NCBI GenBank assembly: GCA_030295235.1
Contig: AP026148.1
Coordinates: 248,001-312,000, forward strand
Length of the DNA: 64,000 nt
Reading direction: 5' to 3'
Source: Fistulifera solaris
Lineage: Eukaryota
Part shown: piece after piece, positions 1 through 64,000 of the stretch
How the letters are laid out: each line of letters begins with the position of its first letter
How positions within the stretch are numbered: position 1 is the stretch's first letter
Position numbers and translations under genes: made by a program
Notes under the pieces: generated by a model
What the model saw: only the letters and a program-made list of their open reading frames with translations
What the model was told of the DNA's origin: nothing
Database searches by the model: none

Positions 1-142
1 CGACAAGTACATCGAAGTCACCGTGTTCGAGACCTTCAAAGAGCTCCGCGGCGGTCAAATTGGTAATTACGATGGTACTTTCCTCGTGGGCCTGAGCGGC
101 GCACGCGAATACTGCAAGAAAGAGAAGAAAGCCAAATTTCAT
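1..142 (-). CDS. 5' end of a secreted protein, probably rhodanese-like (runs off window)
   Basis: Hand translation from ATG at 142: MKFGFLLFLAVFACAAQAHEESTIVITNLTAAELFEGLEHGDFDVLV. Signal peptide followed by a segment resembling the start of a rhodanese domain. Not in the ORF track. Confidence 0.55.
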   Translation of the reverse strand, partial: MKFGFLLFLAVFACAAQAHEESTIVITNLTAAELFEGLEHGDFDVLV

Positions 143-589
143 GATGTTGGATCAAAAGTTTTTGTAAGTTGCAATGGCAGTGAAACCGTGGCAAATTCGT
201 CGGATTGAAATAGTAGAATGTGTCGATGTTTGTTTGCCTGTAGTGGCCTGTGCAGGATTTAAAATTGAACCGAAGTCGATTGCGGGTCGATCTTTGGATC
301 ATCGTTCGCTTTGGACCTCGGGAGTCTCACGATAATTGTACGGACAATCGTGAGTCTTGGGTCTTGAGTTGGATCCGAGCCGGTCGGACTAGGGACAGAC
401 GTTCTTGTCCGATTCGGCTACTATGGACGCAAAGTGTTGTCTTGATCTTGACGACATGACTGGATATTTCGTATTGAGTCACGATCGTGATGTTCTTTTA
501 TGGTATTGTTTTGCAATAACGTTTTCGTCACTGCATCTTTACTGCGGGCCCATTATGTTTTGACTCTTGTCTCCTCTTTCATTACATAC

Positions 590-1752
590 ATGAAATCAAT
601 CGCTCGTTTTCTTATGAAAGGCACCGCTCTCGTCGCACATGCGTATACACCGCCGTCATGGTGTTCTCTCCCACCTCCACCGCACGGTCGATTGTCACTC
701 GCGCACCTTCCGACGCCCCTCAACCCTCTGACATTGCACGGCGAAATCGGAAAACCACTCACGGAGCACAATATTTCCTTCTGGATCAAACGCGATGACA
801 TGACGGGAGGCATCGAATGGGGTGGGAACAAGATTCGGAAACTAGAATTTTTGTTGGCGGATGCGCAACAGGGTGATTGCACAGCCGTCTTGACCATCGG
901 CGGTGCCCAAAGCAATCATTGTCGTGCGACGGCTGCGGCCGCACGGCGACTCGGACTGGAGCCTCATCTCATTTTGCGCACAAGCAGTAGTGATATCGGG
1001 ACGGTGGGGAATTTGTTGATGGTTTGGGTTCCGAAGTACTGGTGCAGCGTGTGGCGGAAGCGATCGAACGAGATACACAACACAAAGTGTATCGCATTCC
1101 GGTGGGTGGTAGTAACGCGATTGGGACGTGGGGGTATTTGCAAGCTGTTGATGAAGTTATTCAACAACAGCCATCGGCTTCCCTTGATCACATTGTATTC
1201 GCTTGTGGGAGTGGCGGAACGGCGGCGGGGATTGTATTGGGATTTGCGATGGCATATGAGAAGGATGCATTGGAACACATGCCGCAACTCCACGCCGTCG
1301 GAGTCTGTGATGACCCGGATTACTTCTTTGCTTACATGGCCCGAATTGCCGTGGATATGGGATTTTCTATCGATCACTACAACAACGACAAGTATGAGTC
1401 CGTGGAAGATTATTTGCGTCAGCACGTGACTTTGCATCAAGGGAAAGGAAGGGGTTACGCCGCAAGTACACCGGAGGAACTCCAGTTCGGTGTCGATTTT
1501 GCGCATGCGACAGGAATTGTGTTAGACCCAGTCTATTCGGGAAAGGCGCTCTATCATTTTTGGACACGTGTTTTGCAAGATAACATTAATTCATTTGCAA
1601 ATCAATCGATTCTATTTTGGCATACGGGTGGTGCTTTGGGTCTTTATAACAAATGTGGGGAACTTACCGAGTCCACTTCGATATTGGCCGGCTCGCCTTG
1701 TCAGAAGTTAGATGTGTACGGCAAAGGAAATGGTTTAAATATTAATGGATGA
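590..1752 (+). CDS. D-cysteine desulfhydrase / ACC deaminase family PLP enzyme, interrupted near 1021
   Basis: ORF1 has HLPTPL, IKRDD, GGNKIRKLE (PLP lysine), GGAQSNHCR and GNLL. ORF2 has PVGGSN, ACGSGGT, LDPVYSGK and HTGG. The junction has no GT-AG intron and appears to lack residues. Confidence 0.85.
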
Positions 1753-2054
1753 GTGACCCCAAGTAGAGACAAGTGCGATCAGGTGGATATGTGCATCATG
1801 AGATGTTTATGTTGATGATTATTTTCGTTAAGGACTGACAACAACGTCGAAGGTCTCATCTTCCTAATCATTGCAATTGGAGGTCAATGTGGCCTGTGCG
1901 TGCTCGTGTTACGTATAAATAGTTACGGTGCATGCTTCACTAGAACATCCAACTAGCTAGTGCAATATGTAACTGGATCGGCTAAAATGAAGCAAAAGAT
2001 TATTTCAAAGATCAAGCGTATGACTCAAAGGCTTTTTTTCTGAAACACGGAACG

Positions 2055-3513
2055 TTAAAGCTGTCGCTGTCGCTTTCTTTGGTGTTGGAGTTCCAAAGAA
2101 GGCGGGTCGCTCAGCATAGTGCAAAGCACATCAGAGTTTACGGTCAGCAATGGATAGAGTCTTGAAAAGCAACCACTCGTCCAGCGTGTCAATGCAGCTC
2201 CAAATATCGCTGGTCGATCATCGATCGACTCGCGGGTCATGGCTTTCGCATCGTTGAGGTAACGCACCGGCGCTAGGACAGCTCTCATTTCGCGTACAAC
2301 TTCAAGCCACGGACCGCGGTCTTCGACAGTGACATCCAGATGAATTTGGTTGTGTGCAAAAGGAATCAAACTTTTGACCTGTTCCAAATCGATTTGATGT
2401 CTTTCCTGTCGAAAAACAACAGCGCGTAGTCTGCTATGGGAAGCAATTACCGCAAGTAGATCGTCCCAAAATGGGCGAAGAACCGTTAGACATCCTAGCT
2501 CTAATCGATACAAATTCTGGTTTGTTCGAATTGCTTGTAAAAGTTCCGCTTGTTGTGCCAATGAAAGTGGGTCGTAGCCTTTATAGATGATTCCAAGTTC
2601 TTGCAGGTTTCCACTGGCAAGAAGAAACTGAGTATGAAATAGAGGGTCAACCAAAAGTTCAAAACGCAGTTATTGCCCGAGAAACGATAGCAAGAGATTG
2701 ATTCTCTCCCAATTGAATAGCATCATAAATGCGGTAATCAAGGTGCTTTGTCGGTAAAGACAGCGGCAGACGACGCTGCGAGTCTTGAAAAAACCGAGTA
2801 GTCGTTTCCAGTGAAATGTTTGCAAGTGCACTTTTGACTTCGAAAAGGTACCCAAAGGAGGAATACATGCCGCTTTCGTGCGCCGCAATGGTACCGAAGT
2901 GCGTCGTTCGTCTAGCTAGCGCTTCGACAAAAGCATGTCCCTGATCAGCAAACGTACACTCCAGACCCACGTTAAGAGGCTCCGGATGAGATGCTAGTGC
3001 GACCGATTCTTCCGCAGAAAGCTTGCACCCGCAACCAAAGTATAGTCGTCTCTTTGGATTAACTTTCATATATTCAGCAAGAAAACGCGAAGTGATAAAA
3101 GTTGTAGGGACCACAGAACGGGCTTCACCAGCGCTGTATCTCCCAATACGGACGACATCGGATGTTTCATCCATTAAATATAACATTTCCTCTATCGTTT
3201 GCGCTACGCTTTGCTTTGTCATACCATAAACATACACCTTGCCATATTCCAAGTCAATCTTCGAAGTTCCTTTTCGAAACTTGGACTTGACCGTGGTTGG
3301 AAGCTTCCTCGTCATCAGAAAGACTTCCTCGTCCCACCAGACGACTTTGCTATACATAAATCTCATCAGATGAGTTGCATTGAGAGGCGAATGAGTCTTT
3401 CGGTAAAACTCCATGTTCCTGCTCCACTTGGTCGCGCTTAACTGCGTCATGAGGAGATTCTTGACGTCGTCAAACTCTTCGACAGGTATTTTTTCAACCC
3501 AAGAAGAATCCAT
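2055..3513 (-). CDS. Lineage-specific LRR/RNI-like family protein, frameshift near 2660; paralog of 61828-63311
   Basis: ORFs 2659-3513 and 2055-2654 join collinearly with the paralog. LxxLxL-type segments and a basic C-terminus QHQRKRQRQL. Confidence 0.75.
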
Positions 3514-4815
3514 CGTGCTTGAGAAAATGAAAGGGTCTTTTGTTTTATCAGTTTCACAAAACTTATAGAAAACACCGCAAAAACAATTACACAGAGCTTA
3601 AAGAATACTCCGGAGTAATAAATGATATTCCGGAGGAGGATCGGAGATTGTGTCGTGGATCTTATTTTTCTGAGAAAACTTGTGTTAGAAACAGCGTTAA
3701 CATTCAGCCTTGTCGTGGAGGCAGAATTGTAACGTCCTTTCTCTCTAGTAGCTTGTGCGCGAGTGGCTACTTTGTATTCTCCCCCTTCTCAAACATGATA
3801 CATGATGGACTGACTACTTCGTACTTTGTATACCGTGTGTGTGTCGTGCGTCTTAAAACCCAATAAACTTATAGAGAAACCGCTCGGGACTCGATCCGCA
3901 TTGTTCATCATTCATCATTAATATATCGCGTCGCCTCGCACCATGACGACGAAAAGTAATAATCAATCAAACGGAGTATTGAGGGAAAACGGTGTGTGAT
4001 CGATTCAATAAAAAAAGGATACAATCTTCACATGGAAACCCATCAGTGAAAAAGAATATCTGCTCGTTTCAAGACAAGGAATATAAAAATGAACCAACAG
4101 CATCGCTGGTACTGGCATCCTCACATGGGTTGGGTCGACGTACTATTGAGTATGCTCATGTCCTTTTTTTCCTGTGACAAAAGCCATGGAGAAAGAACCC
4201 AACGAACGATGCTTGCAAAAGTCACAGGAAATCCGTAGTACCATGACGGCCCTGTGTCGATCGGGTTCGAAAAAGCCTTGAAACAATGAAACTCGCACAT
4301 GGGATATGTCATTTTCAAAATTGGTGCAGGAATTGACGCGAGTTCTCTTTCCGCTGTATTCCTAATTTGTTGTGCCTCTTTGTGCATGGATCTCTCTTTG
4401 TTCCTGCTGTAGCAACAACTTTACCTCCTCTCAATTTTGGATGTCGGAACTTATTTTTGCGGAAAATCGTGTTCTCTAGGTTCAATTTTTAAGGTCAAAG
4501 TACTTGTATGCGTCCGAGACTTTGATTGATGCATTTAAAAATAGTTTTCACGGGGTGGTTGGTGAAAGCTGTGTATTGTAAACTAGCCCTTAGGTCATCT
4601 CAAAGTGGACGACTTACTAACTTGCCCTGTAAGTCGAAAACTGTTGCCAAGTTTGCAAGATCCGGGACTCCGCGTGACGCCGTCATAATTCGTGACAGGA
4701 GAAATTTTTTCCTGTAAAATAAAATAAGAAAGTACTCGTACTCCGTAATTGACAATAACATTGACATGCTGAGCTTAGGATTGACTATGCTAATCGTTTC
4801 ACTCGCGCTAGCAAC

Positions 4816-6282
4816 ATGATTCTTCTATTTTTCTTCTTTAAGATTATCCTCTTCTTCGTACCGATCGTAGAAAGCTCCTTCTTCGGCGGCTTTCGTCGTC
4901 TTAAAGTTAATCGGAACGATCGTTGGCTTTCTCAACTTCGTGCCGGAGCGGACAATGCCGAGACATCCACGACACTGAATATTCTTTTCCTCATGGACAG
5001 TTTCTGTTACTATCACGGAGGCTATTTAGCAGCTTGTACACAGGATATTCCCAATACCGTTGTCATTCCGGTCTTATCCGATTATCTCGCCGACTATTGT
5101 CAAGCCAACGATCCGGATGATGTGGAGAAATGGGAATCCATGCGCATGCATCACTGGCAAGAACGTTTACAAGAGTTCACTGCCACACATAATGGAGCTG
5201 CGGAGCGAATCGCTGTGTACTGCGAATCTGATTCGGGTCTCGCGGATGCTGAAGCCCTGCGGCAACAATTAGTCTCACAAGGACGAAATGTTTTACACGA
5301 CAATCCCATTGAATTGGAAGCACGACGCAACAAATATCTGATGCAAAAATGTCTTCAAGAGACCACTTGCCTGCCGACCGTACGGCAACGATTGTGCCAT
5401 TCGTTGAACGAAACGCTGGAATTTTGGGAACAAGAAGGTCGAGTAGTCGTCAAGCCACATCGTGGCGTGGCGTCCGAATCGGTACGATTGTGTCACTCAC
5501 GACAACAAGTCGAACAGGCGTGGCACGATATTACTTCGTCATCTGTGTTTGGTGCACGACAACAGCAACATACGACTGTCGTAGTGCAAGAATGGTTGCA
5601 GGGGACGGAATATGCGATTGATGTTATCAGTCGGAATGGTCAACACAAAGTGGCTGCGATATGGAGATACGACAAAAGACCCGCCAATGGTGCCGCATTT
5701 TGCTACTTTCAAACCAAACTAGTCGATGCGGCGAGTGATGAAAACGTGATGGCGGTATTTGAATATGTGAAATCGACATTGAATGCTTTGGGTGTGCAAT
5801 GGGGTCTCAGTCATAATGAAGTCATTGTCCGGTCCGATACCCGTCAACCCATGTTAGTGGAGATCAATTGTCGTCAACACAATATGGACTTTGCGCCATT
5901 GACGATGGCTTGTATTCGATACAATGCATTCCAAATATTACTGGGTGCTTATTTCGGCGGAGACGATGAGTGGGATCAATACCCCGAACTTCCGACACTT
6001 CAAGCACACGGTTGCATGGTACATTTAGTCAATTATGCCCGCGGCTCGTTGGTGCAAGTTCATCATCTGAAGGATATATCAGCATTACCAAGTGTTTTGG
6101 AGTTTGAAGTGTATGAAGAGTTTCAAACTCCATCGACATGGTTGGAACCCACGATTGACATTCGAACGGATGCGGGTTGGGTACAGCTCATCAATGAAGA
6201 TCCGGAGGCCTTGCAGCATGATTATGAGCAAATTTTGGCCTGGATGCCCGACATGTTCTCAGTAAGTGAGGATGGTGGATAA
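4816..6282 (+). CDS. ATP-grasp domain protein with N-terminal signal peptide
   Basis: RRNKYLM, VVVKPHRGVASESV, VVQEWLQGTEYAID, HNEV and VEINCR motifs; hydrophobic leader. Confidence 0.85.
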   Translation: MILLFFFFKIILFFVPIVESSFFGGFRRLKVNRNDRWLSQLRAGADNAETSTTLNILFLMDSFCYYHGGYLAACTQDIPNTVVIPVLSDYLADYCQANDPDDVEKWESMRMHHWQERLQEFTATHNGAAERIAVYCESDSGLADAEALRQQLVSQGRNVLHDNPIELEARRNKYLMQKCLQETTCLPTVRQRLCHSLNETLEFWEQEGRVVVKPHRGVASESVRLCHSRQQVEQAWHDITSSSVFGARQQQHTTVVVQEWLQGTEYAIDVISRNGQHKVAAIWRYDKRPANGAAFCYFQTKLVDAASDENVMAVFEYVKSTLNALGVQWGLSHNEVIVRSDTRQPMLVEINCRQHNMDFAPLTMACIRYNAFQILLGAYFGGDDEWDQYPELPTLQAHGCMVHLVNYARGSLVQVHHLKDISALPSVLEFEVYEEFQTPSTWLEPTIDIRTDAGWVQLINEDPEALQHDYEQILAWMPDMFSVSEDGG

Positions 6283-6568
6283 GTGAAAATACAACTCCAT
6301 CGCATCCTGCATGGGATGGGGGATAACTGAAAACACAACTCCATTGCAACCATCTTCATTTTGTCTCACTTAAATGTACCACGAATCACTCATGGAGCAA
6401 CGCTACTGTATACTAATACGCATCCAAGCATCCAAGCATCCTGAAATACTCAAATAAGTATTTAATATTAACTCTGCTACGTTTTCTAGTTGCTGAAACG
6501 AAATTGCTAGTGGATGCCTCTTGTCATCCTCGTCGTTCGAATTATGGATTGATGGACAGTGCAAGCTC

Positions 6569-7270
6569 TTACAACTCGTTCCCGGTGGTCGATTTGCCAG
6601 TCTCCTTTATTTCTTTCTGTTTCACGAGTTTGGTGAGAATTCGTCGACGACGTAGATTCCATTCTTGAATATCCTTGACTAACAAATTGACGTCCATGGC
6701 GTACAATCGTTTTCTCAGAAGGACCAACTCATCAAGAGACTTCTTCTTGACGAGTTTGATATAGTCCTTTTCCATCTTATTGCAGTGTTTGCCATTCAAG
6801 TCACAAAGGACCGTGTTTCCGGCTTTTTCAATGTAATCTACCATCACGTCAAAGTCGCGCAATTCATCGTGCATTTTTTGATTGGTCTTTTGGACATAAT
6901 CGGCTCCGTCAACACCCGTTTCACGATTAAAGTAGCGGATAGTCGGCCAACCGAATTGACTGGGCCAATGGGGAGCGCCCTTGAGAGTATCGGCTTCGGA
7001 CAAGTTGATATCTCCAAAGACGACTTTTTTGTTGTCAGCAAATGCCCTAACGGCCCGATTCCATGTCGGTGCTTGTCGGAGACAATCCGCATGATCCGGG
7101 TCACTCACCCAACGCACAAATAGTGTTTGACTCTTTTTGATCGCCTGGTTGACTAACTCGTTCAACTGATCGCGGTCTTTGATTTCGGTCACAAAATCAA
7201 AGTGATCATCTGGATACATTGTCGCCCTTGCGACCGAGCAAATCCAGAGAAAGGTGAACAGGATCTTCAT
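6569..7270 (-). CDS. ER thioredoxin-fold / PDI-like protein with degenerate active site
   Basis: Signal peptide, LFVRW...HADC.RQAP.W, FGDINL, GWPTIRYF (cis-Pro loop), helical C-domain and GNEL ER-retention-like end. Confidence 0.75.
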   Translation of the reverse strand: MKILFTFLWICSVARATMYPDDHFDFVTEIKDRDQLNELVNQAIKKSQTLFVRWVSDPDHADCLRQAPTWNRAVRAFADNKKVVFGDINLSEADTLKGAPHWPSQFGWPTIRYFNRETGVDGADYVQKTNQKMHDELRDFDVMVDYIEKAGNTVLCDLNGKHCNKMEKDYIKLVKKKSLDELVLLRKRLYAMDVNLLVKDIQEWNLRRRRILTKLVKQKEIKETGKSTTGNEL

Positions 7271-7709
7271 TATCGTGCTTCTTATGGCTTTACTACGACC
7301 TTGGCTCTCCTACAATCAGGGATAAACCATCTAACCGTCTACCAGGCAATTGACTTTATTGTTGAGTGCCAAAGATTGCCAAGGATGCCAATCACAACAA
7401 ATCGAAGTGCTTTTTTAGTGTCAAATCACAATGACTGATGTTGGCTCTGTGTGACTGTATGACCCCGAGTCAGTCGTGGACCAAGCGGGTCATGGTCGTG
7501 AGCCAAGTCGCTGTAAGACAAAAATCGCCCAAACTTGTTCTCTTGTCTTGCCGTCGTCAGTTGCGTTGACAAGAGTGAGTCTCTCCGCAAAAAATAATAT
7601 AATCGAACCTAAATTATGTTATTGCGTATCATAATATTTCAAACACCTTTTTTTGCCTTAGAAAGTCATCACTCTTACATTCATTTTAATTTATAAAAGA
7701 AAATAAAAA

Positions 7710-9189
7710 ATGGGGGTGATGGAAAAGATCAAAGAGATAGAAGCCGAGATGGCCCGGACGCAAAAGAATAAGGCCACCAACTACCATCTAGGGACCTTGA
7801 AAGCTAAATTGGCAAAATTGCGAAGTGAATTGTTTCTGGAGCAATCAGGCGGAGGAGGCGGTGGATCTGGGGAAGGATTCAGTGTCGCTCGAAATGGTGA
7901 TGCCCGTGTTGCGTTGATTGGGTTCCCTTCCGTGGGAAAAAGTAGGTACGTTCTTGATCAAAATTGTGATAACCTACATCGCTCAATTTGTGTATGAGGA
8001 TAAGAAAATCTCATGTCTTTCTATTTCAAATTTATCTTCATTCAAAAGTTTGTTGAGTAGCCTCACCACCACCGAATCTGAAGCAGCAGGTTACGAGTTT
8101 ACGACACTCACTTGTATTCCGGGTGTTTTAAATTACAAAGGATCCAAAATTCAAGTCCTCGATCTTCCCGGAATCATTGAAGGTGCCGCGCACGGTGCCG
8201 GGCGTGGAAAAGAAGTCATTGCGGTAGCTCGTTCGGCTGATGCGATTCTTATTGTATTGGACGCCGGAAAGGAGGGTTTGCAGAAACACCGAGAGATTCT
8301 GGAACGAGAACTTGAGACAGTGGGCATTCGTCTCAATGAGAAGCCACCTGATGTGACCGTGAGCAAGCGTAAGACGGGCGGCGGAGGTGTTCGATTTGCT
8401 TCGACAGTACCACAGCCGCATTTGGGTCCTGAACCCGAGAAAGTGGTGACACAGATTTTACGTGAATACAAGATTACCGCTTGTGATGTTCTGGCCCGGG
8501 AAGAGATTACGGTTGATCAGTTGGTGGATGTCGTGTCGGGAAATCGCGAATATAAGCCTTGCCTTTATTTATACAATAAGATTGATACTGTGACAATTGA
8601 AGAAATCGATCAATTGGCACGAATGCCTCACTCAATTGTCGGATCGGTTGCCGAAGGATTCAACATAGCTGGGCCGATGGAAGATGATCTGCTGAAACAG
8701 AAAATATGGGAATATTTAGGACTGACGCGCATTTACACAAAACGAAAGGGTACGTTATGTTTTTCGAGAAGACATCGCATCAGAAGCTGAGCTCGTTCAG
8801 TTCAGCTGCTGTTCTTTTTATCTGCGAAACCTTACGTTACTCTGTCTCTTCTGGTTTAAGGCTCACCGCCCGACTTGGTCGAACCCGTGATTTTATCGCA
8901 GATTCGAAAGGGTACATCGGTGAAATCGCTCTGTGACAACATTTCGTCCGAAATGCTGCGCGATTTCAATTACGCACTGGTGTGGGGGAAAAGTGCGAAG
9001 CATGCTCCGCAACGTTGCGGATTGACACACAATTTAGATGATGAAGATGTTGTTCAGATTGTACCCCGAACCGTGAAGCAACAACAGAATGACAGGAACT
9101 ATACGAACCTTGCTCAAAGTTTTGCGGACAAGCACGCCAAGAAGCGCCTGGAAGCCAAGAAGCAAAAGCAGGCCCGGCTGCGGGGTTGA
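7710..9189 (+). CDS. DRG2: Developmentally regulated GTP-binding protein (DRG2-like), 3 exons
   Basis: [41 protein letters not shown] and a TGS domain. Introns 7946-8048 and 8750-8860 restore the frame. Confidence 0.93.
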
Positions 9190-9266
9190 TCATCTGACGT
9201 AGTGCTCTCAAATAAATCTAATAGTCTGTATTGCAGGAACGCATTGGGTCGTTGTTACTTTTTGTT

Positions 9267-9368
9267 GACCAGATCTTCTGGGTTATTGAAAATATGGGCG
9301 AGTTGTATTTTGACGTGTCCAGAAAATCTGGGCGTTTGGTAATTTGACGTATCCAGAAAATCTGGGCG
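9267..9368. repeat. Degenerate 34-bp tandem repeat (about 3 units) containing the palindrome CCAGAnnnTCTGG
   Basis: GAAAAT(A/C)TGGGCG ends at 9300, 9334 and 9368. TTTGACGT(G/A)TCCAGAAAATCTGGGCG occurs twice. Confidence 0.8.
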
Positions 9369-10303
9369 GGTGGTACCACGTACTTTTGGCAATAATACCA
9401 TGCCATGCTGGTGGACCAGAAAATTATAGTCGTGAGCGAAGCGAATGAAAGAACTCATTTTCGCGCTTTTTAAATGTCATTTCCCATGATCTTTCTCCCA
9501 TCGCCATTCGCCATCAGGTAGCAGAGACCTTTCTTGATTGCGTTTCGCAAAGAACTTGCTTTCTCGCTTTGAACCGAATCCATACATTGATAGTGCTTTG
9601 CTGATATCCAAAGCGTCATTACTGTAGAGACGGAACCTTATAGACTGGTATAAGTCTTTCTTTAATCAAGCGAAGTAAATTGAGACGCTTTCCCGATATT
9701 AAATGTCAGTTCATCGTCCATGAAGACGTCTGGCGACAGGCGACTTTTATTCGAAGTCGCAAATCATATTTTTAGCTCAAGGCGATCGATATCTGCAATA
9801 AAAATTGTAGAACTAATCGAATTAGGGAAATATTGATGCGTTTGCATATTTTTGGTAGCGACAACGCTGCATACAATACGTTCGTTTAGCCGCTTTCTTT
9901 GGAAACCATTATTTTTCGTTATTGCAGTGAAATAGGCTTTGGCAGCGTTTGTACTTTGTACTACACGGCTCAATATTATTTGTACGTCGAAAATCTTTGC
10001 GAAATGTTGTCTGCGTATTTACTATAGACAATAGTGTCGTCCGTTTTTCGCCACGACTGCACTTCAGTCATTTTTTGAAAAGTGAAAGAGCAAGTTGAAC
10101 GAAAAAAAAAAGTTGAACGAATGTCAATTTTTTTTACATAGGATGTTCGTTCGTCTAAAAAAACTAGCCATCTGATTGGCTAGAGCGGTAAAAAATACTC
10201 ATCTGATTGGTCGACACGAGGGGCCTTTTGGATAAAATGTCGCTACGGTTCAATTATTTCCTATATAATTCCGACGACGGACGTTCCAATTGGGTCCACA
10301 AAC

Positions 10304-10896
10304 TAGAGGTGTGGCTAGAGGTAAAATGGACTCTAGTGAAGTGACTAGTGAGCCAAGTCATTCTAGTGAAGTGAAAAGTGAAAAAGTGAAAAGTGGTACT
10401 GATATCTGTATAGTGTAAAGTGTACAAGTCATTAGCTGTGTCCTGACACCGGATGCAAGATACTCCGGAGTAATAGGAAAGAGTTCCCTCCTCTCAATGG
10501 TTGCTAGGAAATGGCTAGGTGTTTGCGCTACATCAACAGCTTCGGAGAGAGTGTTCTCGAGCTGTGGCCTTACTTTGAAGCGCACAAAATTGAAAGGGAC
10601 CACACTGGAGACTCAGCTGAAATTGAAGTATAACCTGGCACCCTGTGGACTGACCATTGGTGAAAATAGGCGAAGCAATTTAAGTTACAAGCTCAGTAGC
10701 TATTATTTGCTATCGCTTGTTATTCCATTTGTGTTATGTTGCCATAGTTTTTTGCACCGTTCATGTCACACGTAGGCGTTACGTAGACATGGTACACTTC
10801 TAGTGAATCAAGTGGAGTGAAAAGTGAGTGAAGTGAAAAAGTGAAATTTTCAACTCTAGTGAAGTGACTAGTTCTAGTGAAAAAGCCACACCTCTA
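10304..10896 (+). mobile_element. Non-autonomous hAT transposon (593 bp internal-deletion derivative)
   Basis: Perfect 13-bp TIRs TAGAGGTGTGGCT/AGCCACACCTCTA. Perfect 8-bp TSD CCACAAAC at 10296-10303 and 10897-10904. Subterminal CTAGTGAA/AGTGAA repeats. Internal ARKWLGVCATSTASERVFS matches the hAT C-terminal dimerisation domain. Confidence 0.95.
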
Positions 10897-11332
10897 CCAC
10901 AAACATAAATAATACGTAGTACGTAGTACTCCGTAAGATGGTACAAGTAGGGTGTTGTTTCCTGCACCCGCGTCGTCGGTCCCCATAGTCTGGAGTCCTG
11001 TCTGATTCATTCCACAACCAATGGAGCGGTCGGCGTTTTATATAGCTATAAGTGTACTATGGGATTGTGAAATAAATGACGTGATGACGTAAATGCTGGT
11101 TGAAATAGCGCGATCTTGCGCCTCATGTGATAAACTTGTTGATTAGGAACTCGGCATTGACTTGCTAATAAATAATAGCGATACCTAAACAATGAGATTG
11201 TCTTGTTGAAAGGTTTATGCACGAATAAGAAAGAGAAACCTTTGAATATTCAGCTTAAAGGATTAAATTTCGTATCAGGAGCTCATCATTACAACGAAAA
11301 TACAACAGCAACAATCTTCACCCAACAAATTG

Positions 11333-12643
11333 ATGACCTCCCTATCAAGGAAACAAAACGGATCGCTTCTGCGATGGATATTTCTCTGTATCTTCTGGAA
11401 TTACGGCTTCCATTCCGTTACAGCTTTTACATCACTGCGGTTACCTCAGCTATCAACGACAACTCGAACGATTCGAGATTATTCAACAATCATTGCCAAT
11501 GCTCTACCCAAAATTGAAGATTGGGAAGTTCTAGACAATGGGCGTGTTGTTGGAACTATTTTCGATCACCCGATTCTTCCGAATGGAGATACAATCACAA
11601 CGTCACCCATTACGCGACCCGGATCGGCGGCTCCGCGGAAAACGGTCACGACGATTTCGGGGAGCAAATATCAGTTAGGAACACCCGTCACCGCCAATGC
11701 TGGATTACAGAAAGGGGATGTCAGTTTGGCCGAGTTGCAAAAACGAGCTCGTGTTGCTTTTGATCTGACAGGAGATATAGTCGGCGAAAACGGAAGAAAA
11801 TACTTGCTGGCTGGTAAACCCAGTCAAAGTACTTCTGGTAAATCAATGATTTTCAAAGCATACATGTGCGATGACGATCAACTTCCTACGGGTTCCGCTT
11901 TGACCATCAAAATCTCGAAAAATTGGGAAGCAATTGAACGAGAAGCAGAAAACTACGCCAGAATCACCAAGGCCGGATTTTTGCGAGGTCAATTTGTGGA
12001 ACTTCTGGATTACCTCCCCGATGCCGCCGTCTACTCGAAACGTTTTAAAAATCAATCGGCACTGGTCATGGAACGAGGTGCGATAGACTTGAAACGGTAT
12101 ATATCCGTCAACGGACAGCTCGAAGGGCGACGTCTTCGCGATGCAGCAGCTGCGGCGGCGCAATGCATACAAGCGATTCATTCCTCGAAACTCGTGTGGA
12201 CCGACATGAAGACGGAGAACTTTGTCGTAGATGCTTCGGGTCTCGTCAAGGGTATCGATTTAGAGTCCGCCATGGCAGTCAAAGGCAACCCAGTTGACTA
12301 CAGCCCTGAAGGCACACCGCCCGAGTTCGCTAGTGCCTTTCTAGCGGGTGAAGGACCTGAGTTCATTCTTGAGTACTCGTACGATATTTGGTCGTTTGGT
12401 ATGCTCTTGTATGAAATGGCTGTGGGTCGAGGATACTTTGACGGAAAAAAACCCGTACAAATTATCAAGTCGTTACGAGATGGTCTCGATATTGATTTGT
12501 CGGCCATTGAAGATCCCAAACTAAAATCACTGATTGATCGCTGCCTCACAATTGAACCATCGAAACGTCCGAATATCTACGAAGTATTACTTCATCCGTT
12601 TTTCCTCACTACAGGGCTGGGACCACTCAGCTTTGGGAAGTAG
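11333..12643 (+). CDS. Putatively plastid-targeted atypical Ser/Thr protein kinase
   Basis: Signal peptide ending VTA-FTS. Kinase subdomains TIKIS, VWTDMKTEN, GIDLE, GTPPE, DIWSFG and KRP..HPFF. Confidence 0.85.
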   Translation: MTSLSRKQNGSLLRWIFLCIFWNYGFHSVTAFTSLRLPQLSTTTRTIRDYSTIIANALPKIEDWEVLDNGRVVGTIFDHPILPNGDTITTSPITRPGSAAPRKTVTTISGSKYQLGTPVTANAGLQKGDVSLAELQKRARVAFDLTGDIVGENGRKYLLAGKPSQSTSGKSMIFKAYMCDDDQLPTGSALTIKISKNWEAIEREAENYARITKAGFLRGQFVELLDYLPDAAVYSKRFKNQSALVMERGAIDLKRYISVNGQLEGRRLRDAAAAAAQCIQAIHSSKLVWTDMKTENFVVDASGLVKGIDLESAMAVKGNPVDYSPEGTPPEFASAFLAGEGPEFILEYSYDIWSFGMLLYEMAVGRGYFDGKKPVQIIKSLRDGLDIDLSAIEDPKLKSLIDRCLTIEPSKRPNIYEVLLHPFFLTTGLGPLSFGK

Positions 12644-12774
12644 AAAATAAGTAGCAAAACTAAAGAAGCAAATCAATATCTTCTACCACTACTCAAAAGA
12701 TGATGTTCTAATTCCCTCGTAAGCAAGCCCTTTCACGTTATCTAGCTGAGTCATTCGTTTAATAGCAAGAAATT

Positions 12775-13796
12775 TTACGCCAAATCTAAAATTGAAACAT
12801 TCGAGTAAAACCTGTTTTGCTTTTTTTGTACAAAAGCACCGCCATGACGAAAAACAGCTCCCCCACGGCCAAAGAAACCACGTCCAGTGACCGGTTCCGC
12901 TACCTCGCCCGCGTTGGACGCGGTTACCTTGTAACCGTATTCTTTAGCCACATGAAAGTCTGCCGCGTTTTCTTCACTTTGCTTCTTCACCCAGCTGGTC
13001 GCCGATTTGAGTGCAGCTTTCGACAAGTAGTTCAAAACGGGCCCGGGCACACTTCCCTTGAGTGAGATATCACACGCATAGAACACCCGCGTTTTCAGTC
13101 CACCGTCACGTTCCTCTAAATGCCAGTGGCCGGAAACATCATCCATGTCCGATGTTTTCTCGTAATCGAGTGTCCAAGTCATGCTATCTTGGTGCGGATA
13201 AAATGTATGATCATAATAGGATTCGTACTGCATGGTCGATGATATTTATTTCGTCTCCATAGTGAGCGTTCTATACTTGAAACCAGCGAGAACAACAAAA
13301 TACACAGTCTTCTACGTACCGAATATCCTGGAATCACACCAAGAACCATCTTTGTTTTGATCTTCTTTGCGTTCTCATCACTCTTGTCGACATGATAATT
13401 GCTACTGTGGATGACTTTGCCCACCTTTTTCGTACTGAAAGCGGAAAAGAATATTAAGTTACATGCGACATTGTTACAAACGTACACAAAGACGACTATG
13501 AAATGCACTTACTACATTCCCAAATCCAGAATTTGATTCCAAACCGCTGCCTTGGGTGCATTTATATCTTGCACACAAATCGCGCCTCCGGAGTTGCCAT
13601 CGCCTTGACTTTGTTTCATGACAGGTTTTCCCTGTGCCAGCTCTGCCTCATCTTTTGAAGTTAACTCAAGATTCGGAAACGGCCCAGGTGAATAAGGAGT
13701 CAATTTGCCCGTGTGATCGTGCGGTTGATTTCGATCGATCTTGGCTTCGCATATCGTCGCGACGAAAGCGATTAGAGCAAGGGGAAACAGTTTCAT
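12775..13796 (-). CDS. Secreted START/polyketide-cyclase-fold (SRPBCC) protein, 3 exons
   Basis: Signal peptide; VQDINAPKAAVWNQILD, MTWTLD, GHWHLE and TRVFY. Introns 13512-13435 and 13319-13228 give a continuous frame. Confidence 0.8.
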
Positions 13797-14447
13797 CGAA
13801 CGGATCAGGATGTAAAGATATTTTCAAGCGCTTCAAATGACAGTTGTTGGCAGGTAGATAGTCTAATTAAGGTCTCCTTTCCATAAATCTGTTATCGGTT
13901 TGTGAGAAATGATTTGATTGTCGTCGATGATTTTTTTGATGACATCCATCGTCGTCTGTCGTCTATCGCGATGATTCTTTCGGGGATCACGAACTACGTC
14001 TCGTAACTCGTGACCTAGGGAATAAAGTATTAGACCTTAAGGTTCGTGTTATAGGACATAGGTAGTCATGTGTAGGCAGGAGAGTCATGAGTCATGAGAG
14101 GGGGCAACAGGCAACAGGCAACAGGCAACCTTACCAGTTACCAGATATGCCTTTGTGACTTGTGACTTCTGACTAATGACCAGATTTCTTGATTTCTTTT
14201 ACAAGCCAATTGCCAATAATCAGGGAAGGACGTTAAAATTCTGCCAGAGAGCGAAAGAGGAGTTGCAGATTGACTGGAGTCTGCAGGTGCAGACACCATA
14301 CGCACATTCTAACGTTGCCCTATAAGAAAGTTTCCAAGTATACATGCTGATGGTGCGATGTCGTAATGGAATTTATGCAAGCAAAAGTGCTCGTTCCTCG
14401 TTGCTTGAAAGTGTACCAACGATTGGCGCAACCCAATAATACGGGTG

Positions 14448-16187
14448 TCACTGGCGCAACCATTCAGCCATCAAGGCGGGTAATATAGCCGCATCCAGTC
14501 CTGCGTATTCCATCTGGGCGTCCGAGAGTGGACGATCTGACCAACTCGAACACTGTTCTTTCTTGGAAAGCTCACACTTCGAGTACAGTTGCACAATCCT
14601 CGCCAGTCCTTTCAATTGATCACCACCGTGCAGCATTTGAATATCTAGACACGTATTCCGCGGAAGCTCCGTACCCAACCACAACTCAAGTTTCGGCAGA
14701 TCATTGCCCATCGCAAACCCGAGAATCAGACGGGATGGATCAAACAATATATGTTGCACCAAGTCTTTGCTTCTTTGCTGAAATTCCAGCGACTCTTTTA
14801 AGAGATCGAGCACCCACGGCCGTTCGTGTCCAGGGATAGCGATCTGCAATGTCGCTACGTGGATCGTTCCATCTGACCGGTTGTACCACTCCGTGTCTAT
14901 TGCCGTTAAACGGCAGTGCAACAAAACTTCTTCGAGCAGTAACAACTCTTCTGAAAGCGTGTCGACCCAATACGGCGGTTCCGGTAGATGCAGTACACCG
15001 TCATCTATTCCAGGTGTCGACAGTTGAAAGCGAGCAATAGATTCGTTCGCTAGAATCACATCCAATTCTTCTCGACGGTCCAGGATCAGTGCCTGCAACG
15101 CCTGTGAATGATGAGAGCTGTCTTTTGAAGAAGTTGTCACTTCCAAAACGGACTCGTTTCTCCGTGTACCGAGCATTTCGGCAACCAGTTTTGTCAATAG
15201 AGCCCGCTCTCTCTTGCTGACATTACCGCGGACCGACAAGGATGTGAGATATTCTGCGATGCGAGTAAAAGCCGTACCGACCGTTTGCAGACGCTGCGCT
15301 GCTTCGGGAATCCAAGAGCCTTTTTGCTTGTCGGAGAGCTGCAAAATCATCATAATATCTTGTTGCAACATCTCCAAAGCTGAAGCATCATCATTCTTGA
15401 AAAGAATATCAATCCGCTTTAGAGTCTCCAGTACACGTGTCCAAGTATCACTCACTTGATTTGCTTCTTCGGCTGACAAGGCATTGGAGGGTGGCTTGCG
15501 TCTCGGTTTTCTGTTGTTTGTAGTCGTCTTGGGCTTCACCACGAGATGCGGATTCTTGCGGAGAAAACTCCCTTGCCGTGACTGTTTCGTCGTCGGATTC
15601 ACAGCATGTTCTGTTACAATATCGTTTTCTCGCAACGGTCGTTCAAGAAAGCGAGGGTCCAGATCACCATATTCCAACGAATCGGAATGCGTTTTGCGAT
15701 AATTGGTCCACTGTCCTTGGAGTTGTTCGTAATGACAAATGCGCTCGATCACGTGCGGCAACAAATGCGATGAGGCAATTGATCGGACCGATTGTCCTTT
15801 ATTGTTGACGATCGTGACACAAGCTCCTTGTTCGAGTAAATAGAGAACAACATCATTCCGACATTTCGTAGCGGCAAAAAATATGGGTGTTTTGCCGTAA
15901 CTGAATTCTGCCGCCGAAATGCTATTGACATTGCAGCCAACGTGTTCTACTAAGTGAATGACATTCTCGATGCATCCTTGCCAAGCGGCCATGTGAAGAG
16001 GATTCTTGCCCGGTAAATTGTCCAGATCCGCGGCCGTCCATCCTTCTAATGCTTGCTGCAGCGTTTCGAGGGATTGCGAGCCGGCGGCGCGTCCTAATTT
16101 GGAAGCATTGCAGCGTTGTTGGTCGACAGACAAGGACGAGGAAGTATGGAATGATAGTGCCGTCATGATGAAGATAGAGAGTTGCAT
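14448..16187 (-). CDS. Ankyrin-repeat + DEDDy 3'-5' exonuclease (WRN/EXD/mut-7-like) fusion
   Basis: NPLHMAAWQG and TPIFFAA ankyrin repeats. AIDTEW (ExoI), GFAMGND (ExoII) and WSDRPLSDAQMEYAGLDA (ExoIII). Confidence 0.88.
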   Translation of the reverse strand: MQLSIFIMTALSFHTSSSLSVDQQRCNASKLGRAAGSQSLETLQQALEGWTAADLDNLPGKNPLHMAAWQGCIENVIHLVEHVGCNVNSISAAEFSYGKTPIFFAATKCRNDVVLYLLEQGACVTIVNNKGQSVRSIASSHLLPHVIERICHYEQLQGQWTNYRKTHSDSLEYGDLDPRFLERPLRENDIVTEHAVNPTTKQSRQGSFLRKNPHLVVKPKTTTNNRKPRRKPPSNALSAEEANQVSDTWTRVLETLKRIDILFKNDDASALEMLQQDIMMILQLSDKQKGSWIPEAAQRLQTVGTAFTRIAEYLTSLSVRGNVSKRERALLTKLVAEMLGTRRNESVLEVTTSSKDSSHHSQALQALILDRREELDVILANESIARFQLSTPGIDDGVLHLPEPPYWVDTLSEELLLLEEVLLHCRLTAIDTEWYNRSDGTIHVATLQIAIPGHERPWVLDLLKESLEFQQRSKDLVQHILFDPSRLILGFAMGNDLPKLELWLGTELPRNTCLDIQMLHGGDQLKGLARIVQLYSKCELSKKEQCSSWSDRPLSDAQMEYAGLDAAILPALMAEWLRQ

Positions 16188-17123
16188 GAAGTTATTGGCA
16201 TCTTCCTTTCAAAGTTGTCTTAAAATAATAATAATGCAAACGCCACAAACGCAGCGAACAGGACGCCATTCTGCAATAAGGTTTAAGATAACAATCGGGA
16301 ATCCTGACCCCGTCGTTCTTTACCCGGTTCGTATCCAATCATTATCGACTTTGCTGCTTCTGCCATGTTCAAATGCAAATGTTGCTTTGTTCGGTGGTGC
16401 CATTATTGGTGATGAAGTTGGACAAACCAACCTTAGATTTCCTACTTAAAAGGGCTCGAAGAATACTATCCCTCATAGCTCATAGTGCAGCTTGTGGTAA
16501 CCTGCATTCAAAGACTTGGAGCTTGGGCATGTTTTTAAATATAAGTGTCAAAAAGCAGGTCTCGATTACAACAATTTCTATACGAAGGGATGTCGCTATC
16601 AATAGTGAATTGGGATTTCGTTCGGTCACGTTCGATGCCGTCCTAAGCAAGAATCGAAGATATACTATAGCGTACATTGTAGGATACTTTTTCCTGTGAC
16701 TGAACTGAAAATCAGTCCCGGGCCTAGACCACTGCATCATTCAACATCTTTTCGCTTGGGCCCTAACTTTTCCATTGGTAAAAGCACGTGAAGATAAATA
16801 TCGCGATTATGGAAGTAAGGATATTAAATAGATTTCCATTTTCATTGCCAAGGCTTATTTTAGAGGGTCGAACTTTGTAGCGTACAGCGTAGAGTTGACA
16901 TGACTCAACTGGTTCTGTCCCGCACTGTTAGATTTTGGGGGCGGGACGGTTGATGATTTATTATGATTTTCGTTGTTCCTTCCTATTAATATGAGTCTAT
17001 TATTTCCTCATTTTTTAGGTGAAAACATTATTAATTCTTAACATAGTGGCCTATTATAAAGTCAATTTGGTCGTAGAAAGTCTGTCTATGGTTCTCTGCT
17101 CGACACTTTCGGCAATATCAAGC

Positions 17124-19878
17124 ATGACGACCGAAACAGCGCGTTTACCGCTCCATCTGCAACCCAGGCACTACGATTTACAATACCATGCGATTGATTT
17201 GGTGCACCATACGTTCACGGGACGCGTAACGATACACGGGAAAGCACTACGAACCATCCCAGAACGTGTTTCGATTCTCTTGCATGCCTTGGAATTGCAA
17301 TTGACCAAGGCTACGTTAGTTCGAAAGGAAGATCCTTCTGTTGCATGGCAGGCGGAAGAATTTCGGTGCAATGTGCGACAACAAACGTGTGAAATCGTGT
17401 TTTCGGCATCGCTTACGGCACACGAAGACTACGAATTACTGATCGACTTTCACGGGGTGCTCAATGACAAAATGCACGGATTTTATCGTTCTTCTTATAC
17501 CGCACTCGATGGAAGCACCATTACGATGGCCACAACGCAATTCGAAGCGACAGATGCCCGTCGTGCGTTTCCTTGCTTCGATGAACCAGCCATTAAGGCA
17601 ACCTTTCAATTGACTGTCACAATCCCGGCACATCTCCAGTGTATATCCAATACACCCATGGCCGCAACCTCTACGAATTATAATGGCCTGTCGAAACTTC
17701 TTTACAAAACTATTCAATTTCAAATAACACCACTCATGTCGACATATCTATTGGCTTGGGTCATAGGACGATTCGATGGTGTGTCGACGACATCTCGTCA
17801 TATCGTTACAACCGTCTACACGGTCGAAGGAAAAGCCACACAAGGACAATTTTGTTTGCAAGTTGCATCGAAATGCCTCGATTATTACCAAGATCTCTTC
17901 CAGATTTCGTATCCACTTACGAAAAGTGACTTGTTGGCCATTCCGGATTTCGCTGCCGGGGCCATGGAGAATTGGGGTTGTGTCACTTATCGAGAAGCCA
18001 AGATATTGGTCGATCCGATTCAAACGTCGGAAAGTACCAAACGAGCCATTGCGCGGACCGTTTGTCACGAATTGGCACATCAATGGTTTGGAAATCTCGT
18101 CACGATGGATTGGTGGACGCAGTTGTATCTCAAAGAAGGTGTAGCACGATTTATGGAGTTTGTAGCGCTGGAGCATTTGTTTCCCGAATGGTTGGTCTGG
18201 GTAGAATTTGTACAAGGTGTCATGGGACTGGCCTTGTCGTTGGATTCTATGAAATCCAGTCATCCGGTGGAAGTTCCTGTCAACCACCCCGACGAGATTA
18301 CGGAAATCTTTGATGCCATTTCGTACGCCAAGGGGGCTTCCATTATTCGCATGATTTCGTCGTATATTGGGATGGAGGTTTTCATGAAAGGGATGCGTCT
18401 GTATTTACAGCGACATGCGTACGGAAATGCAGTCACGGCAGATCTCTGGCGGGCCATGGAAGAGGTGTCGGACGTTCCCGTGTCGGATTTTATGATGCCA
18501 TGGACCGCTGAAGTGGGATTTCCTCTAGTACAGATAGCAGAGGATGGATCCATTCAAACTTGTCGATTCATGGGAGGTGGGCCAGAAATGCTTAAAGAAG
18601 GTGAAGCCTCACAATGGCCCATTCCTGTCACCGCGCGCGTGGAAGGTATGGACGAAATGCAAGGACCTTGGGTACTACACGGACCGGACGGAGATGATTC
18701 TATGGAACTATCGCAGCAGATCAATCAATGGGACAGTGCTGGAAAATGGTTCAAACTCAATGTGGATCAAACGGGATTCTTTCGCGTCGCGTATTCACGT
18801 CAGCAATGGGAACGCTTGGCGAAGGTCATGGATCCGCAGACTAGTCCGTTATCCACTACCGATCGGCTTGGTTTGTTATCAGATTGCTTCGCGGCTGGTA
18901 AAGCGGGGTATTTCGCAATCGTGGATGCGCTGACGCTCGTGACCAAGTTTGGGGAGCACGAAATGGCAGGTAAGAAAGTCAGTTTCGAAACCGCTTGGAC
19001 GTTTGTTCTGAGAGATTAGCTCAGTTTGCCTTTTTGGAAGAATACGCGGTGTGGCAAGAACTTTCCGAAAACATGGTATCCCTGATTTCGATTTATCGAT
19101 CGGAAGGATTCTTTCCAAAATTTCAAAAGTTTATAGCCCGTCTTTGCAGTCGACAGTTGGAAAGTCTGGGATGGGACAGCGAGCCTGGTGAGAATGCGAG
19201 AACCGGGACACTTCGTGCTAGAGTCATTGGTTTAATGGGACTTTCTGGAGACACGGGTGTAATGAAGAAAGCTTATGAAGTGTTCAGTGCCTATACAAGT
19301 GATCCGAAAGGATCACCGATTCCAGGTGACTTACAAGGAGCTATCTTTCGTTGTGCTCTTCGATATGAGGAAAAGACAGTATTCGATGGACTGCGGAAGA
19401 TTTATGAAGGGCCTGGCGCGTCACCTGAGGAAAAGAGGGAGTGCCTAATGGTGATGGGTAAGGTGAAAGACACGGAATTGCGTCAAAAGATGATGGATTA
19501 CGTTTTCTGGTCGGGCTTTGTCCGACTACAAGACATTACTTTCGCGTTATCATCTTTGGCAACGTCGGATGATGATGGAGGCGTAGCCGTGTGGAATTTC
19601 TTCCAATTAAATTATGCCGAGTTGTCAACAAAAATAGGAATGGGATCAAATACTTGGTCGGCTTGCGTCGGATTATCCGTCAGTGGCCTTACGACGATCG
19701 AGGCAGCAAATGAGGTAGAAGCATTTTTGAAAAACACCCAGCTGGGTCTGCTACTCGTCGTCTTGAACAAGGCTTGGAGGTAGTACGAAGCAAGATTATG
19801 AGGCGAGAACGAGATCGCGAAGCGCTACGATTTTCCTGGACAACCTCTTTCCCGACACGTAAAGCTTTGTCTGTGTAG
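17124..19878 (+). CDS. M1 family (puromycin-sensitive-like) aminopeptidase
   Basis: TQFEATDARRAFPCFDEP, GAMEN, HELAH-x18-E and YAKG. Intron about 18970-19040; indel near 19730; stop position approximate. Confidence 0.93.
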
Positions 19879-20016
19879 GGTCTCATAACGCAATCACTAA
19901 AGACGATGCGTTTGAAAATTACAATGTTATTGCACTTCTATAGATTAACACATTCATGCAAGGGGATCATTTGTTGATGCTCGGCTAGCGTGAAGGTTTG
20001 GCTCTCCCTTAGTGTG

Positions 20017-22067
<2,051 letters not shown>

Positions 22068-22724
22068 TCTTCTACTGAATTTTTGGAAAAGTAGTTAGTA
22101 GTTTGTCAATGAGTTTGTATTATAGTAAAGAAATGCAAGCATAAAAAGAATACTCCGTAATTAAAGCCATCCCTTTTCCATCGTTGTTAGCGTTTTGGCG
22201 GGTGGATGATGTTGCGGTTGTGGGTCCGTCGTACATGTTCTGCTAGAGTCAAAAATCACCCGCATTATCGATTATGATTGGCTAAAATCAGTACCGGTCT
22301 CCAGCCAATCAACACGCAACGAAACATGGGGAACTGTCTTGTGTTCGCTAGTTGCTCTAAAGTATACAGTCATCCTGTCCATCAGTACCGGTCAGACGGA
22401 CATAACAGATGGTGCATCCGTTTCCTCTGTTTCACTTTCACCCCATCGCGCCGCGCATTCTTTGCCGAAGACACCTCTTAGTAAAGTCTCAAACAAAAGC
22501 TCTTGCTCTTCCATGTTGATTGATACTATGATGAACAGTTAAAAAAAGCATTACTATTTCCAGCAAGCAAGGCAGCGACGGATTGCGACAGCCGAAAGAT
22601 TGGGATCAACTGATTGAAACAGTCTCTTAAACGTCACGACGAGCAACAACAACAGCCATCCGATCCGCTTCGTATATCTTCCGCTTGACGAATATTCTTT
22701 CCAACAAACGATCTTTTTCAAATT

Positions 22725-24644
22725 ATGAGTTTTGTTTTGTCCATTTCGGAAATACCCATTCCGGGTTCCTTCGTCGTATTCCAAGGCATGCCCGGTGATG
22801 GGTTGGTCAATACAATCGACTCGTTGCCCGAATTGGTCATTGAAGAAGATGATGAGGAAACGGGGAATACCAGTCAAGTGATGAATCATCACATGAATAG
22901 TAGTACTAGCGTTCCACTGAATCTCATTGGGACGGCTATGCGATCACAAGGACGATTGTTTTCGACCATGACGATTCCGGTGAGCGAACCCAAAAAGCTA
23001 TCGCAGGAAGAGTCCTTGCAAGGTTTTATTGTGGTCAACGAAGACGAACATCCCGTGACAACCCCAGTGTCTTCCACAGTATCAAACAGACTATCTACAC
23101 GACAAGAAGAAGCCATTGATCGGTGGAAGGATGACTGTTGGAAGCAACAGTGCACGCAATTTCGAGATTGGCAAGAGACCTGTCACGCCAATCAACGGGC
23201 GGCTTCTCCACAGAATCGTTTGCACGAAGAAATTCAATCGCACAGTTCACAGTCATCCTCTTCTTCGTCCAGTTCACATGTACCGAACGCGTGGTGGCTG
23301 TCGCAACGCGGCTTTCTCGCAGTACTGGAGGAATTGCCACAGCCGTACCATATTCCCAAAGTCATCGATCTGTTGGCACCGGGCATGACGGTCGTTGCCA
23401 CGGAACTCATCACATTGGACAGTCAGGACTTGTCACCCGTTCCCGTATTTCCCCGCGAAGAAGCGGACGGTATTATGATCTATCCACCGGCACGCACTGG
23501 TGTTTTGCAAGTATTACGAATTGAATGGAACGATCATCCTTCGAAACAAGGCTACGTGATGTTGAGTCGGAATGGGTATCCGTTTTTGGGACCCGGATTG
23601 CCGGCGGTGTATACCGACCCATCGCATTGGGTATGGCGTGTCACGTGTCCCGATGGGGCCTATGTACGGGCGGGGATGGATTTGAGTTCGACACACCTGG
23701 GTACGGTCCCGTATGGCTCTTTATTGATGGTAAGACGGAAGTTAGTGAATGGAATGGGACTTTCCCGTCTACAAGTGTGTGCGGCGTTATCGAAAAAGTT
23801 GGGGAATCAGATTTTAGTAGAGACGATCGATGGCTGGTGCAGCGAATTTTTGAATCCACTTTCGGGACAGCGAGGCAGCATCCTTCAGCCGTTGCCGTTC
23901 CCTCTGCCGGCATTGTATCGAATTGATCTGCGACCCTCGGCGACGATCCGTAGTGGGATCGAATTGTCGAGTCCCGAGATTGGTTTTGCCTCCTATGGGG
24001 CGCTGGTGAGGGTTACGGGTCGAGCTTTTTCGGAGCATCCGGCGGAGAAATGCATTGAACGGTTACGGCTGGCTGGGAATGGAGGGTGGATCAGTCTGCG
24101 ATTGAACAAACACCCACCGAACGATTCGCTGATAGCAGTTCACGAAGGTCTGGACCCATCGTTCGATCCCGACCAGCCTGCACTATTTCATGTCGAAGAA
24201 ATGCGCAAAGTTCGAAGGAATCAAGATCCGGCTTTATTGACGAATGGTGCTTTCGTTTCCTCTACCATTCCCATGATTGCTTCAGTCGATGACGAAGAAA
24301 TTTCCGCGGCTTCTTTGACATCTTCTTCGGATTCTACTATTGATGAAGGAAATGGAACGAACAGGACGGCAAAAAGCAAGACTGGCTGCACGTACACAAA
24401 GTCAATAGCGCTTGGTCCCTCCGTACGACTTGCCAAGCAGACGGAGAGTTCAACTCCTGTACAAAGAAAAGACGAATTTTGTGTGATCTGTCTGACTGAA
24501 GATCGCAACGCGACCATGGTTCACGGCAGTACAGGACATATTGCTTGCTGTCTCATGTGCGCCCGTATTTTGAAGGCGCGGAGAGATCCCTGTCCAGTCT
24601 GTCGCCTTCCTATCGATCTGGTGATTCAGCATTTTTACGCGTGA
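22725..24644 (+). CDS. RING E3 ubiquitin ligase with C-terminal MDM2-like RING
   Basis: CVIC-x10-H-x4-H-x3-CLMC...CPVC at the C-terminus. Two internal repeats (RV/RI...A.(V/I)R.G..LSS..G..YG). Confidence 0.8.
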   Translation: MSFVLSISEIPIPGSFVVFQGMPGDGLVNTIDSLPELVIEEDDEETGNTSQVMNHHMNSSTSVPLNLIGTAMRSQGRLFSTMTIPVSEPKKLSQEESLQGFIVVNEDEHPVTTPVSSTVSNRLSTRQEEAIDRWKDDCWKQQCTQFRDWQETCHANQRAASPQNRLHEEIQSHSSQSSSSSSSSHVPNAWWLSQRGFLAVLEELPQPYHIPKVIDLLAPGMTVVATELITLDSQDLSPVPVFPREEADGIMIYPPARTGVLQVLRIEWNDHPSKQGYVMLSRNGYPFLGPGLPAVYTDPSHWVWRVTCPDGAYVRAGMDLSSTHLGTVPYGSLLMVRRKLVNGMGLSRLQVCAALSKKLGNQILVETIDGWCSEFLNPLSGQRGSILQPLPFPLPALYRIDLRPSATIRSGIELSSPEIGFASYGALVRVTGRAFSEHPAEKCIERLRLAGNGGWISLRLNKHPPNDSLIAVHEGLDPSFDPDQPALFHVEEMRKVRRNQDPALLTNGAFVSSTIPMIASVDDEEISAASLTSSSDSTIDEGNGTNRTAKSKTGCTYTKSIALGPSVRLAKQTESSTPVQRKDEFCVICLTEDRNATMVHGSTGHIACCLMCARILKARRDPCPVCRLPIDLVIQHFYA

Positions 24645-24871
24645 GGAATCTCTCATTTGTGAGCTCTTAATTTATGGAGAGAATCTCGTTGCTATTTCAG
24701 TTACAAAATGCAACCTAGGCTACGATGTTACATACACCTTCAGAGTTAATAATCATTCGTGCTTCTTCTACATACTTTTTTATTTTACATTGTAGCGAAA
24801 GTGCTTCTCTAATTTGCCTTGTTTCTCAACACATACAGTTCATAACAACCAGTGTCGCATCTGTCCACTAC

Positions 24872-25402
24872 TTAGGGTTCCAAACGGCAGGCGGGACTAT
24901 ACCAGCCGTAAATCACTTCATTGTGTTGATCATGAAGACGACATGCTGGATGAGAAACTGTAGGAAGAGCGCGCACACCATTTTGAACGGTAGTCAAACA
25001 GAACCCTACGACCGGATACAACACCACATCTTCTTCTCCCGATTTCGAATGTAGCTCTTCGATGGGATTGACAAACGAAGTCCATCCGTCTTGAACTCCC
25101 TCGGCTTGAGGATGAAGCAACGAACTCGGAGCGGAAAACAAGCGGCCCACGTAGCGACGAGCGGCCGCGATGCCTTACGGACGTGTGTCTTCCGACGGAG
25201 TAGCAATCGTTGGAACATCATCTTCGTCAGTATCCTTTTTGTCGCAATAAGCAGCATTGTATGCCGCAATCAGCTGAGGGCCTTGAGCGGGTCGAAGATT
25301 CAATTGCATCGACGATGAGGTCGAAGGAGTCAAAACGACAAACGCCGCAGCGTTCTCGATGCAAAGGCTTGTTATAAGATAAATCAAAGCAGGTTTTTTC
25401 AT
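24872..25402 (-). CDS. Small putatively plastid-targeted hypothetical protein, frameshift near 25180
   Basis: Signal peptide NAAA-FVV. The second ORF continues with EDVVLYPVVGF and YGWYSPAC. Confidence 0.6.
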
Positions 25403-25578
25403 TCTTTCGTTGGTAGTAGAGTATCAGTATTCAGAGCAAACAAACGCTCCAAAGATTCAATCTTCAATGGCTCATAACAATAAGTGATCATGGGAATGAA
25501 GAAAATTGAATGGTTCATTCATTTCTTTTTGTCGTTCGCCGTTTGTACCGGTATGAGAAAATGTACGTATGTGGCCGT

Positions 25579-25617
25579 ACCCGACACCCGACACCCGACA
25601 CCCGACACCCGACACCC
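25579..25617. repeat. (ACCCGAC)5.5 heptamer tandem repeat
   Basis: Read directly from the sequence. Confidence 0.95.
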
Positions 25618-26240
25618 CGCAGACACTACGACGTACGACGTTAGAGTTCTGTCGCTGGAACGAACACTACTTGTTGATGGATAGAAAAACACTCCTGATT
25701 CAGACGGAAAGAACATGGCACCAAAATTCTTCAGGGGTACATAATATTATGTGAATGAATAGATGACGTAGGCAGTAGGCAAATATAGTTTATAGTTTAT
25801 GCTTTGACGCTTTGACGGTTTCTCGTTCTTCGTGGCCTTCTGACTAGTGACTGAAGACAAAATCCGAACTCTTGGATCTTAGAATGTTCAACGTCATATC
25901 AATCCAAAACATAGCCAGTCTAACTCTAGGTCACCAACCTGTGAATCATGAATAAGTAGTATCCTACAACTCCCGTTGTACATAGCAATGATAATCATTG
26001 TGCCTACCTGCACGGTTTATCTTACAGGTAGAGCTGCAATACGAGCAATTGTACATCGCACCAACTTTTCTTAGCAAACCGTAGCTTTGTCTTTCTTGGT
26101 TGGTTCGTTTTTGAACGCTTTTTAAGCTTGATCATGAAGAAGCTTCCAAGCTTTTTACGCAATCTTTGTAATCAATTCATTCTTTGACAGGATTCAAGAT
26201 AATAGTGTATTGGCGCGCTTTGTTATTGCAGCAAAAATAT

Positions 26241-27888
26241 CTACTTTCCGATGCAAAAATCGGTAAACAGCTTGTCAAGAACGTCTTCGACGTCGACAGC
26301 CCCAGTGATTCGACCAAGCTCGGAAGCGGCCAGTCGCAACTCTTCGGCTGCCATGTCCACCGCGATAGTCCCTTGTCGGCTTAAAAAGTCAAACCGGTTC
26401 AAGGCATCCACCGCAGAACGGGCATGCTGCCTGTGCCGGGCACGAGTGATCAGCGCCCCTTCACCAGGATATCGAGACGAGCTACTCGGTTCTGTTCCCG
26501 ACACTCGGGACAACACAAGACTTGTCAGACTCTCTAAGAAATGGTCAATGCCCTCTTGCGTGACGCAACTAATGTCAAAAATGCCAGCAAGATCATTTGT
26601 AGTAGCTGGATCCAAAGAGGTTCTGCCATCGGAAAGGAGGTCGTATTTATTGCGGACCAGGAGTACTGATTCCGGCGTGAGACTTCCAACACCCGAAACG
26701 CCAATATCGTCATCGTTGTCGTCATCCCCCTCTTCGGAACGGATGCATTCTGTCAAAACGCGGTTCAGGATATTGATTCCTGCCTGATAGTCAGTCGAAT
26801 CGACCATTGAAACAATCAGATCAGCTTGAGAGGCCGCAGCAAAAGCTCGTTTCATTCCTTCCCGTTCTATAGTATCTTCTGTTTCTGTTCTGACCCCAGC
26901 CGTATCCTGAAGAATGCATTTAACACCACCCAAATTGAGCGTAAGTTCTAGTACATCTCGAGTGGTACCAGGTGTATCTGAAACAATTGCAGCATCCCGT
27001 TGGGCGAGAACATTGAAAAGTGACGACTTTCCAGCATTTGGCGGACCGAGAATTGATATTCGCACTCCCTCGCGAACTAACTCACCACGTCGCTGGTCCG
27101 ACAGTTGAACTTCCATTTCTTTACACAATGACTGCATTTGATCAATTACCCCACCCCAAACGGATTCTTGTTGCAACCGGCGCCCCACTTCTGGATCCTC
27201 AAAGTCATCATCACCAAATCGTTCGTCGTCTCCAAAATCAATCACAGCTTCGGCATGCGCCAAGCCCGCAATCAGTTTTTCTCTCCACGACTGGTACGTT
27301 TCCGACAATTTTCCTTCGAGTTGTTGGAGAGCTTGTAGTCGTTGTGTATTCGTATCCGCCGTCAGCAAATCGGCCAGCGCTTCTACTTGCAACACATCCA
27401 TCTTACCATTGCGCCAAGCTCGTTGGGTGAATTCTCCGGCTTCCGCATACCTCGCAAGCTTGCTCGAATCACTGATCGCTTCCAAAACACCTTGCACGAC
27501 TGCACGGCTGCCGTGGCAATGGAGTTCGACGACATCTTCTCCGGTAAAGGAGTTGGGGCCGGGGAAATAGAGAACTAGAGCCTGATCGAGCGGTTGCTCT
27601 TTGTAATATAATTTTCGCAATGCCGCATAACGAGGCTTGGGTAACAGAGTTCCAGGAGTAGTGAGACTCTGAAGAATGGCAGGTGCTTGTGTCCCTGAGA
27701 TCCGAATGATCGCAACGGCCGTTGCTTGTGCGGCAGAACCACCGGATGAGAGCGCAAAGATCGTATCATCTTCCATCAGATCGTTATTGATTGTCGAATA
27801 CAGCCGCGAAAGTATTCTAGCTCTTGGAACAAAAGACGTTTGTCGACGAGTCAGTTGAAAGGCGTACACTTGTCGACGGAAGAGGCAT
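26241..27888 (-). CDS. mnmE: tRNA modification GTPase MnmE/TrmE (mitochondrial GTPBP3/MSS1-like)
   Basis: DTIFALSS, PNSFTGEDVVELHCHG, GPPNAGKSS, GTTRD, DTAG, NKYD and terminal FCIGK. ATG at 27888 gives an MLFRRQ-type presequence if one indel is corrected. Confidence 0.95.
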
Positions 27889-28670
27889 GATAGTAAAAAA
27901 AACAGTCATGATTTGATGAAGTGAAATCATTGGATTTGCAAGATTCTGTCTCATTCGCCTCTTGCAATTGCTCTACCGCTCGTTGAGATAACGTACAAAG
28001 ACCTTTTAAACCATTCGGTGTTTTTGTAGTGTTGGGAATGAGGCAACAGAAGCATTGCGTTTCATCATGGTGACAAAGAAAAAAAAAGCGGATGGATGCG
28101 AGCGCGGTGGGACAAATTTTCGTGGTCCGTAGTTCATCCGCAACCATCATTCAAAGCACGCCCGTTCCCCTTGACCGCATTACACCTTCCAAACCAACTC
28201 AATACTACCAACATCATCAACGATATACCGACAATTGATCTTTTCTTCTTTTGAATCTTCTCTCATCTTTGCGGATCAATACAGGCGAACGGCATCGTTC
28301 TCCTAGATTTTACGGGACTGAATCTCTTTTCAGTCACAGGGGGAAGGTACCGTACCGGTCGTCTCCACCATAATCTAAATTGTCTTACCTACTACTGTAC
28401 CCAATTGAGAGAGGTCATCCTACTAGGAAAATTCTTCGAAGGAAAACATCGCTAAAAAAAGAGTCCCGTATAGATAAAGACTGTAGTGATATCTTATAAA
28501 GTGTAGTTTCAAAATAGCAAAACGCCGATGCGAAAGAGGCACCACAAAAGAAACAACAATAAAGTAGGCAATCGAGAGAGAGACCATGAAGGAGAATCGA
28601 GGAACGCAATAAGTGTACTAAAAAAGAGCAAAAAATAGAAATAGAACCGACCCGGATCGCGTAAGAAGAA

Positions 28671-30429
28671 ATGCAGCCTTCGTCGAGATGGGTCAGTTTG
28701 AAAAGACGCACGCGTGTTGGGTTGCGAATGGTGGAGATGCGAAGGAGGACGAACCGATACGAGCGAATTGCATTGCCAAATAACCGAAAATCACAATCGA
28801 CCGGTACTTCGCTATCCAAATGGTGATATGTATTTGGGGGGATGGGCCAAATGCCGGTCGGGTGTCGACAAGCCGCAAGGGTTTGGTGTTTTCCTATCGT
28901 TTGATTTAATTATTCTGGTGGGACAATGGGACGAAGGGCATTTGGAGGGATACGCGAGGCAATTGTGGCTTCCGCAATCAAATATATGGAGGAATAATTA
29001 CGATCCATTATCATGTATCAAAACGGACAATGGGGTCGGTCTGCCATTTCTTTATTTTGGGAATTTTAACAGTTCGAAACGAAACGACGTGAGGGCCACT
29101 GTCGTTTTAAAGGACGGCACGACACGAATAGGTCCATGGAAGAACGATTTACCAGTTGGAGACTGGTGGCAAGATCATACAAGTACCCGAACGCCTATTT
29201 GGGAGATAAAACGATTACTGGCGTTCACATCGTCCGATGACACCCGACCCCGCGAGAATTTGCCATTGTACAACGACGACGTGGACACTCAAGCCGCTCA
29301 AGATGGAGGATTTCCATTAATTCAATCAAGAAGCTCTACTCACAACAATATGCCTCCGATTTCCGTGGTGATTGTACCTGTTAATACACCAAGGAGCTGT
29401 CTTCGGCATGCGGTCAGTCCGATGGAAAGTTTCTCGCACTACAAATATTCAGGACGTAATTCCACGCAGATCCCAACATCTTCTTTACGATCATCTCCGG
29501 CCGGTCGTCTTGCTATTCGTACTACTGCTGCACCACCAACCAACACTTTTTTTCGCGAATCACCAATAGGACGTGTCACCATTCCTTCTTCTCGGTTCAA
29601 TTCACCAACCGCATTCTCTAATCGCCATTCCATATCCGACGAGTTGACCCTTTCCAAACCAACAAAGCAAAATGAACAAGTCTTTTCCACAGGGGATAAT
29701 AGAACATTGCAATCCAAACAACGAAAAGGAAAAATTGGACCCAAGCGGTTGGAAGTAATGTTACGCCACAAATTGGAAGCCACGTTTTCGGATGCGGCGA
29801 GTAATATGTCCATTCACGGTGAAGACAATGGTCCGTGGATGATTCCGAAAGAGCCATTCCAACCACCAACTCATGTAGTAACACACGAGAGCCGAGATAC
29901 GTTTTCCACACGACGGGACGCCTATTGTGATTTCGACACTAGCGCACCCACGCTTTCCAATATTGCCGTGGATGGATTAGGAACCGATTATTTACGAGAC
30001 CGAATCGCGATTCTGTCTTCGGACGAGCGTGATTTGGAATTTGCCGAGATTGATGTACAAGATGATGCATTGTTTACAATTTCCAATCTAGATGAGGATG
30101 AATCGGTGAAAGAAGAACCGGCGCAGTGTTGTGCTGCCCCGTACCTTAACTGTCGTCCACAAATGAACAACAACAACCAGGACGATGAATCCGAACAGAT
30201 GGCTTCCCTGAGTTCCAAGATCAACATTAGTCCTTCTCATATTGTTATGGGATACGGGGGTGAAGTATTCGACTTTACCGTCACTCCCTCGAATCATCAT
30301 CGTAGTGATGAGGAGAAACCATTCGAAAATGAAGGATTGGTGGAATTAGAAACCATGTCTTCTTTAAAGAGTATGACGCTGGCGAATTCACAGAAATCAT
30401 CCTCTTGGTTTGGGTGGCTTGGAAGTTGA
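28671..30429 (+). CDS. MORN-repeat-like protein with long disordered C-terminus
   Basis: YPNGDMYLGGW, GFGVF, GQWDEG, YFGNF and GPWKND. Probable ATG at 28671 with an indel near 28714. Confidence 0.65.
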
Positions 30430-30929
30430 TGATCATTGCAGCCTAGATCATTGCAGCCTTTCTAGCTTTGATCGGGTAGTTTTTTCTCTCGACCTCGTTC
30501 CGAGGATTCGGTGATCCACGAATAGTCAAGGCAGCCGTCGAATCCAAATAGAGTGCAAGCGTTCGACGAATAAGCTGTAAGACTATCCTTCCTGTGGACA
30601 AGAATATTATTCAAGAAGCAGTTTAATTAACCTATCCGTGACCCGAATCCTTCACTCGACACGTCTGTCCGTGCGCTTGCAATGAGATGGGTCCATTGAC
30701 GTGGCATGCGCGTCTCCGCGGCTTTTTCGACCGTTTGATGTTTTGGTGGGCGTTTCTCCGATTGCCGAAAGTTTGCAACTAAACGAGAGAGTCATTGCAT
30801 CAACAATAGGAAGAGAAATTAAAGCAAGACTTATAATAAAAGACATCGCTAATAGATATATTCATCCCATTATGCTGGTATTTTTGCAAACGAAGTAGGA
30901 ACTGTGCTCATTCATTATCTTTCATCAAA

Positions 30930-32603
30930 ATGAGAAGACTGGTGTTTCTTCTTTCGCTCGTGCTCGCCACGAGCACTTCGATTGCCTGGATCGAGAAGAT
31001 CCGACAACACGACATGCATTCTCCTTTTTCAAAATGGACGGCATCCGTCTTGAATTCGACAAGAGCTGGAGATCCTTCGGCGGCAGGTTTTCCCAAAAGC
31101 AAGGAGGAATACACATTCCTCGAAACGGCTTTACTCAACAATGTCCTCTTTACCAATCTTCCCAACTCGTCACTGGTTTCCTTGATTGATGCCTTTGAAT
31201 GCGTGACGGTACCACAACATCACGTTCTCGTACAACAGGGAGAACATGCTTCGACCGCCGCCTTTGTCTTTGTCTTGGCCTCAGGATTGTGTACCGTTAC
31301 AGTCGATGGGAACGTCGTTCCGGAGCCCTATGGGACGTTAACTCCCGGAAGTATTGTAGGAGAATTGGGTGTATTGTTCAATACAACCCGCGCGGCAACG
31401 ATTACCGCCAAAACTGAAACAGTCACGTTGTACCGTGTCGATGCCGATACCTTCAAACGCGTCCTCAATCGAGTCATTCCTCCGGCTGATCAAAGCGACT
31501 TGTTTGCGACCATTGATGAAGCCATTAAACAGGTAGCGGGGACCAAAACATTGTACGGCGGTGACATCATACGACAATACGTTCCTTCTCGGTATTGGCT
31601 CTGGACACGGTGGGCGGGGACCATCTTGCAATACAACATTAAGACAACGTTGTTCAATATGCTCTTTTCCTTTGGTTTCATACTCCTCGCACGTCGTATC
31701 ACCAACGATCAGCCTCCGTTTCACATGGGTTTGAGTCCCAACAAGACGCATCCGTTCATTGAGCGATTGACGATTGTTCACAAGCTATGGAGCTATCAGA
31801 TGTCCTTGACGACTTTTATCTTGACATTTTTTCTAAATCAGTCCTTTGGTTTTTGGCAAGAAATCTATTCCATTGCACGACGCATTCAAGGTCGATTAAA
31901 TGATTTTCATGTTCTCTTGGCGACGCACGCGACACGGGAGGAAGATTATTCGTATACACCGGCGGCCGAAAAAATGATGGACGACATTGGAGCCTACAGT
32001 CGTCTGTTCCACATTTTATTCTGGGCGTCCTTGTCGCGACGATTTCAAGTCCTTCGGACGCCACGGGGACTGGAACGATTGGCGAGTAGAGGTTTAATGA
32101 CCAGTCAACAACTCAAGATTCTCAACAATTTGGATTTGCCCGAGAATCAAAAGCACAATGCGTGTCTAGAATGGATGATGACGCGAGCATTGAAAGGCAT
32201 GAAAGATGGCGGGCTACGTGATGATATGGCCTTGCAGTGGCATTTGATTGATCAGCTATGTGTTTTGCGTGCTACCTATGCGGGGATCAACGATAAGCTT
32301 ACGTGCCGTATGCCCTTGGCGTATACGCACTTTGTGCAAATTTTGGTCGATACATTCTGCTTGCTGTCGCCGCTGGCGCTGTATGCTGATTTGGGAGCGT
32401 ATTCCATCTTTTGTGTCGGCATCTTGACATTGTTCTATACAGGTTTGTTGGATTTAGCCAAGATTTTCCTGGATCCTTTGAACAACGAGAAATTCACCAA
32501 GAATTCCATTTACATGGATATTGGGGTCCTCATCCGAGAGTCGAATGCTGGGTCCGTTCGCTGGAAGAATGCTGGCGCACAACTCCCCCTTTTGAGAGTT
32601 TAA
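30930..32603 (+). CDS. Cyclic-nucleotide-binding domain-bestrophin fusion with signal peptide
   Basis: cNMP domain (VQQGE, GELGVLFNTTRAATI). Bestrophin features LTTFILTFFLNQSF, RMPLAYTHFV and GLLDLAKIFLDPL. Confidence 0.88.
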   Translation: MRRLVFLLSLVLATSTSIAWIEKIRQHDMHSPFSKWTASVLNSTRAGDPSAAGFPKSKEEYTFLETALLNNVLFTNLPNSSLVSLIDAFECVTVPQHHVLVQQGEHASTAAFVFVLASGLCTVTVDGNVVPEPYGTLTPGSIVGELGVLFNTTRAATITAKTETVTLYRVDADTFKRVLNRVIPPADQSDLFATIDEAIKQVAGTKTLYGGDIIRQYVPSRYWLWTRWAGTILQYNIKTTLFNMLFSFGFILLARRITNDQPPFHMGLSPNKTHPFIERLTIVHKLWSYQMSLTTFILTFFLNQSFGFWQEIYSIARRIQGRLNDFHVLLATHATREEDYSYTPAAEKMMDDIGAYSRLFHILFWASLSRRFQVLRTPRGLERLASRGLMTSQQLKILNNLDLPENQKHNACLEWMMTRALKGMKDGGLRDDMALQWHLIDQLCVLRATYAGINDKLTCRMPLAYTHFVQILVDTFCLLSPLALYADLGAYSIFCVGILTLFYTGLLDLAKIFLDPLNNEKFTKNSIYMDIGVLIRESNAGSVRWKNAGAQLPLLRV

Positions 32604-32705
32604 TATTCACACTACTCCTATGAATAATGGAGAATTGATATTATAATAGAGACGAATAGAGACCTTTTGAAAGTTTAGCTCATTTTTACGTAATGTGGGT
32701 TTTAC

Positions 32706-34638
32706 TCAGAGAATAGCGGTAAAAATGTCCCCGACGTCCTCTTTCTTTCCCGAAATGAAAACCTCTCTCTCCGATTCCTTGGCGTTTTCACCGTTTAACA
32801 GGTCCGGATGATCCTTGTCACCTTTCGCGACCTTGTAGTGATCCCCTGTCTCTTGCACAATGCGATGCTTGACAGCTTCTGACATACCCGGCTCCACGGC
32901 CTGGCATCCACACACAGGCTCGTCGTTCTTCGGTACGATGGTGTAAAAATCTCGAAACCGCGCAAACAGTGTTCCAAACAAACTTTGCCACTTGCCATGA
33001 ACTGTATTTCCTGTGTTGACACCAAACAGCGTGACATAATCGATGGCAGCATCCGGACCTTTCTCCTGATATAGTTCGAGGGCAATTCGATCCACTTGCT
33101 TCACTTTTTCTGATAAATCTGCTTGTAAATCGTCAATTTCTTGACGCAAAACAGGATACACATCCGCATAACGACTGTAGCACCAATTCGATACGAGATT
33201 CTGTACCCAAAATGCCTTGCTCCAATCCATTTGCAACAAGGACGTGGTAACACCGTCTTGGGAACCTTTCCCTGCAAACGGTTCAGCAATCTTGCGACTG
33301 CTTCCGTAAACAGGAACACGCGGCGCCGTACTCGAGTCGTCCATGGCATACCACGAAACGACCGCCAGTTCTGTTGGAATTGTGTCAGAAGACGATGCAT
33401 AGTCGGGGTGACTGTTACGACGGTCATAACTTACCTCGTGGCATGTGGGGTCGAATCTCGGCCACAAACGACCATCCCGTCTTGGCCGTGGCAATCGAAC
33501 GCTCGTTGTGATATTGCGTGGTGGACTTTGACTGTTTTTCCTTAGATCGCAGCATCGGATCCTCTTCATTATTATTTTGTGTTGACTCTTCCAACGACCA
33601 CACCAAAGGTCGGGGACGATAGGGTGACGCAAACAATCCCGAACCCACATCTTGACTGGCATCCATCACCGTATTTTCATAATGCGATGTCATGAGATGC
33701 ATGACATCCTCCTTGGTCAATTTGTGTTTGGTTTGCATGTAGAGGGGCATACGCAGCTCCAAATTATTTCCCAAGGCATAGTCTTGATATTGTTGCGCAA
33801 ACTGGGGATCTGAAGAGATTTGCGAAAAGATGGACCATACCCGGGCTTCGCCCTGTCGTGCCCCAATGAAATCCAAAGGATCGTAAACGTCCGCAAAGGA
33901 AAAGGCCAGAGGATCTGCCTCCGCATCGTACAATCCGTAGTGGACCGCTACCTCCACAACATCTTCGGAATACAAGCAATTTTCGGGATCCTGACGTGGA
34001 AAGGTGGTAATGCGGGCTTGATTGGCGTGTGCGGCCACCATCCCATCCGGAATGCGTTGGGCAACCCAGACGGCACCGAGTTTCCGCTCACCGGTTTTGT
34101 CGTCAATAATATCATTCCCCCGTCCTATGACTTCCATCATCCACATTTGTCCGGTGGCATCCGCCAAGGAAAAAGATTCCCCCGCCGAAGCATACCCGTA
34201 CGTATCCATAAGATGAACCATCGTGTGAATGGCTTCTTTCACGGTTTTGGCGCGTTGCAAGGTCAACCAAATCAAGGATCCATAATCGATTTTGGCGTCA
34301 GTTTGATTGTACGCTAGTACGCGGACTCCTCCAAAGGTCGATTCGCCAATGACTAATCCGTATTCATTCGAATTTCCTACGACATTGTACGTCTCTTTAC
34401 TTTCCTCGGGTATTTGTCCTAAATAAATGCCCGAATCCCAATCGTAAATGGAACGCATTTTCGTTTCGTCATCATTATTATAAGGAGGATAATGATAAAT
34501 GGAGCCAAACAAGGTGGGAGAATCGGCATTGTAAGCCATCATGGCCGATCCTTCGACGGACGCCCCCGGTGTCACTAAAATGTCGGTACATGCACGTGCG
34601 GTGGTAGTAACGAAGAGAGCCGTAAGAATCTTCTTCAT
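32706..34638 (-). CDS. Peptidase family C69 (dipeptidase/secernin-like), 2 exons
   Basis: Signal peptide then catalytic ACT; NEYGLVIGESTFGG, GESFSLAD and HANQARI. Intron 33434-33371. Confidence 0.9.
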
Positions 34639-35014
34639 TCTATATTGTATGGAGAGTTTTGTATGAAAGAAATCGACTTGTATCCGTAGTATAAAAGGAG
34701 AGACTCGAATGAATGAAATAAATGGTCGTTCTTCTTTAGTTGTTTGCCTTTTTTTTTTGTTCTTTTCTTTCATTCTGCGCTATTTCCGTCAGTGTCACAC
34801 AGCGACTTCACATGTTCATGCAGATCGTGACTGCGTGCAGACTCTCTAATGAGTCATGAATGCTTCGTCAGCAAACGTTGTCGCCGCCTTTCAAAACCAT
34901 TTGCGGCGGTGATTTTTTGCTTTCATTCACTTTCATGATTCACTTCGCTGTTCTGCTGTATACATCCCTTTTGTTTTCCTTTTTTCTTCGTCACAATAAA
35001 TCAAAAAAGAAATA

Positions 35015-36348
35015 ATGACATTACTACTGTACGATTTGTGGTTGTCGATCGAACAATATGGCGATACGACGCGCAATTGGTACAATCATCGCCGTTACGA
35101 AGCCTCGTTGGCCCGTCGGGTGGAAGGATTCACCGAGGAGTTGCCTTCGTCGAAGGATGATAATGATGATAATGATAATGACACGGATGTTCCTTCTCCT
35201 TCTTCTTCTCCTTCTTCTTTACTGAGAATTCTACAATTCCAACCGGCGTGGGAAGAACAACTCTTGTTGCGCCTGGCTGCTTTGCCGCATACGGTCTGGA
35301 ATTCATCGTATGCTGTCACGGAAGCGGTGGGCCCGTTACCGGCTTTGCAAGATTTGTCACGAGCGGCCATGATGGGACGGTCCAGTACGATTAGTAGTAC
35401 TAGTAGTAATACCAGCAACAAAAGTCCCATTATCGAGTATCTGGAACGCTATCATGGTCTCGTTCTCGATCATCAACACGACGACATTCCCATATATCTA
35501 TCACTGGTACAAAGGAACTAGAGCCCTGTCGTATCACTCTGTTGTGTCAAGACGAGGAATGGAATTCTGTCTATAAACAGCGTTGTATACAAGCGGGTGG
35601 AGGACGACTCTCGCAATGGCAAGCCCGGAGTTACCGTCGGTTTCTGAAATATCAACAAAGTTACACGGATCGTCACATGACCACGACCACGGCCGTCGAA
35701 CGAGTCCGACACGTCTATGCACTTTTCGAACACAAACGGTCGTCATCATTGTCGTCGTCAAATTCGCGCTGGATTTTGGGAACAACACAACCAACACGAC
35801 TCGATGTGGCTTTGTGGGATCATTTGATGCACGCTTTGACGGACGTTCATTTGGTCATTGTGCTAGCGGAATTTCCTCTCTTGCTCACCTTTGTACAAAA
35901 GGTATGGGACGATTATTTTGCCAATCCGACGGAGGAATGGCAAATAGCAAATGCCTTGCAAAATGCGACCAATCCCTTTGCACAAGTGCCTTCGTTGTTG
36001 TGGTCGCCCCAACGAGAAGAAAAAGAGTTTTTCCGACACGCCGTGGAATTGATGGAACAATTGTCGGTGCAAGATCGGAATTTGATCGAAACGGTCCGTG
36101 TCGCGAAAGAAGCTCGATTGTTGCAAACCAAAGTGGATCCCAATGAAGCCTTTCGTACGTGGCATCGTTGGCGGAAAGGAGGACCGTATTATCCTACTAC
36201 GAATAATAACAATAATGCGCAAGGCAGTGACGAAAAGGTTCGTCGGGAGTATCATCGTAGTGATGAAGCATGGATTGCGAGTATGGCGTTGAGTACGATC
36301 ATGGCAATGTGTGTCTTTGGAGTCATTGGAGGGTCTCGTGAAAAATAA
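35015..36348 (+). CDS. Metaxin/GST-C-like protein with C-terminal membrane anchor, frameshift near 35515
   Basis: WILGTTQPTRLDVALWDHL (GST-C N-capping box) and a C-terminal hydrophobic segment. One added A joins the ORFs. Confidence 0.6.
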
Positions 36349-36765
36349 TGCGGTTAAATGGGGAAGTGTGCATGGATCATTCCAGCTTCGTGTCTTGGCG
36401 AGATCGAAAGCCGTCCGTTATGATGGAAGATAGATGGAATATTGAATGAGAGTCAAAAGCGTGAAGGAAAGACCCCGGTTTTCTGTAAGGTAATGGATTC
36501 GACTAGAGCCACTGTGACGGCGCACGCCCTTTGTTTCATAAAAAAACATTCATCTCACGTACGTTCCTTTTCCTCTTCTTCTCTTTATTATTTATTCATC
36601 TCGAAATCACTTTTCTTCACAAGAAATTGGTTTCTTACGTAGGGTCGATGAGATAGATTCTTCTTCGCAAGTGTCGTCGTGCAGAAACGTAAAAGTTTAG
36701 CGTTTTTTTGCATTTCCCATTCATCATCAGAAGCTGTATTTTTCTCGAGTAAAGTAAAAGCCAAC

Positions 36766-37200
36766 ATGTCGTACGATACACCTGAAGCGTTCCAACCAGT
36801 CCCCGAGTCGAAATTAACACCAGAACTAAAAGCAAAGTTCCGTGCATTGTGGAAAGAGATCTACGAGTTTTGACGATATTTATGGTCGTTACGTCCTGAG
36901 CTTCGATGAGAAGGTCGCAATCTTACACCAGCACATTACGGAAGAGGTCACGTCATCCCATTTTGGCTAGAGCTATTTACAACGAAAGAGTCGTATGGTC
37001 GCTTCTGGGAGTCGCTTGCCAAAGAACTGACATGGATTGTCGGGAGATCATTCAATTTCTCATTGAGAAAAACCCACACGCACTCCTGTTGGCTTCGGAA
37101 GATTCCTTTCGTCGCAGCAAGGCACCCCTTCGCGCGATGGTAAAGAATGCAAATTGCTTGATCTTCCCGTGGATTGCAGAGCATTATCTGTGGGTGCTCT
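36766..37200 (+). pseudogene. Truncated, frameshifted paralog of 38110-39363
   Basis: MSYDTPEAFQPVPESKLT, HPIL, SLLGVAC and NPHALL match the neighbour. Early stop at 36871; homology ends near 37200. Confidence 0.75.
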
Positions 37201-37650
37201 TTATTCCAGCATGCTCTTTATCAACACACACCACCTTATTTGAAAATGATGAATCTCTGATGACTAATGTAGTCATTTTGATGTCTCGTTGGTCGAATGC
37301 AGATACTAAACCACCTCATTAGGCTAGTTACTGCCTGAAAACACTAGTTGCGTTTTCAGTTTTATCCTTTTGAGTGACTCTGTTCATGACTGAAATGCAG
37401 TCATGTGGAAATATTTGTCTATTAAACTTGGACCATGGGCTTGTCGTTTCGATTCATACTTGGACGATCCACACGCATTTAGGAGTGCCTTGCAAATGCT
37501 GCTGACTGCATTGTCTTAAAGAAAAATGCAACACAGCAAGCGTGCACCAAGCACAAAGAGCAGCGATGAACAATAGGATGAAAATCCAACAAATCTAATA
37601 CGAAAGACGAGACCTCCGGTTTATTCGAAGTTCAAGATCTAATTGTAATA

Positions 37651-37806
37651 GCGCGCCGTCTCGGTGTGTATGTCTGTCACGTCCGGCCCCGGTTTCCGGG
37701 TCACGAGTGTGACGCTATTCCAGGGACCAGAGCCCCCGCTTGCGGGAAGGGAAGAACGAAGAAAGCTCCCCGTTGGACTGGACCGGGGCTACACGCCGAA
37801 TGCGGC
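37651..37806 (+). ncRNA. Unassigned GC-rich structured island, candidate ncRNA
   Basis: Several stems with plus-strand G-U pairs and a G(CUUG)C tetraloop. No family recognised. Confidence 0.35.
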
Positions 37807-38109
37807 AGGTAATGAATGATAATGGCCCTGAGAGACACTGTGACACGTGGCAGAAATTTTGAATTTTGACCACAAATAATATACAAACAGGCTCGAGGAT
37901 CACGGCGGCATGGCTCGACGATCACAATGACAATACTGTTACATCTTGACATCTCTTTGTGAATGAATCAGCTTTTTCCTTTATAATGAAGGGAGACAGC
38001 AAGCTTAATTGACAGTCCGGCATTTCACTTTCTTGGTACTACTAAAGCCAAATCGCTGTTGGTTTCTCTCCATTGGTGGCTCGGCATTCCTCGTTTTCTT
38101 TTCAACAAC

Positions 38110-39363
38110 ATGTTGTACGAAACACCTGAATCCTTCCAGCCAGTTCCCGAGACGGAACTGACAGAAGAATTGAAAATGAGGTTTCGTTTGCTGTGCCGCG
38201 AAATTTCTGTCCTTTATAAATTTTCGGGGGACATGGCAAATTTCATGGGGATCCTGCATCAGCTCATCACCGAACAGATCAAGGCGCATCCCATCCTTGT
38301 CAGAGTCATCACGACAGAAGCGAACACACTATCACTTCTGGGAGTGGCCTGCAAACATGCGGGTGCCCATTTTCAGGAAACGATTCGGTTTCTTATTGAC
38401 AATAATCCGCATGCCCTTTTGTGGGCGCCTTCGGTCCATGAATCACCCATTCACACACTGGTTTCGAATGGGAACTTTGCAATAATACCTTGGATTATGG
38501 AGAGGTATCCATGGGTGTCGCAGCATCAACTGTACGGAGGGAAACCGCCTCATATCGAAATGATGAAGCATTATGTTTGTGGTCGATGCGATCTGGAAGC
38601 AATTCGAAAAGTCTACCAGCTCTATCCCCAGGGGCTTCGAGAGAGAGAAGGAACAGGTTTTACCAGCAGGTACCCCTTGTTGATGAGTGTGGAAGGTTAT
38701 TGCGAACCAGATGCGGACTTTTTTATTTGGATGGCGGAACAATATCCCGAGGCAGTGTATGACGGAGTTCCGGGTTTTACGATTCTGCATCGTCTTTGCT
38801 CGTTGATGGCCCAGACAGAACGTCGAGGCGTACTCAACAAGTGCACACCAAATATGGCCAAAATTTGCCGTTTTCTAATTACCAAGCATTCGTCCCTTGT
38901 CCGTCAAACTACCAACTACGGTAGTTACTTACCGATTCACAAGCTGGCACATCGCTGCGACCGTCCCCTGGTGCGCGAGATGGTGATTCTATTGTTGAGA
39001 GCGTACCCTGAATGCGTACAAGTCGTCGCCGGCGACTCGCATCCCGCGCTGGCTACGGTCTCGTTCATTCGGCAAATGCACTCACTTGTATTGGAGGAAG
39101 TAGCGATTGAGGAGGAAATCATGACGCTGGAGAAGAATGCGCGAAATATGAACACGGCTGCAGTATTTTCGACCGATCCCATACGGTTCGGTTCTCTCTC
39201 GGAAGTCTTTTCCGCATGGGCGAACCAACGAATCGCTGATGTTTTGCTGCCACGGAGGCATCAAATCCAAGTACAGCTTGAGGATAACTACCGCCCTCTT
39301 GAAAAGAACGACGTTGATGAGTTAGCTGCGGAGTTAAATGATCGGGAACTGTTAGGACATTAG
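38110..39363 (+). CDS. Lineage-specific ankyrin-like repeat protein
   Basis: Repeated SPIH/YPLL/TILH/LPIH and (Y)PE-type motifs followed by a coiled-coil-like tail. Confidence 0.75.
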   Translation: MLYETPESFQPVPETELTEELKMRFRLLCREISVLYKFSGDMANFMGILHQLITEQIKAHPILVRVITTEANTLSLLGVACKHAGAHFQETIRFLIDNNPHALLWAPSVHESPIHTLVSNGNFAIIPWIMERYPWVSQHQLYGGKPPHIEMMKHYVCGRCDLEAIRKVYQLYPQGLREREGTGFTSRYPLLMSVEGYCEPDADFFIWMAEQYPEAVYDGVPGFTILHRLCSLMAQTERRGVLNKCTPNMAKICRFLITKHSSLVRQTTNYGSYLPIHKLAHRCDRPLVREMVILLLRAYPECVQVVAGDSHPALATVSFIRQMHSLVLEEVAIEEEIMTLEKNARNMNTAAVFSTDPIRFGSLSEVFSAWANQRIADVLLPRRHQIQVQLEDNYRPLEKNDVDELAAELNDRELLGH

Positions 39364-39422
39364 AATGGTTTCCAAAATGTGAGGGTGAATAATTGTGGAA
39401 TAATAGGTTACTTGTACGTGCG

Positions 39423-39816
39423 TGTCAGATTGAGGGTCTGGACGTCAATCAGGGTGGCTTATGTATCATGGATCGGGGTAGAAATACGACGTGATTGGGA
39501 TGGCTCTGTGGTTCGATTCCACAGTACGTTAGTATTTTAACATGGTAACGTGCAGGGTTCGAACCCGCGCGGAGTGCGTTTGTTGCCGACTCCTGAGAAG
39601 CCGGGAGGATAAAAGAACAGGGCTGGAAGCGGTCTCAAGTGAGGAGGCTGAAGGGCATAAACAGTACGGATCATGATAGTATAAGGCCAGGGAGGATGTC
39701 AGATTGAGGGTCTGGACGTCAATCAGGGTGGCTTATGTATCATGGATCGGGGTAGAAATACGACGTGATTGGGATGGCTCTGTGGTTCGATTCCACAGTA
39801 CGTTAGTATTTTAACA
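39423..39816 (+). mobile_element. TRIM (miniature non-autonomous LTR retrotransposon) with tRNA-like LTRs
   Basis: Identical 120-bp TG...CA LTRs at 39423-39542 and 39697-39816. PBS TGGTAACGTGC at 39543. PPT AAGGCCAGGGAGGA at 39683-39696. TSD CGTGCG on both sides. Confidence 0.95.
39455..39538 (+). promoter_or_regulatory. Pol III type-2-like signals in the 5' LTR (weak A box, consensus B box, T4); repeated in the 3' LTR
   Basis: TGGCTTA at 39455, GGTTCGATTCC at 39510-39520 inside a TGTGG/CCACA stem, and TTTT at 39535-39538. Confidence 0.65.
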
Positions 39817-39964
39817 CGTGCGTACCATCGGCGTCCGTGTTTAAATTGAGTGCCGAATTGCGACTGACATCAATTAAAACAAAAAAAATCCGAATCATCA
39901 TCGTCGCATCTGCTGTTGACGCAGAAGCAAACAAAAGTTTTTTCATAAACATTACTTTAGCACA

Positions 39965-40608
39965 ATGAAGCTTAGTCCGTCACTTTGTTTTGCTATCATC
40001 TTGCCCTCCCTTACCCAGGCCTTCTCGCCGAAACATCATGCGGACAAATCCTCCTGGAAGAACGTGTCCACAATCCCCCCTACGGAGACTCTCACGTTTT
40101 GGAGTGCAGCCTTCTGGTCGGTGCTAGCACCAGCAGCCTTCGCCGTATCGGGTGGTGGCTTGGACTTTGCCGGAACTGATATCAGTGGACAAGACTTTTC
40201 GAAAGGAAATTACAAGGGGAAAGATTTCACGCAAGGTGCGTTTGGCAAAGCAATCCGACATTTCATTTACGATTCCCCTAACACTTCTTCCGTGCAGTCA
40301 TTGCAAAGGGAACGAATTTCGCTGGAAGCAATTTACAGGGCTGTCGCTTTTATAAGGCGTATCTTGTCAATACGAATTTCGATGATGCCGATCTGCGCGG
40401 AGCCTCTTTGGAAGATACCAGCATGGATGGTGCCAGTTTGAGAAATACCATGGCAGCTGGAGCCTACTTTTCGGCCAGTATCTTGGATGCGAAAGATCTG
40501 ACGAATGCGGACTTTACGGATGCTCAATTTCCATTGAAAACGTTGCCTCAACTGTGTATGCGCGACGATGTGACAGATATAACACGCGAATCTCTCATGT
40601 GTCCTTGA
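39965..40608 (+). CDS. Pentapeptide-repeat protein, probably thylakoid lumen, 2 exons
   Basis: Signal TQA-FSP, lumenal AAFA leader and ADLRG/ASLED/ADFTD repeats. Intron 40236-40297. Confidence 0.88.
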
Positions 40609-40735
40609 AGAAGGCAATCGCGAGAGAGGACACAAACAATCTTTGTCATTAGAATGATATTTAGCAGCCTAACTCTAAACAATTATTAACTCTCTTATCA
40701 GTACAAGTTCCTCGTGGCCATCATCGTAATAGATT

Positions 40736-43700
40736 TTATTCTAGACCAAAACCTTCACATTCCAGAATCGCACGACCGAGACGATCGCAAAGTTTTTCAT
40801 AATTTGATCCGTAATCGGGTAAAAGCAACGTATTGAAGCAGGTATGAGATGTTGGAAGGTGATCGGAGTCAACACCGGCTCGTTGTACTTTGAATTGCAA
40901 CGATCCGAGTCCCCCAATGGGCGCTTTGGAACTGCCTGTACTAAATTGCAAAAACTTCATCTTGGTATCCAAATCCGCGCTCTTGAGATATTTCCATAGG
41001 TTTTGCACCGCTTCGGACTCTTTTGTGTATCCTCCTTCGTATTCGGCATTTTGCTCCAAGGCGTCGAAGTCTAATTCAGGGGTACCGACCACTAAGAGTT
41101 CAAGTTCCTCGGGGCGAAAAAAGATCTAAGCTGGAAGACTCCATGATGCGCAGCACACCTTTTTGAAAGCATCCCATTGCGGCTGAATACTGTCTACCAG
41201 GAGCCATTTGACATATAGTAACACATATTCCTCCTTGTTGAAACTTGTTACGGGAATATCAGCACCTCCAGGCTTCAGCTCTACTTTCTTTTCTTCTCCA
41301 AGATCCATCCAAGACACCTCGAAAGAAAGACAGAAGATATCTTCGACATCATCGCCATCGTAGTCGAGTAGTTGTTGCATTCCTTTGCGAATTTCAGGAT
41401 CGACTAAATCTTCTAGTCCCAAAGGAAGATCCAATAGTTTTCGGTACACGGCCTGGGGAAAATGGACGTCGAGAAGGACGCCATTGTACAAGCCTAGACC
41501 GAACAAAATCCCGACCAGCTCGTAGCCCTGTTCATCCCACGTGCAATCCGAGTTGAACCAAGTAATATTGTCACCAAATCTTCTCGTCCACATGCTTGAA
41601 TTTACGTCGAATAGCTCATCGCTTACCAGGTGAAAAAATTCTCTCGTCACTCCACCGGCGTCGACACCGTCTTCTCCTTTGAACTTGACCCGAAGTTTCA
41701 TCCGTAGTTCTTTCGGATCTGCTTCCTTTATTTTCGCTAGAGTTTGCTCCAAAAGGTTCTCTCGTTCCACTTCGAGTACATAGAATGGGTCAATCGCGAG
41801 ACCATCCGGTCGAATTTCCACACGGCCACTTTCAGTTGCTGTTTTCATCATATTCACTTGACTTTCTATCAAAAGTAAATCTCGCTTTTTCGATGGAGGG
41901 ATTAAAAAGGGACTCGCACAGATAAGAAAAGGACGCGAAGCTGGGTCTTTGCCGTAAGACTTCAGAGAACGCAAATCGTCGAACAACATTTCCAGCGGCA
42001 TTTTTTCTACGGCTTCGCTATAAAAGTCCTCTGGTGCGGCAATATTAGCACGCTCGGAAGCTCGATGAAGCCATCGCAGTACGGAAACGATGATTGGAAC
42101 GGCTCGACGAGAGACCTTGGTGTGCACCACGCCGTTTTCGTCAATTTCAACATGAAGCGCTTTACCAAGTTGAGAAAGCAATGGTTTTACCAGCATCCGA
42201 ACGAAAAGATCGGATGGATACAAGGTCATCCATACCAACAATGCCTTGAAACCTTCGTACGGAAGTCCTAGGAGCGTCTCGCACAAAGCCATAACACAAC
42301 TACCCCTTGGATCGAAGTCGACACCATGACGGCTATTCAAGTCAAAAAACCGTATATAGTGAAGCAAACACCGAACAGATTCAGGATATATCATTCGCGC
42401 CTGTGATTTCGATAAGCTTTGAAGTCCTTGTTGAATACTTTTCTCTGCAACATCGGCAAGCGACTTTTGTAACTCCATATTCTTGAGTTTCGTAAGCTCC
42501 AAGAATAGATGGTCAAGCTCAGATGGATCAAGGAACAATCCATTGAGCACCGACGGGTATTTGAGTAGCTGTTCGGTTCGATTTACTAGCTCTCGAGAGG
42601 ACGGACTCACGTTGTCTTCTACTTCCATTTCGTTGGCTACTCTTCCGACGAGCTCTTCCAAACTACCAGACACGCCTGTTTCGGGACTTTCCCGCAAAGC
42701 TGAATCGAAATCTACGGAGTATTTCTGGAAACCCTTTTCCGCAGCAATCGCAACATTCTGATCTCCTCCAGCCGTAATGGTTAAAATGTTTTTCCCAGAA
42801 AGAACTTTCTTCAACTCGCCGCTTGTGGTCGCGCCCATCTGCCAAACATCACCAGAATCGTCAAGGAGTAAAGTATTCTCACAACCGGCCTCCGCGGAAA
42901 TGAATCGACCATTCTCAGGGTGGCGGACAATCTCTACGCGGTTGATAATTTCTTTTCCTGATACGCCTAGCTGCCCTTTACTATTGGAACCACATACAAG
43001 TAAGGTTCCGGATCTTGTCACAAGGACCGTGTGATCATTTCCAGCAGCAGCGTGCACCACTGCCACATCGTCGGCCAGTGATATTTTGGAGTTGTTTTCA
43101 GATACCGACCAGTTCGGGAACGGAGTCTTTCCAAGTGGCGTCTCAAGCTGACTTGTCGGCGTAAGAACCGGAACAGGAGAAAGCAGTTCCGTCGGATAGC
43201 CTCTACCGCAGCAACCGGACGTATTCAGGCCCCAAGCATAGGCACTGCCGTGTGCCGTAAGAACGACGGCATGATCTTTTCCGGCTGCGACAGCAGCTAA
43301 CGGTAAGCCCACTAATGCGGGTTGCTCCGCCGGAAGATTGAGACCAAGGTCGCTTTGTTTCAAATTTACGCGATATCCTGCCACCGTTGGGACACCACAC
43401 GCCAATACCGACATGCGTGAAGTCAACACGAGAGTAAATTGATTTCCGCAAGCGACGGAAACTGCTCGTGTGCCTTGTCCGAGAAACATGGCTTTCGGGC
43501 TACACCATTCCTTCAAACAATTATCCTGATCAGATGATCGAAAATGACCTAATTGTCCCTTCTCGTTGCTTCCCCAGGTCAAAACGACTCCCATATCCGT
43601 GATGGCTGCAGTATGATCCCAGCCACAGCTTACATGACGAACGAACGCTGTCCCCAAACATTCCAATTTGGACGGGCGAACTATTTCTGCAATATCACGG

Positions 43701-44941
43701 GAATGCAACGGATCGACAGCACCAGATGTGTTGATTCCACAAGCAAAGACTTCCCCTTGATTGGTGGCATACGCCGAATGATACGGACCGCAGGAGACGG
43801 AAAAAACACCGTTCAGTCGTCCGACCCGACTTTCCGCGGAAACTTTGGAATCTTCCGGGCTTCTCGCCGTCATGTCATCATGCAGTGCACTAGATGCGAG
43901 GGGACCCCATGAATAAACCGCGAATTCAAAGCCCTTCGTCTCCTCTGACTTTGGAACCGCAATCGATCCCGATATGTTCCTTTGTAAGGCCGACAAATTA
44001 CTAATGCTCCTTTTCGGCAGTAACGGTTGGATTTCTGGCTTTACTTGCGAAGTATAAACATCATTTTGTATTGTTTCTTGATCAATTTCCATTTCTGGAT
44101 CATCCGACTCAGCTTCCGTCTGTTCTATGGTAATTTCCTGAATGTACGTGGTCAAAAGCATACTGCTATGCTCGTGCAGAATCATATCATCCCCACCAAA
44201 AATACTGACAGAAAGCCGGCGACTCGCCACCAGGCTACTCGAGCGCCGATACGATCGTGCTCGCGGTGGACGTAAAGCACTGACAGACTCTTCGTCGTCA
44301 TGTTTCTCAGCATGCTCGAACTGCGCCTGCGTTCGTTGCACGAGCAACGACGCCCGTGCCGATTGTCGTACTTGTAAGGTGCTACTGCAACGCAGCATTT
44401 GTAAAGGTATGCGATTCGAATGAGCGAATTCGGCTGTCCGTAGACGTTCGGATAAATCAGACGCACTCGGTAAATGATCCAGACGCTGCCGCAAACTTCC
44501 CAACATGCTATTGACGGACTCAAACATGGCTCTACCGAGGCGTCTCGGGCGATTGAGTCGTTCTTCGATCTCTCTCAAGTCATTGTCAATGTCGCTCAAG
44601 GAGATGTCTGGGTTATTCATGTTATTATTATTGTTGTTGTTTTCATTGTGGTCTGCCATTGTTCTGTAATCGTAAAAATCAGAACAAGATTGCCTTTTTT
44701 CCTTCAAAACAAGTAATAAACCTTCCGTCTCCCTTTTTAATATCTCGCAATCACGCACCACGCACGCACCGTCACTCGTCGTCATTCCGCTCATCCGTTC
44801 GTCATTTGTTGCTGGAGCAAGGAGCTCCGTCAGTGATATCTCGACGACGGACGGACAGGTCCCCGAACAATCTTCGTTCGCTTCCGTCACGGTTCCAGGC
44901 TCCAGGCCTTTTGTCATGCTACTTTTCAGACGATAGTTCAT
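40736..44941 (-). CDS. HERC-type E3 ligase (RCC1 repeats + HECT), frameshift near 41160
   Basis: VSCGWDH and WGSNEKGQLG RCC1 repeats; FKGEDGVDAGGVTREFF; LPTSHTCFN catalytic Cys. The start may be the ATG at 44659. Confidence 0.92.
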
Positions 44942-45168
44942 AAACGCCGACTTTCCTTTCTATTGGAGAGTGGTGTTTGACAGTGTTGTCAAAGAGTCAA
45001 CGAAACACGTCATCAGCCATGACACACATCACCAAACTTCCCCTTCGAAACCAGTTTATTGCTCACAACAAACAAAACATGATTTTTTTTGTTGCCGTTG
45101 TTAGTCCTGGCAATCGCTACAAGTCGCGGGAAGTCTATTGCATTTCAACGAGAAACTAGATATCCAGG

Positions 45169-46979
45169 ATGAAGAAGCATGCATGTCTGCGCCGGTTCAC
45201 TTGCATAGCACTTCTTTTGATTATTCAAGCGATTGGAGCTTTTCAGACACATTTCCTCCCATCGGCCATTTTTCACTCTGTCCAAGCAAGGACTATTACA
45301 AGTACATCGTTTCAAGAAACATGTTTGTCAAGTTATCGAAATGGAGATGAAATTGGATCTCTTGTCACCAACATGACAGACGTTTTAGCATTAGCAATAC
45401 AGCCACCGGGCAAAGTCGGAAAAAATCCTTTGGCCACAGAAAATCCGACCGTCGACGAGGAAGGAGCGCAATTGTCGATTACCAATGAAGGAATGGCACC
45501 AACAAACTTATCTTACGGCGACAAAACCAGTGATTCATCCAGTTTACCTACATTGAGTGACTCTACGAAACATGCGCTGCAATTCCGTGCAATTTACAAA
45601 GATCTACTGAAAGCTTCCATTATCGGTCTGGCATCGGGTGTCGCTATTTCAACCTTCAAACTGGCAGTCGATGGTATTCGTCATGCGTTTTATAGTAATC
45701 CCGCGCTATTGGCGCAATCTTGGTACCGGGTTCTCATCCCTGTGATAGGTGGGTTGCTGGTGGGATGCTTGTCGCTGCCGGGTACCTTTCCTCCAGGAAT
45801 GATTGATGTTCTCGCCGATGTCGATCGGGAATCAAATCTCCCAGTACGATCCATTCGAACTAGATTACAGCAACAACTGCAGTCGCTTCGGAAATCGGTT
45901 GCCGCTGCAGTTACATTGGGGACTGGTGTAGTCTCGGGCCGGAAGGCCCTTGTGTGGAGCTCGGTATGAGTGTAGCACGATCTTGTATGGACATGCAAGC
46001 CAACGGCAACCGTGTGGACCGAGTTGCCTGGAATCGAATGTTGTTGGCATGTGGTGCCGCTTCGGGTGTGGCCGCAGGATTCAATGCACCTCTCTCGGGT
46101 ATTTTATTTGCCATGGAGGTGATTCGAAACGCGTTTCGCAAAAATGAAAACGTCGACGACTCATTGAACACGTCGATGCTGTCGGCACCGTCTACTATAG
46201 CCCCCGTGGTTGTCTCCTCTGTTATGGCGGCTTTGGTGACACAACGGCTGGTGGGTGCGCATGTGGTCTTGCACTTGTCGCACTACACGCTCCGCAATCT
46301 TTTGGCGGAAATTCCTCTCTATGCCATGTTGGGGACGCTTTGTGGTTTCGTGGCCTTTGAATTCAATCAATTCAGTAAGCTCAGCAAGGATATCTTTCAG
46401 GGAAATCGTGGTTTCACTTTTGTGAGATCGTTTATGAAGAGGGCACCAAATTCATTGAAGCCCATGATGGGAGGTACTGTCTGCGGTATCCTTGGATTAA
46501 TCGTTCCAGGAGTTTTATTTGTAGGCTACGACTCCATCAATGCCCTTCTCAACCATGATGCACTGTCGACAAGCCATCTGTTGATGCTTCTTTTGACAAA
46601 GGGATTTGCAACAGCAATATCGGGTGGATCGGGACTTGTTGGAGGAACTTTTGCACCATCGTTGTTTTTGGGTGCCATGACTGGTGCTTCCTTTTACAAT
46701 TTAGTCAACGGCATTTTTGTATTTTTTGCCACTTCGACCGGTTCCTTATCGGGTTTTCCGCTTTCCGATCTGCCAGGATTCACCATGGTCGGAGCAGCGA
46801 GTGTTCTAGCTGCTCTGTTCCGAGCTCCTTTGACGGCTACTATGTTGTTGTTCGAGTTGACGCATGATTACAAAGTACTTCTTCCACTCATGGTGAGTGC
46901 GGGGATTGGGTCTGTTGTACGAGATATTTTGGAGACCAAAGCAACAGTAAAGTATGTACAAAACAATATCAAAGCATAA
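45169..46979 (+). CDS. CLC chloride channel/transporter, putatively plastid-targeted, frameshift near 45929
   Basis: Corrected junction reads TLGTGCSLGPEGPCVELG; GVAAGFNAPL, GGTFAPSL and FELT. Signal IGA-FQT; no CBS domains visible. Confidence 0.9.
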
Positions 46980-47190
46980 ACTAGAATTTGATCAAATTAT
47001 TCAAGACTGCAATTTAGTCGTGAGACTGCACTCCGTGAGCCTTATCCCTTATAAAGTACTCAACCACTCAACTTCGACAAAAACATTCGTTGCACCGCAA
47101 AACAAAAAGAAAGATAAGAAACGTGCTTTTCTTTCATTGTTCATCCGGTTCATTGCTCATTTGTCGTTTGAAAAGACCTTAAGAAGAACT

Positions 47191-47912
47191 ATGAGTGATC
47201 AGCTGAAGTTCATGTCATACAAATCTCCCAAAACGGTGGTCGCCGAATCGGTACGTGTTGACAGATGATGGTATCGAAGAGAAATAAAGTGAGACTGACA
47301 TGTAACGCTTTTGCATCGCAGGTCTTTCAGTTTATGCATGGTACGAATACTTTATAAAGAGTAAATTGCGTGTTCAGGTCGCAAGGTCTCACCTTTCATT
47401 TCTTTCTCAGGCCTCATTTATGGTGCAGCATGGGGTTTGGTAAGCATTCAACTATCTAACGTTTCGTGATCTTCACCGTCGAGATAATCAACCGCTTATT
47501 TATACTTGTATTGCAGGTAACACCGTTTCCAGCTCCGGGATCTGCTGCCGCAGCTCGAGGTACGTGACAAACAGGGGGTTGATGAGTCTACCGTACACTT
47601 CCTCTAACGTTTTGTTTCAAAGAAGCAGCAACGGGAATTTTCCGACCCGTTCCAGTGTTTAGCTCTTTGTCGGCTGTTCCTTCCAATGCGATTTTCTTTG
47701 CAAGTCTGCTAGGTTACCAACGGTTTTGTTCGAAGGGTTTGGAGCTCATTCGGAGAAAGGAAGATGTGTACAATGATCTATTTGGTTTTGCGATGATTTG
47801 GCCTTATTATTCCTACATACTGAACTATTCGGAGCGAAGACTGATTCTTCATAACCGCTGCGTAGGTGGAGCAGTTCTTATGTCCATCGGATATGCGACT
47901 TTCCTTGCGTGA
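47191..47912 (+). CDS. Tim17/Tim22/Tim23-family-like small membrane protein, 5 exons
   Basis: Exons 47191-47250, 47322-47340, 47411-47439, 47517-47559 and 47623-47912 splice in frame. GxxxG helix and LELIRRKEDVYN motif. Confidence 0.7.
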
Positions 47913-48045
47913 GCAGAATTTGAACTTTCATTTCATTTTATGTAGCAATTAAGCAACAACGAGTTCTATGCAGTAGAATTGAGACCTCGTTTATCGTAGA
48001 AGAGTGCTGATTAGTTGCATAGCCTATTCCTTTATAAAACCCTGG

Positions 48046-51000
48046 TCAAGCAGTCTTTCGGTGTCGCCCGTTTCGCCGCTCAACGCGGCCAGCCCATTCC
48101 CCACCTTCAGAGGACTTTGTTGACGAAGCGTTTGATACGCTTCGTGAATGAGTAGGGTCAGGGTTGATCTGATTGGCGGAGTTGTCACTATTTGATCTTT
48201 CGTGCTTTTTCTTCGCACGAGCAAGTTCACGCTGCCGATCCCATTCTAATTGCAACTGCTCAATCCGTTTTCGTTGCTGCTCGGCTTCTTGGGCAAGTCG
48301 CTTTTCAAACTCCGCACGTTCCTTCTCGTGCTTCTCCAGAGTTTTCAGGTGCTGTTCCTCACGCTCCACTTTACAACGTTGGAGACTGTCCATGCGACTA
48401 TCGTAAACTTTCCTTGCTCGTTGCAAATTCTTTTGAAAATCCTGGTCTAACTTCCGCAATTCATCATCCGACTCTTCCTCGTCGGAGTAAGCATCATCGA
48501 CATCCTTTCTGCTCGTCTCGCTTATGGGCGACGTCGTTCGACTTTCAACCTGACCGTGCAGTAAAGACCCGCAATTCTCGTCATTATCGCCTGATAATTT
48601 CGCAGTGAGAGAGGGGGCCGTATCCTCGGCTCGAATCGAATCACCAGAGGCAGTCAAACCTATGGTTGGGGCCACTTGCGTAGTTATTTGAGGCGCAAGT
48701 ATTGAATTCGGAATTGTGGTGTGCACCTGCTCTAACGATATTGTCCGCGTTGGTGTTGGTGGTTGTACGGGAGGATCACATTGTGGCGGCATTTGTTGAG
48801 CGACGCTTTCGTTGACTGAATATGCATGACTGGACTGTCCTCCGGAGACTTGGACTTGCACCGGAATGGGTGCCTGGCCGTTTTGACCATTATTTACGCG
48901 GGAAACATAGTCCGTTTGAAGAGATTGCTGGGTAGGCATGGAATTGATCGGGTACGGCGGAGGACTAGGACCTACTGCTTGCACCATAGCTTGTTGAGAT
49001 GAAGCAACGGGGAAGGACGACAATGAATGATGTTGTGGGACATGTATCTGCTGGTGTTCTGTCGGTACGGACTGATTTGATCCGAATGCTTTCTGAGGCG
49101 TCAAATAGACCTGCGATGGTACATGCTGTCCGTTCACATTCGGATTAAATTCTTGTTGAGCTTGAAAGTGAGGGTGCGGAATCTGGGCTGATGAAACGTT
49201 CGACTGAGAATAGTCGAATACAGTCGCTGAATGCGGAAAATGGTGTTCTGTATCAGCGGTATTTGAACCGCTGGATTGTGCACATTAGCTCCCTGGAGAA
49301 ACTGTGTCGGCTGCTGTTGCTGGTGCTGAAAGTTCATCGGCATTTGTTGCTGAAAGGATGCATTTTGCAAATGCTGTACGTTTGCGTTAGGGTTAACAGG
49401 CACGGGCGTCGGCAGTTGCAACTGTTGTGCAGGTGGATGAACGGTGTGCTGTACAGGGTGACTTGCGATCATGTTCTGAGCATTGCCAATTCTGACCGCA
49501 TATCTATCCTGCTTCATTCGTGCAGCCCGAGCAAGTCCACTAATCGTTTCACTTATTTCTAAGACTGCTCCCTGGGGGATGCCAAGCTCCTGTACCATTT
49601 CCTTTGCTACTTGAATGGGATCATCCTCGACTAGGTCAAAGTCGAACTGTACATTCTGGGTTTGGCCTTCGATTGGAAGAGTAACCACTAGCTTCAAAAT
49701 TTCATCAGCATATGGTCTCACGTTTTGGCCTTCATCCTCTATCACGACTGTGGCGACAACATAATTATAAGTCGGCGTTTCTTGCCTAGAATCAACCGAT
49801 TTGCTTTCCATGAAACTTGGTGCAGCTACTTCAGAAGGCTGCGGCACGATGTTTTGTGTCGAACTATCATCAACACCTCTTGACACACTCAAAGTCGTAA
49901 TATCCACACCTATCTCAACTGCGTCTCCCTGTATGGGAGCAACGGTCGCTGCATGCATTTGTTCGTCTTCTTTCCATTCAGTGTCACGACCCATCAAAAC
50001 TTTCACTTTTTTCATGTTCGTTTCGCTCTCAGGCATTTCTTCAAACTCGTCACCATCATCATCATATTCTGTGGCCAGTCGAGATATCCGCGGCGGTAAA
50101 TCTGTTTCGTCATCGTGAAGATTGTTACTTTCCAATGCCAAGGGGTTCGACGTCGTGGATTGTGACTCTGCAGCTTCGGATATCATCGTTTCACGCAATG
50201 GAGGGTCTACTATCACTTCGTCATCGTCATTTTCCCGTATTGCTAAAAATGGATGTTGAAGTAAATCTGTTGCCGATGGACGAATGTAGTTGCCCTCGTT
50301 GTCTCGGTATCCCAGGCAAAAGTTAACAAAGTCTCTGGCGTGCTTGCTCTGTATTCGACCGAGTATTTCTGGCGGTTCACCGCTAGACACCTTCTTGTAA
50401 ATTTGAGCCGGGTTATTGCATTCTGAATATGGGATTTCTTGCGTAAATATCTCGAGCACACACATTCCAAAAGCATAAATGTCGACCTTTTCATCATAAG
50501 GCTTGTCCTCGTACATATCAGGAGCCATGAATTCAGGTGTTCCAAGCACGCTGAGCACTCTCCCGTTTCGATGTACCGTACTAAGTCCAAGATCGCCTAT
50601 TCTTAGATCACCCGACGTTCCATTGATAAATATATTCTCGCTGTCTCATCAAGTGTGAGTACGCTATCGCAAAAACGATTTCTTGTATTTGTTCTCTTTG
50701 TGTTCTTACCATTTTAGATCTCGATGAATGACAGGAGGATCTTGAGAATGTAAGTATTCAAGCCCCTTCAAAATTTGTATAGCCCATCGTTTCGCGATTT
50801 TCCATCGAATCACTTGCACTTTACTTATAAAAGCTTTCAAAGTCCCAGAGGAGAGAATTTCCGTAACAAAGTTGACTTCTTGTCGCTCTCGGTTTACCCA
50901 CGATCCATGAAAACTGATAATATTGTGATGATGCAGCCTTTCCAAAAGTCGTACTTCATTAACGATTCGGTTTCGCTCGTTCTTCGGTACTCCCGATAAA

Positions 51001-51625
51001 TTCACGACGTTCCAAGCGACCTCAATTCCTTCCTGCGTATCGTATGCTCGGTAAACATCCTTCGAGGCCCCGCTCCCCAGCTTTTCTCGAAAACGGACAT
51101 ATCGACCTCCGGGGGACCTTTCCACGATAGCATTTTGTATCTCCGGGCTACTAATGTATTCATTTAAATCATTGGAAGTGGAGTTGCTAACTGGGTCTGT
51201 GCGAGCCGGTGCCGAAACGACCGATCCAAGAGCTGATCTCGAGTCATCCTTAGCATTTGCAAAGAAGAATCTTTCGCGGCAACATCTATCGTCGCCGAAT
51301 CTGAAATTGCATGACTAAGAGGCTGTACGAACGACGATGCTGTTGGGTCTCCCAATTTCCCGTCGTCTGGTGCGTTTGCTGAACCATCCAGAAAAATGAC
51401 TTGCTTGGGTACTTCTATTTCCGCTACTTCGGTATCGGATGTCTGCAGCAAAGCCTGCTCTAAAGAAGCAGGAAGCGTCACTGCGGATACAACGGACTCA
51501 TCTTTTTCTTTCGATAGCTTCAAGTCCGGTACATCAAGATTCGTGTTGTTGACACAATCATAACCGCTTTTTTCGGGAAGATCGATGGTGCTGAGTATCA
51601 TCTTGCCCAAATCTGACGATTCCAT
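48046..51625 (-). CDS. WNK: WNK family protein kinase with long disordered/coiled-coil tail
   Basis: GSGASKDVY with Lys in subdomain I, EVAWN, HRDLKCENIF, IGDLGL and GTPEFMAP; QFDFDLVEDD domain. Intron 50709-50641; indels near 51265 and 49245. Confidence 0.92.
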
Positions 51626-52503
51626 TCTGTTTCTTGTTCAAAAAGTAAGCAGGTTCGATGTCAAGCCGGCAATTGGGAGAGTTGGAGAGTCAGGATAGCC
51701 TTCTGATAATAAGTGGCGGCAAAAACGACGGTGACGTTCAGCAACTGGAAATCACGGCAAGAACGCCACTGAATCTATCAATCAAATTAAAGGATATATT
51801 ATCACGCCAAGCAAGTCAAACTCAGTTTTCGCATCGAGAGAAGCGTTTGGAGAGACTTGTTAAAACGCCTATCATAATTAGAAGTCGTCTTCGGGTGATA
51901 GACGCGCAACGCCACAATAAAAGAGGAGTTCGGGCTTCGGGCGAGGGCATCGTACTTGTACGTCGCAGGGGGAGGCGGAACTTCAACGAGTACCGCATGT
52001 AGCTGTTGAGACATTACACGCCTTTGATGTGTGACGAATTCTTGTGGTGACTTTTCTATTTCGACTAGATCAAACTTTAATTAAGATTAAGACGATTTTT
52101 ATTTAAATATCAGCGGGTACCAATTCTATGTACACTAATGTAAATACGTAGTAGGGAACAAAAATTTCATCACAGCTGCACGCGCGTCTGCATCGATTTC
52201 AAAGTCATTCGAATTTCGAACGGTTGTCGCACCGGGGAGAAGACCTTATGCAGTAAACTTCAAGATGTCTATGGCTGGTTTGCTGTATACGCTCTAAATG
52301 CAGAGAGCAATTTTGGAGGACTTACTATAAGAAAGTCAGTGGAACGTTCTGGGGAGATCACGTACATGATCAGAGTAATCTCACGCTCCCTAGAGCTATG
52401 AAGCCCAGGCAAGGAGCCACAATAACCCAAGTCATCCATAATCCAACAGACTTTCCAAACGCCTTTCAAGCCTTACATTTTCACAACGGAAAGGTGTCAG
52501 GTC

Positions 52504-53270
52504 CTAGTAGACGCCTGGCTTGAAAATCATCATACCGTAAATCGCAAACAAGAAGAGGCATGAGACCACATTTGAAATACGACGTAGCTGATAGATTGTT
52601 GGCCTTTTCTCGCCCAAAGAATTCTCCAAAGCAGATTGAGCTTTTAATTGAGTTGGACGATCCGTAAATCCCCACCATAAGCCAAACGCAAGAAGTAGAA
52701 GAAGAGTACTTTGAACGTGAAATGGTGCCATTTGGAAACTACCGTATCGAATACAAGCATTGCCGATACCAGATACAATGGATCCTGTCAAAGCGGGGAG
52801 CACAATCCACTCTTCGACAACGGGGACTTTCTCGAACCAAAGCCTCTGGGTTGGCACACTGCCACTCTCGACCACCATCCACTCGAGAACAGTTGTCGTA
52901 ATAATGCACCCTGCAAACAACATGCCGCTAACGGCATGTACGAAATTGAGAGTCGTGAAAGGAACTTCCGTGAGAGCCACCGGCCAACAACCACGAAAAT
53001 AGTTGTTTGCAATGAAGGTACTGATTGCGAAGGGCCAGACGTCAGAGAAAGTCGATCTTATTCGTGATGCCACTTGATCATCCGAGCTATCTCCGTCTTC
53101 CGACTGCAATGATAGAGCAAAGCAGCCATTAAGGCGATGACATCGAACGTGGTTCGTATCTTTTTTGGCATGCCCTGACTATGACTAGGAATTGATGGAA
53201 AGACGGGGAGAAATGATTCTGCCGGCGTGCGAAACCACAAGCAAAGATTGATGACGAAGAAGGTCTTCAT
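52504..53270 (-). CDS. Putatively plastid-targeted integral membrane protein (DUF2269-like), frameshift in leader
   Basis: Signal AES-FLP and four hydrophobic helices; HAVSGMLFAG and terminal MMIFKP. Confidence 0.6.
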
Positions 53271-53706
53271 GGTGTTTATTGACGCAATGTTGATTGTATT
53301 TGAGAAATGATGTTAAGGAAAGGTGTGGACGACCAGTGATGGCATGAAAAAGCGAACCGAAGGCAATTAAGTGAGAATAATATGACTGAAATCCAGTCGT
53401 GAAGTTGTTGACCGTTACCGGTAACCTTACCGTACTTCATGGTACCGTTACCGTACCGTACCCTTATCACACTACAAAGTACAAAGTACGTATACTAGGT
53501 AGTCGACTTTGTGTGGGTGCATTTTCTATTTAACGTGAAAACCTGTAACCGGTACTGAAAGTAAAAATTCTTTCAAACTTTTGCGCTCACAAATCCGAAG
53601 CGACAACGACGAAACGAGAACAGTATATTGATGCTCAACGCAAGGAAGAATGACTTTTCAGGTTCGTCGACAATGGTCTTCTTGCCACAATAATTCATAA
53701 TCAACC

Positions 53707-55172
53707 ATGTTGCTTTCCGCTGTCATAATTAACCTAGTATGCCTTGCTGTCTCTCAGCCACTGGGAGGCGATGCCGTTCGAAGAATGGAGTTTATCAATC
53801 TGACGGGCAAAAAGGTCGACATCGATTGGCAGGACCCTAGCACTAATGCGACTTATCCACTTGCTACGAGCACTCCCGAGAATCAGACCATATCTTTCAA
53901 TTCATTTGCCAATCACAAATTTGTTATCCGAACACATGTAGATGAAAACTCAACGGTGCATGAAGTTATCGTTCAAGTTGTGGAAGACCAAATGGACCAG
54001 AAAGTTGTTCTGAAGGAGGGTCTTGATGTAGAACGATTATTATCTGATTATGGGAGGATGTTATATGAGGAAGAGGACGAGGCCAATGTGTCGCCCATCT
54101 CTGCGAAATACATCATGGGCTTAACTGGGAGTGACTCACAGAAAGCAGCCCATAAAGTGCTCGAGAAATGCCGCAAGGAAGCATCGCTCCGACTGGCTAT
54201 GGGTTTGAACATGGATAAGATATCTGAGTCCCTTTCGTCGTGTATGGAGCAGCAGGCGTCAACTGTCTTGATGGATATGGATGAAAAACTTTCTGTTCAA
54301 GCGTCTGTGCTAAAGCAAATATCAACGTTGGCCGAAAACTACACATGTGCCGATCCGCATAAGGAAACGAGTGAACCTATTGAAGAGAGAACTTGGGAAT
54401 ACGAAGGCGTTTCTCGTCATGTCGGTGTACTTCACAATAGACCATCAAGTCAGATTCATGTGCTCCATAATTTCATTTCCACCGAAGAGTGCGAAGCTAT
54501 CCGGCAAGCCGCCGAACCAACACTACACCGTGGGACGGTTGCGGATGGAGCGGGTGGTAGTAAATTAAGCGAGAATCGAAAGGCTTGGCAAGCAGGTGTT
54601 ACGTACGACGCTGAGAATCCAAATGATCCTATTTTGATGGTCAAAAGAGGCTTTTTGCATATGCGAACAATGTCACTGGATATGGAATGGAGTTGCCTGG
54701 TCAAGAAGATCTCATGTCAATCCAGTACTTTGGAAGTGGAGTGGATAACCCAACTCCTGACCGGTATACCCCTCACTGTAAGTACTCGATACGTTTATTT
54801 TTTAATCGATTCGTCACCCGTTCTCTCACTCTCTCGTTACCTCAAGGTGACGGAGAATGTAACGGATTCCCGCACAAGAAAGGCGGCCGTGTCGCCACCA
54901 TGGTAATGTATTGCGATGTTCCTGAATTGGGCGGCGCGACCAATTTTCAGCATGCCAACGTCTACGTTAAACCTAAAGTTGGGGCAGCCGCCTTTTTCTC
55001 GTACCTCAACCCAACAACGAGGAAGTCCGAAGAAGGTTTCACAACGCACTCCGGCTGCCCTGTTCTTCTTGGGACTAAAAGGATTGCTGTGCAGTGGATG
55101 CGAATAGGGGTGACCTCCGAAGAACCATGGGATTCCTTCGATACAAATACTATTTCAAAGAAGAAGTACTAA
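53707..55172 (+). CDS. Prolyl 4-hydroxylase-like 2OG-Fe(II) oxygenase, secreted
   Basis: HNFISTEEC, YTPHCD, RVATMVMY, GGAT.F and HSGCPVLLGTK. Indel near 54650; intron 54778-54846. Confidence 0.88.
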
Positions 55173-55221
55173 AAAAGTTGATTTTTGTTTTTTCTATGTT
55201 TATTTTCCACTGATTTTGTCT

Positions 55222-57936
55222 CTATGCTTCGGGGTCTAACCATGGCTTGAACACCTCACCGATCGGTGCCATCCAGGTTACCGTGTCGGTGATTGTGTTT
55301 TCATAGTAAAATGTACCATCTGCGTCTCTGTGTTGTATCCATACAACATCCATTTCGCTTTCAAACTGTTTCCCAGCGTCTGATTTCTTTTGAATCCACC
55401 AAAAGTACAAGATGGGGTAAACGAGCATGCAAATGAGCACCGGCCAAGGGAAAGCTCCGGCCACTAACTGTTTGGCTCTGTACTTATTCGGATCTTCATG
55501 GACGTTGATACGAATTGTTTTCCGCAATAGCTGACATGTGGGTGTCCAGAAAGATGCCTCAGGTTTGTTGAGAACGTCGACTGGGCAATCACCAAAAACA
55601 ATCGCAATCTGTAGATTTGTCTCACCGACTTGGTGGCTCTGATATTCGAGGTTAGTGAAGATTAGAGTCATGTCTTCGGGAAAGGCTCTGAATGTAATAT
55701 TTCCTCTCGCCATGGATCTTCTCCCGTGTACTAGTTCTGTGTACTTCCATCCGGCTTCTTTCAGACTCACGAATCCATTAGGAATATCGACAATGACGGT
55801 AGCTTTGCGCGAACGAAAGCCGCTACTTTCGATGCTGATTCCATTGATTGCGACCAAACTGCAATCCGCATTTAAATTCTGGCTACCGCTGCATGATGCG
55901 TTTGTCATCTTGTGCAACGAAGACTCCTGCACGTCGATTGTTTCTGTAGGAAGTGTCAAAGACAACTGATCCAACTGACAAAGAACTTGAATTTTATGGG
56001 AAAAACCATCTGAGGTGCTCGCGATCTTCGAAGAGTTACCGACAAAGGCAACCACACGGAAGAAGAAAGTAGCATTCGCTGATGTCTTTCCATGGCACAA
56101 CTCCAGAGACGGATTGTATGTAAAAGCAAATCCATTTTCGTACGGAAATTTGTCACTCATGTCGCCGAGTATCTCCCCCGCTTCAATTCGACCCTTCGGT
56201 CCTAGCAGTTGTCCTTGTGTGTCGACCGAATCTACGAAAAGACTGATTCTTCGTTTCATGCCAGAGTTGTCGGCCCCGTAAACAACGATACTCTCTTCGT
56301 TTGTCACACCTTGCTGGATAATCGACGCGGTTGAGTTGCCGCTCAAAGCCGATAGGATACGAATCGGTACCACTTCTTCAGTCGACCAAAGTCCGCCTTG
56401 ATCTTGAACGCGGAAGGAAAACGAGTCTTGCGCCCCTTCATTTCCATGAATGACGGGAAGCATGGCTTCATCGGATAACAAGTCGTAGTCAATGTAGATC
56501 GACCCAGCGTCGTCGTTGCTCCCAACTATATTGTTTAACGAAGTCAAGGGTGTCCCGTGATGCAAATTATCTTCACGAAACGAGTTCACCGAGAGGTGCA
56601 AGCGTCCGTAATGGGGCGATTTGGTGATCTCAAAAAACCGAATCGAGTCACCGATATCTTTGTCAAAGCCGCTCAGTTTGATTCTGCTTTGCGACCCTTC
56701 GTACAAACGAACTTCGTCGACCGATAAGGCTATGGGCGGATCGTTCACGGAGAGAACTCGAACGGTGGCAGTGGAAATCGCTTCACATTGGCTGGAGTGA
56801 AACAATGTAGCGTCCGACCAGACGCAATACTCAAAGCTTGTCATGGCCGCATCTTCCGAGTGCTGGTCCAAAGGAGGAACATAGATCAGCTCGCCGGTGG
56901 GCGACTCCACCGAAATGAGACTGAACTGAGACGAAGGACTCTTAATTGGGCTACCGTTCGCTTGATAGAGTCGCCCTACCGTCGGCAAGGTCACCAGGTA
57001 AAAATACACGCGCGGCAAGGGCATCGGTGCTGTTACATTGTGATCGGTCTGCAACTCACGAACGACAATGTTCTTGGATGTGTATGGGAGCACAATTTTC
57101 CCGGTGTCTTCCAAAGGTGCTTCGGTGCGATACCAGTCATTTTCGTGCGATCCTGGCACATCTTCAGCGTCTTCATGGACCACAAACGAGACATCCTGAC
57201 TCTGGGGAACAGAGGTGGGCAATCCTTGACGAATCAGGTCGTTCGCGCTGGGTGCATCGCCGGAAAATAAGGTCATTTGATGCAGAATACCCTTCCACAC
57301 ACAAGAATCCGACTGCGGATAGCCCAAGAAGGTCAATTTTGTCGAGCTCCACGATTTCAAACTGAAACGCTGGCGTGAAAGGGAAGCCGATGTTCCGTTG
57401 ATGAAAACCTCTTGGCTGTTGTCGTTCAACGTCACAAGGAAATGCGTCATGCCTTGAGTCTTGTGAAAACCAACGCGAATCGACTGACACGGCTCAACGA
57501 ACTGGTCGGCCGTTCGATAGGTGATCAAGAAGCTGTCCCGTTGCTGATGCAATTGGAAATCGATTCCTTGTTTATCACAGATCGATAATCCCTGCAGATT
57601 CTTCTTGCCCACTATTGTCATGATTGTTTTGCGTTCTTCTGGTGTCGCAGTATCCAATTCCAGCCATAGTTCAATCGACAGGCTGTCGCTTGCAAGAAGC
57701 GAGTCGAGTTTTCCATTTGAATGCATATGAAACGCTTGGGTGTCATTGTCACTCGCTTGAATACCCATCGATGCATCACAACTTGTGGTATTCTTGTTTC
57801 GGATGAGCTGAATATCACCCGCCCCGAAAACTCCATTCTCAAGACAAGTTTCTCGAGTAAACGAGAATCTTCGAGTAGCGCTCTGCGAAGCGACAGAGCT
57901 GCAGAGCAGGACCGTCAAAGCGTAAAAGGATCGCAT
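55222..57936 (-). CDS. Type I membrane protein: LamG-like + cadherin/Big-like repeats + TM + cytoplasmic WW domain
   Basis: Signal peptide; SIELW and VFING; VNDPP and DSFSFRVQD; TM helix; WIQHRDADGTFYYENTITDTVTWMAP. Confidence 0.8.
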   Translation of the reverse strand: MRSFYALTVLLCSSVASQSATRRFSFTRETCLENGVFGAGDIQLIRNKNTTSCDASMGIQASDNDTQAFHMHSNGKLDSLLASDSLSIELWLELDTATPEERKTIMTIVGKKNLQGLSICDKQGIDFQLHQQRDSFLITYRTADQFVEPCQSIRVGFHKTQGMTHFLVTLNDNSQEVFINGTSASLSRQRFSLKSWSSTKLTFLGYPQSDSCVWKGILHQMTLFSGDAPSANDLIRQGLPTSVPQSQDVSFVVHEDAEDVPGSHENDWYRTEAPLEDTGKIVLPYTSKNIVVRELQTDHNVTAPMPLPRVYFYLVTLPTVGRLYQANGSPIKSPSSQFSLISVESPTGELIYVPPLDQHSEDAAMTSFEYCVWSDATLFHSSQCEAISTATVRVLSVNDPPIALSVDEVRLYEGSQSRIKLSGFDKDIGDSIRFFEITKSPHYGRLHLSVNSFREDNLHHGTPLTSLNNIVGSNDDAGSIYIDYDLLSDEAMLPVIHGNEGAQDSFSFRVQDQGGLWSTEEVVPIRILSALSGNSTASIIQQGVTNEESIVVYGADNSGMKRRISLFVDSVDTQGQLLGPKGRIEAGEILGDMSDKFPYENGFAFTYNPSLELCHGKTSANATFFFRVVAFVGNSSKIASTSDGFSHKIQVLCQLDQLSLTLPTETIDVQESSLHKMTNASCSGSQNLNADCSLVAINGISIESSGFRSRKATVIVDIPNGFVSLKEAGWKYTELVHGRRSMARGNITFRAFPEDMTLIFTNLEYQSHQVGETNLQIAIVFGDCPVDVLNKPEASFWTPTCQLLRKTIRINVHEDPNKYRAKQLVAGAFPWPVLICMLVYPILYFWWIQKKSDAGKQFESEMDVVWIQHRDADGTFYYENTITDTVTWMAPIGEVFKPWLDPEA

Positions 57937-58365
57937 GGTCAAAGGTTCTGGTTGATGAATGAAAAGTAGTTGTTACTGCTGCTTTCTTTGAATCGTTCAC
58001 AATACAGTGTATGATTTTTGACGTCGAGTCTTTTTATGAGCATGTTGTTGAGGGATAAAAGGAATTGAAGGAGACCAGTTTTCATTTGTTTTCAATTAAA
58101 TAAAAAAGAAAACTGGTCTGCATGTTGATGTTGCGGCGAGACCAGTTTTCTTTATCTCGCTCGAAAAAATTCGACCACGACTCACCGACGGCCAGACGGT
58201 CACTGAATAGGTGTAGATCGTGTTCTATACCAATGCGGCGCTTGTAGGTTTTCGCACCGTTCTGAAGACATTTTTCATGTTTCGCCACCTTGCAACGGCA
58301 TATCTTCCTGTCCAACAAACGATCGCAACGAACAACCTAAAAAGAGACTGTTATTTGAATTAGCA

Positions 58366-59406
58366 ATGACAGAATTATCACCCACTTCCCCCACGCGACA
58401 GCCGCGATCATCACTCGGTAGTCAGGCCCGTAACATGCTGCGAATCCCCACGAGTCGATTGTCATCGCCCAAAGGCCCTCCGATTCTGGTAGAGCTTTTC
58501 TTGAATCAAGGAATCATTACGGTGGGTTGGGTCGGGCAACCGCGACATCAAGTTCTTCGTTTGGTTCCTATACCGAGCTGTATTATGACAGCTCGCGATT
58601 ATTATCGGGAGTACGCGAGTATTCTTCTCGAAGCGATGGAGTGGTTGGGGAGTGAAGCTACTAATCGTCGTGTTTGCGTGTCTCACGATTATGGGTACGA
58701 TCTACCGACCGCTTGTCAAGAAGCCGTCGAACGTGTCTTGCTGTTTACAGCGGGTGTCGAAGCCGTGTCTTTTCAGAATACATGGTGGACTGTTCCAGCC
58801 GCGGTGCCGCCTATTCAAGATGCCTTATTGGTGGCCGTGACGATGACAGGAATTCATTGTTACGCGTACGCCGCCGGAGATGTGTTGCCATTTACCTTTC
58901 AGTCTTGTACGACGAATCAACACTTTTCGGCTCAAACGTCCGTGGCGGAATGGCAACAACAGCTACGCCAATGGCTCACGTCGAGAGAAAACAATTTGAT
59001 TACCGCGATGTTGGCTTGCTCACAAGCTTGCCCACGAGCCGCTCGTCGTGCTGTTATACAGAATATTTGGTTGGTAGGATATGGGATAGTGGATGTACCA
59101 GGATACAGCAAGATGGTTGCCAGGACGTTGAAACTGCGACTCGAAGGCAACACTCCGACATTTTCACAAGACTCGAATCCAGCTGTAGAAAGCGATAATT
59201 TGTCTCCCCAATCGACACAAATTCCTATCGGTATCAAGGAATTACAACCGCTGGCTCCACACGTTTCTGCTTTGATGGTAGATTCTTCGGATTTGACATG
59301 GTTGGGCGCCAGTCGATGGGCCCACCGCTTGCACGGTGTCGATCCGGATGCAAAATCGTTTTATTGGAAATTTGCAAATCCCAGTAACCCAGCAAGGATA
59401 GAATAA
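58366..59406 (+). CDS. Divergent actin-related protein (Arp10/ACTR10-like)
   Basis: CPRAARRAVIQNIWLVG and LTWLGAS resemble actin-fold C-terminal motifs. Confidence 0.5.
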   Translation: MTELSPTSPTRQPRSSLGSQARNMLRIPTSRLSSPKGPPILVELFLNQGIITVGWVGQPRHQVLRLVPIPSCIMTARDYYREYASILLEAMEWLGSEATNRRVCVSHDYGYDLPTACQEAVERVLLFTAGVEAVSFQNTWWTVPAAVPPIQDALLVAVTMTGIHCYAYAAGDVLPFTFQSCTTNQHFSAQTSVAEWQQQLRQWLTSRENNLITAMLACSQACPRAARRAVIQNIWLVGYGIVDVPGYSKMVARTLKLRLEGNTPTFSQDSNPAVESDNLSPQSTQIPIGIKELQPLAPHVSALMVDSSDLTWLGASRWAHRLHGVDPDAKSFYWKFANPSNPARIE

Positions 59407-59588
59407 AAGCATGCGCATCATCATCATGAAAGCATATTTTTATGCATTATGCTATTCCTAATAAGTCGTTTAACTGAGAAACGGCTAGCGTTGCAACCAC
59501 GGTCTGGTTGCTCAATAAGCTGCCAGTAATCTAATACGAGGAGCCTCGCAATACACAACAGTTCGGCAGACTTGTGAGCTATCTGTTG

Positions 59589-60777
59589 CTAGAATTGACC
59601 CACCAAGAACCCAAAGACCTCCAAATCCACAATATAAAAGTTTCCATCCTCACACAAAGGTTCATTGTCAAATGTCGCACAGTGTCCTGTACTTCCGACC
59701 TGGAAATCTTCTTGTAAACAAAGTCCAAATGCTCCATCCTCGCCTCCACCACCAAAAGCAATACGTTTATGACTCGTATCGCACAGTTGCACGTATCGAT
59801 TCGCGCCCGTCCACTTGTATGGTTTGACATTCCCATCCACGACCTTGAATAAGCAAGCTGTAGAGCCACCGAAAAAATTCGTCCCCCCGTGACCATGTGG
59901 CTCCCACGTCGTGTCGGCATATCCACCAAAAACATCCCCCTTGGTAGTTCGCACAATTAACAACGTCTTACTATCGTCTTTGATAAAACGCAAACACATG
60001 TCAAAGTCGTCACCATCCCGTGCGAGACTGTATTGACGTTTCCACCGACAGTACGCGATACTACGGGGCAGCACATGAACCGCAATTTGTTGCATTTGGG
60101 TCGAGGAAAGAATGTACGGATTGGACTCCAGATCGTCTTCCGGTTCGACTCGTACGGGAGGAATGAATTCCGCATCGAGGTCCTCGCGTTCGGCCTGGAG
60201 AGACAACTCAACCGACACACCATCCCCCCGATATAGATGGTTTTTGTCTATTTTCATCCTCTTCTTCCTCTTCGTCGCAAGTCGATCTCCGATCAGAATC
60301 GGATTTTTGGGAAAAAGGATACAGAATATTGGAAAAGACAGAATTGTTGCCTGTGGCGGCCTTTTGGCTCTCTTCGGCCCGTTGAGCTTCTTTGAGTATT
60401 TGCAATTGTCGTTCCGCTTGATTTCGTAAATACATTCGTTTTCGTCCTTCTCGTTGTTTCCGTACCCAAGCAAATCCCTGTGCCATGATCCCCACCGATA
60501 GAGCATTCGCATTCTCGGGTGTCAAAGGCGGAGGAATAACTCGGGTGGGGACATGATTCTGAGGGCGGCTTTCGTTCAAATCCGGAGCATGAAGAGCGCT
60601 GTTCAATTGAAGGACTCGACTTGTTCGTGTGGGGGAATCGAGCACATTTTCTCCAACTAATGCGGCAGCTGACGCGAGAGCATCGTGGTATTCGTCTTCC
60701 TCGCGCTGTGATGCATCAGATGTCCAGTTGCCATAATTCCAGTCCTCGTCGTCTCCGGATCCTTCGCTCTTCGCCAT
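59589..60777 (-). CDS. TLDc domain protein (OXR1-like), frameshift near 60225
   Basis: WKRQYSLARDG, VFGGY, FFGG, AFGGG, HCATFDNEPL and LEVFG. One added G in a G-run joins the ORFs. Confidence 0.9.
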
Positions 60778-61827
60778 TTTCTCTCTTTTTTCTGTGAAAG
60801 AAGCAACTACTGCGATTCAACAACAGTGTTGAGCCAGATACATAGTGTTAAATGGCACTGCGAGAACGATTTTTGCAAGACGATCGCGACGTGCAGAGCG
60901 GCCGCGCGTCGGCAGAGAGGTGCAAGTTTCTATAGCGTTAAGGTTACTTGATGCTTCTCACTTCGTGGTTTCGGCCCTTGTTTCTCAATCATTCCACATT
61001 ACAAAGTACGCTTCGCATTTCATGTTGAACAACAAAGCGGCTTTCGAACTCAATGCTTGACGGTGAAAGAAAGACCAAAATGAGAAAGACGATGCGCATA
61101 TTACGTACAAAACGTTATAGCTCATGACTGAAATGGAGGAGTCGCGGTGAAACGTCGCCTACAATTCGACGCTATAGTAAATATGGAAGGTCATGCAATC
61201 CGCAACGATTTCGGTGGATGCAATAATAAAGGCGTCGATTACAGATGCTGCTAAGGATATAAATACACTCTCAGTAAGACCATTTGGGCTAACAAGGAAA
61301 CAAAGCTCGGCCGTTAAGTGGTGAGCATTGGCCGTGAAATACCGTGATCCTTGCCTGGATCATGACTGAAATGGAGTCTTCGTCGATGAAACTCTGTGGA
61401 CACCATCGGCCATTAGGCGGTAAAATTGATGATCCTTGTGGGTTTTCAATGTGAACAATCGAGACTTGCATAGAAGAAGCTGCTAAGGGGAAAGAGAATT
61501 CTATTATTGAAGCGGTTTGAGTTGCTAAATTAAGCAGAACGGTTGGTCCTTGGAAAATAGGTTTTTGAGATGGGTGAAAAGAATGCAGTGGTGGGGAGAA
61601 TTAGGAACGAGCGACATGGTAATTGGTAATCCGTATGAAACTGAAAACCCTAACTCTACACATTGCAATTTAGTTGGCGTCACCTTCAAACCCGCAGAAG
61701 AAACAAAGAAAACGACGTAAAAGCTGCGCGGCTCACCCGATAATGATAACTCGTATTCATTGCGTCCGACCTTTGCTTTTGGGGTGTGTGTTATTACTTT
61801 TCATGCCGCTTCTACTTTAAAAACATC

Positions 61828-63311
61828 ATGGATTCTTCTTGGGTTGAAAAAATACCTGTCGAAGAGTTTGACGACGTCAAGAATCTCCTCATGACGCAGT
61901 TAAGCGCGACCCAGTGGAGCAGGAACATGGAGTTTTACCGAAAGACTCATTTGCCTCTCAATGCAACTCATCTGATGAGATTTATGTATAGCAAAGTCGT
62001 CTGGTGGGACGAGGAAGTCTTTCTGATGAAGAGGAAGCTTCCAGTGACAGTCAGGTCCAAGTTTCGAAAAGGGACTTCGAAGATTGACTTTGCGCGACGT
62101 GGTGAGGTGTTTATCTATGGTATGACAAAGCAAAGCGTAGCGCAAGCGATAGAGGAAGTGTTATATTTAATGGATGAATCAACCGATGTCGTCCATATCG
62201 GGAGATACAGCGATGGTGAAGCCCGTTCTGTGACCCCTACAACGTTTATCACTTCTCGCTTTCTTGCTGAATGTATGAAAGTAAATCCAAACAGACAACT
62301 TTACTTTTGTTGCGGGTGCAACCTTTCTGTTGAAGAATCGGTCGCAATTGCATCTCATTCGGAGCCTCTTAACGTGGGTCTGGATTGTTCGTTTGCCGAT
62401 CATGGACGTGCTTTTGTCGAAGCGCTAGCTAGACGAACGACGCACGTCGGTACAATTACGGTCTCCGGGCGTTTCTTTGACGATCGATACGCCATGTCTT
62501 CTTTCCTTGAGCCCGTTTGCGACGTTAGGAATGTACTTTTGAAAATTTCGGTAAAAACGAGTACATGGGATTTTGAAGTCTCTAAACGTCTTCTGCCGCT
62601 GTCTCTACCAACAATGCAGCTTGTGTACCACGTCTACCAACCGATAGAGATGGGTGATATTGAATCGCTCACTATTGTTCCTAAAGCTGTAACGTTGATA
62701 TTTCACAGGTCGTTACTAGCGAAATTTTACACAAAGTTTTTGCAGGCCAGCGGAAACTTAGTGGAGCTGGGACTCGTATACAATCCCTTTGGCACGCCAC
62801 CATCAAAGGGACAAGAAGCAGAACTTCTGCACGCAATTCAAACAAATCAGAATTTGCTCCGCCTCCAGCTCGGATATTTAAATGTTCTCGCCGATTTTTG
62901 GGAAGAGCTGCTTGCGGTGATCGGATCACATTCTAGTCTGAGGTCGGTACTTTGCTGGGTTCTTATTGACCAAAATTTGGTGGAGGAGGTAAATACTTTG
63001 ATTCCTTTTTACAAAAGCATCGTCATTTGCATATTTCATTCAAGAATGAGAATTCGTGGCAACTTGATAGCCAAAGAATCAATGCTATTCTAGAGCCAGT
63101 GCGGGTCCTTAATTGTGTCAATGATCTGACCCGCCAGTCCATCAATGATCGCCCGACAATATTTAGCACTGCTTTGACATGCTGGGCAAGTGGTAGCTCT
63201 TCGAGATTCTACTTACTGTTGAGCGAGAACGCCGATTTGCTTTGTTCTTTGTTGGGCGACCCGCCTTCTGGGGAAACCCAGCACCAAAGAAAGCGACAAA
63301 GACCGCTCTAA
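61828..63311 (+). CDS. Lineage-specific LRR/RNI-like family protein, frameshift near 63008; paralog of 2055-3513
   Basis: Same N-terminus MDSSWVEKIPVEEF; a T-run one base short; ends QHQRKRQRPL. Confidence 0.78.
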
Positions 63312-63870
63312 TTTTCCGTAGTGTTCAAAAATCATCCACACTATTTATAATAAAAGTAATTAGCTTTGTTGGAAAAATTAGCCAATTGGTTATACGTATA
63401 CTAGCTTGACGCTTCCTTATAGAGAACGCTTGCACCGATCGCTGCACGTAAAATACACAAAAGAGTTATTTTTGTCGTCATGTTATGCGTCGATAGAGGA
63501 CATCGGCCTCAAGGAACCTAGTCAACAGCGCATACTGCTTTGTGCCTTCTATTTCCAAACAGACCAACCCTATCAACATCTAAGTGGATTCATCAATTTC
63601 CCAACAACCCACAGGACCAATTGTTTCCCAAGATAGAATGAATTGATTTGCGAACGGCCACATGCAACTCACTCAAACATCAAATGTGCAGTTATGAAAC
63701 GAGCGACTTCCCCAGATTCGGTACTGTGTAATATGATCGCATTGTTCACAGTTAACAATGATCCATCGTCATCTCCAAAACTTCCGAAATGCCTTGTCCT
63801 ACTTTCTTTTTTGTACAAAATGACGATGAAGCTACGAGAAGCACGTCAACATCGAAATGACAACTATTTC

Positions 63871-64000
63871 TTACGCTTTCTTGTTGGCGAGTAAGCGTTT
63901 CGGAAAATCACTCGCATCAAGACCTTTCAAAGAGAATAGACGTGACGCTCGCTCATGCAATGTTCCACCACATTTCACTCCAATTGCCATCAAAGCACCT
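63871..64000 (-). CDS. SDE2: 3' end of SDE2-like protein (SAP-like C-terminal domain)
   Basis: Hand translation [42 protein letters not shown]. The KCGGTL.ERA.RLF motif at the extreme C-terminus favours SDE2 over SF3A3. Confidence 0.8.

Follow-up and report, generated by a model that had tools for sequence, protein, structure and literature searches.

A 394-bp diatom TRIM with a tRNA-like LTR end complementary to its own primer-binding site

Results

The primer-binding site (PBS) of a small LTR retroelement in a pennate diatom genome is complementary to the tRNA-like end of the element's own LTR, a feature that is new in that it was not found in Helenus families. The element is best explained as a non-autonomous TRIM of the Helenus / TRIMp3 type, the LTR of which contains a tRNA-gene-derived segment. 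It is likelier that the tRNA-like LTR end copies or mimics the primer tRNA of the host than that it is a primer made by the element itself.

Structure and copies of the element

The window analysed here is a stretch of 64,000 nucleotides of Fistulifera solaris DNA, and the element, which is 394 bp in all and non-coding, lies in it as a single element at positions 39423–39816 (features are on the plus strand unless stated otherwise). It has two LTRs of 120 bp, located by repeat search at 39423–39542 (5′ LTR) and 39697–39816 (3′ LTR), which are 100% identical. The 5′ LTR begins with TG at 39423, the start of its terminus TGTCAG, and ends with CA at 39541–39542, closing with ...AACA at 39542. A 6-bp target-site duplication, CGTGCG, is found on the left (39417–39422) and identically on the right (39817–39822). 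The 154-bp non-coding internal region (39543–39696), for which two variants occur in run X1 of organism A, ends with the polypurine tract AAGGCCAGGGAGGA (39683–39696, last 8 bases all purine), and this tract directly precedes the 3′ LTR. The LTR pair is the sole long direct repeat in the window, which holds one copy only, and ordinary genes flank the element on both sides. A Pfam scan of the 15 large ORFs of the window gave no match to gag or pol; 11 of these ORFs matched ordinary eukaryotic families, and the remaining 4 were without a match. One ORF of the window is 100% identical to a protein attributed to the pennate diatom Fistulifera solaris. Rfam searches with E up to 10 gave no match to 5S RNA in 39300–39900, and Rfam scans of the element stretch gave no match to the hammerhead or any other ribozyme. 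An earlier note on this DNA had called the element a TRIM. This assignment holds, and on reading the sequence, all coordinates given there for the T-arm, the 7 nt and the A behind it, the TTTT, the PBS, and the GACGTG segment were right base for base.

Of the words sampled from the window, a share of 0.79 was found in one run of organism A (X1), and small shares were found in several metagenome runs, among them X3, X5–X10, X13, X15, and X16. We aligned contigs of four sequencing runs to the element; such contigs show presence, not RNA ends or the polymerase. The summed contig depth in X1 was 350–650 over the LTR and 83–139 over the internal part, compared to ca. 17 in the flanks, and loose contig ends revealed at least four other upstream junctions and one other downstream junction. 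Since the depth is far above that of the flanks and several different flanking sequences occur at the LTR ends, the element family is multi-copy and dispersed. By its LTRs, size, polypurine tract, target duplication, and dispersed copies, the element is a real, multi-copy TRIM. A wetland metagenome run also has the element (37 aligned contigs), and one RNA-library contig (X4) spans 39498–39689.

No substitutions were listed in 39509–39533 or 39543–39566 in the contigs of the four runs. Substitutions were listed at 39567, 39568, 39577, and beyond, and the 5′ half of the LTR showed changes as well. Some X1 and X2 contigs have a T insertion behind 39534, and a T insertion was also found behind 39540. 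One X1 contig leaves the element after 39801 and has apparent extra bases between the T-arm and ACGTTA. Separately, an X11 contig of 304 nt equals a 274-nt cycle plus 30 nt, as would result from an RNA with terminal redundancy, from a tandem array, and from a circle alike. Uncovered stretches in X2, X4, and X11 were not counted as evidence.

The tRNA-like 3′ part of the LTR

The earlier note had described the 3′ part of the LTR as laid out like the 3′ end of a tRNA gene with a T-run, and this layout is present. The tRNA likeness is limited to the last 36 bases of the LTR, which are made up of a T-arm, 7 nt, the discriminator-position A, and a TTTT-containing trailer. The T-arm look-alike TGTGG-TTCGATT-CCACA (39507–39523) was read from the sequence and includes the box-B-like GGTTCGATTCC at 39510–39520. 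It is followed by the acceptor-3′-strand look-alike GTACGTT (39524–39530), an A at the discriminator position (39531), and a T4 run (39535–39538; T5 in some copies) situated 4 nt upstream of the LTR end. The 25-mer formed by the T-arm, the acceptor part, and the A has two occurrences in the window, one in each LTR, where 0.00 would be expected. A loose T-arm motif (N5-TTCRANN-N5′, G.U allowed) occurs 8 times on both strands of the window, against 2.0 expected from 200 shuffles; 3 of the 8 matches are inside the element, namely the two LTR copies and a minus-strand match at 39552–39568.

A box B is thus present, and no clear box A (TRGCY ... YGG) was found in the LTR. The sole TRGCY in the LTR is TGGCT (39455–39459), accompanied by TGG at 39469–39471; the spacing is ca. 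5 nt too long, and the match is of a kind expected by chance. ARAGORN detected no tRNA gene in the whole window at default settings and no tRNA in the LTR at 90% thresholds. When ARAGORN was relaxed to 80%, it called a 'tRNA-Gln' at 39461–39530, which was rejected as 675 of 1000 shuffles that kept only the T-arm also gave a call. Rfam searches of the LTR alone (E up to 10) matched only the T-arm, at 7.2 bits, and gave no tRNA match. With a wider stretch, the T-arm together with the U5-PBS hairpin described below matched a two-piece tmRNA model at 14.2 bits.

The earlier note had also proposed that GACGTG (39488–39493) pairs with TACGTT to form an acceptor-like stem stacked on the T-arm. These segments do pair, with pair probabilities of 0.65–0.87 in an isolated 44-nt RNA. 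The rest of this proposal was not supported: the stability of the isolated acceptor/T-arm RNA (44–55 nt) was at shuffle level (z −0.16; 79 of 200 shuffles folded as well), the full minihelix structure, at −7.3 kcal/mol, was 3.8 kcal/mol less stable than the MFE fold (−11.1), and the probability of the T-stem in the isolated short RNA was 0.30. The LTR by itself is not a tRNA, and the minihelix fold is not favoured. Whichever reading of the element holds, such LTRs give rise to tRNA-like pseudo-hits in genome annotation.

Complementarity between the LTR and the PBS

The PBS TGGTAACGTGC (39543–39553) lies flush with the CA of the LTR and shows no variant in any aligned contig. The tRNA-like module, which ends at 39531, is separated from the start of the PBS by 11 nt. 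All 8 bases of 39524–39531 pair with 39546–39553, that is, with PBS bases 4–11, including one G.U. By our own arithmetic, such 8/8 pairing at a fixed register has a chance of ca. 1e-4 (4^-8 if every pair is Watson-Crick, to which four positions permitting one wobble are added). The match between the LTR and the PBS is not chance; it is genuine and needs a cause. If CCA is added to the tRNA-like end of the LTR, the end faces the 11-base PBS with 10 Watson-Crick pairs and one G.U, just as the earlier note had stated.

The PBS region itself resembles a tRNA end on the opposite strand. The complement of 39543–39568 reads as the T-arm GCGGG-TTCGAAC-CCTGC, then ACGTT, A, and CCA. This antisense T-arm look-alike (39552–39568, minus strand), obtained by motif search, includes the 12-nt palindrome GGGTTCGAACCC (39555–39566) and has an intact 5-bp stem, GCGGG/CCTGC. 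A total of 3 stem pairs and 2 loop bases set it apart from the T-arm of the LTR, and the LTR stem TGTGG/CCACA and the PBS-region stem are each internally paired. Because its T-arm differs from that of the LTR, the PBS region is neither copied from the LTR part nor best matched by it. As a tRNA end, this complement lacks 2 nt of the usual spacing from T-stem to discriminator, whereas the LTR version is canonical. The antisense T-arm appears to point to a separate host tRNA ending in GCACGUUACCA, which would match the PBS at 11 of 11 bases.

We searched other collections for relatives of this arrangement. A metagenome scan with a motif consisting of GGTTCGANNCC, a 24–44-nt gap, and then the palindrome gave at least 122 loci, and 0 of 122 among the matches listed resembled the element by blastn. 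Since the second half of the motif is palindromic, these matches are suspected to be convergent tRNA gene pairs. The PBS 24-mer and the LTR 25-mer had no match in the genome-contig collection or in the viral-contig collection, and the 16-mer consisting of CA and the PBS region had 7 matches among the viral contigs, none of which was followed by the palindrome. From these metagenome, genome, and viral collections, no other copy, autonomous partner, or host tRNA was recovered as sequence. A search of literature full text for the PBS string or its complement gave, by title among the matches listed, unrelated primer sequences only. The main text of a paper on diatom retrotransposons, as far as it was available, is without PBS or tRNA information (PMC2806351).

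Predicted hairpin in read-through RNA

Transcripts that reach the PBS are predicted to fold into a U5-PBS hairpin. In RNA folding, 39460–39580 gave −42.2 kcal/mol (z −3.14), and 2 of 200 shuffles were as good. The core of the predicted hairpin, at 39503–39575, has 28 pairs, of which 6 are G.U, and −33.7 kcal/mol. In a 181-nt context, the probability was 1.0 for the U5-PBS pairs and 0.0 for the T-stem. When the whole PBS arm was shuffled, 0 of 2000 sequences were as stable as the hairpin; when TGG and the 12-nt palindrome were kept, 6 of 2000 were. In contrast, shuffling of only 39567–39575 left 303 of 2000 as stable, and the base of the hairpin (39503–39509 with 39569–39575) is therefore not significant. 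These controls indicate that the signal consists of the PBS 8-mer and the T-loop-to-T-loop pairing, not the hairpin base, and T-loop-to-T-loop pairing is available from any two box-B-like motifs. The two between-copy substitutions in the 3′ arm of the hairpin (39567 and 39568) sit in a bulge.

Discussion

We consider it moderately probable that the element uses a host tRNA as primer and has a U5 derived from, or mimicking, a tRNA, and this reading is better supported than self-priming. As for other TRIMs, a host tRNA, here with the 3′ end ...GCACGUUACCA, would prime the synthesis of minus-strand DNA, and the PBS with the antisense T-arm behind it would be the imprint of that tRNA, which would have the T-arm GCGGG-TTCGAAC-CCTGC and the 3′ end GCACGTTA. 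The last 36 LTR bases may have been captured from the 3′ part of a gene of the same tRNA family, or may mimic that part, with TGTGG-TTCGATT-CCACA-GTACGTTA as the putative source gene. Such a capture could have occurred if the RT switched templates to a co-packaged primer precursor. Since the sense (U5) and antisense (PBS) tRNA ends would then lie 11 nt apart, the hairpin would arise in every read-through transcript, and it may mask the PBS until the primer anneals. In addition, the T-arm with its box-B-like motif may attract Pol III factors.

A host tRNA primer fits the biology of TRIMs and of Helenus, and it fits a TGG-type PBS that is flush with the LTR end. The PBS region bears a T-arm imprint of its own that differs from the LTR's, with an implied tRNA matching at 11/11, while the LTR is poor as a tRNA by ARAGORN and Rfam, and the hairpin dominates the predicted read-through RNA. 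In the available text of PMC10886601, Helenus primers are inferred to be host tRNAs common to autonomous Copia or Gypsy partners, and the available text of PMC8363836 provides a precedent for RT capture of tRNA 3′ ends in Neurospora retroplasmids. Against this, the host tRNA ending in GCACGUUACCA is deduced from its complement and the window itself has no tRNA, and the 2-nt shortage in the PBS-region complement means that the region is not a faithful imprint of a standard tRNA. The reading also needs the same tRNA family at the LTR and at the PBS, as otherwise the 8-nt match would again face the chance of ca. 1e-4; a shared family is a priori unlikely (ca. 1 in 40 by our own rough estimate, with species drawn at random) unless capture was biased. 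A biased capture of packaged primer precursors would explain one shared tRNA family. Furthermore, within the available text of PMC10886601, Kojima found no such match between LTR and PBS in the described Helenus families. The perfect 5-bp T-stem of the LTR is likewise more than the hairpin or a box B needs, and it counts instead in favour of a primer encoded by the element. That idea, put forward in the earlier note, we regard as rather unlikely in the form in which the primer acts in trans: short LTR transcripts would end at the T-run or be cut from a longer RNA, RNase Z would trim after A39531, CCA would be added, and the end would anneal to the PBS of the read-through RNA. The TRIM would then be independent of the host's choice of tRNA, and the expected RNA would be ...CCACAGUACGUUACCA, with U at the position of 39525 and a non-templated CCA. 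In favour of such a primer are the canonical geometry of a tRNA 3′ end followed by a T-run and an 8-nt match that lies exactly in register and becomes 11 nt long with CCA. Moreover, with the LTR ending at 39542, the last three bases of the primer must be the CCA that pairs with TGG. A match of the acceptor strand to the PBS, combined with differing T-stems, is expected if selection acts on the priming end alone; the T-arm, the acceptor part, and the PBS are without listed substitutions in the contigs of the four runs while nearby parts vary; and read-through RNA may exist, since the RNA-library contig crosses the T-run. The G.U pair can persist, as the PBSs of Ty1 and Ty3 are not inherited from the primer according to the available text of the Ty3 review (PMC5371799). 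A 'PBS refresh' argument, by which a lasting G.U excludes an LTR primer, was dropped in view of the same text (PMC5371799). However, the LTR has no whole tRNA, clear box A, or significant acceptor stem, which makes its quality as a promoter and as a substrate of RNase Z and the CCA enzyme doubtful. The U5 arm in cis is already on the PBS with a probability near 1.0, and a copy in trans would gain only 3 pairs. The antisense T-arm mismatches the T-arm of the LTR and points to another tRNA, and the variant LTR in the X1 contig with the loose end at 39801 has apparent extra bases that would break the geometry. A precedent is also lacking, as this kind of priming was looked for and not found in Helenus in the available text of PMC10886601.

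The U5-PBS pairing could also be under selection as an RNA hairpin alone, and we judge this, too, to be rather improbable. The hairpin could mask the PBS, act in packaging, allow dimerisation through the 12-nt palindrome, or imitate the primer tRNA and so attract the RT of a partner; U5 would be tRNA-like merely as the complement of a PBS region that is complementary to a tRNA, and the T-run would be loop sequence. The hairpin is the dominant predicted fold, and its stability depends on the PBS 8-mer (6/2000). Each of its 6 non-Watson-Crick pairs is a G.U and A.C does not occur, in agreement with selection acting on the plus-strand RNA, and the between-copy substitutions are confined to the bulge. 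A structured U5-PBS and PBS extensions that pair with a T-arm are known in Ty1 and Ty3 from the available text of PMC5371799. The insignificance of the hairpin base (303/2000) and the fact that T-loop:T-loop pairing comes free with any two box-B-like motifs weaken this explanation, as does the T-stem of the LTR, which is perfect, yet leaves 3 of its bases without a partner in the hairpin. Moreover, the 7+1 spacing is canonical and is immediately followed by the T-run, which resembles a real gene end, not a by-product. The same sequence facts that suggest a primer in trans could also reflect priming by the 3′ end of the genomic RNA: the full-length RNA would be cut after the discriminator of the 3′ LTR, tailed with CCA, and used to prime its own PBS or that of a second copy, like the tRNA-like 'genomic tags' of plant viral RNAs and Neurospora retroplasmids. 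R would extend to 39531 and U5 would be the 11 nt at 39532–39542, consistent with the LTR end. Nevertheless, this is very unlikely: the structural doubts are those of the trans primer, a whole genome as primer makes the strand transfers awkward, and to our knowledge, no LTR element primes in this manner. The RT of retroplasmids does recognise a 3′ tRNA-like structure with CCA (available text of PMC8363836). Least probable of all, and highly improbable, is self-priming of the Tf1 type, in which the 5′ arm of the hairpin would be cut by RNase H and used in cis. When GUACGUUAGUA (39524–39534) is set against the 11-nt PBS, 10 of 11 positions pair, 2 G.U and one G.G being included, and self-priming is known in Tf1/sushi elements and predicted for plant lineages in the available texts of PMC6317226 and PMC6934838. 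The cut would, however, leave only 8 nt (39535–39542) of template before the PBS, too short for R, and a PBS that starts with TGG is typical of CCA-ended primers. Taken as one claim, that the TRIM carries its own primer, either as an LTR-derived tRNA-like RNA or as the CCA-tailed 3′ end of its genomic RNA, appears unlikely. The alternatives that the earlier note had itself named, a single host tRNA behind both motifs and a U5-PBS hairpin, are real alternatives and fit better than a self-primer.

If the reading with a host tRNA primer is true, TRIMs with tRNA-like LTRs (Helenus / TRIMp3) extend to diatoms; we found no description of a TRIM in diatoms in the titles and abstract starts of the literature searched. 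A tRNA-like module and a PBS of one tRNA family would then bear on how such modules are acquired, possibly via RT template switching onto packaged primer precursors, and the hairpin would bear on the control of access to the PBS. If a self-primer were true, the element would be the first LTR retroelement to supply a tRNA-type primer from its own LTR and an exception to the view, stated in print, that tRNA-like sequences in LTRs are not involved in priming. It would bear on the long-standing question of what makes retroelements use tRNAs, a non-autonomous element would be decoupled from the tRNA supply of its host, and its exposure to silencing based on tRNA fragments could be altered.

Comparison with known systems

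TRIMs with a tRNA-derived sequence in the LTR have been described by Kojima (2024) under the name Helenus, which together with Cassandra and Ajax makes up the group TRIMp3; the Helenus hosts are fungi, animals, and Selaginella (available text of PMC10886601). In the same paper (PMC10886601, section 3.6), the idea of a self-primer was raised for Helenus and rejected, as no complementarity between LTR and PBS was found. The idea was thus rejected in print because Helenus had not shown exactly the complementarity that is seen in the diatom element. The statement of the earlier note that no described element is primed this way holds in the literature searched, but TRIMs with tRNA-like LTRs and the primer idea had both been published (PMC10886601, as far as available). 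In the part of its supplement that was available, there was no match for diatom, Stramenopil, Phaeodactylum, or TGGTAACG. The diatom element resembles Helenus in its tRNA-gene-like LTR segment, box B GGTTC, T-run near the LTR 3′ end, TGG-type PBS, and polypurine tract, and its 394 bp fit the Helenus size of 311–1263 bp (available text of PMC10886601). Helenus-1_SMo of Selaginella also has a 120-bp LTR, in which the tRNA-like part is followed by TTTT, a few bases, and CA, and then by TGG (same source). The diatom element differs in that it shows only the 3′ third of a tRNA, with a doubtful box A. Its target duplication is 6 bp instead of 4 or 5, and its tRNA-like 3′ end complements the PBS, which was not found in Helenus in the available text of PMC10886601.

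Cassandra, which is non-autonomous and occurs in tandem arrays, likewise has a small-RNA gene module in its LTR; the Cassandra module has a Pol III promoter and terminator (available text of PMC7215508). In fern Cassandra the PBS is 8 nt from the module, compared to 11 nt in the diatom element. On the other hand, the Cassandra module is a 5S RNA unrelated to its PBS TGGTATCAGAGC (available text of PMC7215508 for both comparisons), whereas the diatom LTR is without 5S. As in Tf1/sushi elements, part of the element RNA itself, located upstream of the PBS, can pair with the PBS over ca. 11 nt within a larger fold (available texts of PMC6317226 and PMC6934838). Unlike Tf1, the diatom element has a spacing that leaves no room for R, and its PBS starts with TGG. 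The Tf1 primer consists of the first 11 nt of its transcript, which RNase H releases, and it does not involve CCA.

Ty1 and Ty3 share with the diatom element an RNA beside the PBS that is complementary to the T-arm of the primer tRNA, and they differ in that their U5 is without a sense copy of a tRNA end (available text of PMC5371799). The Ty3 PBS is not perpetuated by tRNA copying, and the review cites the same for Ty1 (PMC5371799, as available). The Neurospora mitochondrial retroplasmids, in the available text of PMC8363836, have an RNA with a tRNA-like 3′ structure and CCA that is recognised by the RT, and this RT can capture tRNA 3′ ends by template switching. These retroplasmids differ from the diatom element in that they are non-LTR mitochondrial plasmids, whose cDNA starts at the CCA and not at a PBS (PMC8363836).

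Genomic setting and insertion site of the element

The 394-bp non-coding TRIM lies 54 nt past the stop codon of an ORF (38059-39363), and an ATG at 39966, ca. 150 nt downstream of the element, opens a repeat-rich ORF with an apparent GT..AG intron near 40238-40297. Therefore, the element occupies a small non-coding interval (39364-39965), either intergenic or UTR, of a gene-dense region. The insertion site reads GTACGTGCG...CGTGCGTAC (39414-39422 and 39817-39826) and includes the hexamer ACGTGC, which also occurs in the primer-binding site (PBS). In addition, one other LTR junction, a loose end at 39422 in run X1 (organism A) where the contig departs from the window, is preceded by ...GCGTGCGACG. 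The hexamer at the insertion site and GCGTGCGACG at the other junction may reflect either a target preference or chance.

Sequence motifs in the LTR and behind the PBS

The 5' half of the LTR (39440-39466) contains GGACGTCA, a near-match to a cAMP-response/bZIP site, and TTATGTAT is located ca. 20 nt downstream of it. Together, these two motifs may act as a Pol II promoter, an option that would compete with the Pol III reading of the LTR.

A perfect 12-nt palindrome, GGGTTCGAACCC (39555-39566), follows the 11-nt PBS after a gap of 1 base. It forms a box-B-like motif that can be read on the plus and minus strands alike, and two RNA copies could pair through it as a dimerisation site. Since the palindrome served as the second motif half in the metagenome motif scan, its symmetry is probably the reason why unrelated loci were found there.

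Variants and junctions in contigs of the sequencing runs

In each of its two LTRs, the window copy has G at positions 31 and 41 of the repeat (39453 and 39463; 39727 and 39737). At the 3'-LTR positions 39727 and 39737, all contigs covering them (runs X1, X2, and X11) have A. For the 5'-LTR positions 39453 and 39463, a single X2 contig with G>T at 39463 provides the sole variant listed. Therefore, the window copy is apparently a member of a minor sub-line. One X1 contig runs on after ...CCACAGTAC (loose end behind 39801) with different letters and has TTACGTTAGTA further along. This arrangement points to a variant of the LTR in which additional bases lie between the T-arm and ACGTTA, the motif complementary to the PBS.

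A 304-nt contig of X11 links 39809 back to 39535 (span 39535-39809). Its length equals a 274-nt cycle, consisting of one LTR and one internal part, plus 30 nt. This contig is compatible with terminally redundant RNA, one-LTR circles, or tandem LTR-internal arrays like those of Cassandra, without discriminating among them.

Follow-up and report, generated by a model that had tools for sequence, protein, structure and literature searches.

The locus and its host

The window, that is, the whole 64-kb stretch of DNA that was analysed, is gene-dense and is without retroelement coding domains among its scanned ORFs. Neither reverse transcriptase, integrase nor gag was found in the 27 ORFs scanned for domains, a set made up of 26 of the 35 ORFs of at least 200 aa and a downstream ORF of 158 aa. 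For an ORF of TrmE type in the window, NCBI has a protein at 100% identity under the label Fistulifera solaris, which bears out the diatom host that an earlier note on this DNA had proposed. A second protein with the same label is 91% identical to this ORF, and the next named relatives come from other pennate diatoms. In abstracts, Fistulifera solaris is called allodiploid or allopolyploid.

The element that is the subject of this analysis is 394 bp in length and lies at 39423-39816 in an intergenic spacer. Upstream, the plus strand carries two ORFs, 36906-37322 and 38110-39363, which have the motifs LLGVAC..., FLI..NPHALL... and PWI.E.Y.WV in common when compared by eye and look like tandem paralogues. 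The second of these, which encodes 417 aa, has no Pfam match. By features, the Atlas clusters closest to it are those of ankyrin-repeat proteins (top score 0.95); they have 165 features in common with it, short of the 170 that true family members typically share. Downstream lies a large ORF on the minus strand (41126-44959) in which RCC1-like repeats are combined with a HECT domain at the C-terminus, the make-up of a HERC-type ubiquitin ligase. The element begins 59 bp past the stop codon of the 417-aa ORF and ends 148 bp upstream of an ATG at 39965, distances that had been given in the same form before and are exact.

Anatomy of the element

Structurally, the element is made up of two LTRs of 120 bp on either side of an interior of 154 bp (Table 1). 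Both LTRs start with TGTCAG and end with TTAACA. The interior opens with TGG, the beginning of a PBS-like sequence, and closes with a PPT-like purine run. The identical LTRs, the non-coding interior and the PBS-like and PPT-like sequences at the LTR borders had all been described in the earlier note, and each was found to be exact on re-check. A 32-nt LTR pattern has two exact matches in the 64-kb window, against 0 expected, and a blastn-short comparison within the window returned no further copy of the LTR or of the interior, only chance matches of 10-12 nt. The longest stop-free stretch over the 394 bp, taken in six frames, is 67 codons, and the element is without protein-coding capacity.

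Table 1. Features of the element and its borders, in window coordinates.
Feature	Position	Strand	Remark
5' target-site duplication CGTGCG	39417..39422	+	identical to 39817-39822
5' LTR, 120 bp, TG...CA ends	39423..39542	+	100% identical to 3' LTR
Candidate A box, weak, TGGCT ... TGG	39455..39471	+	TRGCY at LTR 33, YGG at 47, 9-nt gap
Weak 70-nt cloverleaf, 'tRNA-Gln ttg'	39461..39530	+	ARAGORN -ps80 only
A-box-like TGGCTCTGTGG	39501..39511	+	1 mismatch to TRGCNNAGTGG; abuts B box; block shared with X3 contigs starts here
Perfect T-arm hairpin CTGTGG-TTCGATT-CCACAG	39506..39524	+	contains B box
B box GGTTCGATTCC, full consensus	39510-39520 and 39784-39794	+	one per LTR
Acceptor-3'-strand-like GTACGTTA	39524..39531	+	LTR 102-109, tRNA positions 66-73 counted from T-arm
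TTTT run, Pol III terminator-like	39535..39538	+	3 nt past tRNA-like 3' end
Interior, non-coding, 154 bp	39543..39696	+	between LTRs
PBS-like TGGTAACGTGC (11 nt), extended by palindromic B-box match AGGGTTCGAACCC	39543..39566	+	adjoins 5' LTR
Short polypurine tract AGGGAGGA, 8 purines	39689..39696	+	adjoins 3' LTR
3' LTR	39697..39816	+	motifs of 5' LTR repeated 274 nt further on
3' target-site duplication CGTGCG	39817..39822	+	same hexamer as 5' side

The features by which TRIMs are recognised are found here, namely direct repeats with TG...CA ends, a target-site duplication, a polypurine tract and a non-coding length of less than 1000 bp, while multiple copies, solo LTRs and empty sites are found in the contigs of public runs discussed below. 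The anatomy (identical LTRs, TG..CA ends and a 6-bp duplication) and the multi-copy contigs agree with one another and with the initial description of a complete 394-bp TRIM, and there is little doubt that the element is one.

The target site can be reconstructed by joining 39412-39422 to 39823-39826, and the resulting GTACG TG CGTAC is near-palindromic around the duplicated CGTGCG. Integrases frequently prefer near-palindromic target sites.

Copies, empty site and age

Contigs of four public runs were compared with the window segment 38400-40900. These runs are X1 (organism A), X2 (a wetland metagenome), X3 (an RNA library from wastewater, in which carry-over of DNA is possible) and X17 (organism B, under another label). 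Further runs, X4-X16 and X18-X20, had only small shares of sequence words in common with the window, which tell nothing of habitat or range, and a segment that a run leaves uncovered is no sign of absence. In both X1 and X2, the locus 38400-40900 is present in two versions of similar depth. One of these is identical to the window, and the other is about 10% divergent and carries small indels (in one example, 63 differences in 633 nt). In the divergent version, one contig of X1, 1128 nt in length, and one contig of X2 connect 39394 to 39846. Where the window has 554 nt, the contig of X1 has 180 nt, and there is therefore no room in it for a 394-bp element. The short side of this joint is only 22 nt and the spacer has diverged, so the empty site is defined by length rather than by its exact sequence. 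Because one TrmE-type protein carrying the Fistulifera solaris label is 100% identical to the window ORF and the other 91%, the divergent version is read as the locus in the second subgenome, with the site of the element empty.

Depth points to a repeated sequence. In X1, the summed contig depth is 294-455 in the LTR bins, 88-102 in the interior and about 22-45 in the flanks; in X2, it is 202-802 in the LTR bins and 3-26 in the flanks. These depths are sums over contigs and not copy numbers, so the conclusion drawn from them is limited to there being many copies, with more LTRs than interiors. Contigs fitting both LTRs number 20 of 50 in X1 and 32 of 55 in X2. At the LTR borders, the loose contig ends of both runs fall into several distinct sequences, which means that there are further insertion sites or solo LTRs. 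There is a solo LTR in X17, where a 283-nt contig has a 121-nt match to the LTR with 10 differences (about 92% identity) and CACCAT on either side, its own 6-bp duplication.

Single-copy status with no empty site had been named in the earlier note as one finding that would speak against a mobile element, and the contigs reveal the reverse: an LTR that is multi-copy in X1 and X2, a divergent locus that lacks the element and a solo LTR in X17. The same data bear on another possibility: a structure that was never mobile and arose in place by tandem duplication of 274 bp (1.44 units), with tRNA-like motifs in it by chance. The repeat-spacer-repeat geometry, taken alone, is compatible with such a duplication, but the TG..CA ends, the 6-bp flanking duplication and the fact that TGG and the purine run sit precisely where the LTRs meet the interior are not what it would leave behind. 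With the LTR present in many other genomic contexts and a solo LTR flanked by its own duplication, this origin is effectively refuted, and we give it almost no weight.

The window copy is itself a minor variant. At positions 39727 and 39737 every other LTR contig of X1 and X2 that covers them has A, while both window LTRs have G. These private bases are common to the two LTRs, which fits copying from one template. More distant relatives may be represented in X3, where the contigs share only 39501-39561 with the element (51-61 nt, with 6-7 differences) and have unrelated flanks; one X3 contig spans 39524-39769. This hints that the block made up of the B box, the T-run and the PBS is a conserved core in relatives. 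Elsewhere, exact-pattern searches for other copies, for elements with the same PBS or for the gene of the primer tRNA gave 0 matches in two scans of metagenome contigs (one with the LTR 24-mer, one with the PBS 20-mer), three of viral contigs and two of prokaryote genome contigs. One contig of X2 follows the element as far as 39595, interior position 53, and then continues into unrelated sequence; it could belong to a subfamily with another interior, or it could be the leader of an autonomous partner.

The insertion is missing from the locus version that is about 10% divergent, which supports an origin later than the separation of the two subgenomes. The element had also been called very young on the strength of its identical LTRs. 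However, with 0 differences in 120 bp, the divergence between the LTRs could still be as high as about 2.5% (95% bound), and extreme youth is thus possible but is not forced by the data.

A tRNA-like end to the LTR

The claim that each LTR holds a consensus B box stands firmly. All four window matches to GGTTCGANNCC lie inside the element, against 0.59 expected, and none of 100 shuffles reached four. Two of these matches are in the LTRs, and the other two are a single palindromic site in the PBS region that is read on both strands. The B box of the LTR is part of a T-arm, and the sequence around it continues in the manner of a tRNA gene. Counted from the T-arm at the canonical distance, LTR 102-108 takes the place of the acceptor 3' strand and LTR 109 that of the discriminator. 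The T-run that follows has an extra T (TTTTT) in some other copies, as seen in the contigs.

The upstream half of a tRNA-type promoter is far less evident. The earlier note placed a weak A box some 56 nt upstream of the B box, and there is indeed a TGGCT (TRGCY) that starts 55 nt before the B box. However, the TRGCY...YGG pattern to which it belongs has a background of 0.67 per kb per strand in the window, and the candidate in the LTR does not rise above this. A further A-box match, at LTR 25, has three mismatches, and matches of that class turn up 12 times per kb per strand. The best match in sequence, TGGCTCTGTGG, directly adjoins the B box and is therefore unfit for a standard type-2 promoter.

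Searches for a whole tRNA gave a similar picture. Rfam, at E<=10 over 2.3 kb, over 441 nt and over the LTR alone, returned no tRNA. Its only matches from the tRNA clan were partial ones to cyano_tmRNA, one covering a 17-nt T-arm at 7.2 bits with the LTR alone and the other running from the T-arm into the PBS region at 14.2 bits, against a cut-off of 70. We treated the latter as a by-product of the U5-PBS hairpin described below. ARAGORN, with default settings and with -ps, found nothing on the element. With -ps80 it draws a weak cloverleaf at 39461-39530, but as 25 of the 28 matches that this setting gives in the window lie outside the element, that cloverleaf alone is no evidence. A second -ps80 cloverleaf, at 39502-39577, has a 4-base anticodon and straddles the LTR/PBS junction, and it was likewise put down to the U5-PBS hairpin. 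A class II cloverleaf, with a long variable arm and T33 as position 8, was also tried and leaves the acceptor strands unpaired. The suggestion that the spacing of the boxes is that of tRNAs with a long variable arm is accordingly dropped, there being no matching cloverleaf.

The likeness to a tRNA gene is therefore convincing only for the 3' third of the LTR. What survives of the original description of Pol III/tRNA-like LTRs is the T-arm with its B box, followed by the acceptor-like strand and the TTTT; what is not borne out is a full tRNA, absent from the Rfam results and from those of ARAGORN at default, and an A box that stands out from background. On balance, we consider descent of this LTR segment from a tRNA gene to be the better bet.

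Complementarity between the LTR and the PBS

The tRNA-like end of the LTR, here called the LTR module, has a second property. If CCA is added to GTACGTTA (LTR 102-109), the product is complementary to PBS nt 1-11 through 10 Watson-Crick pairs and one G-U pair. Only 104 of 2,000,000 window 8-mers pair equally well with PBS nt 4-11; this comparison was chosen after the data had been seen, so its true significance is lower, yet still clear. LTR 80-109 and interior 4-34 fold together into a single long hairpin of -42.2 kcal/mol (z-score -3.14), with 2 of 200 shuffles as good. The complementarity has its limits. Past nt 11, the PBS has no match to the LTR module, and when the module as a whole is compared with the antisense PBS sequence, the similarity lacks significance (206 of 2000 shuffles reach its score). 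A T-loop does appear if the PBS region is taken as complementary to a tRNA, but the part after this loop is 2 nt short of a canonical tRNA, while the LTR module is of canonical length. The 64-kb window contains no tRNA genes, and four scans of metagenome, viral and prokaryote collections for the PBS or its complement gave 0 matches. One reading of the pairing is that the LTR module may have descended from the tRNA species that primes the element.

It is also conceivable that the element is an ordinary TRIM transcribed by Pol II, whose U5 end has a T-arm-like motif without promoter function. Pairing of this motif with the PBS region, itself antisense to the 3' half of the primer tRNA, would be the reason for its retention, and the resulting U5-PBS hairpin or primer-docking structure would control the start of reverse transcription. 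The long hairpin between LTR 80-109 and interior 4-34 speaks for this, and what the X3 contigs have in common with the element, 39501-39561, corresponds exactly to the U5 end plus the PBS. There is, moreover, no credible A box, and a TTTT would end a Pol III transcript within the 5' LTR. Against this, the motif does more than complement the PBS region: it makes a perfect T-arm by itself and has the complete B-box consensus, and both the acceptor-like strand and the T-run are at the distances of a tRNA gene. Nor is there a TATA box or an AATAAA in the 120-bp LTR when inspected by eye, although such signals are poorly defined in diatoms. We regard transcription by Pol II as a serious but unlikely account of the element.

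Alternatively, the LTR may be the source of the primer. A tRNA-like RNA made from the LTR by Pol III, trimmed at its 3' end and given a CCA, would prime at the element's own PBS, and the element would be independent of cellular tRNA, with promoter, terminator and primer all within a 120-bp LTR. The pairing of LTR 102-109 plus CCA with PBS nt 1-11, matched by so few window 8-mers, speaks in its favour, and the TTTT lies 3 nt past the module, much as in tRNA genes. As the complement of the PBS is 2 nt too short after the T-loop, no ordinary tRNA is an obviously better fit. Still, the PBS beyond nt 11 is unmatched by the module and one of the 11 pairs is a wobble. The 5' half of the module is not tRNA-like, which makes processing and the addition of CCA doubtful. 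A cellular tRNA ending in ...GCACGTTACCA, from a gene ending in ...GCACGTTA with CCA added post-transcriptionally, would serve as an alternative primer. Self-priming of this kind is, in our view, improbable.

Whichever of these readings holds, the pairing between LTR and PBS sets the element apart from Helenus. It also invites comparison with the Tf1/sushi type of self-priming, in which the Tf1 transcript bends back so that its first 11 nt lie on the PBS, where RNase H cleaves them off. The likeness is that a transcript of the element's own LTR is complementary to its own PBS. The difference is that the diatom element pairs 8 nt directly, and reaches 11 only if a separate tRNA-like RNA gains a CCA.

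Comparison with known TRIMs

The most relevant family is Helenus, which the earlier note had named and which does exist. According to the main text of the survey, Helenus elements are TRIMs with tRNA-derived sequence in their LTRs, reported from fungi, six animal phyla and Selaginella, with lengths of 311-1263 bp and target-site duplications of 4 or 5 bp (Kojima 2024, PMC10886601). The same paper proposes the term TRIMp3 for Helenus together with Cassandra and Ajax. The diatom element resembles Helenus in its miniature LTR-PBS-PPT-LTR layout and in its 394 bp, which fall within the Helenus range. Its 120-bp LTR has the length of that of Helenus-1_SMo, and, as with Helenus, the LTR combines a box B GGTTC with an upstream TRGCY, here at background frequency, and is unlikely to give a working tRNA. 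The box B that marks Helenus and TRIMp3 elements is found in each LTR as GGTTCGATTCC.

Several features are different. The host is a diatom, whereas Table 1 of the Helenus paper lists fungi, animals and Selaginella. The target-site duplication is 6 bp rather than 4 or 5 bp, and the tRNA-like end of the LTR is complementary to the PBS, for which the paper reports no Helenus counterpart. The LTR is recognisable only as the 3' part of a tRNA, and tRNA finders fail on it at default settings; on this point the element is set apart from the families of the Helenus main text, and the supplements of that paper (Table S1 and Figures S1-S3) may include similarly partial tRNA parts. For these reasons, we regard the element as a Helenus-like candidate and not as a proven member.

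Cassandra, a TRIM of plants, carries a Pol III promoter and terminator derived from 5S rRNA in its LTRs, and its transcription from the unit in the 5' LTR to the unit in the 3' LTR yields terminal redundancy, as summarised in the introduction of the Helenus paper (PMC10886601). As in Cassandra, the LTR of the diatom element holds a unit resembling a small-RNA gene, with an internal promoter motif and a T-run. Here the motif is of tRNA type, a B box, and the host is not a plant. At E<=10, Rfam found no 5S rRNA in the element, the mark of Cassandra and Ajax, and no hammerhead ribozyme, the mark of retrozymes.

Short non-coding LTR elements have been listed in other stramenopile genomes. The Phatr3 annotation of Phaeodactylum tricornutum counts 27 'putative TRIM/LARD' copies, and a preprint on Ectocarpus subulatus lists TRIM families. 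In the parts of these sources that bear on TRIMs, the entries are pipeline classes whose anatomy is undescribed, and a tRNA-like LTR goes unmentioned. No TRIM with a tRNA-like LTR from a diatom or another stramenopile was found in the literature, with Repbase and most subscription journals outside the scope of that search. The element could be the first of its kind to be described outside fungi, animals and plants.

Proposed mechanism

The reading we prefer, with a probability of roughly 0.6, is that of a TRIM whose tRNA-gene-like LTR end makes it a Helenus-like (TRIMp3-type) candidate, with TFIIIC and Pol III acting on the LTR. The action of TFIIIC and Pol III is predicted from motifs in the DNA. 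These motifs are the T-arm with its B box, the acceptor-like strand and the TTTT, which together resemble the 3' part of a tRNA gene.

The further steps are ones that we infer from the standard cycle of LTR retrotransposons. An autonomous LTR retrotransposon would provide the proteins that package an RNA running from the 5' LTR into the 3' LTR. Next, a primer would anneal to TGGTAACGTGC, the AGGGAGGA tract would prime the plus strand, and integrase would join the TG..CA ends to a 6-bp staggered cut, giving rise to the CGTGCG duplication. The copy described here landed in an intergenic spacer of about 210 bp, and of the two diverged versions of the locus only one received it.

A weak point of a Pol III transcript is its terminator. 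The TTTT inside the 5' LTR, lengthened to TTTTT in some copies, should stop Pol III before it enters the interior unless termination is leaky. The terminator of Cassandra must likewise be leaky if Pol III is to make a full-length template (PMC10886601, introduction). That Pol III makes the template for transposition is thus a tentative proposal, to which we give somewhat less than even odds.

Significance

If the LTR is derived from a tRNA gene, the TRIMs with promoters of small-RNA type (Cassandra, Helenus and Ajax) reach into the stramenopiles, and the case would support a repeated origin of such TRIMs. Every copy that inserts would bring with it a perfect motif for the binding of TFIIIC. 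The complementarity between LTR and PBS poses a question that can be tested, namely whether a retroelement can supply its own primer. There is a practical side as well, in that such elements could pass as tRNA pseudogenes or escape repeat pipelines altogether.

At the locus itself, a spacer of about 155-180 bp that separates two genes was tripled by the insertion, and only in one of the two diverged versions. This makes it a case for asking whether insertions feed unequal expression of the subgenomes in an allodiploid diatom.

Two side observations concern the interior and the DNA just downstream of the element. On the minus strand at 39858-39909, there are weak matches to C/D-box snoRNAs, to SNORD11B at 20.1 bits (E 3.7) against a cut-off of 50 and to snoR77Y at 18.1 bits, with an AUGAUGA motif and a 5-bp terminal stem; far under threshold, they are probably due to chance. 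Within the interior, a TATA-like TATAAGG at 39680-39686, 10 nt before the 3' LTR, could drive read-out transcription toward the gene that starts at 39965.
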